From: Promethearchaeota archaeon
GTDB taxonomy: Archaea > Asgardarchaeota > Thorarchaeia > Thorarchaeales > Thorarchaeaceae
DNA length: 38,868 bases
Direction of reading: 5' to 3'
Assembly: GCA_048939765.1 (NCBI GenBank)
Contig: JBHLPF010000013.1
Span: 39,207 to 78,074, forward strand
Part shown: positions 1-38,868 of the stretch, piece by piece
Layout of the letters: the number at the start of each line of letters is the position of its first letter
Numbering within the stretch: position 1 is the first letter of the stretch
Program-made: the position numbers and the translations under genes
The notes under the pieces: generated by a model
Database searches by the model: none
What the model was told of the DNA's origin: nothing
The model's input: only the letters and a program-made list of their open reading frames with translations

Positions 1-650
1 GCCTCCCTTACAACTGTTCTATCCTCGATGTTGTAATGGAGGGTGCCCCTTGAGATTAGAATCACAAGATAGAGAAATCGTCGAAGAAATTCTTCAAAGT
101 CCTCGTTGAGTATGATGTCATCAACATCTATCTTCTCTCCCACTGGAATGCCCGCTCCAAACTCTTGAGCATCTTCCAGTAGAATTGCATCCTCTGACGG
201 GAATGTATATCCATTTGGCAACGGTGCAATGGTTGGGACTTTTTCTTCAGGCGGTTCCATTCCAAGTTTGTCAATAAATTGCTTAATTCGGACCGATGAA
301 CGATCTAGTGCCGAGTGATCTAGGTGGGCTATTGATACCGGGTGGTGATATACTATCAGACCAGCTAGATCTCTCGCCGATAGAGTCTTTATTTTCGCCA
401 CATATAGCTCGGGAGAGGCGAGGACTCTCGCGAGTTCCTGCACCTTGTCTACTTTGGCTCCCAACACCTCGTTAAGCATCTCATCCATATCGAGCCTTAT
501 GCCAACTTTGGCGGTGAGCTTTTGGAGCTTCCTGTACTCAGGAGTGAGTCTGATTTCAAGCGGATCGACTCTTCCCGAACGGACAGACTCCGCTATTCTG
601 AGGATGTTCTCAGTAAATGTCTTGATTTCGCTCACAGAACTGCACCTCAT
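1..650 (-). CDS. Kleisin/ScpA-like SMC partner (3' end truncated by window edge; not in ORF track)
   Basis: Open frame from ATG 650 (ATGA overlap with the SMC stop) or GTG 635 (GAGGTG RBS 7 nt upstream) to base 1. Translation MRCSSVSEIKTFTENILRIAESVRSGRVDPLEIRLTPEY...EDFEEFLRRFLYLVILISRGTLHYNIEDRTVVRE. The N-terminal DPLEIRL resembles ScpA DPWDIDI, and the C-terminal FLYLVILISRG resembles the kleisin winged-helix FLALLxLxxxG. Confidence 0.7.
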   Translation of the reverse strand, partial: MRCSSVSEIKTFTENILRIAESVRSGRVDPLEIRLTPEYRKLQKLTAKVGIRLDMDEMLNEVLGAKVDKVQELARVLASPELYVAKIKTLSARDLAGLIVYHHPVSIAHLDHSALDRSSVRIKQFIDKLGMEPPEEKVPTIAPLPNGYTFPSEDAILLEDAQEFGAGIPVGEKIDVDDIILNEDFEEFLRRFLYLVILISRGTLHYNIEDRTVVRE

Positions 651-3600
651 TGCCCTGAGAATCTAGGACTCTCCACTATTATCGAGGGATCTGTACCGCC
701 AGGAGAAACAACGCCAAGTCTCTTGTCGGCATGCTTAAGGAGATGTGTACTTTTCGCGGGTGTGAAGAGAATGAATTGACTGCGGCGAGATGCATCATAA
801 AGAAGCTTGCTCACAGACTCTGTGTTTGTCGCATCTAGAAAGATATCTACTTCATCTAATGCATATGTCGGAGCTGGGTTGAATCTCTGTAGAGCCAATA
901 TCAGTGCTATCGCGATCAATGATCTCTCTCCTCCAGACCCCTGACTTATCTCCCCAAACTCGTCGCCCTTTATTCGGGACTTGAACTCCACACCATAGAT
1001 GCCATCTCTAAGTGTCAGGTTGAATTTAGCTCGTCCTGCAAACTCCGCAGTAGCCAAAATCTTGTTCACATTCTTCTCCACTTTGGACAGAGTTGCATTC
1101 ATTCCATTGTGATACTGGTCTCGAATGTGCTTTACAGTAGCCTCTGCTTCGAAGAGTTCAACCTTCAGTGTGTCTACCTGAATCATCAGCTCAGAGAGTC
1201 GCCCTTTCAGTCTGGACTCGGTATGAGCTACGCTCTCAGAAACATCCTCATAGTCGTCAAGGAGGTGCCGAATGCGAAGCAACTCCTGCCTTGCCGTATC
1301 TAGAGGTCTGACTGCATCAGGTCTTATCACCTTTTCAAGTTCCTGTTGAAGTCGCTTCTGCTCCTCTTCCATGTTGCGTAGCTGCTTCTGAGCCTGCAGA
1401 ACAAGAAGTCGACTGTCTTTTATCATAAGATTCAGTTCTATTAGGCGTTCTCCCACACTCCGGAGAATCTCGTTTATTCCACTCAATTCCTCCTTCAACT
1501 TGCTCTCTTTGTCGTTAGACTCCAAGAGACCTAGCTCAAGGGTCTCAATCAATTCGGTTATGGAGGCTGCTTCGCTCTTTGAATTCTTTATCTCTTCTCT
1601 CAGTTCCATAATTCGGCCTGAAAGCATTGCAATGGTTTCATTATGTGCTTTCAAGTCTGCACGTCGGCGATCTTCATCTCGCTCTGTGGCGTGAAGCCCT
1701 CGCTCAACCTTTGAGAGATCTCCCTGGAGTTTCCTCAACCTGAGTCGAATTGCTGACCTCTGCCCTGCAAGCCTGCTCCTCTCGGGTGGTTGTGAGGTGT
1801 CTAGCTTTCTCAGTTCTCTCTGTGCCTTTCCAATCTCTACCTGCAGATCTTTCAACTCGTCGTCGAAGCCTGCGATTTTCTCCTGAACAACTGGGATGCT
1901 ATCCGATAGCTTCTTCCTACGCTCCCATATGCTACTCCAGCGTGTCATATGCCCCTGCAGTTCGAGGACCTTCTCTCTCTCATTCGTTGCTCTCTCGAGT
2001 TTCTCCATCACTTGCGTGACGTTCTTTCTCGTAACAACGAGCTCTCTCTCGATCTTTAGAAGACGCGTCTGAAGAGGGGCTGTAGACACCAATCCTGATG
2101 GTGCCTTCTTTGGATGACTGATTATGCTCCTAGGAGTTACCTCAACGACTGACCCATCACGCGATACCGCCATGAGCCTATCTTTCCTAGCAACTCGTGA
2201 TGCAACTCTGCCAGTGCTGGTTAGGACGATGTCTCCAAATGCCTTTTTCAGAAGCAGTTTCTCATCCTCGTCAAGTGAGAGAATCTCCCATAGCCATCCA
2301 TCAATACCATTTCCAGATGGAAGACTTGGGGTCGATGCCTCCAGCTCGTCGTTAAGCAGGATAATTGGTGATGGTGCTTCCGACTTGTCTCTCAGCTTCA
2401 GAACCAATGCATAATCGGTTGGGTCACTCACAATGAAGGCAAAGGGTAGAGTACCGGTGAATACAGCCTCTACTGCATTTGAGTATTCATCACTCTTCAT
2501 AAGAAGTTCCACAAGCGGTCCATTTACCGAAGTCAGCTTGTGTTCGGCAATAGCGTCCTTTAGGTCCCTTACGGCGCTGGGAATACGTTCTGATGATTCG
2601 GATAACTTAACCCTGATCTCATCAATCTCCTTCTGTAACTGAGAAACCAGACTTGAATTCTGAAATCTCTGTTCATTCAGTGTGGCTATCTCTCTTTCCA
2701 GCTGGCCCTTTCGTCGAGCAAGCTCCTTCTCATCGGTTTCCTCTAAAGCCTTCCATATGTGAGCCCATTTGCTATCGATGCTCTGTAACTCCGCCTCTTC
2801 GTTTTGAAGCCGTTCTTGATGGCTCCTCAGTAGCAGGTCCTTCTTCTCGATATCACTCTGAAGTGCTTTATAGTCAATATACGCCTCAGTGCGAATCGTA
2901 TTCCATTCTTCAAATGCAGAGAGTTCCTGTTCGGTTCTGTCCAGATCTATCTCGATGGATTCAATCTCTGTGCTAATCTCTTTCCGATCCTGAAGATATT
3001 GCTCCTTATTTGCCATTGTCCTCTCGAGTTCATCCTTCGCCGCTTCCTTCTCCCGTTCTGTCTTCTTCAACTCCCTTCCAAGCTGACTAATTTCATCAAC
3101 TACACCTTTGGATTCATCCTCTATCTTCTGCATCCGTCTTCTTTCTTCATCAATACGTGCCTCAATCCCTCCAATTTCTCGTTGAAGTGATTCGAGGCGC
3201 GATTCTACTCCAGAGGCAGCCTCTTGGTTCTCTTCTATTTGGGTTTCTAGTGATTTCTGCTCATCAAGGACGGCTACCAGCCCTGATTCTCTATTTTCGA
3301 TCTCATCTCTTAGCTCTACCAGTTTAGCAAGGATGTCATCAAGAGTTGCCCATTTCACCTCAGTCTCAAGATCCTTCTCCTCTTTTTTGAGGGCCCGCTT
3401 TTTCTCTAATCTCGCAAGGTCATGTTTGAGAAGAGCGAGCTCTCTCTCCACTACCCTTGATTCATCAAGCGCCGCTTGCAGCTTATGCTGGCTATGTGCT
3501 ACCTCTGTTTCTTGGACTGCGATTCGATCTCGTACTTCGTCGAGACCTGTGCCTTCCTCAACCAGACGACGGACCTCGATGGGATTCATCTCACGTAGTG

Positions 3601-4015
3601 CATTGATCCGTTCCTGAGGCATGAATACGAGTGTGTTGTCGATATCAAGGCCCAGCGAGCTGACAAGATTCCTTAATTCCGCAGCTTTTACCCGTTTTCC
3701 ATCTACGTAGGCTTTCGGTATTCCATCGCGGTCAATGCGCCGGAGAAACGAGTGACTGATTCCTCCGTTGTTCACATTCACCTCAACTTCAGCCGAAGTG
3801 GCTCCATGCCTCACGAAGTCGCTCCATTTCGAGTAGCGTTCCTCTCGCTGGTTTGAACCAAGAGCAAACTTGATTGCGTGAAACACTGATGTCTTGCCAG
3901 AGCCGTTTGGTCCAATGATGACTGTAAGCCCAGGATCAAAGCTAACAACTCCCTTGTAAAACGAGAGGAAGTTCTTGAGCCTGACTGAACCAATGTGGAC
4001 CTTGGCCTTGCTCAC
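647..4015 (-). CDS. smc: SMC family ATPase, SMC5/6-related (hinge-type)
   Basis: Walker A GPNGSGKT, Q-loop DNTLVFMPQERI, two long coiled coils around a hinge (VNGPLVELL...AVEAVF...FAFIV), signature GSGGERS, Walker B/D-loop ALDEVDIFLD, C-terminal SQFILFTP. No CxxC zinc hook. GTG start with AGGAGG RBS. Confidence 0.93.
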   Translation of the reverse strand: MSKAKVHIGSVRLKNFLSFYKGVVSFDPGLTVIIGPNGSGKTSVFHAIKFALGSNQREERYSKWSDFVRHGATSAEVEVNVNNGGISHSFLRRIDRDGIPKAYVDGKRVKAAELRNLVSSLGLDIDNTLVFMPQERINALREMNPIEVRRLVEEGTGLDEVRDRIAVQETEVAHSQHKLQAALDESRVVERELALLKHDLARLEKKRALKKEEKDLETEVKWATLDDILAKLVELRDEIENRESGLVAVLDEQKSLETQIEENQEAASGVESRLESLQREIGGIEARIDEERRRMQKIEDESKGVVDEISQLGRELKKTEREKEAAKDELERTMANKEQYLQDRKEISTEIESIEIDLDRTEQELSAFEEWNTIRTEAYIDYKALQSDIEKKDLLLRSHQERLQNEEAELQSIDSKWAHIWKALEETDEKELARRKGQLEREIATLNEQRFQNSSLVSQLQKEIDEIRVKLSESSERIPSAVRDLKDAIAEHKLTSVNGPLVELLMKSDEYSNAVEAVFTGTLPFAFIVSDPTDYALVLKLRDKSEAPSPIILLNDELEASTPSLPSGNGIDGWLWEILSLDEDEKLLLKKAFGDIVLTSTGRVASRVARKDRLMAVSRDGSVVEVTPRSIISHPKKAPSGLVSTAPLQTRLLKIERELVVTRKNVTQVMEKLERATNEREKVLELQGHMTRWSSIWERRKKLSDSIPVVQEKIAGFDDELKDLQVEIGKAQRELRKLDTSQPPERSRLAGQRSAIRLRLRKLQGDLSKVERGLHATERDEDRRRADLKAHNETIAMLSGRIMELREEIKNSKSEAASITELIETLELGLLESNDKESKLKEELSGINEILRSVGERLIELNLMIKDSRLLVLQAQKQLRNMEEEQKRLQQELEKVIRPDAVRPLDTARQELLRIRHLLDDYEDVSESVAHTESRLKGRLSELMIQVDTLKVELFEAEATVKHIRDQYHNGMNATLSKVEKNVNKILATAEFAGRAKFNLTLRDGIYGVEFKSRIKGDEFGEISQGSGGERSLIAIALILALQRFNPAPTYALDEVDIFLDATNTESVSKLLYDASRRSQFILFTPAKSTHLLKHADKRLGVVSPGGTDPSIIVESPRFSGQ

Positions 4016-4028
4016 GCGTTGGTTCCTC

Positions 4029-5093
4029 CTACCTTCCCATTATTCTCCGCAATCTGTCATTGTTCTTTTTTGCCCTCAGTAGTCGAGTCAATCGATCCTC
4101 TGGAGTTCCCTTCATCAAGAATGGATACTCGCTAAGGTATTCAAAGTCCTTTGAAGACAAAGGAAGACTCGAGTTCAGAGCCTCTATGACTCTCTGAGTT
4201 TCTGCGTAGTTGTCGCCGACGGCTAATAGGTAGAGTTGGTCTAAGAAATCATCAGGATACTCGGGTTCGACGGCATCTATGCTTGGCACATGCCCACCTT
4301 GAATTCGGGTCACTAGGTGGTCAAACGCCCTTTTTCTCCCCACTGGAAGAACCCCGCTTTCTGCAATCATCTGTTCTAGCTTCTCTCTGGTAACTTCCTC
4401 TCCAACCTCTTCCAGGGCCAGTTTCACCGCGAGATGCCTAGTTTCAATGAAGCTCCACCCTTCACTGAGTTCTGCAGCATCTGTTGGACTGAGGTTATCT
4501 CTGCCCTTGAACGCCTTTTCAAACAAACGCACTCGGTCATCAAGTGTGGCCTTTTCCGAAACGAATGTATGGTCAAAGCTAGACAAAAGCTCGGCATCCA
4601 TCGCTTGCGGGGACGAAGTTGAAGCTATCAGAAGCACTTCATCTGCGTCCCAACTGACTCTTTCGGACTCGAGTCCGAGTAGAGCTGATTCCCGCGAATG
4701 AGCTGGAGCGATGTATTCAGCTCGGTCAATGTAAAGTATTGAGGGCGCGTTCCTTTTCGCAAACTCGAACCAGAAACTAATCGATTCTCGCACACTGTCA
4801 GACCGTCCAAGGACTCTTTCCAACCTAGGACGCACGATGTTGATTGGAATCTCACGTGATAAGTACTGCACAAATGCCTCGAAATCTGTGCCTACGCTTC
4901 CAATCAATAATACCTTCCCGCCAAATGCAAATCCTTTCTTTCTCAGGTCATCGCTCAGGTTGTCGAAACGTGATATTGATTCGTGAAACATCTTTGCCAT
5001 TTCCAAAATGGAATACTGGCTCAGGCGGTTATTGTCTAGGTCCTCAGGTCTAGTCAGAATGACCGTGTCTGCGTAGATATTGTCTTCTCCCAC
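4029..5093 (-). CDS. Degenerate (inactive) classical-clade AAA ATPase with a C-terminal helical extension
   Basis: AAA-like motifs KVLLIGSVGTDFE (Walker A), FEFAKRNAPSILYIDRAE (Walker B) and VLLIASTSSPQAMDAELLSSFD (SRH), with the catalytic residues replaced. Start reassigned from 5225 to GTG 5093, which has a GGAGAG RBS. The stop lies 13 nt before the smc start. Confidence 0.75.
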   Translation of the reverse strand: MGEDNIYADTVILTRPEDLDNNRLSQYSILEMAKMFHESISRFDNLSDDLRKKGFAFGGKVLLIGSVGTDFEAFVQYLSREIPINIVRPRLERVLGRSDSVRESISFWFEFAKRNAPSILYIDRAEYIAPAHSRESALLGLESERVSWDADEVLLIASTSSPQAMDAELLSSFDHTFVSEKATLDDRVRLFEKAFKGRDNLSPTDAAELSEGWSFIETRHLAVKLALEEVGEEVTREKLEQMIAESGVLPVGRKRAFDHLVTRIQGGHVPSIDAVEPEYPDDFLDQLYLLAVGDNYAETQRVIEALNSSLPLSSKDFEYLSEYPFLMKGTPEDRLTRLLRAKKNNDRLRRIMGR

Positions 5094-5233
5094 AGTATTA
5101 TCTCTCCGGCATGCTTGCGAACCCTGACAACTTCTGCAAATAATGTCTTCGCAGTCGACAAGAATCCGCGCCGTCCTATCGTGCCTATACACAAGGATTA
5201 AGGCACCTCTTGCGTCATCCATCATGATTCATA

Positions 5234-6946
5234 ATGAGCAGTCCGTCAGACATTCTCCGTGACAAGGTCTGGAACGCAATCACAACCGTAGAGAGTAGAG
5301 GTCTTTTCGTTCATTCAACTGATTTGGCTATTCGTTTCAAGGAAAGAGCAAGAACGAGCGACAAGGTATCCACTCGACGGTTGCCTCAGATTGTAGGTGC
5401 GTGTGTTCTTAACACACTGGTGCCCCGTTCTGCAATGCTCCTCGTGGGAGGACATGGTGGAGGTAAAACGACACTGGTGAAGCTCCTCGGAAGGATGATG
5501 ACTGGGAAAAGTCTAGATGAGATTGATGATGGAATGCTTAGAGGGCATCCACAACTAACAGAAGAGAAGATGGTGGCCACTCTTCGTCCTGGCCCACTGA
5601 TGAAGGATGGTGTGGAGGTAGTGGTATGGAGAAACTTCGTCACCGGCTTTTGGAAAATGATTGATGAGGTCAATCGACTGACTCCTCACGCTCAGAACAT
5701 TCTCCTCTCAATGCTCGCTGAGGGTGAGCTGAAATACTACGATGAGGTCAAGAAATGCGAGGAATACTGTCTGTTTGCCACTCTTAATCCCTCAGATGCT
5801 GGAACATTCGAACTGGCTCCTCCCTTCTTGGATAGGTTTGGTGTAGCTGTTCCGATTACGATGCCATCCATCAATGACCTTGAGCTCATTCTCACAACCC
5901 GAGATGAACGGCTATTCGGCTATGATGAGCTCTGGCAAGTTCCTGCAATCCTCAGTGAAGAGGATCTTCTCACTATATGGAATCTGGCTGACAAAGTACC
6001 AGTTTCCGCTAGGGCGTCGGAATATATGCGGTCATTGATCAGGGAGTTTGGCGCCTGCATTCGAACAGACAAGAGTCAGACACACGAGTTGACTGTTGAA
6101 ACTGGGCTCTGCGATGGCTGTCACTTCAATACGGCAAAGAGTGTCTGCAACAAAGTTGTGATTCCTCTTAGCGTGAGAGCCGCCAAGGACCTGAATCGGT
6201 ATGCAAAAGCTGCTGCGTGGTTGGTTGGAGCTGGGGAGGTTGGCGTTGAGATAGTGAAGTCGCTTGCTCCACTTGTCTTCTGGCATAGAACGCGTTTCAC
6301 TGGCGATGAAATGGAGCGAGCTCCGTTCTATGGTGATAGGTTTGCTTTCGCGGAGCATCTCGTAGAGCTGGCATCAACTAGGTTTGCACAAAGAGAGGCT
6401 GCAATCGAGCTCATGGAGAAATTGCGTACTGGGACCGCTCACAAAGACGCTCTTGATGAGCTAAAGGAAATGGGGAAGAGTGATCTCCTCGTCAAGATTG
6501 ACTATATCGACTTCGCAAAGGAGCTCAAAAAGAAACGCTATGTGAAAATGGTTCAGAGTATAGAGAAGGGAGTCAGAGACAAGGATGTGACCAAGCTCAC
6601 TGAAGTTCACTCCGAGCTTATGAAGGACACCGACTTCCCAAACAGAAGTGTCCTACTGAATAGAGTGTCAGAATCTCTACACAGACTAACACTCTCTCAA
6701 TTTAACATCACCTTCGAGCAATGGCAAGAGCTTTGGACTGTCATTAGTCTACGGTATCCTTCCATGACTAGTATCTTGAAGGAAACTCTCACTCCTCCCA
6801 AACGAAAAGTAGTTCGAACAGATGGGTTGACCTTGGTCATCTACGTCACTGGCGATAAGCCTGAATCTTCAGTCTTTCTTGAGATATCTGGAGGAACTGA
6901 TGCGTTAGAATTGAAAAAAGAGATTGAAACAAGCCTTAATGAATAG
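5234..6946 (+). CDS. MoxR-family AAA+ ATPase
   Basis: Walker A GGHGGGKTT, Walker B MIDEVNR, FATLNP, PFLDRF and sensor-2 SVRA; followed directly by a vWA gene. Confidence 0.85.
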   Translation: MSSPSDILRDKVWNAITTVESRGLFVHSTDLAIRFKERARTSDKVSTRRLPQIVGACVLNTLVPRSAMLLVGGHGGGKTTLVKLLGRMMTGKSLDEIDDGMLRGHPQLTEEKMVATLRPGPLMKDGVEVVVWRNFVTGFWKMIDEVNRLTPHAQNILLSMLAEGELKYYDEVKKCEEYCLFATLNPSDAGTFELAPPFLDRFGVAVPITMPSINDLELILTTRDERLFGYDELWQVPAILSEEDLLTIWNLADKVPVSARASEYMRSLIREFGACIRTDKSQTHELTVETGLCDGCHFNTAKSVCNKVVIPLSVRAAKDLNRYAKAAAWLVGAGEVGVEIVKSLAPLVFWHRTRFTGDEMERAPFYGDRFAFAEHLVELASTRFAQREAAIELMEKLRTGTAHKDALDELKEMGKSDLLVKIDYIDFAKELKKKRYVKMVQSIEKGVRDKDVTKLTEVHSELMKDTDFPNRSVLLNRVSESLHRLTLSQFNITFEQWQELWTVISLRYPSMTSILKETLTPPKRKVVRTDGLTLVIYVTGDKPESSVFLEISGGTDALELKKEIETSLNE

Positions 6947-6960
6947 GAGACTGCTGGTAG

Positions 6961-8679
6961 TTGACAGAGGCTCGGGAATTGGGCAGAAGCGATTTATTGA
7001 GTGAGGTCGCACGTCGCGCATGGGAGAGTGCGCTCGCTGACTTCTACCATCCGCCTTTGCCTGATGTCCACGTGGAGCATGTTGCAGATGCTAGCAGCTA
7101 CTTCTACATCGAAACAGATGACTGGACAGTCCATCTGAACACAGCCGGGGTGCCTCCCCATCTTGACATGAATGAGGCTGAGCCATATCTCAGATCCATA
7201 TGCCATCACGAGATTCAGCATTACTTGGTTTGTCCTTACGATACCGTGATGAATGGAATGATGTTTGCAGCAGCTAGACGCCATGTCACCGATGCAACGG
7301 CATTGTTTGTATGTAACCTGTTCGCAGATCTGGTTGTCGATTCTGCCTTGCTTAAGAGGTACACACGTCTCACTCACTCGCGTATCACATCCAACATCTT
7401 TGGTTCTTCCATGATGGGTCAAGCTCATAGCCCGCTGTGGCTCTTGATAGTGTCCTGCTATAGGGCGATGTGGGGGTTTCCGCTTCCGTCAACAGTCGCT
7501 GTAGACAAGGAAACCTACGAGGCTGCTGAGTCGATAGCATGGATTGGCCGAAAGAACATCGATAATGAAAAAAGGTGGCCCAAGGCGGTAGAGGAGATTG
7601 CGAAGATTGTGGCTCAATGGCAGCCCGATATTGATGAAACTCTTGCAGGTTGCGATGGAGCTGCTGAGCCTGGTGAAGGCCAGGTCACAGGATCTGTCTT
7701 CGTCCCGCTTGATGTAGATGCGGTGATGGGCAACCCTATCGAGATTCGGAATGGTGACCGTGCAAAGCGATGTATGAGAGATGCTGAAGACGAGGATCTT
7801 GAGAAGGAAATGGAGCGGCTAGCGGTTGAGGTTGAACAGAGAGGTGGAGACCTTAGAGACCTGGAAGCTGTCTATCTGGTTGCTGGAATAGGCTCGAAGA
7901 GGAAAGAGTGGATTCGCTTCTGGTATAGGGCAAAGGTCCGCGGTCTCTTGAGATTTGATGTAAGAGAGCAAAAAGTAGCAGGTTCTACGCCGCTGTCCAC
8001 TCAGGTCTGGCGGCTGGGGGATCCCATTGAGGAGCTTGACGTCGTACAGAGCCTGCAGTCGTTCCCTGTCTTGGTGCCTAATCTCTCTACTAGACGATGG
8101 CTCAGGACAGAGATGTACGGAGAGTTTGAATCCCACACACTTCCAGATCTATTGCTTGTGATTGACTCAAGTGGTTCAATGACTTGGTCAATGCGTGGTC
8201 CGAATGTGTCTGGGCCATACCATACTGCATTGGTTTCTGCATTTGCAGCCGTGGATATTGCTCTGCGGAAAGGGAGCCGAGTTGCTGCCATCAACTTCTC
8301 TGATGGAACTCGCATCTGTGACTGGACTAGAGAACGTTCGACAGTTGAGAAAGTGCTACTGGCATATCAAGGTGGGGGCACAGTTGCTCCAATAAAGAAG
8401 GTTTCTGATGCTTGCGATTCTGCAGGCTCTGCGGTCATGGTCCTCCTGATTACAGATGCTGAGATTGCAAACTGGAATCGACTCATCAAGTCGATGGCAA
8501 AGCTGACTCGTCGCGGTCACAAGTATTTCATGTTCCACATCGAGTCACTTGGATACGAGATTGAGGACCAAGCTCTAATCGCTATGGCCAAAGCTGGCGC
8601 CACAGTCATACCCATTGAGTCGGTCAAGGACCTTCCTGGGTTAGTTGTGAGAGAGGTAAGAGGCGTCTATAGGGCATGA
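6961..8679 (+). CDS. vWA-domain protein with an N-terminal HExxH zincin-like domain (MoxR partner)
   Basis: HHEIQH followed by NLFADLVVD at the N-terminus. C-terminal MIDAS motifs IDSSGSM, GGT and LITDAE. GGAGA RBS before the TTG start. Confidence 0.82.
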   Translation: MTEARELGRSDLLSEVARRAWESALADFYHPPLPDVHVEHVADASSYFYIETDDWTVHLNTAGVPPHLDMNEAEPYLRSICHHEIQHYLVCPYDTVMNGMMFAAARRHVTDATALFVCNLFADLVVDSALLKRYTRLTHSRITSNIFGSSMMGQAHSPLWLLIVSCYRAMWGFPLPSTVAVDKETYEAAESIAWIGRKNIDNEKRWPKAVEEIAKIVAQWQPDIDETLAGCDGAAEPGEGQVTGSVFVPLDVDAVMGNPIEIRNGDRAKRCMRDAEDEDLEKEMERLAVEVEQRGGDLRDLEAVYLVAGIGSKRKEWIRFWYRAKVRGLLRFDVREQKVAGSTPLSTQVWRLGDPIEELDVVQSLQSFPVLVPNLSTRRWLRTEMYGEFESHTLPDLLLVIDSSGSMTWSMRGPNVSGPYHTALVSAFAAVDIALRKGSRVAAINFSDGTRICDWTRERSTVEKVLLAYQGGGTVAPIKKVSDACDSAGSAVMVLLITDAEIANWNRLIKSMAKLTRRGHKYFMFHIESLGYEIEDQALIAMAKAGATVIPIESVKDLPGLVVREVRGVYRA

Positions 8680-8685
8680 TGTTTC

Positions 8686-10131
8686 TTACTCTGCTGCCTT
8701 GTCATCTGTTGTAGGTTGTGGGAGCCCCATTAGATATGCATGCATTGATTTCGCCGCGATTCTCCCAGCACCCATCGCTTCAATCACTGTGGCTGAACCT
8801 GTAACAATATCACCACCAGCCCATATTTGAGGGATGTTCGTCCGATTGTTCTCATTTACAACAATGTAGCCCCACTTGTTGAGTTCTAAGTCAGGCATTG
8901 TCTTTGTCAATAGTGGGTTTGCACCTGCTCCGATTGAGATGATGACTTGATCGCATTCCATCTCAAAGTTTGAGCCCGCGATAGGAATTGGTCGTTTTCT
9001 TCCGCTGGCATCAGGTTCCCCGAGCTCCATCCTAATGCATTCCATGCCTACAACGTTGCCATCTTTACCAAGAATCCTGACAGGATTCGTAAGCAACTGG
9101 AATATGATGTCCTCCTCCTCGGCATGATGGACTTCTTCTGCTCTTGCCGGGAGCTGTTCTCGTGCTCGCCTGTATACGATGGTCACCTTCGCACCCAATC
9201 TTTTGGCGGTCCGAGCAGAGTCCATAGCTACATTTCCTCCACCAACAACACAAACATGCTTTCCCGGGGGCAATGGAGAGTCATAATCAGGAAACAAATA
9301 GCCCTTCATGAGATTGGATCTGGTCAAGTACTCATTAGCAGAGAATACTCCGTTCAATTCTTCTCCCTCGATTCTCATGAACCACGGAAGGCCTGCTCCT
9401 ACACCGATGTAGATTGCATCATATTCATCCATGAGCTCATCCATTGTTACTGTCATTCCAGCAACAACATTCAGCTCAAAGCGCACTCCTTGCTTTGCTA
9501 GATAGTCCACTTCGGCTGCGACTATTTCTTTTGGGAGTCTGAATTCGGGGATACCGTAGACTAGAACGCCGCCGGCCTTATGGAGTGCTTCAAAGACAGC
9601 AACCTCATGACCCAAGAGAATTAGGTCGCCTGCAACCGTCAGACCAGATGGCCCGGAGCCAATTATAGCAACTTTCTTTCCTGTTGGTTTTGGACTTGGT
9701 GGGATCTCGACCAGATTATTGTTCCTCTCATAATCGGCTACAAAGCGTTCCAGAGCACCAATAGAAACTCCACCATATCTCTTGAAAAGCGTGCAATCTC
9801 CTTCGCATTGATTCTCTTGGGGGCATACTCTTCCAGTGACAGCAGGAAGCACATTAGTTTCCTTGATTAGTTTCGCAGCCTCTCCAAACTTCCCTTCTCC
9901 TACTAGCTTGATGAATTCAGGAATTTGAACACCGACAGGACAGCCAGAAACACAAGGTTGCTTTCTGCAATCAAGGCATCTTTTTGCTTCTTGCATAGCT
10001 TGTTCAGGTGTGAGCCCCAATGGGACCTCCTGGAAATTCGTTGCTCTCAATGACGGATTTTGCGCTGGCATCTTGGCTCTGGGAATGGCCATCCGTTCTT
10101 TGGGGGTGAGTCCATCTCTTCGTTCGCTCAC
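8686..10131 (-). CDS. nfnB: NfnB/SudA (GltD-like) NADPH-dependent flavin Fe-S subunit of NADH-dependent ferredoxin:NADP+ oxidoreductase
   Basis: CLDCRKQPCVSGCP, RVCPQENQCEGDC, FAD motif GSGPSG, YGIPEFRLPK, NADPH motif GGGNVAMD...YRR, GGDIVTG; adjacent to an NfnA gene. Confidence 0.9.
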   Translation of the reverse strand: MSERRDGLTPKERMAIPRAKMPAQNPSLRATNFQEVPLGLTPEQAMQEAKRCLDCRKQPCVSGCPVGVQIPEFIKLVGEGKFGEAAKLIKETNVLPAVTGRVCPQENQCEGDCTLFKRYGGVSIGALERFVADYERNNNLVEIPPSPKPTGKKVAIIGSGPSGLTVAGDLILLGHEVAVFEALHKAGGVLVYGIPEFRLPKEIVAAEVDYLAKQGVRFELNVVAGMTVTMDELMDEYDAIYIGVGAGLPWFMRIEGEELNGVFSANEYLTRSNLMKGYLFPDYDSPLPPGKHVCVVGGGNVAMDSARTAKRLGAKVTIVYRRAREQLPARAEEVHHAEEEDIIFQLLTNPVRILGKDGNVVGMECIRMELGEPDASGRKRPIPIAGSNFEMECDQVIISIGAGANPLLTKTMPDLELNKWGYIVVNENNRTNIPQIWAGGDIVTGSATVIEAMGAGRIAAKSMHAYLMGLPQPTTDDKAAE

Positions 10132-11007
10132 TTAGGCCACCTCCCTGCGGTCCTTTGCACAATCCTTCAAAGCGCCATCTATTCGACTTTTATGGAATTG
10201 ATATGCCATATTCTCTTCTGCAGCGTATGCATGTTTTCTTGCGAAGACCATGTCCCAGTTCACCAGATGCCCATCAAAGTCAGGACCATCAACGCACGTA
10301 AACTTCGTATTCCCATCCACTTCAACGCGACAGATTCCGCACATCCCTGTGCCATCTAGCATCAATGAGTTCATAGCTACGATTGTGGGAATATTGTGCT
10401 CTTTTGTGCCCCTTGAGGAAACCATCATCATGTAGGTGCAGCCAATGAAGTGGGCGTAGTCGATTTTTCCCTCCTTTTCCAGAATATGCGGCAAGGCTTC
10501 GGGAACATGTCCCATGAGCCCCCTGGAGCCATCAGCGGTCACAATATATAGCTCATCGACTACCTCTCGAATCTTCTCTTCATTGTATATGATATATGTT
10601 GTTCGAGCCTCAAAGAGACCAATCACTCTGTTGCCCGCTTCCTTGTACGCTTTTGCCAGAGGGTAAATCGCGCCCAGTCCATAGCAACCGCCGCCTAGAA
10701 GAACAGTTCCAAATTTCTCAATCTTCGAAGGTCTTCCAAGGGGCCCTACGAGTGTATATACCATCTCGCCTGGTTTCATACGACCAAGTTTCATTGTTGA
10801 AACTCCGGCCTCCTGATAGAAGATGGTAATAGTGCCATCTTCAGGGGACCAATCGGAAAGTGTGAAGGGTGTCCTTTCTCCCTCCTCGTCAGGTATTATT
10901 ATGATGAATTGCCCTGGTTTAGCCCGCTTAGCGATTAATGGTGCAGATAGAACAAGGCGGTGCACGTTAGGAACCACTTCTTCATTGATAATAATCTCTC
11001 CTTTCAT
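10132..11007 (-). CDS. nfnA: NfnA/SudB (PyrK/FNR-like) FAD/[2Fe-2S] subunit
   Basis: KPGQFII, ERTPFTL, GPLGRP, and the Asp/Cys [2Fe-2S] motif MLDGTGMCGICRV...TCVDGPDFD. Confidence 0.9.
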   Translation of the reverse strand: MKGEIIINEEVVPNVHRLVLSAPLIAKRAKPGQFIIIIPDEEGERTPFTLSDWSPEDGTITIFYQEAGVSTMKLGRMKPGEMVYTLVGPLGRPSKIEKFGTVLLGGGCYGLGAIYPLAKAYKEAGNRVIGLFEARTTYIIYNEEKIREVVDELYIVTADGSRGLMGHVPEALPHILEKEGKIDYAHFIGCTYMMMVSSRGTKEHNIPTIVAMNSLMLDGTGMCGICRVEVDGNTKFTCVDGPDFDGHLVNWDMVFARKHAYAAEENMAYQFHKSRIDGALKDCAKDRREVA

Positions 11008-13316
11008 GAAACCACCTCCCTCGCCTTCGCGGCCCTTTCTTTCTGAACGCGTTTCACTAGTTCATCCAGATTCTCTTCCGTAGGTGGCCTGTCTCTGTCT
11101 GGAAGTGCGTCTATGAAGATAGCCAGATCCTCAATCCTCTCAGGGATTACCGCGCCTCTATATCTGGGATACCAATCGTTCTTCTCTCTAGATGCAGGTT
11201 TCCATGATGCCCTTATTGTTTGTCCACCGGTTTCTATGCTGCGAGTGAAGCGTGACAGTTCCTTCCAGACTTCCTCAGCTGTTTCAAAGGCAAATCCCTT
11301 TGCACCAATCTTCTGACCTAGTTCGGCAAAGATCTGCCAGTCCTGTCGAGGTGTTCCTGGGCCTTTTGCAATGGGTTTGATTTTAAGCGGTTTCATCTCA
11401 AGATTGATGAATGTCCCACTCTCCTCTAGAAAGGCCGCGGCAGGAAGGATCACTGATGCAAAATTCGACCACTCTGATGGATAGGGTGATTGATAGATTA
11501 CAGTTGGCACCTTCTCAAATCCTGCAGAGGATAAAGACCCCTCCGCAATATACAGCACATCCAATTCGCCCTTCTTCGCCTTCTGACGCATCTCAACTAA
11601 ATGGAGGCCGTCCGTGAAGTTAGCTTCCTCCCAAGTTTTTTCCATGAGTCGCTTGATATCCTTGATAGTCACAGAAGTAGGACCTGGCAGCATCTCAGGA
11701 CGCAATCCCGCTCTCAAAGCTCCAGCTTCATTTCCTAATGGGAACAATGGGTATATTGCACCATCTTCTCCAGCAAGTCGCACAAGGGTACGAAGTGCTA
11801 GATTTGGCTGTTTGATTTCCAGAATTCTGGGTCCAAGTAGGATGGCTCCTTTTCCATCTCCCGTAATTTCAATAAGCCGTTGAGCCTGAGCCTTTGTCGT
11901 CCCATGTATACTCACATTGCGTTCAGCAAGATTCTTCAGAAATCTAGGCACATCCTTTGGCCGCATCGGGAAATGGAAGGCCGCCCATCTCTGTAGGTTA
12001 TCACCTACACTTCCAACTGCAATGAGTGGCTTGCCTTGTCTTACCTGTTTGTACACGACCTTTGCGACTACCTGATGTGTCTTGACAAAATCGCCGCCAA
12101 CTGACATTATCCAGTCTACATCGTCTAGGTGGTCGAGTCCGCGTATTATAGCAAAGTCTTGAGGAGCTGCAAGCTCCTTGTGAATCAGTGCTGGGAAGTC
12201 TGATCCTTGAAAGTCCACATTCGGACTCCTTACACCCACCCTGGCCAATTTATGGAACAAATATGCCGACTCGGTACTCATCTGAGGGCTTCCAATGAAT
12301 CCAACTCTTTCTGGATTGGCTTCCTTCAGAATCCGGGCTGTTTCGTCCAACGCCTCTTCCCAAGATACTGGAACTAGGCTTCCTTCCTTCATCAGACGCG
12401 GTGTTCTAATTCGGTCTGGTGCATTGACCAGAGAGGGTATGCAGAATCTACCTATTACACACATATGTCCGTGATTGGGTGAACTCTCGCGGCTTCCAGC
12501 CTCAGATCCCATCACCCTGTTCCATTTGATATTGAATTGGGTTTGACAGCCAAGTCCGCAGAGGACGCATGTGGTTTCCTCAATTGAATCTGGTGCACCA
12601 GTCCATTTTGTCATTCGTGGCTTCAGCGAGCCAGTAGGACAGACATCGATGCACGCTCCACAGAACCAGCATCCACTCTCAATGTGAGAAATACCAAATG
12701 ACGTATCAACTCTGGTCTTATGTCCGCGCTTTGCAAAGGTTATCGCGGAGGTTCCTCGAATGTCATCACAGACGCGAATACATCTTGCGCAGAGGATGCA
12801 TAGATTGTAGTCCCTATCGAAGAATGGATCATGCCGCTCGACTTCAATTTCCTTGTAATGCGGGAGATAATCAAGATTCTTGATTCCCAGGAATTCCACA
12901 ACCTCTCTCAGCTGGCATGTGTATCGATTTGGGCACGTTGTGCATCCCGTAACTCTTCCTGCCTTGTAGGGCTCTGGTCTATACTCGTTGCAGCCTTCCT
13001 GCTCTGCGCAAACCATACACGCACTCGGGTGTTCCATAAGAAGGAGCTGCATGATTCTGCGCTTAAGGGTCAAAAGCTTCTCTGTGGATGTCTTGACTTG
13101 CATTCCATCTTTTGCAGCAGTGCTGCATGCAGGCGGAAATCCTCTCATTCCTTCAACTTGAACAATGCACATCCTGCAGCCACCATGTGATTCCAATTCA
13201 TCGTGGTCACATAGAGTTGGGATGTAAATGCCAAATTGCCTGGCAACATCAAGGATGGTGTCCCCCTTCTCCTCAAACTCGAGCTTACGGCCATCAATAT
13301 GCATAATCGCCATCAC
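11004..13316 (-). CDS. NuoG/FdhA-like Fe-S subunit (HydA/BfuA-type N-terminus, molybdopterin-oxidoreductase fold lacking the Mo ligand)
   Basis: [2Fe-2S] IPTLC...GCRMC...PPAC; His/Cys cluster HPSACMVC...C; CILCARCIRVC and CWFCGACIDVCP; TTCVLCGLGC...MCVIGRF. The Fdh catalytic loop is replaced by NVDFQGSDF. Confidence 0.85.
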   Translation of the reverse strand: MMAIMHIDGRKLEFEEKGDTILDVARQFGIYIPTLCDHDELESHGGCRMCIVQVEGMRGFPPACSTAAKDGMQVKTSTEKLLTLKRRIMQLLLMEHPSACMVCAEQEGCNEYRPEPYKAGRVTGCTTCPNRYTCQLREVVEFLGIKNLDYLPHYKEIEVERHDPFFDRDYNLCILCARCIRVCDDIRGTSAITFAKRGHKTRVDTSFGISHIESGCWFCGACIDVCPTGSLKPRMTKWTGAPDSIEETTCVLCGLGCQTQFNIKWNRVMGSEAGSRESSPNHGHMCVIGRFCIPSLVNAPDRIRTPRLMKEGSLVPVSWEEALDETARILKEANPERVGFIGSPQMSTESAYLFHKLARVGVRSPNVDFQGSDFPALIHKELAAPQDFAIIRGLDHLDDVDWIMSVGGDFVKTHQVVAKVVYKQVRQGKPLIAVGSVGDNLQRWAAFHFPMRPKDVPRFLKNLAERNVSIHGTTKAQAQRLIEITGDGKGAILLGPRILEIKQPNLALRTLVRLAGEDGAIYPLFPLGNEAGALRAGLRPEMLPGPTSVTIKDIKRLMEKTWEEANFTDGLHLVEMRQKAKKGELDVLYIAEGSLSSAGFEKVPTVIYQSPYPSEWSNFASVILPAAAFLEESGTFINLEMKPLKIKPIAKGPGTPRQDWQIFAELGQKIGAKGFAFETAEEVWKELSRFTRSIETGGQTIRASWKPASREKNDWYPRYRGAVIPERIEDLAIFIDALPDRDRPPTEENLDELVKRVQKERAAKAREVVS

Positions 13317-15154
13317 TCTGCCCCTCCCTTTGCATGCCTCAGCTCGCTATGAGCGGATATCTTCAATACTGCATCTGCCTTAGGAGGGCAGACCTCATAA
13401 CAAGCGCCACACTTGATGCAAAGATCCTGCTGGATATGGTGAATCTCATCTTTTCTACCCTGTGCAGCCCCTGTTGGACAAATCCTTTTGCAAGCCCCGC
13501 ATGCAATGCATTTATCCGGGTCTATGACGAATTTAACAAGGTCTCTGCAGACCATTGCTGGACAGGTCCTGTCCTTGATGTGGGTTTCATATTCACTCCT
13601 AAAATACTCGATAGTTGTAAGGACTGGATTGGGTGCGTTTTGTCCAAGCCCACAAAGAGATCCATCTACAACGGTTTCGCACAGTTCGAGAAGTTTCTCA
13701 ATATCTCCATCCTCACCACGCCCTTCTCGAATCTTGTCAAGAATGCGAAGCATCTGAAGGGTGCCCATCCTGCAGGGTGTGCATTTGCCACATGATTCTT
13801 GCTGCGTGAATGATAGGAAGTATCTTGCAACATCCACCATGCAGGTCGTTTCATCCATTACTATCATCCCGCCAGAGCCCATGATAGCTCCAGCCTCTCT
13901 AAGTGAATCGAAATCCACAGGGAGGTCAAGCTTCTCTGCTGGAAGACATCCCCCGGCCGGACCACCGGTCTGAACTGCCTTGAAGGTGCGGTCATCCTTG
14001 ATGCCACCACCCACATCGAATATGATGTGCCGAAGTGTTGCCCCCATAGGCACTTCGACCAAGCCTGTGTTCTTGACTTTTCCAGTAAGTGAGAATATTG
14101 CAGTCCCAGGGCTGCCGTCTGTCCCAATTGATTTGAACCATTCCCACCCTTCTCTGAGAATGATGGATGCATTCGCTAGGCTCTTTACATTATTGATCAC
14201 TGTAGGTTTGCCCCAAAGGCCAGACTCTGAAGGGAATGGTGGTCTAGGCCTAGGCATTCCTCTTCGTCCTTCAATAGATGCCATGAGGGCAGTTTCTTCA
14301 CCACAAACAAATGCTCCCGCACCTTCCATCAGATGAATTCGGAGGCTGAAGTTTGAGCCCAGAATGGAGTCCCCCCAGAATCCTCTCTCATAGGATGCCT
14401 TCAGAGCTTTCTTCAATGAGGCTACGGCGGCAGGATATTCATGACGAACATATACGTAGGCCTCATCGGCTCCAATAGCATAGGCGCATATTGAGAGACC
14501 CTCAAGGACGGAATGGGGATCTGCACCAAGAATGGACCCATCCATGAACGCACCAGGGTCTCCCTCATCTGCATTACAGATCGCGTATTTCTTATCTCCT
14601 GGGGAATTCCTTGTGAGTTTCCACTTCAATCCTGCTGGAAATCCTGCTCCCCCTCTGCCTCTAAGGCCGGAATTTGAAATCTCTTCTATGACCTCTTCTG
14701 GAGTCATTTCTTTCAGAGCACGTTCAAATCCCTTGTAGCCGCCGACTGAAAGATAATCATCTATTCTGCCTGGATCGATATGACCAGAGTTCTTCAACAC
14801 CACTCGATGTTGCTTGGAGTAGAATGGGATGTCCCTATAGTGAGGAATTCTCTCTCCTTCAGGCGATTGATAGAATAGCCTCTCAACTGGCTTTCCTCTG
14901 GAGAAGTGCGAATCCACGATTTCTGGAATATCCTCCTCTCTCACTTGACAATAGAATAAGCCTTCTGGCTCAATGGCAACTACAGGACCCTGTTGGCAGA
15001 GTCCATGGCATCCAATTCTCGTGATCTTGACCTTATTCTCGAGCTTCTTGTTCTTGACCTGTTCAGTCATCCTGATGTAGAGTGTCTCAGACTTGGCTGA
15101 CTCGCAGCCCGTACCCAAACAGATCAAGGCCTCAATCTCATCAGATTCGACCAT
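13313..15154 (-). CDS. NuoF/HydB-like (BfuB) FMN/NAD-binding subunit with N-terminal [2Fe-2S] and C-terminal 2x[4Fe-4S]
   Basis: CLGTGC...GCHGLC, SGLRGRGGAGFP, NADEGDPGAFMD, GAGAFVCGEETAL, ESCGKCTPCR, HIKDRTCPAMVC, CIACGACKRICP and CIKCGACYEVCP. Confidence 0.93.
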   Translation of the reverse strand: MVESDEIEALICLGTGCESAKSETLYIRMTEQVKNKKLENKVKITRIGCHGLCQQGPVVAIEPEGLFYCQVREEDIPEIVDSHFSRGKPVERLFYQSPEGERIPHYRDIPFYSKQHRVVLKNSGHIDPGRIDDYLSVGGYKGFERALKEMTPEEVIEEISNSGLRGRGGAGFPAGLKWKLTRNSPGDKKYAICNADEGDPGAFMDGSILGADPHSVLEGLSICAYAIGADEAYVYVRHEYPAAVASLKKALKASYERGFWGDSILGSNFSLRIHLMEGAGAFVCGEETALMASIEGRRGMPRPRPPFPSESGLWGKPTVINNVKSLANASIILREGWEWFKSIGTDGSPGTAIFSLTGKVKNTGLVEVPMGATLRHIIFDVGGGIKDDRTFKAVQTGGPAGGCLPAEKLDLPVDFDSLREAGAIMGSGGMIVMDETTCMVDVARYFLSFTQQESCGKCTPCRMGTLQMLRILDKIREGRGEDGDIEKLLELCETVVDGSLCGLGQNAPNPVLTTIEYFRSEYETHIKDRTCPAMVCRDLVKFVIDPDKCIACGACKRICPTGAAQGRKDEIHHIQQDLCIKCGACYEVCPPKADAVLKISAHSELRHAKGGAE

Positions 15155-15167
15155 AGCTCCCCCTCCA

Positions 15168-15635
15168 TTATTCGTCGCTATCGGTGGTGGCTTTCTTGTC
15201 TTCTCTATCAGTTTTGTCTAACAGGCGTTTGAGAGACCTTTGTGTCATTCTACCATGAACCTCATCGTCCATCACTATGTTTGGCGCCAGAGCACAAGCT
15301 CCAACACAGGCTACCCGTTCCAGATTGTATCTCTCATCAGTGGTGGTTTCACCGGGCTGGATGCTTAGCTTCTCACTGAGTGCGTCCAGGAGCTTCTCTC
15401 CTCCACCAACATGGCATGCTGTACCAAGGCAGACTCTAATCTCATGCTTTCCGGGAGGATTAAATCTGAAGTAATTGTAAAACGTGGCTACTCCGTAAAT
15501 CTCCTGAGGGCTCAATCTCAATTTGCTTGAAAGCCACTCAACGGCTTGTTGGGGTATATACCCAAACCTCTCTTGAATCTCCTGCAACCTAGGAATCACT
15601 TGATGTTGAAGATCAGAGGCGGACTGCTCGGACAT
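15168..15635 (-). CDS. NuoE/HydC-like (BfuC) [2Fe-2S] subunit
   Basis: LQEIQERFGYIP, YGVATFY, VCLGTACHV, VACVGACALAP. Confidence 0.93.
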   Translation of the reverse strand: MSEQSASDLQHQVIPRLQEIQERFGYIPQQAVEWLSSKLRLSPQEIYGVATFYNYFRFNPPGKHEIRVCLGTACHVGGGEKLLDALSEKLSIQPGETTTDERYNLERVACVGACALAPNIVMDDEVHGRMTQRSLKRLLDKTDREDKKATTDSDE

Positions 15636-15756
15636 GACTTAGGCTCGGCCTTCATCGGTCATAAAAGGATTTGCAAACGAATGCATTTCTGACTACTCTC
15701 ATGTATTGTAAGGGTTCATTAGACAGCGACAGGCATCACTAGTCTTGGTGCTAAAA

Positions 15757-17277
15757 ATGCAAGAGTCGCCTCTGACCACTCAAGAGATGCGAATCCTTGA
15801 GCTCAACGCACAGTATCTGGGTGTTACACACAGCATGCTCATGCAGAATGCAGGACGTGAAGCCGCACGTGTGGTCACAGAAAACGAAATTGTGCAGGGA
15901 AAGCGTATTGTGATTCTATGCGGTCTGGGAGGAAACGGTGGAGATGGAATGGTGGCTGCTCGGTATTTGCAGGAAGAGGGCGCAGCTGTCGAGGTCTATC
16001 TATTGGGCTCTGAGAATGATATAACCAATCCCGAAACAGCTGTAAATTGGAGCATTTTGAAGAATCTGCGCGAGATCACAAGAGATGTTCTTAAGACGGA
16101 GTCCTCTGTAAAGAGAGCCAAATCCATTCTTGATGCTGATATCATAATCGATGGAATGATGGGATTTGGGCTGAAAAGCCGTCTACGTGAACCTATTCTG
16201 TCTGGTGTTGTGATGTTCAACAAGTCTGCAGCGAGGAAGTATGCAATCGATGTCCCTACAGGGATTGACTCAGATACAGGCGAGATATACGGTAAGGCAG
16301 TAAAAGCAGACGTCACAATTGCGCTTCACGGACCAAAGAAGGGAACTCTAGCTGTGAAGGAGCTCGTTGGAAAAACGAAGATTGTATCAATCGGGATTCC
16401 TTCTGAGGCGAATACCACTTGCGGTCCAGGTGATGTTTCCCATTTCGTGCAGCCAAGAAAACCAACCGCTCGAAAGGGTGACTTTGGACGAATTCTCGTC
16501 ATCGGAGGTAGTGATGTCTATTCCGGAGCACCAGCTCTAGCTGGACTTGCGGCCCTTAGGACTGGGGCTGATCTTGTGAGCATAATGACGCCTGAACCTG
16601 TCGTTGATGCTGTTCGTTCATATAGCCCCAATCTAATGGTCAGCAGTCTAGGAACTCGAGTGCTGATGCGTGAATCAGTGGAATCCATCATTGAAGCAGC
16701 TGCCAATCAAGATGTTGTTGCACTTGGACCGGGCTTGGGTCTTGATCGTGGTACCGTGTTAGCAGTAAGAGCCATTGTTGACAAGTTGGTAAGCGTCGCA
16801 AAGCCAATCATTTTGGATGCAGATGGGCTAAAGGCTCTGGCTGGTTCGGAGCAACGTTTGAACCCTGACTTTTCCATTCTAACCCCGCATTGGGGAGAGC
16901 TGTCCATTCTAATGGAGAAGAGTCTTGGAATGGCAAGTGACATGGCGAATCGAATAGATGCAGCTCTAGAAACAGCAAAGAAGTACAATTCTGTAATCTT
17001 GCTAAAGGGACCTATTGACATTGTAGCTCATCCTGATGGTCGACATAAACTGAATCGCACAGGAGTTCCTGCGATGAGCGTGGGCGGCACTGGTGATGTT
17101 CTGTCAGGGATTGTTGCTGCACTGTTGGCAAGAGGACATGGTGCATTTAAAGCGGCTTCAGCTGCAGCTTTTGTATCAGGTACAGCCGGTGAATTGGCAT
17201 TCAACGAGCTTGGCGACCATATCATGGCTACTGACTGCATCGAAAGGATTCCAGCAGCGATGGACTCTAGACACTAA
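15757..17277 (+). CDS. nnr: Bifunctional NAD(P)H-hydrate epimerase/dehydratase (Nnr, YjeF)
   Basis: LMQNAG, CGLGGNGGDG and AIDVPTG (epimerase); KGDFGRILVIGGS, GPGLG, DADGL, LTPHWGE and GGTGDVLSG (dehydratase). ATG 15757 preferred over TTG 15745. Confidence 0.93.
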   Translation: MQESPLTTQEMRILELNAQYLGVTHSMLMQNAGREAARVVTENEIVQGKRIVILCGLGGNGGDGMVAARYLQEEGAAVEVYLLGSENDITNPETAVNWSILKNLREITRDVLKTESSVKRAKSILDADIIIDGMMGFGLKSRLREPILSGVVMFNKSAARKYAIDVPTGIDSDTGEIYGKAVKADVTIALHGPKKGTLAVKELVGKTKIVSIGIPSEANTTCGPGDVSHFVQPRKPTARKGDFGRILVIGGSDVYSGAPALAGLAALRTGADLVSIMTPEPVVDAVRSYSPNLMVSSLGTRVLMRESVESIIEAAANQDVVALGPGLGLDRGTVLAVRAIVDKLVSVAKPIILDADGLKALAGSEQRLNPDFSILTPHWGELSILMEKSLGMASDMANRIDAALETAKKYNSVILLKGPIDIVAHPDGRHKLNRTGVPAMSVGGTGDVLSGIVAALLARGHGAFKAASAAAFVSGTAGELAFNELGDHIMATDCIERIPAAMDSRH

Positions 17278-18254
17278 TCTATGATTGGCATTTTGTTCAG
17301 GAGTGATCTAGCTAGCATCTTATTCTCCTTATGGACAGGCACCCATACAATGCCTGCGTCAGGTTGACCATAGAGCATGATGGAACCACTAGGTGCTAGG
17401 AGGACTCCAGGAAATCCCATCAGGTCCTCTTCTCCATCAACAACGATAAGAGACCGCTTCTTGTCACGTATCGCTGTATCGATAGTGGACCATGCTTCAG
17501 GATATAGTACCGCTGCCGGATTATAGAACATGTATTCTCGTTCGCCAGAGAAGGTGCCCTCGAATTTTCCTCGCTTCGTTATTCCATCCACAATCGAAAC
17601 ATCAGGTATGTATTCTTCTTCAATGAGCGTGGCTACAGTTACATCTCCCACTGCTATGACACACTTAGGACTCTCCTCAATGATCCTTTCAACTACTCTC
17701 TTCTGAGGTGGGCCATCATTCTTGTGATATAGGTCTCCTTTTGGCGCCTTTAGCTCGCCTCTATGTGTGAGATCAAGTTTTCGTGGTGGCTCCCTGGTTC
17801 CTCTGAGCCGTTTTCCCTCCCTATCTATTTCCCCCTTCCGAACCCTGGCAGATGTTAGCTTGTCTCCGTCAAATGCTCGGACAGGCTTTAGGTAATCAAG
17901 AACATCCTCGTATCGGGTTCTCTTATCTAACGCGCCAGACCTCACTTCATCACAGCACGGTCCCTGATACATCAAGAATTTAGTTGCTCCTTTAATAGAA
18001 AGCAACTCACTAAACTGCGTCATTGTGATGGCATCAATTGTCTTGTCGAGCTCTTCTTCCTCTAGGTATTCCTTCAGTTTGGCTAGCCGTACCTCAATTG
18101 GCTGGATTATGCATTGAAGGTCAAGATTCCGTCCAACGATCTCGCCTCCGGTGACAACTGCAACGGGACTAGGCATATCTGATAGTCTATCTATCAATGC
18201 TTGATGTCCCAGATGGAATCTATCAAATAGATTCAGCGCATACGTGCCAGCCAT
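17274..18254 (-). CDS. Fused phosphopantetheine adenylyltransferase (archaeal CoaD) + GTP-dependent dephospho-CoA kinase (DUF359)
   Basis: N-terminal FDRFHLGH (HxGH) and LTSARVRKGEIDREG (CoaD-like C-terminus). C-terminal half LKAPKG, VGDVT, IVDGITKR, NPAA, VDGEEDL and YGQP (DUF359 motifs). Confidence 0.82.
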   Translation of the reverse strand: MAGTYALNLFDRFHLGHQALIDRLSDMPSPVAVVTGGEIVGRNLDLQCIIQPIEVRLAKLKEYLEEEELDKTIDAITMTQFSELLSIKGATKFLMYQGPCCDEVRSGALDKRTRYEDVLDYLKPVRAFDGDKLTSARVRKGEIDREGKRLRGTREPPRKLDLTHRGELKAPKGDLYHKNDGPPQKRVVERIIEESPKCVIAVGDVTVATLIEEEYIPDVSIVDGITKRGKFEGTFSGEREYMFYNPAAVLYPEAWSTIDTAIRDKKRSLIVVDGEEDLMGFPGVLLAPSGSIMLYGQPDAGIVWVPVHKENKMLARSLLNKMPIID

Positions 18255-18340
18255 AAATCACACATCCATTGTGTCTATGTTGAAACTTTAATATCCTTGT
18301 TTAACATGTCTGATTTCATTCGTAATGCAGAGCCATCAAT

Positions 18341-19036
18341 ATGAAAATACTAGCGGTAGCAGACATACATAGTCCTCGGTTTCATGAAGAGTTCAAGGCA
18401 GAGCTCTCCATACATTCTAAGCCTGATATTTTCCTCATGGCCGGTGACATGATAAACCGAGGAAATGCTGAGGAAATTGTTCGAGTTCTTGATACAGTAG
18501 AGGACACCCTTGGTGTTGACTTTCCTATCATAGGCTGCTTTGGAAACGAGGAGTATGCTGAGATTCGCAAACAACTCGTGAGTCTGGTTGCGGGGAGGAT
18601 GACATTCCTAGATGAGCAATATTCCTCAGTGCAATCGGATGGCAAGACGATTGGTATTGTTGGGACGCAGGGCTCCCTTGATAAGGCGACTACTTGGCAG
18701 AGGCGCAATATTCCCTCCATAAAGAGGGTCTTTGAGAGGCGTGCCGCTAGAGCATCATCACTTCTAAAGGGTATTATGAGAAAGGTTGACCACACAATTC
18801 TCCTCATGCACTATAGTCCCTGTCTAGAAACATGTGAGGGCGAAGAGTCAAAGGCCTTCGCTTGGCTGGGAAGCAGGAAATTCTACGCCGTTATCGAGAA
18901 ACGCCAGCCTGATTTGGTCATCCATGGGCATGTCCATAACGCCTCACAACATGAGGCCACCATAGGACGTACCCTTATTCGAAATGTGGCCTTTCCAGCT
19001 GTGGGGACCGTTACTACTCTTGAGCTATGGAGCTAG
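18341..19036 (+). CDS. Calcineurin-like metallophosphoesterase
   Basis: VADIH, AGD, FGNEE, LMHYSP, IHGHVH. Confidence 0.88.
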   Translation: MKILAVADIHSPRFHEEFKAELSIHSKPDIFLMAGDMINRGNAEEIVRVLDTVEDTLGVDFPIIGCFGNEEYAEIRKQLVSLVAGRMTFLDEQYSSVQSDGKTIGIVGTQGSLDKATTWQRRNIPSIKRVFERRAARASSLLKGIMRKVDHTILLMHYSPCLETCEGEESKAFAWLGSRKFYAVIEKRQPDLVIHGHVHNASQHEATIGRTLIRNVAFPAVGTVTTLELWS

Positions 19037-19038
19037 TA

Positions 19039-19467
19039 CTACGGATACGCATGCCCAGTTACTTTGAGAACAGGTTCAAATTTATACCCGTAGACAATTA
19101 CTCCGGCATCGCCATTTTGAGTAATTTTCCGGAAGCATGCCCGTACTCTCATTCCGATCTTGACCTCATCCAAATCGACATTGACAATTTGGGCGGTGAC
19201 TCGCGCTCCTTCATCCAACTCTACCTGCGCCACCACATAGGGGACTTGTCGCTTGAAGTCTTCTGGTGCTTGACGCACAACTGAAAAAGTGTGAATCTTG
19301 CCAAGTCCTTTGAACTTATGCGCCTCCAGGACTCCCTTTCGTCTGCAAGTTGGACAGACTGGTCTAGGTGGAAAGAAGTATGTGTTACAAGTCTTGCAAT
19401 GATTGCCTTCAATGTTGTATATAGACCGAATTCTTCTCCATACCTGTGCTACTCCATGTGTTGCCAT
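19039..19467 (-). CDS. DUF35 Zn-ribbon/OB-fold scaffold of the thiolase-HMG-CoA synthase complex
   Basis: CKTC...FPPRPVCPTC, OB fold ending YGYKF; directly downstream of the thiolase. Confidence 0.92.
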   Translation of the reverse strand: MATHGVAQVWRRIRSIYNIEGNHCKTCNTYFFPPRPVCPTCRRKGVLEAHKFKGLGKIHTFSVVRQAPEDFKRQVPYVVAQVELDEGARVTAQIVNVDLDEVKIGMRVRACFRKITQNGDAGVIVYGYKFEPVLKVTGHAYP

Positions 19468-19474
19468 CTTCTTT

Positions 19475-20635
19475 CTACCTCCCTAGGATGTGGACAATCG
19501 ACGTTGCCCCGGTTCCTCCAATATTGACAGCGAGTCCCTTCTCAGCGCCATCAACCTGCCTTCCTCCACCTTGGGCTCGCAGTTGGAGTGTGAGTTCCAC
19601 AATTTGCGCAACTCCTGTGGCACCTATCGGATGGCCACGCGCCTTGAGGCCGCCAGAAGTGTTTACTGGGAACTTCCCTCCAATCTCAGTAAGGCCATCA
19701 CTCAACGCTTGGCCGCCCTTGCCCTTCTCTGCAATACCCACATCTTCTGTGAGCGTTATCTCACCAATCGTGAAGCTATCATGAACCTCAAAGACATCGA
19801 TGTCAGTCACTTCAACCTTTGCCTTCTTCAATGCCTCTCTCGATGATCTCACCACTGCATCCATAGTGCAAATATCTCTTCTATCATGAAGTGCCAGAGT
19901 GTCACTGGACTGGGTGGAAGCCTCGATATACACAGGAGTGTCAGTGAATTCTTTTGCTCTCTCCTCTGTGCACATAATGAGTCCAGCTGCACCATCTGTC
20001 ACCGGAGATGAATGTAGCACTCGCAGTGGATCTGCAAGCATGCCTGATCCCATGACCACTTTGAGCGGCACTGGGCGCTGAAACTGAGCGTATGGGTTAT
20101 GAGCCGCATTTGCATGATTCTTGACAGTCGGGAGGCTGAGTTGCTCCTCAGTAGTTCCGTACTCCTCCATATGGCGTCTAGCTATAAACGCATAGAGTGC
20201 CGGAAACGTCGCTCCAAACATACCTTCCCATTCCCAGTCGCCAGCAACACTTATGGTATTCATGGCATCAGTCTGGTTTACATCACTCATCTTCTCTGTT
20301 CCAAGAACCATCATGACATCATGTTCGCCAGAACGGATTGCCATGTATGCCTGTCTCACAGCGGCACCTCCACTGGCACACGCCGCCTCAACGCTGTAGG
20401 CGGGTACTCCACCCAAACCACCTGCATCAACTGCAAGGGCACCAAGGTGCTCTTGCCCAGTAAACCTACCGGCACTCATGTTTCCTATGCAGACTGCTCC
20501 GATGTCAGCTCCGCGAACACCCGCGTCGAAGATAGCAACCATAGCCGCTTCGAGAGTAATATCGCGGATACTTTGTTCCCATAGTTCTCCGAAATGACTG
20601 AGTCCTACACCAACAATTGCTACTCTGTTTCCCAT
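19475..20635 (-). CDS. Acetoacetyl-CoA thiolase (archaeal, SCP2-like)
   Basis: EAACASGG, NHANAAHNPYAQF, SPVTDGAA, EVHDSF, GHPIGATG; in an operon with HMGS and DUF35. Confidence 0.93.
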   Translation of the reverse strand: MGNRVAIVGVGLSHFGELWEQSIRDITLEAAMVAIFDAGVRGADIGAVCIGNMSAGRFTGQEHLGALAVDAGGLGGVPAYSVEAACASGGAAVRQAYMAIRSGEHDVMMVLGTEKMSDVNQTDAMNTISVAGDWEWEGMFGATFPALYAFIARRHMEEYGTTEEQLSLPTVKNHANAAHNPYAQFQRPVPLKVVMGSGMLADPLRVLHSSPVTDGAAGLIMCTEERAKEFTDTPVYIEASTQSSDTLALHDRRDICTMDAVVRSSREALKKAKVEVTDIDVFEVHDSFTIGEITLTEDVGIAEKGKGGQALSDGLTEIGGKFPVNTSGGLKARGHPIGATGVAQIVELTLQLRAQGGGRQVDGAEKGLAVNIGGTGATSIVHILGR

Positions 20636-20644
20636 ATGACCACC

Positions 20645-21688
20645 TCAACCAAGTGCCACTATCTTCCTTCGATATTTCGCGTAGACGGAATAGCTGACGT
20701 ATGTCTTTCGCGCAATGTAATCATCAACAGTTGGGACCTCGCCCCTTCGACTCTCAATCTCTTCCTCTACCTTGATTGAGAAGGCATCACTTCCAGCTCC
20801 TGAACCATAGGCCACCATGAATACCTTTGAGCCGGGATCTGCGACGTCTAGTATTCTTGCCAAGCCCATCATTGCTGAACCGGAATAGGTGTTGCCAATC
20901 TGCCGGACCACAAGACTATCTTCCAGCTTCTCTGGAGGAACCCCCAGTTGTTGGCCCATTGCTACTGGAAATTTCCCATTGGGCATATGAAATACGAAAT
21001 AGTCGTAGTCCTCAACAGTTGTCTTTGTTTTCTTTAGCAGCGATTTTGCTCCGGAACCGACATGGCGAAAATATGCTGGTTCTCCTGTGAATCTTGCACC
21101 GTGACTTGGAAAATCTTCGCCCTCTCTCCGCCAGAAGTCTGGAGTATCGGTTGTAAATGAGACTGTTTCCTCAATTGTTGCCACTGGGTTCTTTTTGCCG
21201 ATCAGGAATGCTGCACCGCCTGCAGCAGCCGAATATTCGAGGGCGTCGCCAGGACGACCCTGCGCTGTATCAGAACCAATTGCCAATCCAAGCTTGATCA
21301 TATTTGAGTCGACCAATCCCATGCATGTCTGGACTGCTGCAGTCCCTGCCTTACATGCAAACTCAAAGTCTGCGCATGTGATGTCATGTGTACATCCTAT
21401 GGCTTCAGCGACAATCGTGCCCGTGGGCTTGACAGCATATGGATGCGACTCAGAGCCTACATAGACAGCTCCGATATCAGCGGGATTAACGTTTCCATAC
21501 TTGACAGCGTTTCGTGCAGCTTCCACAGAGATCGTAGCCACATCCTCATCTGGTCCTGGTACAGACTTCTCAAACACACCAAGACCCTTGGCAAGCTTGG
21601 GGCCATCCTCGCCCCAGACTTCCGCGATATCTTCGGTCTTAATACGATAGCGTGGTACGTAGACTCCATAGCCAACAATGCCTACCAT
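20645..21688 (-). CDS. Hydroxymethylglutaryl-CoA synthase (archaeal)
   Basis: [53 protein letters not shown]. Confidence 0.95.
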
Positions 21689-21987
21689 TTACACTCTCTC
21701 CATTCGATTCGTGAATTGTCGAACTACATTACGTCATTTAATTGGAACTTAACCATCTCGTTGTCGAGCCTCTTAAGAACGTTATTGAAGGGCCCTATTC
21801 CTGTAACGACTATCACCGAATGTCGTTCATCAGTTCGGTTGATGCCGATAATGGTGTTTTTCCCTGCTATTTATGACTAGCGTTAATGAATCTGAGCATG
21901 TCGAAGAAGCAAAATGGTATTGACGGCAAGTTGCTGAGCGAATTAAGGCTATAAGCGCAAAGCGCCGAATAATCCCAGGCGAGTTCA

Positions 21988-22176
21988 GTGTCAACTTTGA
22001 GTACAAAATACAGACGTGTAACAGTGGAAGAGACCAAGACAGCAAGGCAACTCCTTGAAGAACTGGACCTTTCTACTGATCATGTTGTCCTTGTAGAAGG
22101 GAAACGCATGGAGCTTGATGATGTATTAGATGAAAACACGCTTGTCATTGTACTCCCGCTGATTGCAGGTGGATAA
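21988..22176 (+). CDS. ThiS/MoaD/SAMP-family ubiquitin-like protein
   Basis: 62 aa beta-grasp pattern ending VLPLIAGG (C-terminal di-glycine). Confidence 0.82.
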   Translation: MSTLSTKYRRVTVEETKTARQLLEELDLSTDHVVLVEGKRMELDDVLDENTLVIVLPLIAGG

Positions 22177-22192
22177 TTCGTCCAGTCAAGCA

Positions 22193-23554
22193 TCAGTCAT
22201 CTGCTGTCGATTCTCTGGGAATTCCTATTTCTGAGGCTAGGTTGTAGAGGATTTTCTGGGCCTCTGCTCTCTGCTCCTTTTTTGGGATGCCAGCCATCTC
22301 CTTCACATTTTCACTCAGACTCTCCATTAAGACTCGACTAGAACCGGAACTGTACTGTGTTGCTTTCTTCGGTGTGGCATAGATGCTCTCTGGGAGTCCT
22401 AGCTGCTGAGCTAGTTCTCTGAAGATGACCTTTCTCTCAGGCTGTTCCCCCGGGCGGACCTTCCACCTCGACGGAATTCCAAGTCCCAACTCAATGAAGC
22501 TCGTTGAAAGATATGGGAAAAAGGACTCAACGCCATGAGCAGCTATGGCTCTATCATCTCTCTCTATGTTGTTTTCATGTGTTGTCATGACTTCCTGCCA
22601 TAACTTGGCATCAAGGGCTTCTTCACCCTCCTCCTTTAAGATTCTCACATGTCTAGCATATCCAGCAAACAACTCGTCAGGCCCTTGTCCAGACAACATA
22701 AGTGAGATGCCATCATTCGAAGCCTGACGGGACGCAAGATAGAATGGTAGAGTAATCTCCACATCCATTAGATTCGCACTCTCAATGGAGTACATGAGAA
22801 GCGGCAAGATTTCCCAGACATCATCCGAGTTGATTTCTACACCATTGAGATTCAGACATAAAGCGTCTGCCGCACTAGCTGCTGCAACTCGGTCGTGAAA
22901 AGGTGCTGATGAAGCGGAATAGAGCTGCACATCTTTACACGTTTCTTTTGCTAGCAGTGCAACAAGGGAACTATCCACTCCGCCTGAAAACAGAACGCCT
23001 ACACGCCGGCCCCTTATTCGAGTGAACGAAGCCCGCAATGCAATCCCCAAACGTCTGATTATCTCATCATACGGAAGGTCCTGGACATATGATGGAGGAG
23101 TCTTCTTTGATTCCCTAATAGCAATTCTATCCACAACTCCTGTTATCTTGAGGTTCTGTCCTGGCTGGAGCGATGTGACATTCTGAATTCCGACTTCCCA
23201 AAGGGCCTTTCTTTCACTTGAGAAGAGAAAGGCATTACCCTTTCTGGAATAATAGAGCGGCTTCATCGAAAAGATCCTTCTTTTCATCTCAACTCCTTCA
23301 TGATTCACCGAAATGAGTAGTGAATCGACTTGCTCCCCTCCCTCGACAATCAGAATTCTCTCTATGTCCTCCTTTGCGATAGATGATTCCAGCGCGTGGA
23401 ATCTAGTCTTGATGATGACGAGGCAATCATTCTTCATTCTCAGACTGAATGTTCTCTCCTCTCCCCTATGTGAGAGCTTCCTAGACATTCTCTCTACAAC
23501 ATCTAGGGATTCTTCCTCAGTTTCATCTGAAATTGCGCCAGCTATGCCTGCCAT
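22193..23554 (-). CDS. Asparagine synthetase B-like protein with a degenerate glutaminase domain
   Basis: Synthetase motifs LFSGGVDSS, SGQGPDELFAGY, RDDR and KKATQYSSG. The N-terminus is MAGIAG instead of MCGIAG. Confidence 0.82.
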   Translation of the reverse strand: MAGIAGAISDETEEESLDVVERMSRKLSHRGEERTFSLRMKNDCLVIIKTRFHALESSIAKEDIERILIVEGGEQVDSLLISVNHEGVEMKRRIFSMKPLYYSRKGNAFLFSSERKALWEVGIQNVTSLQPGQNLKITGVVDRIAIRESKKTPPSYVQDLPYDEIIRRLGIALRASFTRIRGRRVGVLFSGGVDSSLVALLAKETCKDVQLYSASSAPFHDRVAAASAADALCLNLNGVEINSDDVWEILPLLMYSIESANLMDVEITLPFYLASRQASNDGISLMLSGQGPDELFAGYARHVRILKEEGEEALDAKLWQEVMTTHENNIERDDRAIAAHGVESFFPYLSTSFIELGLGIPSRWKVRPGEQPERKVIFRELAQQLGLPESIYATPKKATQYSSGSSRVLMESLSENVKEMAGIPKKEQRAEAQKILYNLASEIGIPRESTADD

Positions 23555-23617
23555 AACTCGAACAACGCTCCTTCTTTGGAGGAGACAGAATGCACTGCTG
23601 TGTGATTTGTCGGGCGC

Positions 23618-24037
23618 TCACTCGCCAACAGGCACCTGCTCAAGCACAACTGTCTGGACTCCGGTGATTCCGTTCAGGAAACCGTCTAGCTCCTCGACAG
23701 TCACGGCAAGCTGTTGTGGCGTGAAATAGCATTCGTAGTAGCATTGGTCAGCCGCTTGACATATGCCGCTAGTAAATAGAATATCATCGAGTCCTGCCTT
23801 CATGAATATCGTAGTTAGTTCCTCGAGGAAGCTCTTGCTCAGCTTCTCAATCTCCAGTTTGAGGTACATCACAACCTCACTGTCAACCGGATAGAGCTTG
23901 ACATTCTTGTCTTTCATCACAAGAATAGCAAGACCAAATGGCTGCTTTATTCCATCAACAAATTCCTTTGGAAGTGTAACAACATTTCCAGTATTAATCT
24001 CGAGGACTCTTGCTCTTGTCATGTCGGCTTCTTTCAA
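23618..24037 (-). CDS. Putative AbrB-like swapped-hairpin + ACT-domain regulator
   Basis: N-terminal LEINTGNVVTLPKEF resembles AbrB/SpoVT. The C-terminal beta-alpha-beta-beta-alpha-beta pattern (YLKLEI...FLEELTTIFMKAGLDDILFTSG...GVQTVVL) resembles ACT. GAGGGTGA RBS. Confidence 0.55.
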   Translation of the reverse strand: MKEADMTRARVLEINTGNVVTLPKEFVDGIKQPFGLAILVMKDKNVKLYPVDSEVVMYLKLEIEKLSKSFLEELTTIFMKAGLDDILFTSGICQAADQCYYECYFTPQQLAVTVEELDGFLNGITGVQTVVLEQVPVGE

Positions 24038-24109
24038 TTTCTCACCCTCTTGGGTACACGAGCAGAAGTGAGCGCTCTCAATTTATCTCTTACGGGCAGG
24101 CGAAAATCA

Positions 24110-25696
24110 TCATCTCTTCCGGAACCAAGAGCGCAATTTTGCTATTGCGGCAGGTTCTGGACGCTCAACTTCATGAAGCTCCCAGAGGTCCTCTTCAGAT
24201 CCATCAAACTCTAGGAACGCAACACCACCTTCTGATCGTAGATGCTCCATTTCTTGGAGTTTACTCAAAAGCCATGCCTTTCTGGATACAGGCATTCTGG
24301 CAGTTGCAAGGTCAAATATATGCGGATGGATATCAAAGACCAGTGCTCTCTCACTGAGATACTCTAATGCACCGTCCTCCAAAGTCTTGCTAATCTTTTC
24401 TCTATTCGTGAAGAATGATGCCGCGACCGACATATTCGGGTATTTCTCAGGTAGGTTCATAGCAAATTTGAAAGACTTTCTGAATTTGGAAAGATGCGTA
24501 GCTGCATCAAGAATGAGTATGGTTTCTGGCTTACCTTCAAACTCCTCTTCTGACATTTCGATATCGGATTTCAGTTCAAGGTCTTGCTGCTCTATTACTT
24601 CTTGAATGAGTTGATCTGTTACTGGCGGGAGGTCGCTATCCTTGATCTCCGTCAAGTCCTCATATTCCATAGGAATGTCCTCAAACTCCTCTTCCTTCTT
24701 TTTCCTACCCCTCTTATCATCGGGTTGAGGTTCTCTCTTGGGCCGTCTGTGTGGTGGAATGTACCCCACCTCTTCAACTAGGTGCTGAAGAATTAGCGGA
24801 AGAAAGAGATCGTAAAGCGTGCCTCTTGTTTCAAGAATGAGGAGTACCGGTGTATAGTTCGAAACCGATTCAATAAGACCTGATTGATAATCATCATCAA
24901 TTACAAAGAACTTCTCAAGATTCTCCCTGGAGTACCCCTCTTCAACCCGCTTGGTCCAGTCTGCATAGACATCCTTGACTTCCTGTTTTCTCCTGTCACG
25001 CACTAGACTCATGAACTTCCCGAGATACTTTACGCCGCGAGACACAGCAGTAGTCGGGCTAATGAACACCGTCATGAGTCCAACTGCCTCTCCAGCATAT
25101 TCACTGGCTTCGGCATCGCGCATCTTGCCCATCACTTCCTCCGTCAGAGAGGGCGGGCCAAGCTTCTCAACAAGAACCTCTATCATCCCCTGTACATCCT
25201 CAAAAGATGCATCCCCTGGTCCAATTCGTTCTCCGACCGGCGACGCATCGGAGAGGACTTCGGCGAAAACGTTTGGACGTTTGATGAGCCATTTGAGAGG
25301 GATTCTCAGGGATGTATATTCATGGAGCCAAGTCCTGTCTGAGTCCTTGAGACCAAAATAGAATTTGGTTGACTCTGGAAATACGTCATCAAACTCCTCC
25401 ATAAACTGGTCAAAACCCGCTTTAGTACTGAGACCCATCTCTCCCTTTTCCATTGCATCAACTACAAAGAGAAGGCCTTGTTCCTTCTTTTTGGCTTCAC
25501 CTGCAAGGGCGAGCATCACCTGCTTTGGAGACAAGTATAGACGATCACTCTCCGCATAGGGTGCATCGAAGAATGAGAACACTCCCATTTTGCGCCATGG
25601 CTTTCCGGACAGGTTCTCCTTGACTAAATGTGAGAACCACTCAAATCCGCGTTTGTATCTCGAAATGCTATCATCATCGGTTTCTGAAGTTGGCAT
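24110..25696 (-). CDS. Hypothetical protein, possibly a degenerate HerA/VirB4-like P-loop fold
   Basis: Long ORF with ATG 25696 preceded by AGGGTG. LLFVVDAMEKGEM and TILILDAATHL resemble HerA IIDPHGEY and LIIDEAH. No intact Walker A. Confidence 0.6.
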   Translation of the reverse strand: MPTSETDDDSISRYKRGFEWFSHLVKENLSGKPWRKMGVFSFFDAPYAESDRLYLSPKQVMLALAGEAKKKEQGLLFVVDAMEKGEMGLSTKAGFDQFMEEFDDVFPESTKFYFGLKDSDRTWLHEYTSLRIPLKWLIKRPNVFAEVLSDASPVGERIGPGDASFEDVQGMIEVLVEKLGPPSLTEEVMGKMRDAEASEYAGEAVGLMTVFISPTTAVSRGVKYLGKFMSLVRDRRKQEVKDVYADWTKRVEEGYSRENLEKFFVIDDDYQSGLIESVSNYTPVLLILETRGTLYDLFLPLILQHLVEEVGYIPPHRRPKREPQPDDKRGRKKKEEEFEDIPMEYEDLTEIKDSDLPPVTDQLIQEVIEQQDLELKSDIEMSEEEFEGKPETILILDAATHLSKFRKSFKFAMNLPEKYPNMSVAASFFTNREKISKTLEDGALEYLSERALVFDIHPHIFDLATARMPVSRKAWLLSKLQEMEHLRSEGGVAFLEFDGSEEDLWELHEVERPEPAAIAKLRSWFRKR

Positions 25697-25776
25697 GCAA
25701 TGCACCCTTATAGCAGTAAACGGTGTCGTTTCTACAGAGCACCTCATGTATGCTGAGATAAACCTATTGACGCAGA

Positions 25777-26973
25777 CTAGTCCAGTCTAAGTGCGTAGAG
25801 CGCACCAATCGCTGCAACAACGATGATTCCAATGATAACGCCCCATCTCCAATCTATGAGTGGTGGGGGTGGATTGTTTGGGTCCTCTTCAAGCAACATG
25901 TCTTCGTACTGAGCACCCAAATAACTCAGTGATTTGACAGCATAGGATGAGAGGTACATTGAACCTACCTCCACTCCAGGAACGAGTGCAAAGCTGCCAT
26001 CAGCTGCTTGACAATCAACTATGAACCGGGATGCAGCGTCCGCATCTACTGAGGCAATGCCACCTAATAGGTCAAGTGTTCTAAGCGCCCAATAGGTGCT
26101 GCCCAAATTCGTGTCGTTCGTCAATAGGCCTTCTTCGAAGCCGCCAATAAAGGCATTAGAGTCAGTGGAAATAACCTGCCTCTGCAAGATCCAATCAATA
26201 ATGCCTTGAGGATTCGGGATGGGTTCTCCTAATATTGTCAATGCTAGGACTCCAGCAGCTGTGGCCGTTATACCAGGTAGGTCTGATTCGGGACTTAGCT
26301 TGAATGCATCTCCCTCCATGCAACTGAGAATCCAGTCTATTGTCGCCGTCGAGTTCTGAAGCCACTTTTCCCACGTGTCGTCCTCATCTGTCTGCAATGC
26401 AATCTCCATTGAATTGAGAGCTTGAAATGTTGAGATAAGGTCTGGTGAATTGCCAACCTCGTCAGAGAACCCTCCTTCCTCTGTCTGTGTCTGGTTGATC
26501 CAGTAAAGCGCTGCAGTTCCATTTAGATGAACGGAGTCGATACCAGGAATGTCTCCAAGCACATCCTGACTCAGGAGGTCAAACAGATTCAATCCATCAA
26601 AGGCATTCTTTTGGCTCACAGGTCCTGCGATGTACTCTCCGAAGCCGCCATATCCATCGGATGTTTCTGAAACGAGTGTCCAGTGTAGTTTCTCCGTGAA
26701 ATTCTTTACCTTGGGAAAGTCCATGACCGGGGGCCTGACTCCCAAAAGTCCCCAGTCGTTGAATATCGATAAAGCACCATAGGTTGCGTATACGTAGGAC
26801 GCTTGTTGGTCAGGCAATGTGTAGCCGCCCTCTGTCGCATCATAATTCTCGTCTATGTAAGCCCTAAGGGACTGTCTTCGAGTTGTAGGATTTGCCGATA
26901 CTGGTTGTGCTGCAATTATTACAACAACCAGTGCAATCGCAATTGTGATTGCAGCGATTTTGATGCTTCTCAT
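25777..26973 (-). CDS. Secreted, C-terminally anchored prenyltransferase/squalene-oxidase-repeat (alpha-alpha barrel) protein
   Basis: Signal peptide ending PVSA. Repeats QTEEGGFS, GGFEEG...TYWAL and CQAADGSFALVPG. Pro-rich linker followed by TM helix WGVIIGIIVVAAIGALYAL. Confidence 0.8.
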   Translation of the reverse strand: MRSIKIAAITIAIALVVVIIAAQPVSANPTTRRQSLRAYIDENYDATEGGYTLPDQQASYVYATYGALSIFNDWGLLGVRPPVMDFPKVKNFTEKLHWTLVSETSDGYGGFGEYIAGPVSQKNAFDGLNLFDLLSQDVLGDIPGIDSVHLNGTAALYWINQTQTEEGGFSDEVGNSPDLISTFQALNSMEIALQTDEDDTWEKWLQNSTATIDWILSCMEGDAFKLSPESDLPGITATAAGVLALTILGEPIPNPQGIIDWILQRQVISTDSNAFIGGFEEGLLTNDTNLGSTYWALRTLDLLGGIASVDADAASRFIVDCQAADGSFALVPGVEVGSMYLSSYAVKSLSYLGAQYEDMLLEEDPNNPPPPLIDWRWGVIIGIIVVAAIGALYALRLD

Positions 26974-27099
26974 ACGGACATCCCGTCTGGATAGGATATC
27001 GCCGAGCGTTTCTGCTCTGCGTGAGGAGCCACGGACTGTAGAGCGGTTATTAACGTTTCCCCAAGTAATAGATTGTACTAGGATTTTTCTACCGCAGAA

Positions 27100-28044
27100 T
27101 TAGAGTGGGCCTCTCCGAACATCACGTATATACTTGTATGCAGAGTCGGCAGCTATTGCTCCTTGGCCTGCTGCGACGACAATTTGCTTCAGAGATTCCA
27201 CAACATCTCCAGCTGCAAACACTCCTGGAACATTCGTTTTCTGCTGGCCATCTGTGAATATCTCACCACTATTATTCATCTTGACCCCAAGCGGCTTGGC
27301 AAGCTTGCTCTCCGGATCGGACCCCAATGCCACAAAAGTCCCATCAACCTCGAGTGTTCGTTTCTCTCCACTCTTGACATTCTCCAGTTCTAACTCTCTC
27401 AGTAATTGATCATCTCCTCGGAACTCCTTGACCACGGTGTCCCAAAGAATCTCTACGTGAGTATCGAACAACATCTGTTGTATTATGTGTTCAGCTCTTA
27501 GGCGATCACGACGATGAATGAGATAGAGCGTGTCTGTGAGTTCAGACAGATACAATGCTTCAGTGACCGCAGTATTGCCTCCCCCCACAACTGCGAGTGT
27601 TTTGTTACGAAATAGCGGTCCATCGCATGTGGCACAATATGAAACACCGCGGCCGGTATACTTCTCTTCCCCGGGCATGTTCAGTTTCTTATGCCCTCCG
27701 CCCGTCGCTAGAACAACAGCCTGAGCTTCGTATACGCCGCGTCTAGTATCGAGATGAAATGTTCCTCCGTCAGCGATATCGATGCTTTTGACCTCGGTAA
27801 TCTCCTTGATTGTTGCTCCGCTCTTTCTGACCTGTTCCTTCATCTTCTCAGCAAGTTCTATCCCAGAGATGAAGGTGTATCCTGGATAATTCTCGATACC
27901 TGGAGATGTTGCTTGCGCCCCACCGAGGACCTTTGACTCAATCAGAATTGTCTTCAGTCCATAGCGTGAGGCATAGATGGCCGCCGTCATGCCAGCGGGC
28001 CCGCCACCTACCACAACTAGTTCCCAAGTAAGGTCTTCGGTCAT
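27100..28044 (-). CDS. trxB: Thioredoxin-disulfide reductase
   Basis: GGGPAG, IENYPG, GRGVSYCATCDG, GGGNTA, HRRDRLRA, FAAGDV. Confidence 0.95.
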   Translation of the reverse strand: MTEDLTWELVVVGGGPAGMTAAIYASRYGLKTILIESKVLGGAQATSPGIENYPGYTFISGIELAEKMKEQVRKSGATIKEITEVKSIDIADGGTFHLDTRRGVYEAQAVVLATGGGHKKLNMPGEEKYTGRGVSYCATCDGPLFRNKTLAVVGGGNTAVTEALYLSELTDTLYLIHRRDRLRAEHIIQQMLFDTHVEILWDTVVKEFRGDDQLLRELELENVKSGEKRTLEVDGTFVALGSDPESKLAKPLGVKMNNSGEIFTDGQQKTNVPGVFAAGDVVESLKQIVVAAGQGAIAADSAYKYIRDVRRGPL

Positions 28045-28099
28045 ATTGGTCCTCCAAGAAATGGAGATTTGCGCAGCTCAATCATCACTACTCCTCTAA

Positions 28100-28969
28100 T
28101 TAAGACTTCTTTGATGGTCCTCCTGTGGGAATGCTATCAAGCATCTTGGTGGATTGTAGACCAATTGGTGACCATTTATCACGTCCAATAGGTTTCAACA
28201 GATCGTTGATTCTGCCAAAAGTCACTTCTCTTATTGGCATGCTTGGACGTTTCTGCAGGAAAGCTGCTTTTCTGAATCGCTCAGGGTCATAGCTAAAAGC
28301 CTGCCCCGGTCCAACGACAAGGACAAGTTCTACTCTATCAAGGCCCTCCCAAATCCAAGCTGTATCATTGAATGACTCAATCACGACAAGATCTGATCCC
28401 TCCTCAACATGAGCAAGAGAGGATGTCAGGGCTTCCTCCAGATGTGTATTCTCATATTGCTGGATTTCTTCAAGCGAGTTGACAGCTCGTCTTTCAACGC
28501 CGTCAGTAAGCTTCTGCAACTCCTCATATGAAAGGAGCAAATCGCCCTGCCTAACGAGATTCTCTGCCGCAAGGACCAATGAGTGCATGCCTCTATCATC
28601 GTGCCAACTGAAACGCTGCAGAGCTATGACTGAGTCCGGTCCAGCTAGACCAAGCGTGGTTGGCACATTCAGCAATGGCTTCTCAGGTGAAGTCGGAACA
28701 TAGAGCCTATGGATCGGATTGAGCGTGTATTCGTCCTTCTGGGATTTCACCTTGCTCTTGATTGAAGCAAGATCCGCGGAGAAGATTCGCCTTTGATTCA
28801 GCAGTTGCTGAGTATGTTCGAATCTCTGCCAATAGTTATGCGCACTGATTGGCTTGAAGTACTCTATCGAACTGACATGCTGATATAATCTGTCAATCAA
28901 TAGTCCTGCGAATGTGGTCTTTCCTGAGTCGAAAGAACTCATGCCCACTAGCAGGACTCTCGTTGTCAT
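28100..28969 (-). CDS. Archaeal BioD/CobQ-like P-loop NTPase of unknown function
   Basis: LLVGMSSFDSGKTT, FKPISAHN, NPIHRL, VVIESFND. Confidence 0.7.
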   Translation of the reverse strand: MTTRVLLVGMSSFDSGKTTFAGLLIDRLYQHVSSIEYFKPISAHNYWQRFEHTQQLLNQRRIFSADLASIKSKVKSQKDEYTLNPIHRLYVPTSPEKPLLNVPTTLGLAGPDSVIALQRFSWHDDRGMHSLVLAAENLVRQGDLLLSYEELQKLTDGVERRAVNSLEEIQQYENTHLEEALTSSLAHVEEGSDLVVIESFNDTAWIWEGLDRVELVLVVGPGQAFSYDPERFRKAAFLQKRPSMPIREVTFGRINDLLKPIGRDKWSPIGLQSTKMLDSIPTGGPSKKS

Positions 28970-28983
28970 CGGAGTGTTGCTCC

Positions 28984-29016
28984 AGAAAAAGAATAGAGAA
29001 GGAGCCCGTAGGCTCC
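28984..29016 (-). terminator. Intrinsic terminator-like hairpin after the thermosome gene
   Basis: Minus strand GGAGCC-TACG-GGCTCC (29016-29001) followed by TTCTCTATTCTTTTT, about 20 nt after the stop codon. Confidence 0.7.
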
Positions 29017-29035
29017 CTGTTTTTCCTTTGATGTT

Positions 29036-30697
29036 CTACATCATGCCGGGCATTCCGCCCATTCCACCCATACCACCCATACCTGGTGGTGGGCCCTCGG
29101 CACCTGGTGGTGGACCTGCCTTGGCAGCTATCACATCATCAATCCTTAGGATCATCTGTGCAGCTTCAGCAGCAGAACGGATCGCCTGACTCTTGACACG
29201 GGATGGCTCAATGACTCCAGCCTTCATCATATCAGTGGACTTGCCCTTGAATACGTCAACGCCATGCCAGAGTCCAGTTTCCTTGGAGTGCGCCTTCTTC
29301 AGGTCGGCGATGATGTCAATTGGGTCATGTCCGCCATTCTCAGCGAGCGTCTTTGGTACGACTCTCAGAGATTCGGCGAAGGCCTCGATTGCCAGTTGTT
29401 CGCGTCCTTTGACCTTGTCTGCATAGTCCTCCAAGCGCCTTGAGATCTCGGCCTCGGTTGACCCGCCGCCTGCAACATAGGTGCCATCTTCAACGACGTT
29501 TCGAACTACGCAAAGGGCATCATGCAGTGCTCTGTCTGCCTCATCCACAACATGCTCCGTGCCGCCTCTGATTACAACTGATACAGCCTTGGGATCTTTG
29601 CACTCTCTGACATAGACTAGCTTGTCTTCTGCAATCTTTATTTCCTCAACAAGACCTGCATCTCCCAGGGATTCTGCAGATATCTCATCCAGACTTGTGG
29701 CAATCTGTCCGCCTGTAGCTTTCGCAAGCTTCTCGAGCGTACTCTTCTTGGCTCTCCGGATTGACATTATCCCTGCCTTTGCAAGATAATGCTGTGCCAC
29801 ATCATCGATGCCCTTCTGGCAAACGAGAACAGTTGCACCTGAATTGATGATTTTGTCGACCATGGTCTTCAGCATCCTCTCTTCTTCGTCTAGGAATGCC
29901 TTAATCTGGTCGGGACTGTCAATCTTGATCTCTGCATCAAACTCAGTCTTCTCAACCTCGATTGCAGCGTTAACCAATGCAATCTTGGCTTTCTCGACTT
30001 TTCTTGGCATTGCTGCGTGAACAACTTCCTTGTCAATGACCATGCCATTTACAAGTTCGGTCTCTGTGAGGCTTTTGCCCTGCTTCTTGATTATCTCAAT
30101 CATGTCAACGTCGGCTGTGACCTTACCATTGCTTTCCTCAGCAATCTGTAGAACTGCATCCACTGCAATCTTGGCAAAGTGTTCCTTGGAGCCAACGATG
30201 GATTTGCTGTTCATCGAGGTTTCGGCGATTCCCGTAAGTATCTTCTTGTCTCTCCCTGTCATCGTGACTGAGATCTCTTTCAGAATCTTCGTTGCTTCTT
30301 CCGCAGCCTTCTGATAGCCGCCGACAACGATGGTTGGATGAATCTTCTTTTCTAGCAATTCCTGAGCTCGCTTTAGCAGTTCTCCGGCTATCACAACAGA
30401 AGTGGTTGTTCCATCGCCGGTTTCCTGGTCTTGGCTCTTAGCAACCTCAACAAGCATCTTTGCAGCAGGATGTTGTACGTCAATCTCCTTCAGGATTGAT
30501 GCACCGTCGTTTGTGATTGTAACATCACCCAAAGAATCAACGAGCATCTTATCCATTCCACGAGGTCCGAGAGTGGACTTCACAGCATCAGAGATGACGA
30601 TGCCTGCCATGATGTTGTTGGCCTGTGCTGACTTTCCTCTGGTACGAGATGTACCTTCCTTGAGGATAAGCACTGGTGTTCCAGACATCTGTGCCAT
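29036..30697 (-). CDS. ths: Thermosome subunit (group II chaperonin)
   Basis: [35 protein letters not shown], and a GGM-repeat C-terminus. Confidence 0.97.
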
Positions 30698-30730
30698 TTT
30701 ACTTTCCTCTAATGGTTGTTTGAATTATAA

Positions 30731-30757
30731 AAGTGTACATACACTTCGTATGCACTT
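30731..30757. promoter_or_regulatory. Palindromic candidate operator in the thermosome promoter
   Basis: Perfect inverted repeat AAGTGTA-CA-TACACTT (30731-30746) plus a further half-site GTATGCACTT, flanked by minus-strand TATA-like TTTTATAA, TTTTAATA and TTTTTATA. Confidence 0.45.
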
Positions 30758-30979
30758 CTATTAAAACTGCCCATGGACTTTGTATAAAAACTTTCCCAAA
30801 TGTGAGTGTGATATACAGAGCAGCCAAATCTCAAAAGGGACTCTCTTTTTGAGGCCTGAATCTTGACGCTGATGGACCCCCAGCTTCCTAGAATCTTTTT
30901 CCTCTGAGGTAAAGATGATAAGTGGGAACCAATACTCCCAGCCAACTCAGATGCCAATGCGATTTGAGGAGGCAAGTGA

Positions 30980-32698
30980 TTGGACATCACAATCAACATA
31001 GGCGGCGAAGCTGGTCAGGGAATAGACACGATCGGTGACCTGTTGACACAGGTCTTCGTACAGTCCGGCTTCTACACCTTCACTATCAAGGACTTTGAGT
31101 CCAGAATTCGAGGAGGGTATAATTTCAGTCAGATCAGAGTTGCTGACAGTCCTATACATGCTCCAGTGGATAGCATAGATCTTATAGTTGCACTCTCTCA
31201 CGATGCCATCGTTAGGAAACGCAACCAGCTTGTGGATGGAGGAGTCATTATATTCAATGACAGCATTGAATATGATGAAATCGATGCGTGTCACTATCCA
31301 GCCCCATTGGAGAAGATCGCGAAGGAGGTCGGTGGCAGCATCAGGATGATGAATGCAGCTGCATTAGGGGCAGTACTAGCCATCATCAAGTATCCATTCA
31401 AGCTAGCGGAAGAAGCTCTTAGTGGCATATTTCTGAGAAAGGGTCGCAAGACAGTTGATGCTAATGCAGAGGTAGCTAAGGCGCTCTACGACTTGACTAT
31501 GGACAAATGGACAGGATCTTGTGCTCATGATTTGAGTGACGTCAAAACTGGCCCATCCAAGGATCGACTCATTCTGACGGGAAATCGTGCTATCGCACTA
31601 GGAGCTATGGCTGCAAATCTCAAGTGGATTTCCTCATATCCAATGAGCCCTTCCACAGCCTGCTTTCAAGATGTAGTTAGCAATGCCCAACGTCTGAAGA
31701 TTGGGACATTACAGACTGAGGATGAGATTGCTTCGATAACCATGGCGATAGGTGCTTCCTTTGCTGGAGCGCGTAGCATGGTAACTACTTCGGGCGGTGG
31801 TTTCTCACTTATGGTCGAAGGCCTCGGCTTGGCTGCGATGACTGAAACACCTGTTGTTATCTATAACGCCGAGCGTCCCGGCCCAAGTACCGGATTGCCA
31901 ACACGAACTGAGCAGGGCGATTTATTATTCATGCTGACCGCCAGTCAGGGTGAATTTCCAAGAATAATGCTTGCACCAAAGGATCCAATCGAAGGCTTTG
32001 AGGTAGCCACTAGGGCATTCAATCTCGCGGATAAGTTCCAGGTCCCTGTCATGATTCTAGGTGACCAATACTTCGCTGACTCTGTAATGAATGTGCCAAG
32101 AATTGACGCGACGAAAGTGGAGATTGACAGGGGAAAGAGAGCACCTGAGAACATGTCGGAGCAGTATGAGCGATTCAAGCTGACAGGCGACGGGATTTCC
32201 CCAATTGCATTTCCGGGGGACAAGGGCAAATTCGTTGTTGCCTCTGGCAATGTGCATCTCGAGAATGGTCATATTACAGAAGATCCCGCCGTGCGGAATT
32301 TGATGGTTGAGAAGTTCATGAAGAAGGTCCCTGGCATTCTGAAGTCCCTCAATCCTCCCGAGATCTTTGGTGGCAGAGGCGCAGAAAATACTCTATTGAC
32401 TTGGGGGTCTACCTGGGGAGCTGCCTACGAGGCTGTGAAGGTACTCTCAGACAAGGGAGTGTCGATTAATCAGCTGCATTTCTGTGATGTGTTTCCACTG
32501 AAGACTCATATCTTGACAGAGGTCTTCAACGAGTCTAAGAGAGTAATAGCGGTTGAACAAAATGCGACCTCTCAATTCGCTAGACTTGTGCGAATGGAAA
32601 CCGGGCTCACAGTTGACCAGCATATCAACAAGTATGATGGGAGGCCTATGACCTCACGATTCATTACGGATCGTCTTAGGGAGGGTGGTATATCATGA
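30980..32698 (+). CDS. korA: 2-oxoacid:ferredoxin oxidoreductase alpha subunit (gamma-alpha fusion)
   Basis: GGEAGQG and SRIRGG (gamma domain); GNRAIALGA, YPMSP, EDEIAS, TSGGGFSLMVE, RPGPSTGLPT, VEQNATSQ. Confidence 0.93.
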   Translation: MDITINIGGEAGQGIDTIGDLLTQVFVQSGFYTFTIKDFESRIRGGYNFSQIRVADSPIHAPVDSIDLIVALSHDAIVRKRNQLVDGGVIIFNDSIEYDEIDACHYPAPLEKIAKEVGGSIRMMNAAALGAVLAIIKYPFKLAEEALSGIFLRKGRKTVDANAEVAKALYDLTMDKWTGSCAHDLSDVKTGPSKDRLILTGNRAIALGAMAANLKWISSYPMSPSTACFQDVVSNAQRLKIGTLQTEDEIASITMAIGASFAGARSMVTTSGGGFSLMVEGLGLAAMTETPVVIYNAERPGPSTGLPTRTEQGDLLFMLTASQGEFPRIMLAPKDPIEGFEVATRAFNLADKFQVPVMILGDQYFADSVMNVPRIDATKVEIDRGKRAPENMSEQYERFKLTGDGISPIAFPGDKGKFVVASGNVHLENGHITEDPAVRNLMVEKFMKKVPGILKSLNPPEIFGGRGAENTLLTWGSTWGAAYEAVKVLSDKGVSINQLHFCDVFPLKTHILTEVFNESKRVIAVEQNATSQFARLVRMETGLTVDQHINKYDGRPMTSRFITDRLREGGIS

Positions 32699-33561
32699 TA
32701 ACAAATGAACAGCTGGAAGGTCCACAGAAAGTCACATGGTGCACCGGGTGTGGGAACTTCGGGATTCTAGCTGCCTTGAAGAAAGCCGTAGGTGAATTGG
32801 GAGTCTCTCAGAATGAGTTTGTGATTGTTTCTGGAATTGGTTGTGGTAGTAAGATACCGCACTACATCAATCTGAATGCAATCCATACACTGCACGGCAG
32901 AGCGATGGCTGTTGCACAAGGTGTCCATCTTGCGAATCTTGACCTGAAGGTCCTTGTCCACGTCGGAGATGGAGATACACTAGGAGAGGGATTGGGTCAT
33001 CTCCTGCATGCAGCTAGGCGAAATGTGAACATCTCAGTCTTTCTTCACAACAATGGCGTGATGGGACTCACTAAGGGTCAATTCTCACCTTCTGCTCCAA
33101 GAGGATATGTGTCGAAGACCTCGCCACCTGAGGCCGGAGCTCCTATGAATCCTGTAAACATAATAGCCTACGCTTTGACGGCCGGTGCAACTTTTGTCGC
33201 CCGGGGCTTCTCGGGCGATCAGAAAGGTCTTGTCGCATTAATGAGAAGGGCGATGAAACACAAGGGATTTGCCCTCGTGGACATTTTGCAGCCGTGTCAG
33301 ACATGGAATCGAGTCTTAAACTGGAAATTCTATAATGAGCATACGTACTCTCTTCAGGACAATGGACATGATATCACTGACAAGATAGCAGCTCTCGAGA
33401 AGGCCTTTTCCAATGGTGAGAAGATTCCTATCGGGGTGTTCTTTGAAGAGAATGCGCCTACATTAGCCGATGGTCTTGCACTTCCTGCAGATGGACGCCT
33501 CCGCGACCATAAGACGGATATCAAAGAGGTTCAGGCTATCATCGATGAGCTAGTCCTATAG
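32695..33561 (+). CDS. korB: 2-oxoacid:ferredoxin oxidoreductase beta subunit
   Basis: WCTGCGNFGIL, SGIGC, LHGRA, TPP motif GDGD...NN, GLTKGQFSP, QPC; ATGA overlap with korA. Confidence 0.93.
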   Translation: MITNEQLEGPQKVTWCTGCGNFGILAALKKAVGELGVSQNEFVIVSGIGCGSKIPHYINLNAIHTLHGRAMAVAQGVHLANLDLKVLVHVGDGDTLGEGLGHLLHAARRNVNISVFLHNNGVMGLTKGQFSPSAPRGYVSKTSPPEAGAPMNPVNIIAYALTAGATFVARGFSGDQKGLVALMRRAMKHKGFALVDILQPCQTWNRVLNWKFYNEHTYSLQDNGHDITDKIAALEKAFSNGEKIPIGVFFEENAPTLADGLALPADGRLRDHKTDIKEVQAIIDELVL

Positions 33562-33588
33562 ATTGGGACTTCCAAGAAGTGGTTTCCA

Positions 33589-34977
33589 ATGACAAAGAAT
33601 AGGATTGAGAAGGATGTTCTCGGAGAACTGAAAGTTCCTGCTGAGGCATATTGGGGAATTAACACTCAACGTGCCCTCACAAACTTCAAAATCAGTGGTC
33701 GCAGAATGCCTGAACAATTCATTCTCGCACTTGCCACGGTGAAGAAGGCATGCCTCCTAGTAAATATGGATCTTGGGACGATTTCGCTAGAGATTGGAAA
33801 AGCGATTCAGCAAGCTGTCGATGAAATCCTCAAAGACGGAAAGATGCTCGACCAATTTCCAATCGATGTCTTCCAGACAGGCTCAGGAACTCAGTCTAAT
33901 ATGAACATGAATGAGGTCCTGGCCAACAGAGCGAACGAGATTCTAGGAAAACCACGAGGAAAGAAGAAGCCTGTTCATCCAAACGATCATGTCAACCTGG
34001 GGCAATCCTCCAATGATGTCATACCTACTGCGATGCATGTAGCAGCACTTGACGCACTGACGAACGAGTTGATGCCAGAACTTGAGAAGTTGATTAATAC
34101 TCTAGATGAAAAGGTGAAAGAATTCGGTGAGATTGTAAAGGTCGGACGTACGCATCTGCAAGATGCAGTTCCCATTCCCCTGTCCATGGAGTTCGATGTC
34201 TACAGAACGCAGATGGTCAATAACATGGCCGATCTGCAGGCTGCACGTGATGAACTTGTTGTGGTGCCTATTGGAGGAACAGCGCTGGGGACCGGTCTCA
34301 ATGCTCCAGAAGGATTCGCAGAGAAAGTTGCTAAGTATTTGGCGAAATTCACCAGGCTTCCGATTCGCACAAACGCTGTAAAAGCTGAAGGCATAGCTTC
34401 ACACCGCGCAATGGTGCGCTTGAGCTCAAGCCTACGACTTCTTGCTCTCGCATGCATTAAGATGGCTAACGATATTCGCTGGATGGGCAGTGGACCACGT
34501 GCAGGGCTTGGCGAGCTCATACTTCCTCAGAACGAGCCTGGCTCCTCAATCATGCCCGGGAAGATCAACCCAACACAAGCAGAGGCATTGATTCAGGTAT
34601 GTGCACAAGTTATTGGTCATGATGCAGTGGTTTCATTTGCGGAGAGTCAAGGGAGCATTCTTGACTTAAACATGTCAAAGCCTGTCATCATTGTCAATAT
34701 TCTAAATGCGATTGGTATCCTTTCAAATGGAATCAAGTCCTTCAGGCTACATTGCTTGGCTGATCTCAAGGCGAATAAAGACAGAATTGAGCAGCAACTT
34801 AAGAGAAGCCTGATGATCGTGACAAGACTGTCACCTGTCATAGGCTATGACAAAGCTGGCGAGGTGGCAAAAAAAGCGTATGAAACTGGAAAGAGCATCC
34901 GAGAAACAGTCGAAGAAATGGGGATCGAGATTGAGGGAGACCTCGATGCTCTCCTTGATCCGAGGAAGATGGTGTGA
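33589..34977 (+). CDS. fumC: Fumarate hydratase class II
   Basis: [26 protein letters not shown], signature [15 protein letters not shown]. Confidence 0.93.
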
Positions 34978-36674
34978 ATAAGGAGGTTGTGAAGACGAAT
35001 CATAATCATGATGTCTTAGTCATTGGTGCAGGTCTCTCCGGTCTGCGTGTCGCCATCGAGCTGACTGGGCAATGTGACGTGGCAGTCCTGACGAAGGTGT
35101 ATCCATTGCGATCTCATTCTGTCGCCGCTCAGGGAGGCATAAATGCTTCACTCAGTCCAGAAGACTCTTGGGAATCCCATGCTTTTGATACAGTTAAGGG
35201 CTCAGACTATCTGGCCGACCAAGATGTAGTCGAGGTTATGGCCAAAGAAGCTCCACGAGCGGTAATTGAGAATGAGCAGTGGGGCACAGCCTTTTCCAGA
35301 ACTGAGGACGGACGCATCGCGCAGCGACCCTTCGGCGGGGCTGCCTATCCACGAACATGTTACGCCGCAGATAGAACGGGACACAATCTACTCCATACGA
35401 CTTTCGAACAAGCGCTCAGACTAGGGGTCAAGTTCTACCACGAATGGTTCGTCACATCCATTGTCAAATCGGAAGAACACGTCTGCGGTGTCACTGCTCT
35501 TGAGATAGCCACAGGTGAGATCCATGGATTCACAGGCAAAGCTGTTGTTCTCGCGACAGGGGGTTTTGGGCGTGTCTATGGGCATTCCACCAATGCACTC
35601 ATCAACACAGGTGATGGTGCTGCCATAGCTTTGCGGGCTGGTGTTCCGCTCAAGGATATGGAATTCGTTCAGTTTCATCCCACGACATTGGTACCATCAA
35701 GCATTCTCATCACGGAGGGTGCCCGGGGCGAAGGAGGGTATCTCCTCAACAAGGAAGGAAGAAGGTTCATGGATAGGTACGCTCCAAAAGACATGGAGCT
35801 GGCACCAAGAGATATTGTGGCTAGAGCTATTCAGACCGAGATTAACGAAGGCAGAGGATTTGATGATTACTATGTTCATCTTGATTTGAGGCATCTAGGC
35901 AAAGAGAAGATTATGGAGCGATTGCCCGGCATCCGGGAAATATCAATGTACTTCGCTGGGGTTGATCCTATTGACGAGCCAATTCCGGTTCGTCCTGGAC
36001 AACACTACTCAATGGGTGGCATCCACTGCAACAAGGATGGTGAAACACCTCTCAATGGGCTCTTCACAGTGGGCGAAACAGCTTGCATGAGCGTTCATGG
36101 TGCGAACAGACTCGGTGGTAACTCACTTCTGGAAACTCTCGTCTTTGGGCGACTGGTCGGACAGAAGATTGGAGAATATGTTTCCAATGCCAAGGAGGTC
36201 GATGAATGCACAGTGGACGATGCCGCATTTGCTATGAGAGAGAAGATTCAGTCCATGCTTCTGAGAGAGTCGGGAGAATCACATGCCGAGATCAAGGAAG
36301 AGATGGGTAAAATCATGGATAATGAAGTCGGAGTGTTCCGGGACCAAGAAACGTTGGAGTCTGCTTTGAAGGTGATTCGATTCCTGAAAGAGCGCTATGA
36401 GAACATTGCACTTCCGAAGTGCGATACTCAATTCAATTACTCGCTTGTTAGAGCATTAGAACTGGAGAACATGCTACAATTGGCTGAGGTCATAACAATG
36501 ACCGCTCTAATGAGACGGGAAAGCAGGGGTGCGCATTGGCGAATCGATTATGATGCCCGTGATGATGAAAACTTCCTGAAGCATTCTCTGGTGACAATGA
36601 TTGATGATTTTCTGAAGACAGAGTATATTGATGTCAACGTCGGAATGTTTGAAGTGAAGGAGAGGAAGTACTGA
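34974..36674 (+). CDS. sdhA: Succinate dehydrogenase/fumarate reductase flavoprotein
   Basis: GAGLSG, covalent-FAD motif [51 protein letters not shown]. Confidence 0.95.
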
Positions 36675-37405
36675 TGATGTTCAGAGTAGCACGCAGTCGA
36701 GAAGGCAAAGAGATCACTCACTATGACCTGTACAAAGTCGACCTTCGTAAGGGGATGACTGTATTGGATGTGCTCTTTCAGATTCAGGACTACATGGATG
36801 AATCGCTTGCCTTCAGATACTCATGCAGGGGTGCAGTATGTGGGAGTTGCGCAATGCTCGTCAACAAGATGCCAGTGCTTGCTTGCAGGAGCCAAGTCAG
36901 TTCGTTGCAGAAAGCCTCTTCAAATCTCAAACCATTTGCTGCACTGACTGACGCTCCCACCGGGTGGAATCCGGAATCTGAAGTCCTTGTAGAGCCCTTG
37001 CCAAATCTACCTATCCTAAAAGACTTAGTCGTTGACATGACACGATTCTATGATGCGTTGGAATCCTTGAAGCTCTGGGGTGAACCAGCAAAAGGCGATC
37101 AACCACGAGTTCAAAGTCCAGCAGAACGAAAGAAGATCGAGCGTTATGTGAACTGTATCATGTGCGCACTCTGTTTTGGTTCCTGTCCTATCAATGCAGA
37201 AAGAGGGGAATATCTTGGCCCAGCTGCATTGGCAAAATCATGGCGATTCTACGAAGACTCTCGAATGGATGATTCAAATAGATATCTTGAAGGGGCGAAA
37301 GCTGCCTCGGGCTCACCACTATGTGATTTAATCTATAATTGCGTAAAGGTGTGCCCTAAAGGAGTGGCTCCAGGTGGAGCAATTCGGAAGATAAAGGGAC
37401 TGTAG
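36674..37405 (+). CDS. sdhB: Succinate dehydrogenase/fumarate reductase iron-sulfur subunit
   Basis: SCRGAVCGSC...LAC, DLVVD, CIMCALCFGSCP, CDLIYNCVKVCP. Confidence 0.95.
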   Translation: MMFRVARSREGKEITHYDLYKVDLRKGMTVLDVLFQIQDYMDESLAFRYSCRGAVCGSCAMLVNKMPVLACRSQVSSLQKASSNLKPFAALTDAPTGWNPESEVLVEPLPNLPILKDLVVDMTRFYDALESLKLWGEPAKGDQPRVQSPAERKKIERYVNCIMCALCFGSCPINAERGEYLGPAALAKSWRFYEDSRMDDSNRYLEGAKAASGSPLCDLIYNCVKVCPKGVAPGGAIRKIKGL

Positions 37406-37415
37406 CTCAGGAGTG

Positions 37416-37640
37416 TTATGCCCCACCCTGTTGCCTCATCCGATTCAATGCCTCATTATAATCCTCGGATGCGCCGTCAAAGAATGCTAGGTCATAAGTT
37501 TTAGAGTAGTACAGCTTTCCTGATGGAGTGGCCTTGATTTTTGATCTCTCATCTCCCTTTGGCAAATAACCGAATATTCTCATAACAAAAAACAGAACTC
37601 CCACTGCAACGAGTGCAATTGTTAAGATTTCTGGAATCAA
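37416..37640 (-). CDS. Small single-pass membrane protein
   Basis: N-terminal hydrophobic helix ILTIALVAVGVLFFVMRIF; GGTGAAGGAG RBS before the TTG start. Confidence 0.65.
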   Translation of the reverse strand: MIPEILTIALVAVGVLFFVMRIFGYLPKGDERSKIKATPSGKLYYSKTYDLAFFDGASEDYNEALNRMRQQGGA

Positions 37641-37696
37641 TCTCCTTCACCAAACAAGTCTGATAATTGACTCATTGAATCATTTCGTGTGAATGC

Positions 37697-38182
37697 TTAT
37701 AGACTCTTTGAGCGCCGGGATTCTCTTGCCATTCTTAGAAGAATTGCTACTTGCCCTGCATGATGAGTCACATGGTATCCGGCAATAATTCGGAGAATCA
37801 TTTCTAGCGATCCCTGTTTCAAGAGTGATGGGGGTGGAAGGTTCATCTCCGCATCTAGGTTCTCATCTGTCAAATGCTCACATAGCTCTCTGAATGCCTG
37901 GTATACGGCACGTACGTGCACTCTCAGTCTACCCTCAACCGTATCTGCATCTTTCTCATCCTGTTGCGCCAATGTGATGCCTAGAGAATTCGCTATCTCA
38001 CTGCATACTAGCATCAAGACAATGGTGGCATGGTACACAACCTCTGATGCAGAGGGGCCTCCTTCTGCAGGAGTCCACTCCAGTTCTTCATCGTTGCCAC
38101 TGATTTGAGTGATGAGCCAGTTGCGCGCTCCTAAACCCAACCTCAACAAATCCCCTTGCTTGCCAGATAGCTCTGTTTTCAT
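37697..38182 (-). CDS. DinB/YfiT-family four-helix metalloprotein
   Basis: LEWTP...SASEVVYHA and YHVTHHAGQV His triad pattern. Confidence 0.8.
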   Translation of the reverse strand: MKTELSGKQGDLLRLGLGARNWLITQISGNDEELEWTPAEGGPSASEVVYHATIVLMLVCSEIANSLGITLAQQDEKDADTVEGRLRVHVRAVYQAFRELCEHLTDENLDAEMNLPPPSLLKQGSLEMILRIIAGYHVTHHAGQVAILLRMARESRRSKSL

Positions 38183-38359
38183 TATCTCACTGACCAGGTG
38201 TTCTTGAATGACATCCTTTGTAGAGAGCTGCCTACGATAAATCGTCAGGTGTGACTAATGAGGGAACATGAATGAGTTATTATATGCTTTCGACTTACCA
38301 CGAGAGCGCGTAGGGGATGGATTAGACATATCCATCATTCTGCTGAGGAGGTTGACATA

Positions 38360-38868
38360 TTGGTTCGAGCTCGATTTGTGCTCTTCATAATTCCAGTTCT
38401 ACTACTTGCAAGTGCGATTATAGCTCAAGAGCCCAAGGGGTTGTTGGGTATTGATCTGGCAAATGCTGAAATCGCAGATGGAGCTCTACCATCAGAAGTG
38501 CAAACTAGTTACACGGGTATTGGGGCATCATTCAATGTAGACCTCGTGGGTGAATTCGCAAACGGCAGTTCTTGGAGCAATTCTACGACAAGTCTTGCGG
38601 AAGATCTCACGCCAGGCACTTCCTTCTCTGTTACTAATGGCAGTGCAACGGTTGAGTGGACTGCCTACGTCTTGATATCTCCTCCATACAACATAAGCTC
38701 GGTCAATCTCACACTTACAAATATCCCAACCTCCTGGAGCCTTTCTGATGTTCTGGATTCCAGTTCAGTTTCTCGATATCCAAGTGCCGGGATAGATGCT
38801 GCTTCGGGTGAGGTAAATGTATCTTCATCCGTCATTGATGTTTTTGGGATATGGACCTTTACTTTCAC
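38360..38868 (+). CDS. Secreted Ser/Thr-rich surface glycoprotein (5' part; not in ORF track)
   Basis: GAGGAGG RBS, then TTG 38360, open to the window end. MVRARFVLFIIPVLLLASAIIAQ signal peptide; six N-x-S/T sequons in 169 aa. Confidence 0.82.
   Translation, partial: MVRARFVLFIIPVLLLASAIIAQEPKGLLGIDLANAEIADGALPSEVQTSYTGIGASFNVDLVGEFANGSSWSNSTTSLAEDLTPGTSFSVTNGSATVEWTAYVLISPPYNISSVNLTLTNIPTSWSLSDVLDSSSVSRYPSAGIDAASGEVNVSSSVIDVFGIWTFTF

Follow-up and report, generated by a model that had tools for sequence, protein, structure and literature searches.

Operons for "SMC5/6-related" SMC-kleisin-kite complexes have been described in TACK and Asgard archaea (Yoshinaga & Inagaki 2021, PMC8665677; van Hooff, Raas, Tromer & Eme, bioRxiv 10.1101/2024.01.07.573240). 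Both papers describe three subunits and classify the second TACK/Asgard set as SMC5/6. Because archaeal SMC5/6-type complexes are thus already published, the SMC-kleisin-kite complex considered here is not in itself new. We analysed a locus at the left end of a 38,868-nucleotide window (the whole stretch of DNA under study) from a Thorarchaeota (Asgard) MAG. Like the published operons, it combines, in an Asgard host, an SMC paralog additional to the canonical SMC with its own kleisin and a non-ScpB kite in one operon, the canonical set being encoded elsewhere, which is the organization of an SMC5/6-related archaeal complex. Unlike them, the operon is always headed by a fourth gene, hereafter X, and is linked to a MoxR-vWA gene pair. 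The words 'AAA', 'MoxR' and 'von Willebrand' do not occur in the text of PMC8665677, and our literature search found no paper joining SMC5, archaea and MoxR. As far as this search reaches, only the accessory gene X and the MoxR-vWA link, which the first-pass annotation had not drawn into its finding, appear to be undescribed so far.

We propose, with a probability of roughly 60%, that the operon X-smc-kleisin-KITE encodes a second, non-canonical SMC ring complex of Asgard archaea and that X is its dedicated non-catalytic partner, which would act as a fourth subunit or as a regulator.

Operon layout and the proposed second SMC ring

X, smc and the kleisin-like gene all lie on the minus strand and are tightly coupled, as the first-pass annotation had described. 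X ends with a TAG at 4031-4029 and smc starts with a GTG at 4015, 13 nt beyond this stop; the smc ribosome-binding site read from the sequence, AGGAGG (4025..4030, minus strand), overlaps the X stop. The smc TGA and the kleisin ATG are fused as ATGA at 650-647. This arrangement is best explained by a four-gene operon, X-smc-kleisin-KITE, of which the window covers the 5' three-quarters. A profile search of the genome detected two SMC sets only, the other being a canonical Smc-ScpA-ScpB operon on a separate contig, C26.

The second SMC paralog (647..4015, minus strand; 1122 aa) was recognised by Pfam models and motifs. SMC_N (PF02463) matches residues 8-1103 at 5.9e-41 and SMC_hinge (PF06470) matches at 9e-6. 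Its Walker A motif is GPNGSGKT, its signature motif is SGGERS versus SGGEK in canonical Asgard Smc, and the clade alignment shows no variation at D1054 and E1055. With these intact motifs, and a dN/dS of 0.05-0.09, the protein is by its sequence an ABC-type ATPase with a hinge. It was rejected as a canonical Smc, scoring 281.5 bits on TIGR02169 (cut-off 729.4) while the C26 gene reaches 857 bits. It was also rejected as a Rad50/SbcC protein, since it has an SMC hinge, scores at most 67 bits on Rad50 models with cut-offs of at least 700, and neighbours a kleisin and X. The earlier assignment to a second paralog, neither canonical Smc nor Rad50, is thus upheld.

The kleisin-like gene (3..650, minus strand) was tentatively placed in the ScpA/Nse4/MukF superfamily by its position and by ScpA-type profile matches. 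At the window edge its frame enters a 100-N scaffold gap, so that 216 of about 219 codons are present and the C-terminus is cut; comparison with an 87%-identical relative suggests a loss of some 3 of roughly 219 residues. When the family profile was compared with the PDB, the best matches were ScpA C-terminal winged-helix chains of Smc-ScpA structures, at marginal E-values of 7.8e-4 to 0.2 (4i99_C, 7.8e-4; 5xns_C, 5.6e-3). Hhalign found the protein colinear with the ScpA of its own genome over 181 columns (E 2.4e-4, with a probability of only 44%), while the Pfam ScpA and Nse4 models gave no match on it. Its dN/dS is 0.08-0.16. The profile matches and this colinearity agree with its first naming as a kleisin, which is probable.

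A KITE gene had been predicted to the left of base 1. In this assembly its place is taken by the scaffold gap, but relatives carry there, after the kleisin, a fourth, overlapping gene encoding a tandem winged-helix KITE. Contigs of the source samples cover this gene at about 87% likeness, with similar depth and divergence, and one of them spans the kleisin/KITE junction. The prediction therefore holds on the evidence of relatives and of the source samples. The fold was analysed on the gene of a relative (87-99% identical), whose AF2 model has a mean pLDDT of 87.3 and two winged-helix domains. Its top 14 Foldseek matches are almost all KITEs, including ScpB, Nse1, Nse3/MAGE, MukE and JetB, which places the relative's protein in the ScpB/MukE/Nse1/Nse3/JetB fold family. 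Only two of the 50 VIA matches listed span the whole KITE protein, and in both the partner is Nse1 (Z 11.1 and 9.9), although these are weak matches given rmsd values of 7-9 A. Sequence similarity to ScpB was sought and none was found. The kleisin, by its profile matches, and the KITE, by its modelled fold, are both distant but recognisable.

The complex resembles Smc-ScpA-ScpB in its homodimer-type SMC ATPase with a hinge, in the order smc-kleisin-kite, in the tandem winged-helix KITE and in the probable ScpA-like C-terminal winged helix of the kleisin. It differs in that the second SMC falls under the TIGR02169 cut-off and has another signature motif, and in that kleisin and KITE fail the Pfam ScpA/ScpB models. 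We know of no X or MoxR partner of Smc-ScpAB. Compared with eukaryotic Smc5/6, Nse2 and RING domains are absent here. With one gene each for SMC and KITE, both are expected to form homodimers, unlike in the eukaryotic complex.

The 'SMC5/6-type' label is drawn from the literature, from a relative shift in profile scores and from the Nse1-like KITE match, not from phylogeny, and is tentative. As a proxy for tree grouping, the profile of the second-SMC clade scores 138-164 bits against SMC5/6 and about 225-237 bits against SMC2/3/4. The clade could thus, quite possibly though in our view with the smaller chance, be an Asgard-specific extra paralog without relation to SMC5/6, in which case the label would be wrong and the architecture the same. 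Its absolute scores are closer to SMC2/3/4, the X C-terminal domain family occurs in Asgard-named records only, and a further duplication of the whole complex, restricted to Asgards, is mentioned in the literature. However, the SMC5/6 : SMC2/3/4 score ratio is about 0.6-0.7 for this clade and below 0.2 for canonical Asgard Smc, whose profile reaches 380-514 bits with SMC1-4 while SMC5/6 is absent among the 60 matches listed, all of at least 85 bits. Just two SMC sets are present in the genome, the KITE combines a lack of ScpB sequence similarity with its Nse1 alignments, and the published analyses place the second TACK/Asgard set with SMC5/6; all this argues for a relationship to SMC5/6.

X, a predicted non-catalytic AAA protein upstream of smc

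X (4029..5093, minus strand; 354 aa) has, according to Pfam, profile and model, a dead Cdc48-like AAA domain with its lid, from which a flexible linker leads to a conserved helical C-terminal domain (about 75 aa) whose last helix is basic. Pfam AAA (PF00004) scores 25 bits, comparison of the family profile with Cdc48/p97 gives 5e-48, and the AlphaFold2 model (mean pLDDT 84.8) has classical AAA proteins as its best fold matches, so that X shows the AAA fold and lid of a classical AAA ATPase. In fold and sequence profile it equals one AAA domain plus AAA_lid_3 of Cdc48/p97/VAT; unlike these, it is a single domain devoid of catalytic motifs and has a unique C-terminal domain. Aligned to Cdc48, it has G-S-V-G-T-D-F in place of Walker A GPPGSGKT, DR instead of the Walker B DE and S instead of the sensor-1 N; the same alignment shows neither of the two Arg fingers and no aromatic pore loop. 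These losses bear out the proposal of a non-catalytic AAA protein. The Walker A lysine is kept in 2 of 109 family representatives, both of which lack the Walker B glutamate. By its sequence, X cannot hydrolyse ATP and, as the lysine is missing in this lineage, is probably unable to bind it here.

X is nevertheless maintained. Its dN/dS of 0.09-0.11 is like that of smc and indicates purifying selection, and the C-terminal domain is its best-conserved portion. In Jord and Baldr the ATPase core is largely deleted, with lid and C-terminal domain kept. Among 1.84 billion proteins the family of this domain forms only 109 clusters, all named members being Asgard, and fold and profile comparisons revealed no recognisable relative.

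In 47 GTDB species loci (46 Thor, 1 Jord), X sits directly upstream of the second SMC in every case where the contig extends that far. It occupies the same place in 10 further genomes, namely one from the Thor-order family f2, two Jord, one Baldr, five Loki (families f9 and f24) and one from family f19. This synteny is largely drawn from one class, whose members are kin and non-independent. The adjacency persists down to 24-29% SMC identity, and in 33 representative genomes each of the 9 strong second-SMC matches is preceded by X. The first-pass annotation was to be abandoned if the pseudo-AAA gene was neither conserved beside SMC5/6-like genes nor predicted or measured to interact; this objection falls away, since X is found directly upstream of the second SMC in several Asgard classes.

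X might instead be a conserved neighbour only, a co-factor or substrate adaptor of a Cdc48-type unfoldase or an expression regulator, co-transcribed with the ring genes and not SMC-bound. In keeping with this, its AAA module is nearest to Cdc48/p97, and among the 109 family representatives X is never fused to SMC, kleisin or KITE. We nonetheless consider this unlikely. The strict one-to-one adjacency and the stop/RBS overlap are preserved across lineages at 24-29% SMC identity, and in the genomes surveyed the X family is restricted to genomes or loci having a second SMC. Moreover, it is the core required for entry into a Cdc48 ring that Jord and Baldr have deleted, while retaining the C-terminal domain.

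A dedicated non-catalytic partner of the ring would then be a Cdc48-derived AAA fold turned non-hydrolysing. Its functional portion would be the lid and the 75-aa helical C-terminal domain on its flexible linker; some lineages retain just these portions. As our best guess, X may dock through this domain onto the SMC head/neck-kleisin module and so set when the ring engages DNA, an idea that lacks structural precedent because the domain has no recognisable relative. Its role would parallel that of Nse5/6 in Smc5/6, an extra non-catalytic factor joined to an SMC-kleisin-KITE core. The analogy is one of role only: Nse5/6 are alpha-solenoids, and X, with its dead AAA fold and helical tail, has no sequence or fold relation to them.

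A linked MoxR-vWA pair

MoxR ATPases and vWA proteins are known to form remodelling pairs, such as RavA-ViaA, CbbQ-CbbO and NorQ-NorD, alongside eukaryotic Rea1/Midasin. Divergently from X, the window encodes a MoxR-type AAA+ ATPase (5234..6946, plus strand; AAA_5 6.4e-13, AAA_lid_2 3.3e-5) with intact motifs (Walker A GGHGGGKT, Walker B IDE) and a dN/dS of 0.02-0.03. It is followed by a zincin-vWA protein (6961..8679, plus strand), identified by motifs read in its translation: an N-terminal HExxH (HEIQH) and the MIDAS motif DSSGS. VWA_2 matches it at 0.002 with 19.2 bits, below the Pfam cut-off of 27, and NCBIfam and PADLOC families gave no match. An intact AAA_5/MoxR gene with a MIDAS protein next to it, the MIDAS being read from sequence, constitutes a MoxR-vWA pair. 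As in the known pairs, an AAA_5-type ATPase has its vWA/MIDAS adaptor gene directly downstream; the pair differs from them by the N-terminal HExxH and by its putative client, an SMC complex, for which we found no counterpart in the literature.

In the loci examined the vWA gene invariably comes after MoxR. The pair adjoins the X-smc operon in 46 Thor species and also in Jord and Baldr, where all genes form one co-directional six-gene operon, MoxR-vWA-X-smc-kleisin-KITE; in Loki it is located apart from the second-SMC operon. MoxR orthologs of at least 45% identity were found in 6/6 sampled families with a second SMC and in 0/20 without, two of the latter having weaker homologs (35-39%). In family f19, which has X and a short SMC, the MoxR ortholog was not found.

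More speculatively, MoxR may work with the zincin-vWA protein as its adaptor to remodel the second SMC ring, a motor for its loading, release or dismantling, with the vWA MIDAS site gripping X or the kleisin. Only tentatively, as a rather doubtful extension of the partner reading, X, MoxR and zincin-vWA could together be an AAA+-driven machine for loading, unloading or dismantling the SMC5/6-related ring, in which X would be the ring-bound handle for the vWA MIDAS. If true, this would be a class of regulator unknown for any SMC complex, in the lineage ancestral to eukaryotes. The conservation of X and MoxR-vWA hints at unknown SMC-ring helpers in the closest archaeal relatives of eukaryotes.

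MoxR-vWA pairs occur in conflict systems too, and SMC-kleisin-KITE with additional dedicated genes recalls Wadjet (JetABCD) and MksBEFG, JetB being among the KITE fold matches. The module might thus serve DNA surveillance or plasmid defence, like these systems or eukaryotic SMC5/6 restriction, with MoxR and zincin-vWA as effector arm. This is the least likely of the alternatives: PADLOC gave no match for X, kleisin, KITE, MoxR or vWA and only generic SMC-head matches for SMC, a nuclease/Toprim gene (JetD/MksG) is absent, the module is single copy with extended synteny and a vertical, taxonomy-following divergence, GC is 0.476 in the region and 0.469 genome-wide, and a MoxR dN/dS of 0.02 reveals very strong purifying selection, unlike in fast-turnover defence genes. 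Membership in Wadjet, Lamassu or MksBEFG was rejected, as PADLOC found none of the partners JetA/JetB/JetD, LmuA/LmuC or MksG.

The divergent promoter region and the start of X

X and the MoxR gene are separated by 140 bp (5094..5233), which conservation and motifs mark as a shared divergent promoter region. The 171-base stretch that contains it (5080-5250) keeps a mean column identity of 91% across six species that differ in their coding sequences by a dS of 0.6 to 2 or more, and coding-type evolution of 5094..5233 was looked for in every frame and not found. Within it, on the minus strand, lie a BRE/TATA-like element, CGAAGAC-ATTATTT (5151-5138), and a GGAGAG (5107-5102). By its sequence, the operon has its own conserved promoter ahead of X.

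The longest open frame of X reaches back to an ATG at 5225. We place the start at GTG 5093, the earlier choice, because four results favour it. The alignment of more distant relatives begins only near residue 44, and two close relatives have an in-frame TAA within the N-terminal extension. Variable columns in the extension number 7/17/8 at codon positions 1/2/3, showing no third-position bias. GGAGAG is placed 9-14 nt 5' of the GTG in the window. Finally, 39 of 43 Thor loci have a BRE/TATA-like motif 51-64 nt 5' of the X start codon, versus 1.1% of random 55-nt windows.

Structure, promoter and conservation of the X operon

Bases 1-5093 of the window are occupied by three genes on the minus strand, coding for the Cdc48-like AAA protein X (4029-5093), an SMC protein (647-4015) and a kleisin-like product, whose 216-codon frame (3-650) is open at the window's left edge. 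Re-reading the sequence upheld the tight coupling described in the first-pass annotation: an AGGAGG (4030-4025) overlaps the TAG stop of X (4031-4029), the smc GTG at 4015 lies 13 nt after this stop, and the smc TGA overlaps the ATG of the next gene (ATGA). The longest frame of X extends to an ATG at 5225, 8 nt short of the divergent MoxR gene, and its true start is the GTG at 5093, as annotated at first. The 44-codon N-terminal extension was ruled out as coding: more distant relatives are alignable from about residue 44 only, two close relatives carry an in-frame TAA in the extension, and its variable columns (7/17/8 at codon positions 1/2/3) lack a third-position excess. All 43 Thor loci examined (L036-L081; 5091-5093 in the window) use GTG or TTG, never ATG, to start X, and X may thus be held at a low stoichiometry relative to SMC. 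A BRE/TATA-like element ([CA][GA]AAG, 2-4 nt, WWAWWW) precedes the X start by 51-64 nt in 39 of the 43 Thor loci, against a frequency of 1.1% in random windows of 55 nt; the window's copy is CGAAGAC-ATTATTT (5151-5138, minus strand). The start at 5093 and the element upstream of it establish X as the first gene of the operon, with its own promoter.

The 140-bp spacer separating X from MoxR (5094-5233) is strongly conserved. Mean column identity reaches 91% over a 171-base aligned stretch (5080-5250) in six species with a coding dS of 0.6 to 2 or more, and the spacer is probably densely occupied by regulatory sites serving the two divergent promoters. A structured RNA was ruled out there by negligible covariation, in only 1 of 43 predicted pairs, and a small ORF by the lack of any conserved reading frame.

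The operon is conserved well beyond the window, in a locus of ordinary GC content and extended synteny. A search with the X profile collected 47 GTDB species loci (46 Thor and one Jord). In all of these whose contig extends far enough, X is followed by the SMC paralog; the kleisin gene comes after smc, and the KITE gene, coding for the tandem winged-helix subunit, comes next, directly or past a 1-4 kb insertion. The same order, X-smc-kleisin-KITE, was found in another family of the Thor order, in Jordarchaeales, Baldrarchaeia, two Loki families and family f19, genomes in which SMC identity falls as low as 24-29%. Strong orthologs of the window SMC occur in 6 of 26 families (33 representative genomes), always with X upstream. 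The linkage of the pseudo-AAA gene to smc, whose absence in related genomes the first-pass annotation had named as counting against its proposal, is thus lineage-wide. The insertion between kleisin and KITE is seen in many species of a Thor subclade (loci L044-L066), where small ORFs of 108-165 aa lie right behind the kleisin gene. In family f19, genome G063 (L084 8694-13701) has a variant of the operon: X is longer, at 459 aa, the SMC is short (835 aa) and retains GRNGAGKT as Walker A as well as SGGEKN, and genes of 218 and 172 aa come after it. No MoxR ortholog was found in this genome.

In the 3.37-Mb assembly containing the window (108 contigs, 88.5% complete), which the names of homologs assign to the Asgard lineage Thorarchaeota, a 100-N scaffold gap begins 2 nt left of the window (L001 15105-15207), and the KITE profile had no match in the rest of the genome. 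Contigs from four sediment runs, in each of which 81-96% of the words of the window occur, were therefore mapped to the locus of the closest relative. They cover the relative's KITE gene at about 87% likeness, with divergence equal and depth similar to those of the pieces matching the window's own smc and kleisin genes, and one piece spans the kleisin/KITE junction. By this mapping, the KITE gene, which had been suspected just beyond the left edge, most likely sits inside the gap. The pieces from the source sample are only 139-417 nt long, suggesting that strain heterogeneity broke the assembly. A convergent MFS transporter gene likewise loses its 3' end in the gap. Left of the gap, about 1.6 kb from the window, a small protein with a TFIIB-type zinc ribbon (Zn_Ribbon_TF, 1.1e-7) and a winged-helix-like C-terminal part is encoded (L001 13089-13616), with an M14 carboxypeptidase and an MFS transporter as neighbours.

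The second SMC and its partners

The window SMC contains an SMC_N domain and an SMC hinge (Pfam). Its ATPase is intact, with Walker A GPNGSGKT, an invariant Walker B DE and the signature SGGERS, which is typical of SMC5/6. It reaches 281 bits with the model of canonical archaeal Smc (cut-off 729) and 67 bits or less with Rad50 models, and is neither of the two, in line with the first-pass annotation. Another contig of the same genome (C26) encodes a canonical Smc (857 bits) directly followed by ScpA, then ScpB. This complete set and the low model score mark the window SMC as a second paralog that has partners of its own.

No Pfam family was found for the 3-650 product and its relatives, and ScpA and Nse4 models were unmatched. 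A profile of 19 orthologs finds its best PDB matches in Smc-ScpA co-crystals, in winged-helix fragments from the C-terminus of ScpA (E 7.8e-4, 5.6e-3, 0.07 and 0.2), and hhalign aligned the family end to end with the genome's own ScpA (E 2.4e-4, probability 44%). Its position directly 3' of smc also fits a kleisin. We accept the product as a putative kleisin, as first proposed, on these marginal statistics.

The fourth gene of the relatives, of about 168 aa, follows the kleisin gene and often overlaps its stop. AlphaFold2 modelled the product as two winged-helix domains (mean pLDDT 87.3), and the top Foldseek matches of the model are ScpB, Nse1, Nse3/MAGE, MukE and JetB. When re-aligned with VIA, two of the 50 matches listed span both domains, and both are Nse1 (Z 11.1 and 9.9, rmsd 7-9 Å). 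Pfam returned generic winged-helix families only, the PDB profile search generic winged-helix regulators only, and hhalign detected no similarity between the KITE family and the genome's own ScpB.

In TACK and Asgard archaea, the second SMC and its kleisin and kite have been placed with eukaryotic SMC5/6, Nse4 and Nse1/3, and shown as three-gene operons (PMC8665677; bioRxiv 10.1101/2024.01.07.573240), with 80 SMC5/6-related homologs in the former study (PMC8665677). The core SMC-kleisin-kite complex is therefore already known. Our homolog search returned Asgard proteins only among its best 120 homologs, and profile scores against PDB chains were used as a proxy for phylogeny. The profile of the window SMC clade scored 225-237 bits with SMC2/3/4 and 138-164 bits with SMC5/6, whereas that of canonical Asgard Smc scored 424-514 bits with SMC2/3/4 and had no SMC5/6 among the 60 matches listed (all of at least 85 bits). 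This relative shift in score, the Nse1-type match of KITE and the SGGERS signature agree with the published SMC5/6 assignment, short of proving it.

A dead AAA protein under selection

X, kleisin and KITE are labelled hypothetical proteins in public records. The AAA domain of X gives a weak Pfam match, and the profile of its family matches both Cdc48/p97 domains (up to 5e-48). Comparison with Cdc48 corroborates the earlier view that the ATPase is dead: Walker A GPPGSGKT is replaced by G-S-V-G-T-D-F, Walker B DE by DR and the sensor-1 N by S, and the Arg fingers and aromatic pore loop of Cdc48 are absent. X is nevertheless maintained despite the loss of these motifs, with a dN/dS of 0.09-0.11, like those of smc (0.05-0.09) and kleisin (0.08-0.16). 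No paralog was found in its own genome at 1e-5 by single-sequence tblastn.

The AlphaFold2 model of X (mean pLDDT 84.8) shows a classical AAA alpha/beta domain and lid, a disordered linker (residues 267-276) and a three-helix C-terminal domain. The most similar folds are FtsH, PAN/Rpt, p97, Vps4 and spastin; Foldseek with the whole model matched the AAA part alone, and an ESM Atlas search with the C-terminal domain yielded no score of 0.8 or higher. The last ~75 residues, comprising an acidic-hydrophobic helix (YPDDFLDQLY...) and a basic terminal helix, are the best-conserved region across lineages. Most of the ATPase core has been lost from X in Jordarchaeales and Baldrarchaeia, where only AAA_lid_3 and the C-terminal domain are left. 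Among 1.84 billion representative proteins, the profile of this domain found just 109 clusters, nearly all with the domain at the C-terminus; members named by organism are all Asgard or simply 'archaeon'. Two of the 109 (P0187, GPLGTGKS; P0236, GRPGTGKT) retain the Walker A lysine, both without the Walker B glutamate, suggesting that the ancestor bound ATP and that the decay came in steps. Judged by these motifs, the two may be less decayed, nucleotide-binding forms.

The MoxR-vWA pair and possible roles

Divergent from X lie two plus-strand genes. The first (5234-6946) encodes a MoxR-type ATPase whose Walker motifs are intact, the second (6961-8679) a vWA protein that carries HEIQH and, as its MIDAS motif, DSSGS. 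The pair adjoins the X operon in every Thor locus reaching far enough, and in Jord and Baldr the six genes MoxR-vWA-X-smc-kleisin-KITE are co-directional with tiny spacers; in Loki it is located elsewhere in the genome, apart from the X-SMC operon. All 6 sampled families having the window-type SMC also have orthologs of the pair at 45% identity or more, and none of the 20 others does; two of these 20 have homologs at 35-39%. Adjacency and co-occurrence by family argue for a functional link between MoxR-vWA and the X-SMC operon, short of demonstrating it. PADLOC defence models were unmatched by X, kleisin, KITE, MoxR and vWA.

Loading and release of SMC rings is a central open question, and the known SMC regulators Scc2/4, Wapl, Nse5/6, ParB and MatP all differ between systems. 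We infer that X would be a ring-bound, non-catalytic partner acting via its lid and C-terminal domain. More speculatively, MoxR-vWA might remodel the ring, with X or the kleisin being gripped by the MIDAS site. AAA, MoxR and von Willebrand are not mentioned by van Hooff et al. (bioRxiv 10.1101/2024.01.07.573240). Among the papers searched, none combines SMC5, archaea and MoxR, and one, on an unrelated subject, combines MoxR with 'structural maintenance of chromosomes' and archaea; the fourth gene, X, and the MoxR-vWA link look undescribed. In the published view, Asgard archaea handed two plain three-subunit complexes to eukaryotes, and accessory factors are eukaryotic additions. A fourth gene conserved Asgard-wide and a MoxR-vWA motor tracking it in several classes would place dedicated protein helpers of the SMC5/6-like complex before eukaryogenesis. 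X and its partners are concrete, small, expressible proteins for testing, and since Loki lineages carry the operon, cultured Loki strains may bring experiments within reach.

Two further arrangements of the pair were observed. In genome G025 (L029 12396-15890), MoxR and vWA are separated by an inserted opposite-strand ORF of 1164 aa, which does not resemble the SMC query. In Loki family f9 (L092 8848-16543, genome G163), MoxR-vWA is convergent to a 1195-aa SMC of canonical type, which is followed by a 197-aa ORF; the other Loki family is f24.

Follow-up and report, generated by a model that had tools for sequence, protein, structure and literature searches.

A probable Smc5/6-related SMC subunit and its gene neighbourhood in a thorarchaeal genome

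The SMC gene and its canonical paralogue

The window analysed here is a 38,868-nucleotide stretch of a contig from a Promethearchaeota archaeon of the family Thorarchaeaceae (JBHLPF010000013.1, positions 39,207 to 78,074). At 647..4015 on the minus strand it carries an ORF that is open along its entire 1,122 aa and encodes an SMC ATPase (P0001), which we assign to the Smc5/6 type based on its Pfam domains and a head-domain tree. Pfam SMC_N spans residues 8-1103 (140.7 bits) and SMC_hinge residues 496-608 (26.5 bits), and the architecture is complete: a bipartite ABC head and a divergent hinge joined by long coiled coils. The canonical prokaryotic Smc equivalog cut-offs of NCBIfam are not reached (TIGR02169: 281.5 bits, cut-off 729.4; TIGR02168: 249.5 bits, cut-off 567.35).

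The Walker A, Q-loop, signature and Walker B residues are all intact, and every motif string quoted in a preliminary description of this DNA was located in the translation where that description had placed it. The N-terminal head lobe (residues 1-175; 3491..4015, minus strand) contains the Walker A motif GPNGSGKT (3890-3913) and an NFLSF motif, as well as the Q-loop region (residues 125-148; 3572..3643, minus strand) with its glutamine Q134. The C-terminal head motifs (758..943, minus strand) comprise the signature QGSGGERS (residues 1025-1032; 920-943), the Walker B/D-loop DEVDIFLDATN (residues 1054-1064; 824-856) and SQFILFTP (residues 1079-1086; 758-781). In the alignment of the Asgard family, F16, G35, G40 and K41 of the N-terminal lobe, Q134, and S1027, G1029, D1054, E1055, D1061, Q1080 and P1086 are invariant.

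On a separate contig of the same genome, C26, there is a canonical Smc-ScpA-ScpB operon (Smc: SMC_N 215 bits, hinge 113 bits; ScpA: PF02616; ScpB: PF04079, 114 bits), so the window SMC, 23% identical to this canonical Smc, is a paralogue. The two differ in the hinge (residues ~496-640 of the window SMC; 2096..2530, minus strand), which scores 26.5 bits against SMC_hinge in the window protein versus 113 bits in the canonical one. At the position of the glycine motif, VSRDGSVVEVTPRSII (residues 617-632; 2120-2167, minus strand), the canonical Smc reads G-DLVERS-G-LIT-GG, an exact GX6GX3GG, whereas the window SMC reads G-SVVEVT-P-RSI-IS and retains only the first of the four glycines (G621). The proposal that the hinge lacks the canonical glycines is thus borne out, and the loss matches that described for eukaryotes, in which the Smc5 hinge is without GX6GX3GG and the Smc6 hinge retains part of the motif (PMC5290277).

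Close homologues of the window SMC all come from Thorarchaeota/Promethearchaeota metagenome-assembled genomes, and more distant members of the family from Loki-, Hel-, Odin-, Sigyn-, Baldr- and Jordarchaeia. Across 61 Asgard genomes the scores were bimodal, with the family at ≥929 bits (one partial sequence at 438) and canonical Smc at ≤367; several of these genomes contain both types. The family was present in 7/7 sampled genomes of the window's own taxonomic family (G000 included), a sign of vertical inheritance. A search of genome contigs with the family alignment, for which a generic Walker A served as the pattern, returned only three relevant loci. A single gene of the Smc5/6 type was found in this 88.5%-complete metagenome-assembled genome, making a homodimer the natural and presumed arrangement.

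Neighbouring genes: a kleisin-like protein, a predicted KITE and a dead AAA+ protein

Directly 3' of the SMC gene lies a gene of at least 216 aa (3..650, minus strand), the last ~4 codons of which are lost in a scaffold gap. It starts before the SMC gene has ended, overlapping the stop codon, and the two genes are co-transcribed. Homologues of ~187-220 aa occupy the same position in all Thor-, Loki- and Jordarchaeal loci examined. The product shows a weak but colinear similarity to the C terminus of the genome's own ScpA (BLASTP E 0.007), and its profile matches that ScpA weakly (hhalign E 0.0028, probability 11%); no Nse4 or ScpA match was obtained from Pfam or from a profile search against PDB sequences. 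We call it kleisin-like on account of its position, its size and this faint ScpA resemblance.

In relatives with 49-87% SMC identity, the kleisin-like gene is followed by a gene of 167-168 aa. The AlphaFold2 (AF2) model of one such protein, P0295, is a tandem winged helix, and its full-length Foldseek matches are exclusively KITEs (ScpB, MAGE/Nse3, Nse1, JetB and MukE), so by predicted fold the operon of close relatives contains a KITE at this place; a wide VIA-align search with the same model returned mostly single winged-helix regulators. The protein has no Pfam ScpB match, and its profile found nothing among PDB sequences and did not match the genome's own ScpB in hhalign. Neither sequence nor fold comparison yielded an Nse4 or Nse1/3 subtype assignment for the kleisin-like and KITE proteins. 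One query detected no KITE gene elsewhere in the window's genome (an 88.5%-complete assembly), and a scaffold gap of 100 N at the edge of the window most likely hides this gene. Two loci (L018 and L019) have plus-strand ORFs 3' of the kleisin-like gene; these are not homologous to the KITE. Pfam scans gave no ScpA or ScpB matches for the kleisin-like and neighbouring genes, the genome's ScpA and ScpB adjoining the other SMC, and, at the locus, no Nse2 SUMO ligase, Nse1 RING or Nse5/6 domains.

Upstream of the SMC gene, positions 4029..5225 of the minus strand encode a protein with a classical-clade AAA+ fold (Pfam AAA, 25 bits), dead motifs (its Walker A reads GSVGTDFE) and a conserved C-terminal helical domain; Foldseek matches of its model (pLDDT 59) include Rix7, p97, FtsH and PAN. 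A homologue stands immediately upstream of the SMC gene in Thor-, Jord- and Lokiarchaeal loci, and in close relatives the operon reads dead AAA+, SMC, kleisin-like, KITE. A divergently transcribed MoxR-vWA pair adjoins the operon in Thor- and Jordarchaeia, and the locus and its flanking genes (an Nfn-type oxidoreductase, an H+-PPase and a Zn-ribbon transcription factor) are syntenic across Thorarchaeota. We tentatively suggest that the dead AAA+ protein could be a fourth dedicated subunit of the complex, at least in the loci examined from these three lineages, with the MoxR-vWA pair possibly tied to it functionally. If so, a regulatory role comparable to that of eukaryotic Nse5/6 is conceivable for it, directed at the SMC ATPase or at its loading. 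The term 'AAA+' appears in neither Yoshinaga & Inagaki 2021 nor van Hooff et al. 2025, as far as the available portions of these two papers go, and within the same limits the conserved upstream gene seems undescribed there. A dedicated AAA+ subunit of an Smc5/6-type complex was not met in the literature searched.

Placement with Smc5 and Smc6

To place the SMC we built a maximum-likelihood tree of head domains (IQ-TREE, LG+C20+F+G4 PMSF, 69 sequences, 318 head columns) with Rad50 as the outgroup. Its eukaryotic sequences are metazoan Smc6, vertebrate Smc5 and one Smc2-like and one Smc4-like sequence assigned by motif, and its archaeal ones include no SMC5/6-related members from TACK. Eukaryotic sequences were gathered with two short baits from the C-terminal heads of human SMC6 (66 residues) and SMC5 (67 residues), which did not themselves enter the analyses; the baits retrieved records named SMC5 and SMC6, including a human fragment 100% identical to the SMC6 bait, and the Smc5/6 sampling is accordingly metazoan only. 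The Asgard-wide family was recovered as the sister of metazoan Smc5+Smc6, separate from Smc2/4 and from the canonical Smc of archaea and bacteria, with a bootstrap of 100 and an SH-aLRT of 96 for the joint clade (Smc5+Smc6 99/96; Asgard family 97/95). Rad50 is a distant outgroup that draws in neither the family nor Smc5/6. The family thus branches before the split of Smc5 and Smc6, as would be expected of a homologue that predates the duplication, and profile comparison agrees: in hhalign the Smc6 profile scored 524 against the family and 420 against canonical archaeal Smc, and the Smc5 profile 393 versus 345. The preliminary description had proposed a single pre-duplication Smc5/6 homologue, to be checked by such a phylogeny, and both the sister position and these scores support it.

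Raw similarity points the other way: with the single sequence and with the family profile alike, canonical Smc and Smc1-4 come out ahead of Smc5/6, and in PDB sequence searches, whether started from the window SMC, an Odinarchaeal member or the family profile, Smc5/6 never came first, so a similarity ranking cannot settle the placement. An AU test of the constraint {family + canonical | Smc5/6 + Rad50} did not reject it (P = 0.27), but the constraint can be attained by re-rooting alone; the test addresses the position of the root only and is uninformative on the node joining the family to Smc5/6. Among the nearest clusters listed by the ESM Atlas, the eukaryotic ones bearing an SMC name are Smc6, which we regard as a lead only.

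Not all of the motifs first read as Smc5/6-like discriminate. P1086 is the proline of a QFxxx[T/V/M]P motif. It does not vary across the family alignment (A1) or the alignments of Smc5 and Smc6, and none of the ~90 canonical sequences inspected has it; NF[L/M] near the N terminus is likewise common to the family and Smc5/6, the canonical state being [G/N]FK. Judged from these alignments, the proline, NF[L/M] and the loss of three of the four hinge glycines are the clean discriminators and represent derived states shared with Smc5/6. The signature QGSGGERS also stands as described, SGGER being common to eukaryotic Smc5 and Smc6. By contrast, the Walker B string DEVDIFLDATN, though present, is not diagnostic, as many canonical SMCs of the euryarchaeal type also have DExDxFLDxxN (among them P0167, P0176, P0187 and P0192); the same holds for the H-loop without histidine, SQFILFTP, as this residue is also missing in canonical archaeal Smc (QFIVVSLR in the genome's own). 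Resemblance of the Q-loop 'FMPQER' to the Smc5 'FLPQDK' is real but confined to part of the family: the 'PQ' form is limited to Thorarchaeota-type members and single Baldr-, Jord- and Odinarchaeal representatives, and most remaining members read xQG, like canonical Smc.

These observations bear on a rival reading in which the gene is a fast-evolving, Asgard-specific duplicate of canonical Smc that groups with Smc5/6 through long-branch attraction and has lost its hinge glycines convergently. The similarity rankings, the indecisive AU test and the unspecific motifs all speak for it, as does a long-branch flag in the tree, although that flag concerns Smc5 joining Smc6 rather than the family joining them. 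We nevertheless consider it unlikely: the 100/96 support was obtained under a mixture model built to resist long-branch attraction, the much longer Rad50 branch attracts neither group, the proline and NF[L/M] states are common to the family and Smc5/6, and independent published phylogenies place archaeal paralogues likewise. Moreover, the Smc5 and Smc6 profiles prefer the family over the slower-evolving canonical Smc, the opposite of what rate alone predicts.

Two further readings take the protein out of the chromosomal SMCs altogether. An SMC-like ATPase of a Wadjet- or Lamassu-like defence or mobile-element system, with the MoxR-vWA pair and the dead AAA+ protein as effectors, would fit the unusual accessory ATPase genes and the generic PADLOC head matches (mad3, 117 bits; LmuB, 81 bits). 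Yet the SMC_prok models score much higher (281 bits), the partner proteins have no PADLOC match, the locus has no nuclease gene, and both its synteny across Thorarchaeota and the vertical inheritance noted above run against a mobile origin; we rejected this reading as highly improbable. A Rad50, ASRP or ClsN-type protein, suggested by NCBIfam matches to ASRP (133.9 bits) and Rad50 models (47-67 bits), is extremely improbable and was also rejected, since these scores lie below those of the SMC_prok models and far below the respective cut-offs (ASRP 300; Rad50 ≥700) and a hinge domain occupies the place of the zinc hook; a Rad50-Mre11 pair is encoded separately on contig C60 of the genome, and Rad50 is remote in the head tree. 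The ORF at 647-4015 (minus strand) probably encodes the SMC subunit of a second, Smc5/6-related thorarchaeal complex, distinct from canonical Smc-ScpAB.

Proposed complex and comparison with known systems

Following the pattern of all SMC-kleisin-KITE complexes, the SMC would dimerise through its glycine-poor hinge, ATP would engage the two heads, and the kleisin would link them, contacting one at its neck and the other at its cap, and would carry a KITE dimer, forming a ring that may clamp or extrude DNA. As canonical Smc-ScpAB is available for bulk chromosome organisation, a specialised role is more likely for the second complex; the Smc5/6 analogy would suggest DNA repair, replication stress or the resolution of DNA junctions.

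[quoted passage not shown] The window gene is a further well-preserved example of a published class and confirms that a reading of motifs alone is enough to recognise the class. Its practical value is modest: motifs that discriminate are separated from those that do not (Walker B DExDxFLD and the missing H-loop histidine), and attention is drawn to the dead-AAA+ gene of the conserved operon, which merits its own study.

With canonical Smc-ScpAB the window SMC shares its architecture, ATPase motifs and homodimer-type single-gene organisation, and in raw sequence it resembles this system most (104 bits to the Pyrococcus Smc head), but it falls far under the equivalog cut-offs, has lost the hinge glycine motif and has partners without ScpA/ScpB Pfam matches, the real Smc-ScpAB operon being elsewhere. 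Eukaryotic Smc5 and Smc6, sister to the family in the head tree and ~16-17% identical to it in profile alignments, share QFxxxTP, NF[L/M], the SGGER signature, the glycine-poor hinge, a length of ~1,100 aa (shorter than canonical Smc) and, putatively, a partnership with a kleisin and a KITE. They differ in being two paralogues that form an obligate heterodimer, as opposed to one gene and presumably a homodimer here, and in components not seen at the archaeal locus (a RING on the KITE, an Nse2-like SUMO ligase and Nse5/6). The closest counterparts are the SMC5/6-related SMCs already published from archaea, including Asgard and TACK (Yoshinaga & Inagaki 2021, PMC8665677; van Hooff et al. 2025, bioRxiv 10.1101/2024.01.07.573240). 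Their Supplementary Table 3 scores a Thorarchaeia genome with an SMC5/6-related SMC and an Nse1/3-related kite, and the screen reports no Nse4-related kleisin in that Thorarchaeon; the present locus differs in its kleisin-like ORF between SMC and KITE. Otherwise the two agree in a second SMC paralogue beside canonical Smc that branches with Smc5+Smc6 and in an operon of its own with a kleisin or kleisin-like gene and, in relatives, a predicted non-ScpB KITE. The SMC itself shows no essential difference and matches the published 'SMC5/6-related aSMC' class, an idea that is not new and has been known since 2021.

Domain content and phylogenetic placement of the SMC protein

The SMC open reading frame (window 647-4015, minus strand) is uninterrupted over 1122 codons on translation, and every sequence string quoted from it in the preliminary description was found in its expected place. 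In Pfam, SMC_N matched across residues 8-1103 (140.7 bits) and SMC_hinge at 496-608 (26.5 bits), while scores against the NCBIfam prokaryotic Smc equivalogs were 281 and 249 bits, compared with cut-offs of 729 and 567. Based on these Pfam matches and on NCBIfam scores far under the cut-offs, the protein belongs to the SMCs but lies outside canonical Smc. The catalytic residues, namely Walker A K41, Q134, signature S1027 and G1029, and Walker B D1054 and E1055, are intact and are invariant in the Asgard-wide family of its homologues (hereafter, the family).

To place the protein, both head lobes (N- and C-terminal) from 69 proteins were aligned, with 318 columns kept, and a tree was inferred by a careful IQ-TREE search under LG+C20+F+G4 PMSF. 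The sample comprised 20 family representatives, 3 vertebrate Smc5, 8 metazoan Smc6, 18 canonical archaeal Smc, 10 bacterial Smc (identified as bacterial by motifs), 7 further Smc of an unnamed group separated by its C-terminal motif (QFIVISH-type), and one Smc2-like and one Smc4-like eukaryotic protein assigned by motif alone. The outgroup was the Rad50-like protein of the window's own genome, a short ATPase of 692 aa encoded directly downstream of a Mre11-like phosphoesterase of 463 aa (contig C60:76709-80175, minus strand). In one public record, P0298 (SMC5 of Phthorimaea operculella), a segment of the C-terminal head (…GMDPINERKMFQLL…TPK) recurs in about five tandem copies. The repetition probably stems from an error of assembly or annotation in the database entry, and the record was excluded from the analyses.

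In this tree the family groups with Smc5 and Smc6 at 100/96 (ultrafast bootstrap/SH-aLRT), with support of 99/96 for Smc5 plus Smc6 and 97/95 for the family alone. This is the topology expected for a pre-duplication Smc5/6 homologue, and the maximum-likelihood head phylogeny, proposed earlier as a check on the Smc5/6-type assignment, supports it. The Rad50 branch, much longer than any other, joins between the bacterial-type Smc group and the remaining SMCs, away from Smc5/6. The alternative arrangement, uniting the family with all canonical Smc and Smc5/6 with Rad50, was not rejected by an AU test (lnL difference 7.7, p 0.27), but this constraint can be satisfied by a shift of the root alone, and the test therefore has little bearing on the node that joins the family to Smc5/6.

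Shared states and profile similarity

The family shares with Smc5/6 three states that occur in none of the ~90 canonical sequences examined: a Pro that invariably ends the motif QFxxx[T/V/M]P, where canonical Smc have QFIxx[S/T][L/H][R/K/N]; NF[L/M] close to the N-terminus, where the canonical counterpart is an invariant [G/N]FK; and loss of the hinge glycines, as had been pointed out from the sequence. Alt et al. (PMC5290277), who give a crystal structure of the Smc5/6 hinge, document that the GX6GX3GG glycine motif is missing in Smc5 and only partly kept in Smc6. Other motifs put forward in the preliminary description do not discriminate: the Walker B pattern DExDxFLDxxN occurs in many canonical archaeal Smc, which likewise lack the H-loop His; the SGGER signature varies inside the family and appears sporadically elsewhere; and the Smc5-like 'PQ' Q-loop is confined to members of the Thorarchaeota type and one representative each from Baldr-, Jord- and Odinarchaeia.

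Profile comparisons point the same way as the tree. With hhalign, the Smc6 profile scored 524 against the family and 420 against canonical archaeal Smc, and the Smc5 profile 393 and 345, respectively. Since the stem of the family is longer than that of canonical Smc, evolutionary rate alone would be expected to depress the scores against the family rather than raise them. When the PDB is searched with the plain sequence or with a profile, Pyrococcus Smc and Smc1-4 rank over Smc5/6, a ranking that mirrors the fast evolution of Smc5/6 and so cannot decide placement. Together, the head tree, hhalign scores and shared states support the reading of the gene as Smc5/6-type.

Operon organization and a scaffold gap

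The SMC gene is the second gene of a minus-strand operon. Upstream of it, across a 13-nt gap, lies a gene for a 398-aa protein of the classical-clade AAA+ fold (window 4029-5225, minus strand), whose Walker A reads GSVGTDFE and whose Walker B (YIDRAE) is likewise read as degenerate from its sequence; a C-terminal helical domain of ~90 aa (…FLDQLYL.AVGE…) is conserved. Downstream, a kleisin-like open reading frame of at least 216 aa on the same strand overlaps the SMC stop codon. Thor-, Jord- and Lokiarchaeal relatives have the gene order AAA+-like, SMC, kleisin-like (~187-220 aa) and a 150-187 aa protein. The AAA+ homologue lies directly upstream of SMC, and each of the three partners (AAA+-like, kleisin-like and small protein) is homologous from one lineage to another. 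The dead AAA+ protein is possibly a fourth subunit of the Smc5/6-type complex; the term 'AAA+' is absent from the accessible text of Yoshinaga & Inagaki and van Hooff et al., and the gene turned up in no other publication in our literature search. PADLOC returned generic head matches alone for the SMC and no match for the partner proteins.

The small protein of L017, the locus of a relative with 87% identity, was modelled as a tandem winged helix (pLDDT 72), and full-length Foldseek matches to this model were exclusively KITEs (ScpB, MAGE-A3/Nse3, Nse1, JetB and MukE); Pfam gave no ScpB match for the KITE protein of the relatives. In the window's contig, a run of exactly 100 N, the only one present, ends one base before window position 1 (C80:39107-39206, or 6108-6207 of the extracted locus L010) and is a standard scaffold gap, the N count of which does not give its true length. 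It interrupts both the kleisin-like gene, which lacks its last ~4 codons, and a convergent MFS transporter gene, which is short by ~25-30 codons compared with L017. Because a 168-aa KITE gene sits between these two genes in L017, the KITE gene of the window's genome most likely falls inside the gap, as judged from the truncated flanks; a single-query search did not find it elsewhere in the genome. Together with the missing ends of the kleisin-like and MFS genes, it would occupy ~590 nt. The KITE gene is not always part of the operon: in two Thorarchaeota lineages with 57% SMC identity (L018 7385-9420 and L019 7363-9452) it is absent after the kleisin-like gene, and a convergent ~450-aa gene takes its place.

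Divergent from the operon are genes for a MoxR-type AAA_5 ATPase (window 5234-6946, plus strand) and its 572-aa partner (6961-8679, plus strand; a vWA protein in the relative L012). This pair adjoins the operon in other Thorarchaeota too and is co-directional with it in a Jordarchaeon (L013). Beyond it, a minus-strand run of redox genes (8686-15154) encodes, according to Pfam, NfnB/GltD-like (Fer4_20 and Pyr_redox_2), NfnA-like (DHODB_Fe-S_bind), NuoG/Fdh-like molybdopterin and NuoF-like Complex1_51K proteins, and looks like an electron-bifurcation-type module.

Distribution and relation to known archaeal SMC complexes

Close homologues of the window SMC (49-87% identity) were all from Thorarchaeota/Promethearchaeota MAGs, and remoter members (19-45%) came from Lokiarchaeum ossiferum and from Hel-, Odin-, Sigyn-, Baldr- and Jordarchaeia. 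We scored 61 Asgard genomes from 20 taxonomic families with the family profile, and the scores were bimodal, with the family at ≥929 bits plus one partial member at 438, and canonical Smc at ≤367. The family was present in 14 of the 61 genomes and 4 of the 20 taxonomic families, including all seven sampled genomes of the window's own, and it occurred together with canonical Smc in several genomes. In some other Asgard genomes, SMC-like proteins of ~850-860 aa, which match the profile over its head lobes only (G038 C1:1916069-1918525 and G047 C157:32950-35397), may represent a further SMC-related paralogue class.

On contig C26, the window's own genome (88.5% complete) has another SMC gene, for a protein of 1196 aa, directly followed by ScpA (PF02616) and ScpB (PF04079, 114 bits). 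The hinge of this second SMC has a strong Pfam match (113 bits) and an exact GX6GX3GG motif, and the protein is 23% identical to the window SMC. A phmmer search over all genome ORFs found no third long SMC. The third-best match in phmmer (38 bits) was a 429-aa ABC ATPase that resembles an SMC head but has neither a hinge nor a long coiled coil (C1:23220-24509, plus strand). By analogy with other SMC complexes, the complex encoded here would consist of an SMC homodimer with kleisin and KITE that uses ATP to clamp DNA or extrude loops, and it may have a specialized role next to Smc-ScpAB.

An 'SMC5/6-related aSMC' was defined by Yoshinaga & Inagaki in 2021, mainly in TACK archaea and to a lesser extent in Asgard archaea, frequently in company with canonical Smc (PMC8665677). 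Two full SMC-kleisin-KITE operons have since been described in TACK and Asgard archaea, one of them SMC5/6-related with Nse4-related kleisins and Nse1/3-related kites, and Supplementary Table 3 of that work lists a Thorarchaeia genome with an SMC5/6-related SMC and an Nse1/3-related kite in which no Nse4-related kleisin was detected (van Hooff et al., 2025 preprint). The conclusion first drawn from the sequence is therefore correct but was already published in these two studies, and the window SMC is likely a member of their archaeal SMC5/6-related class.
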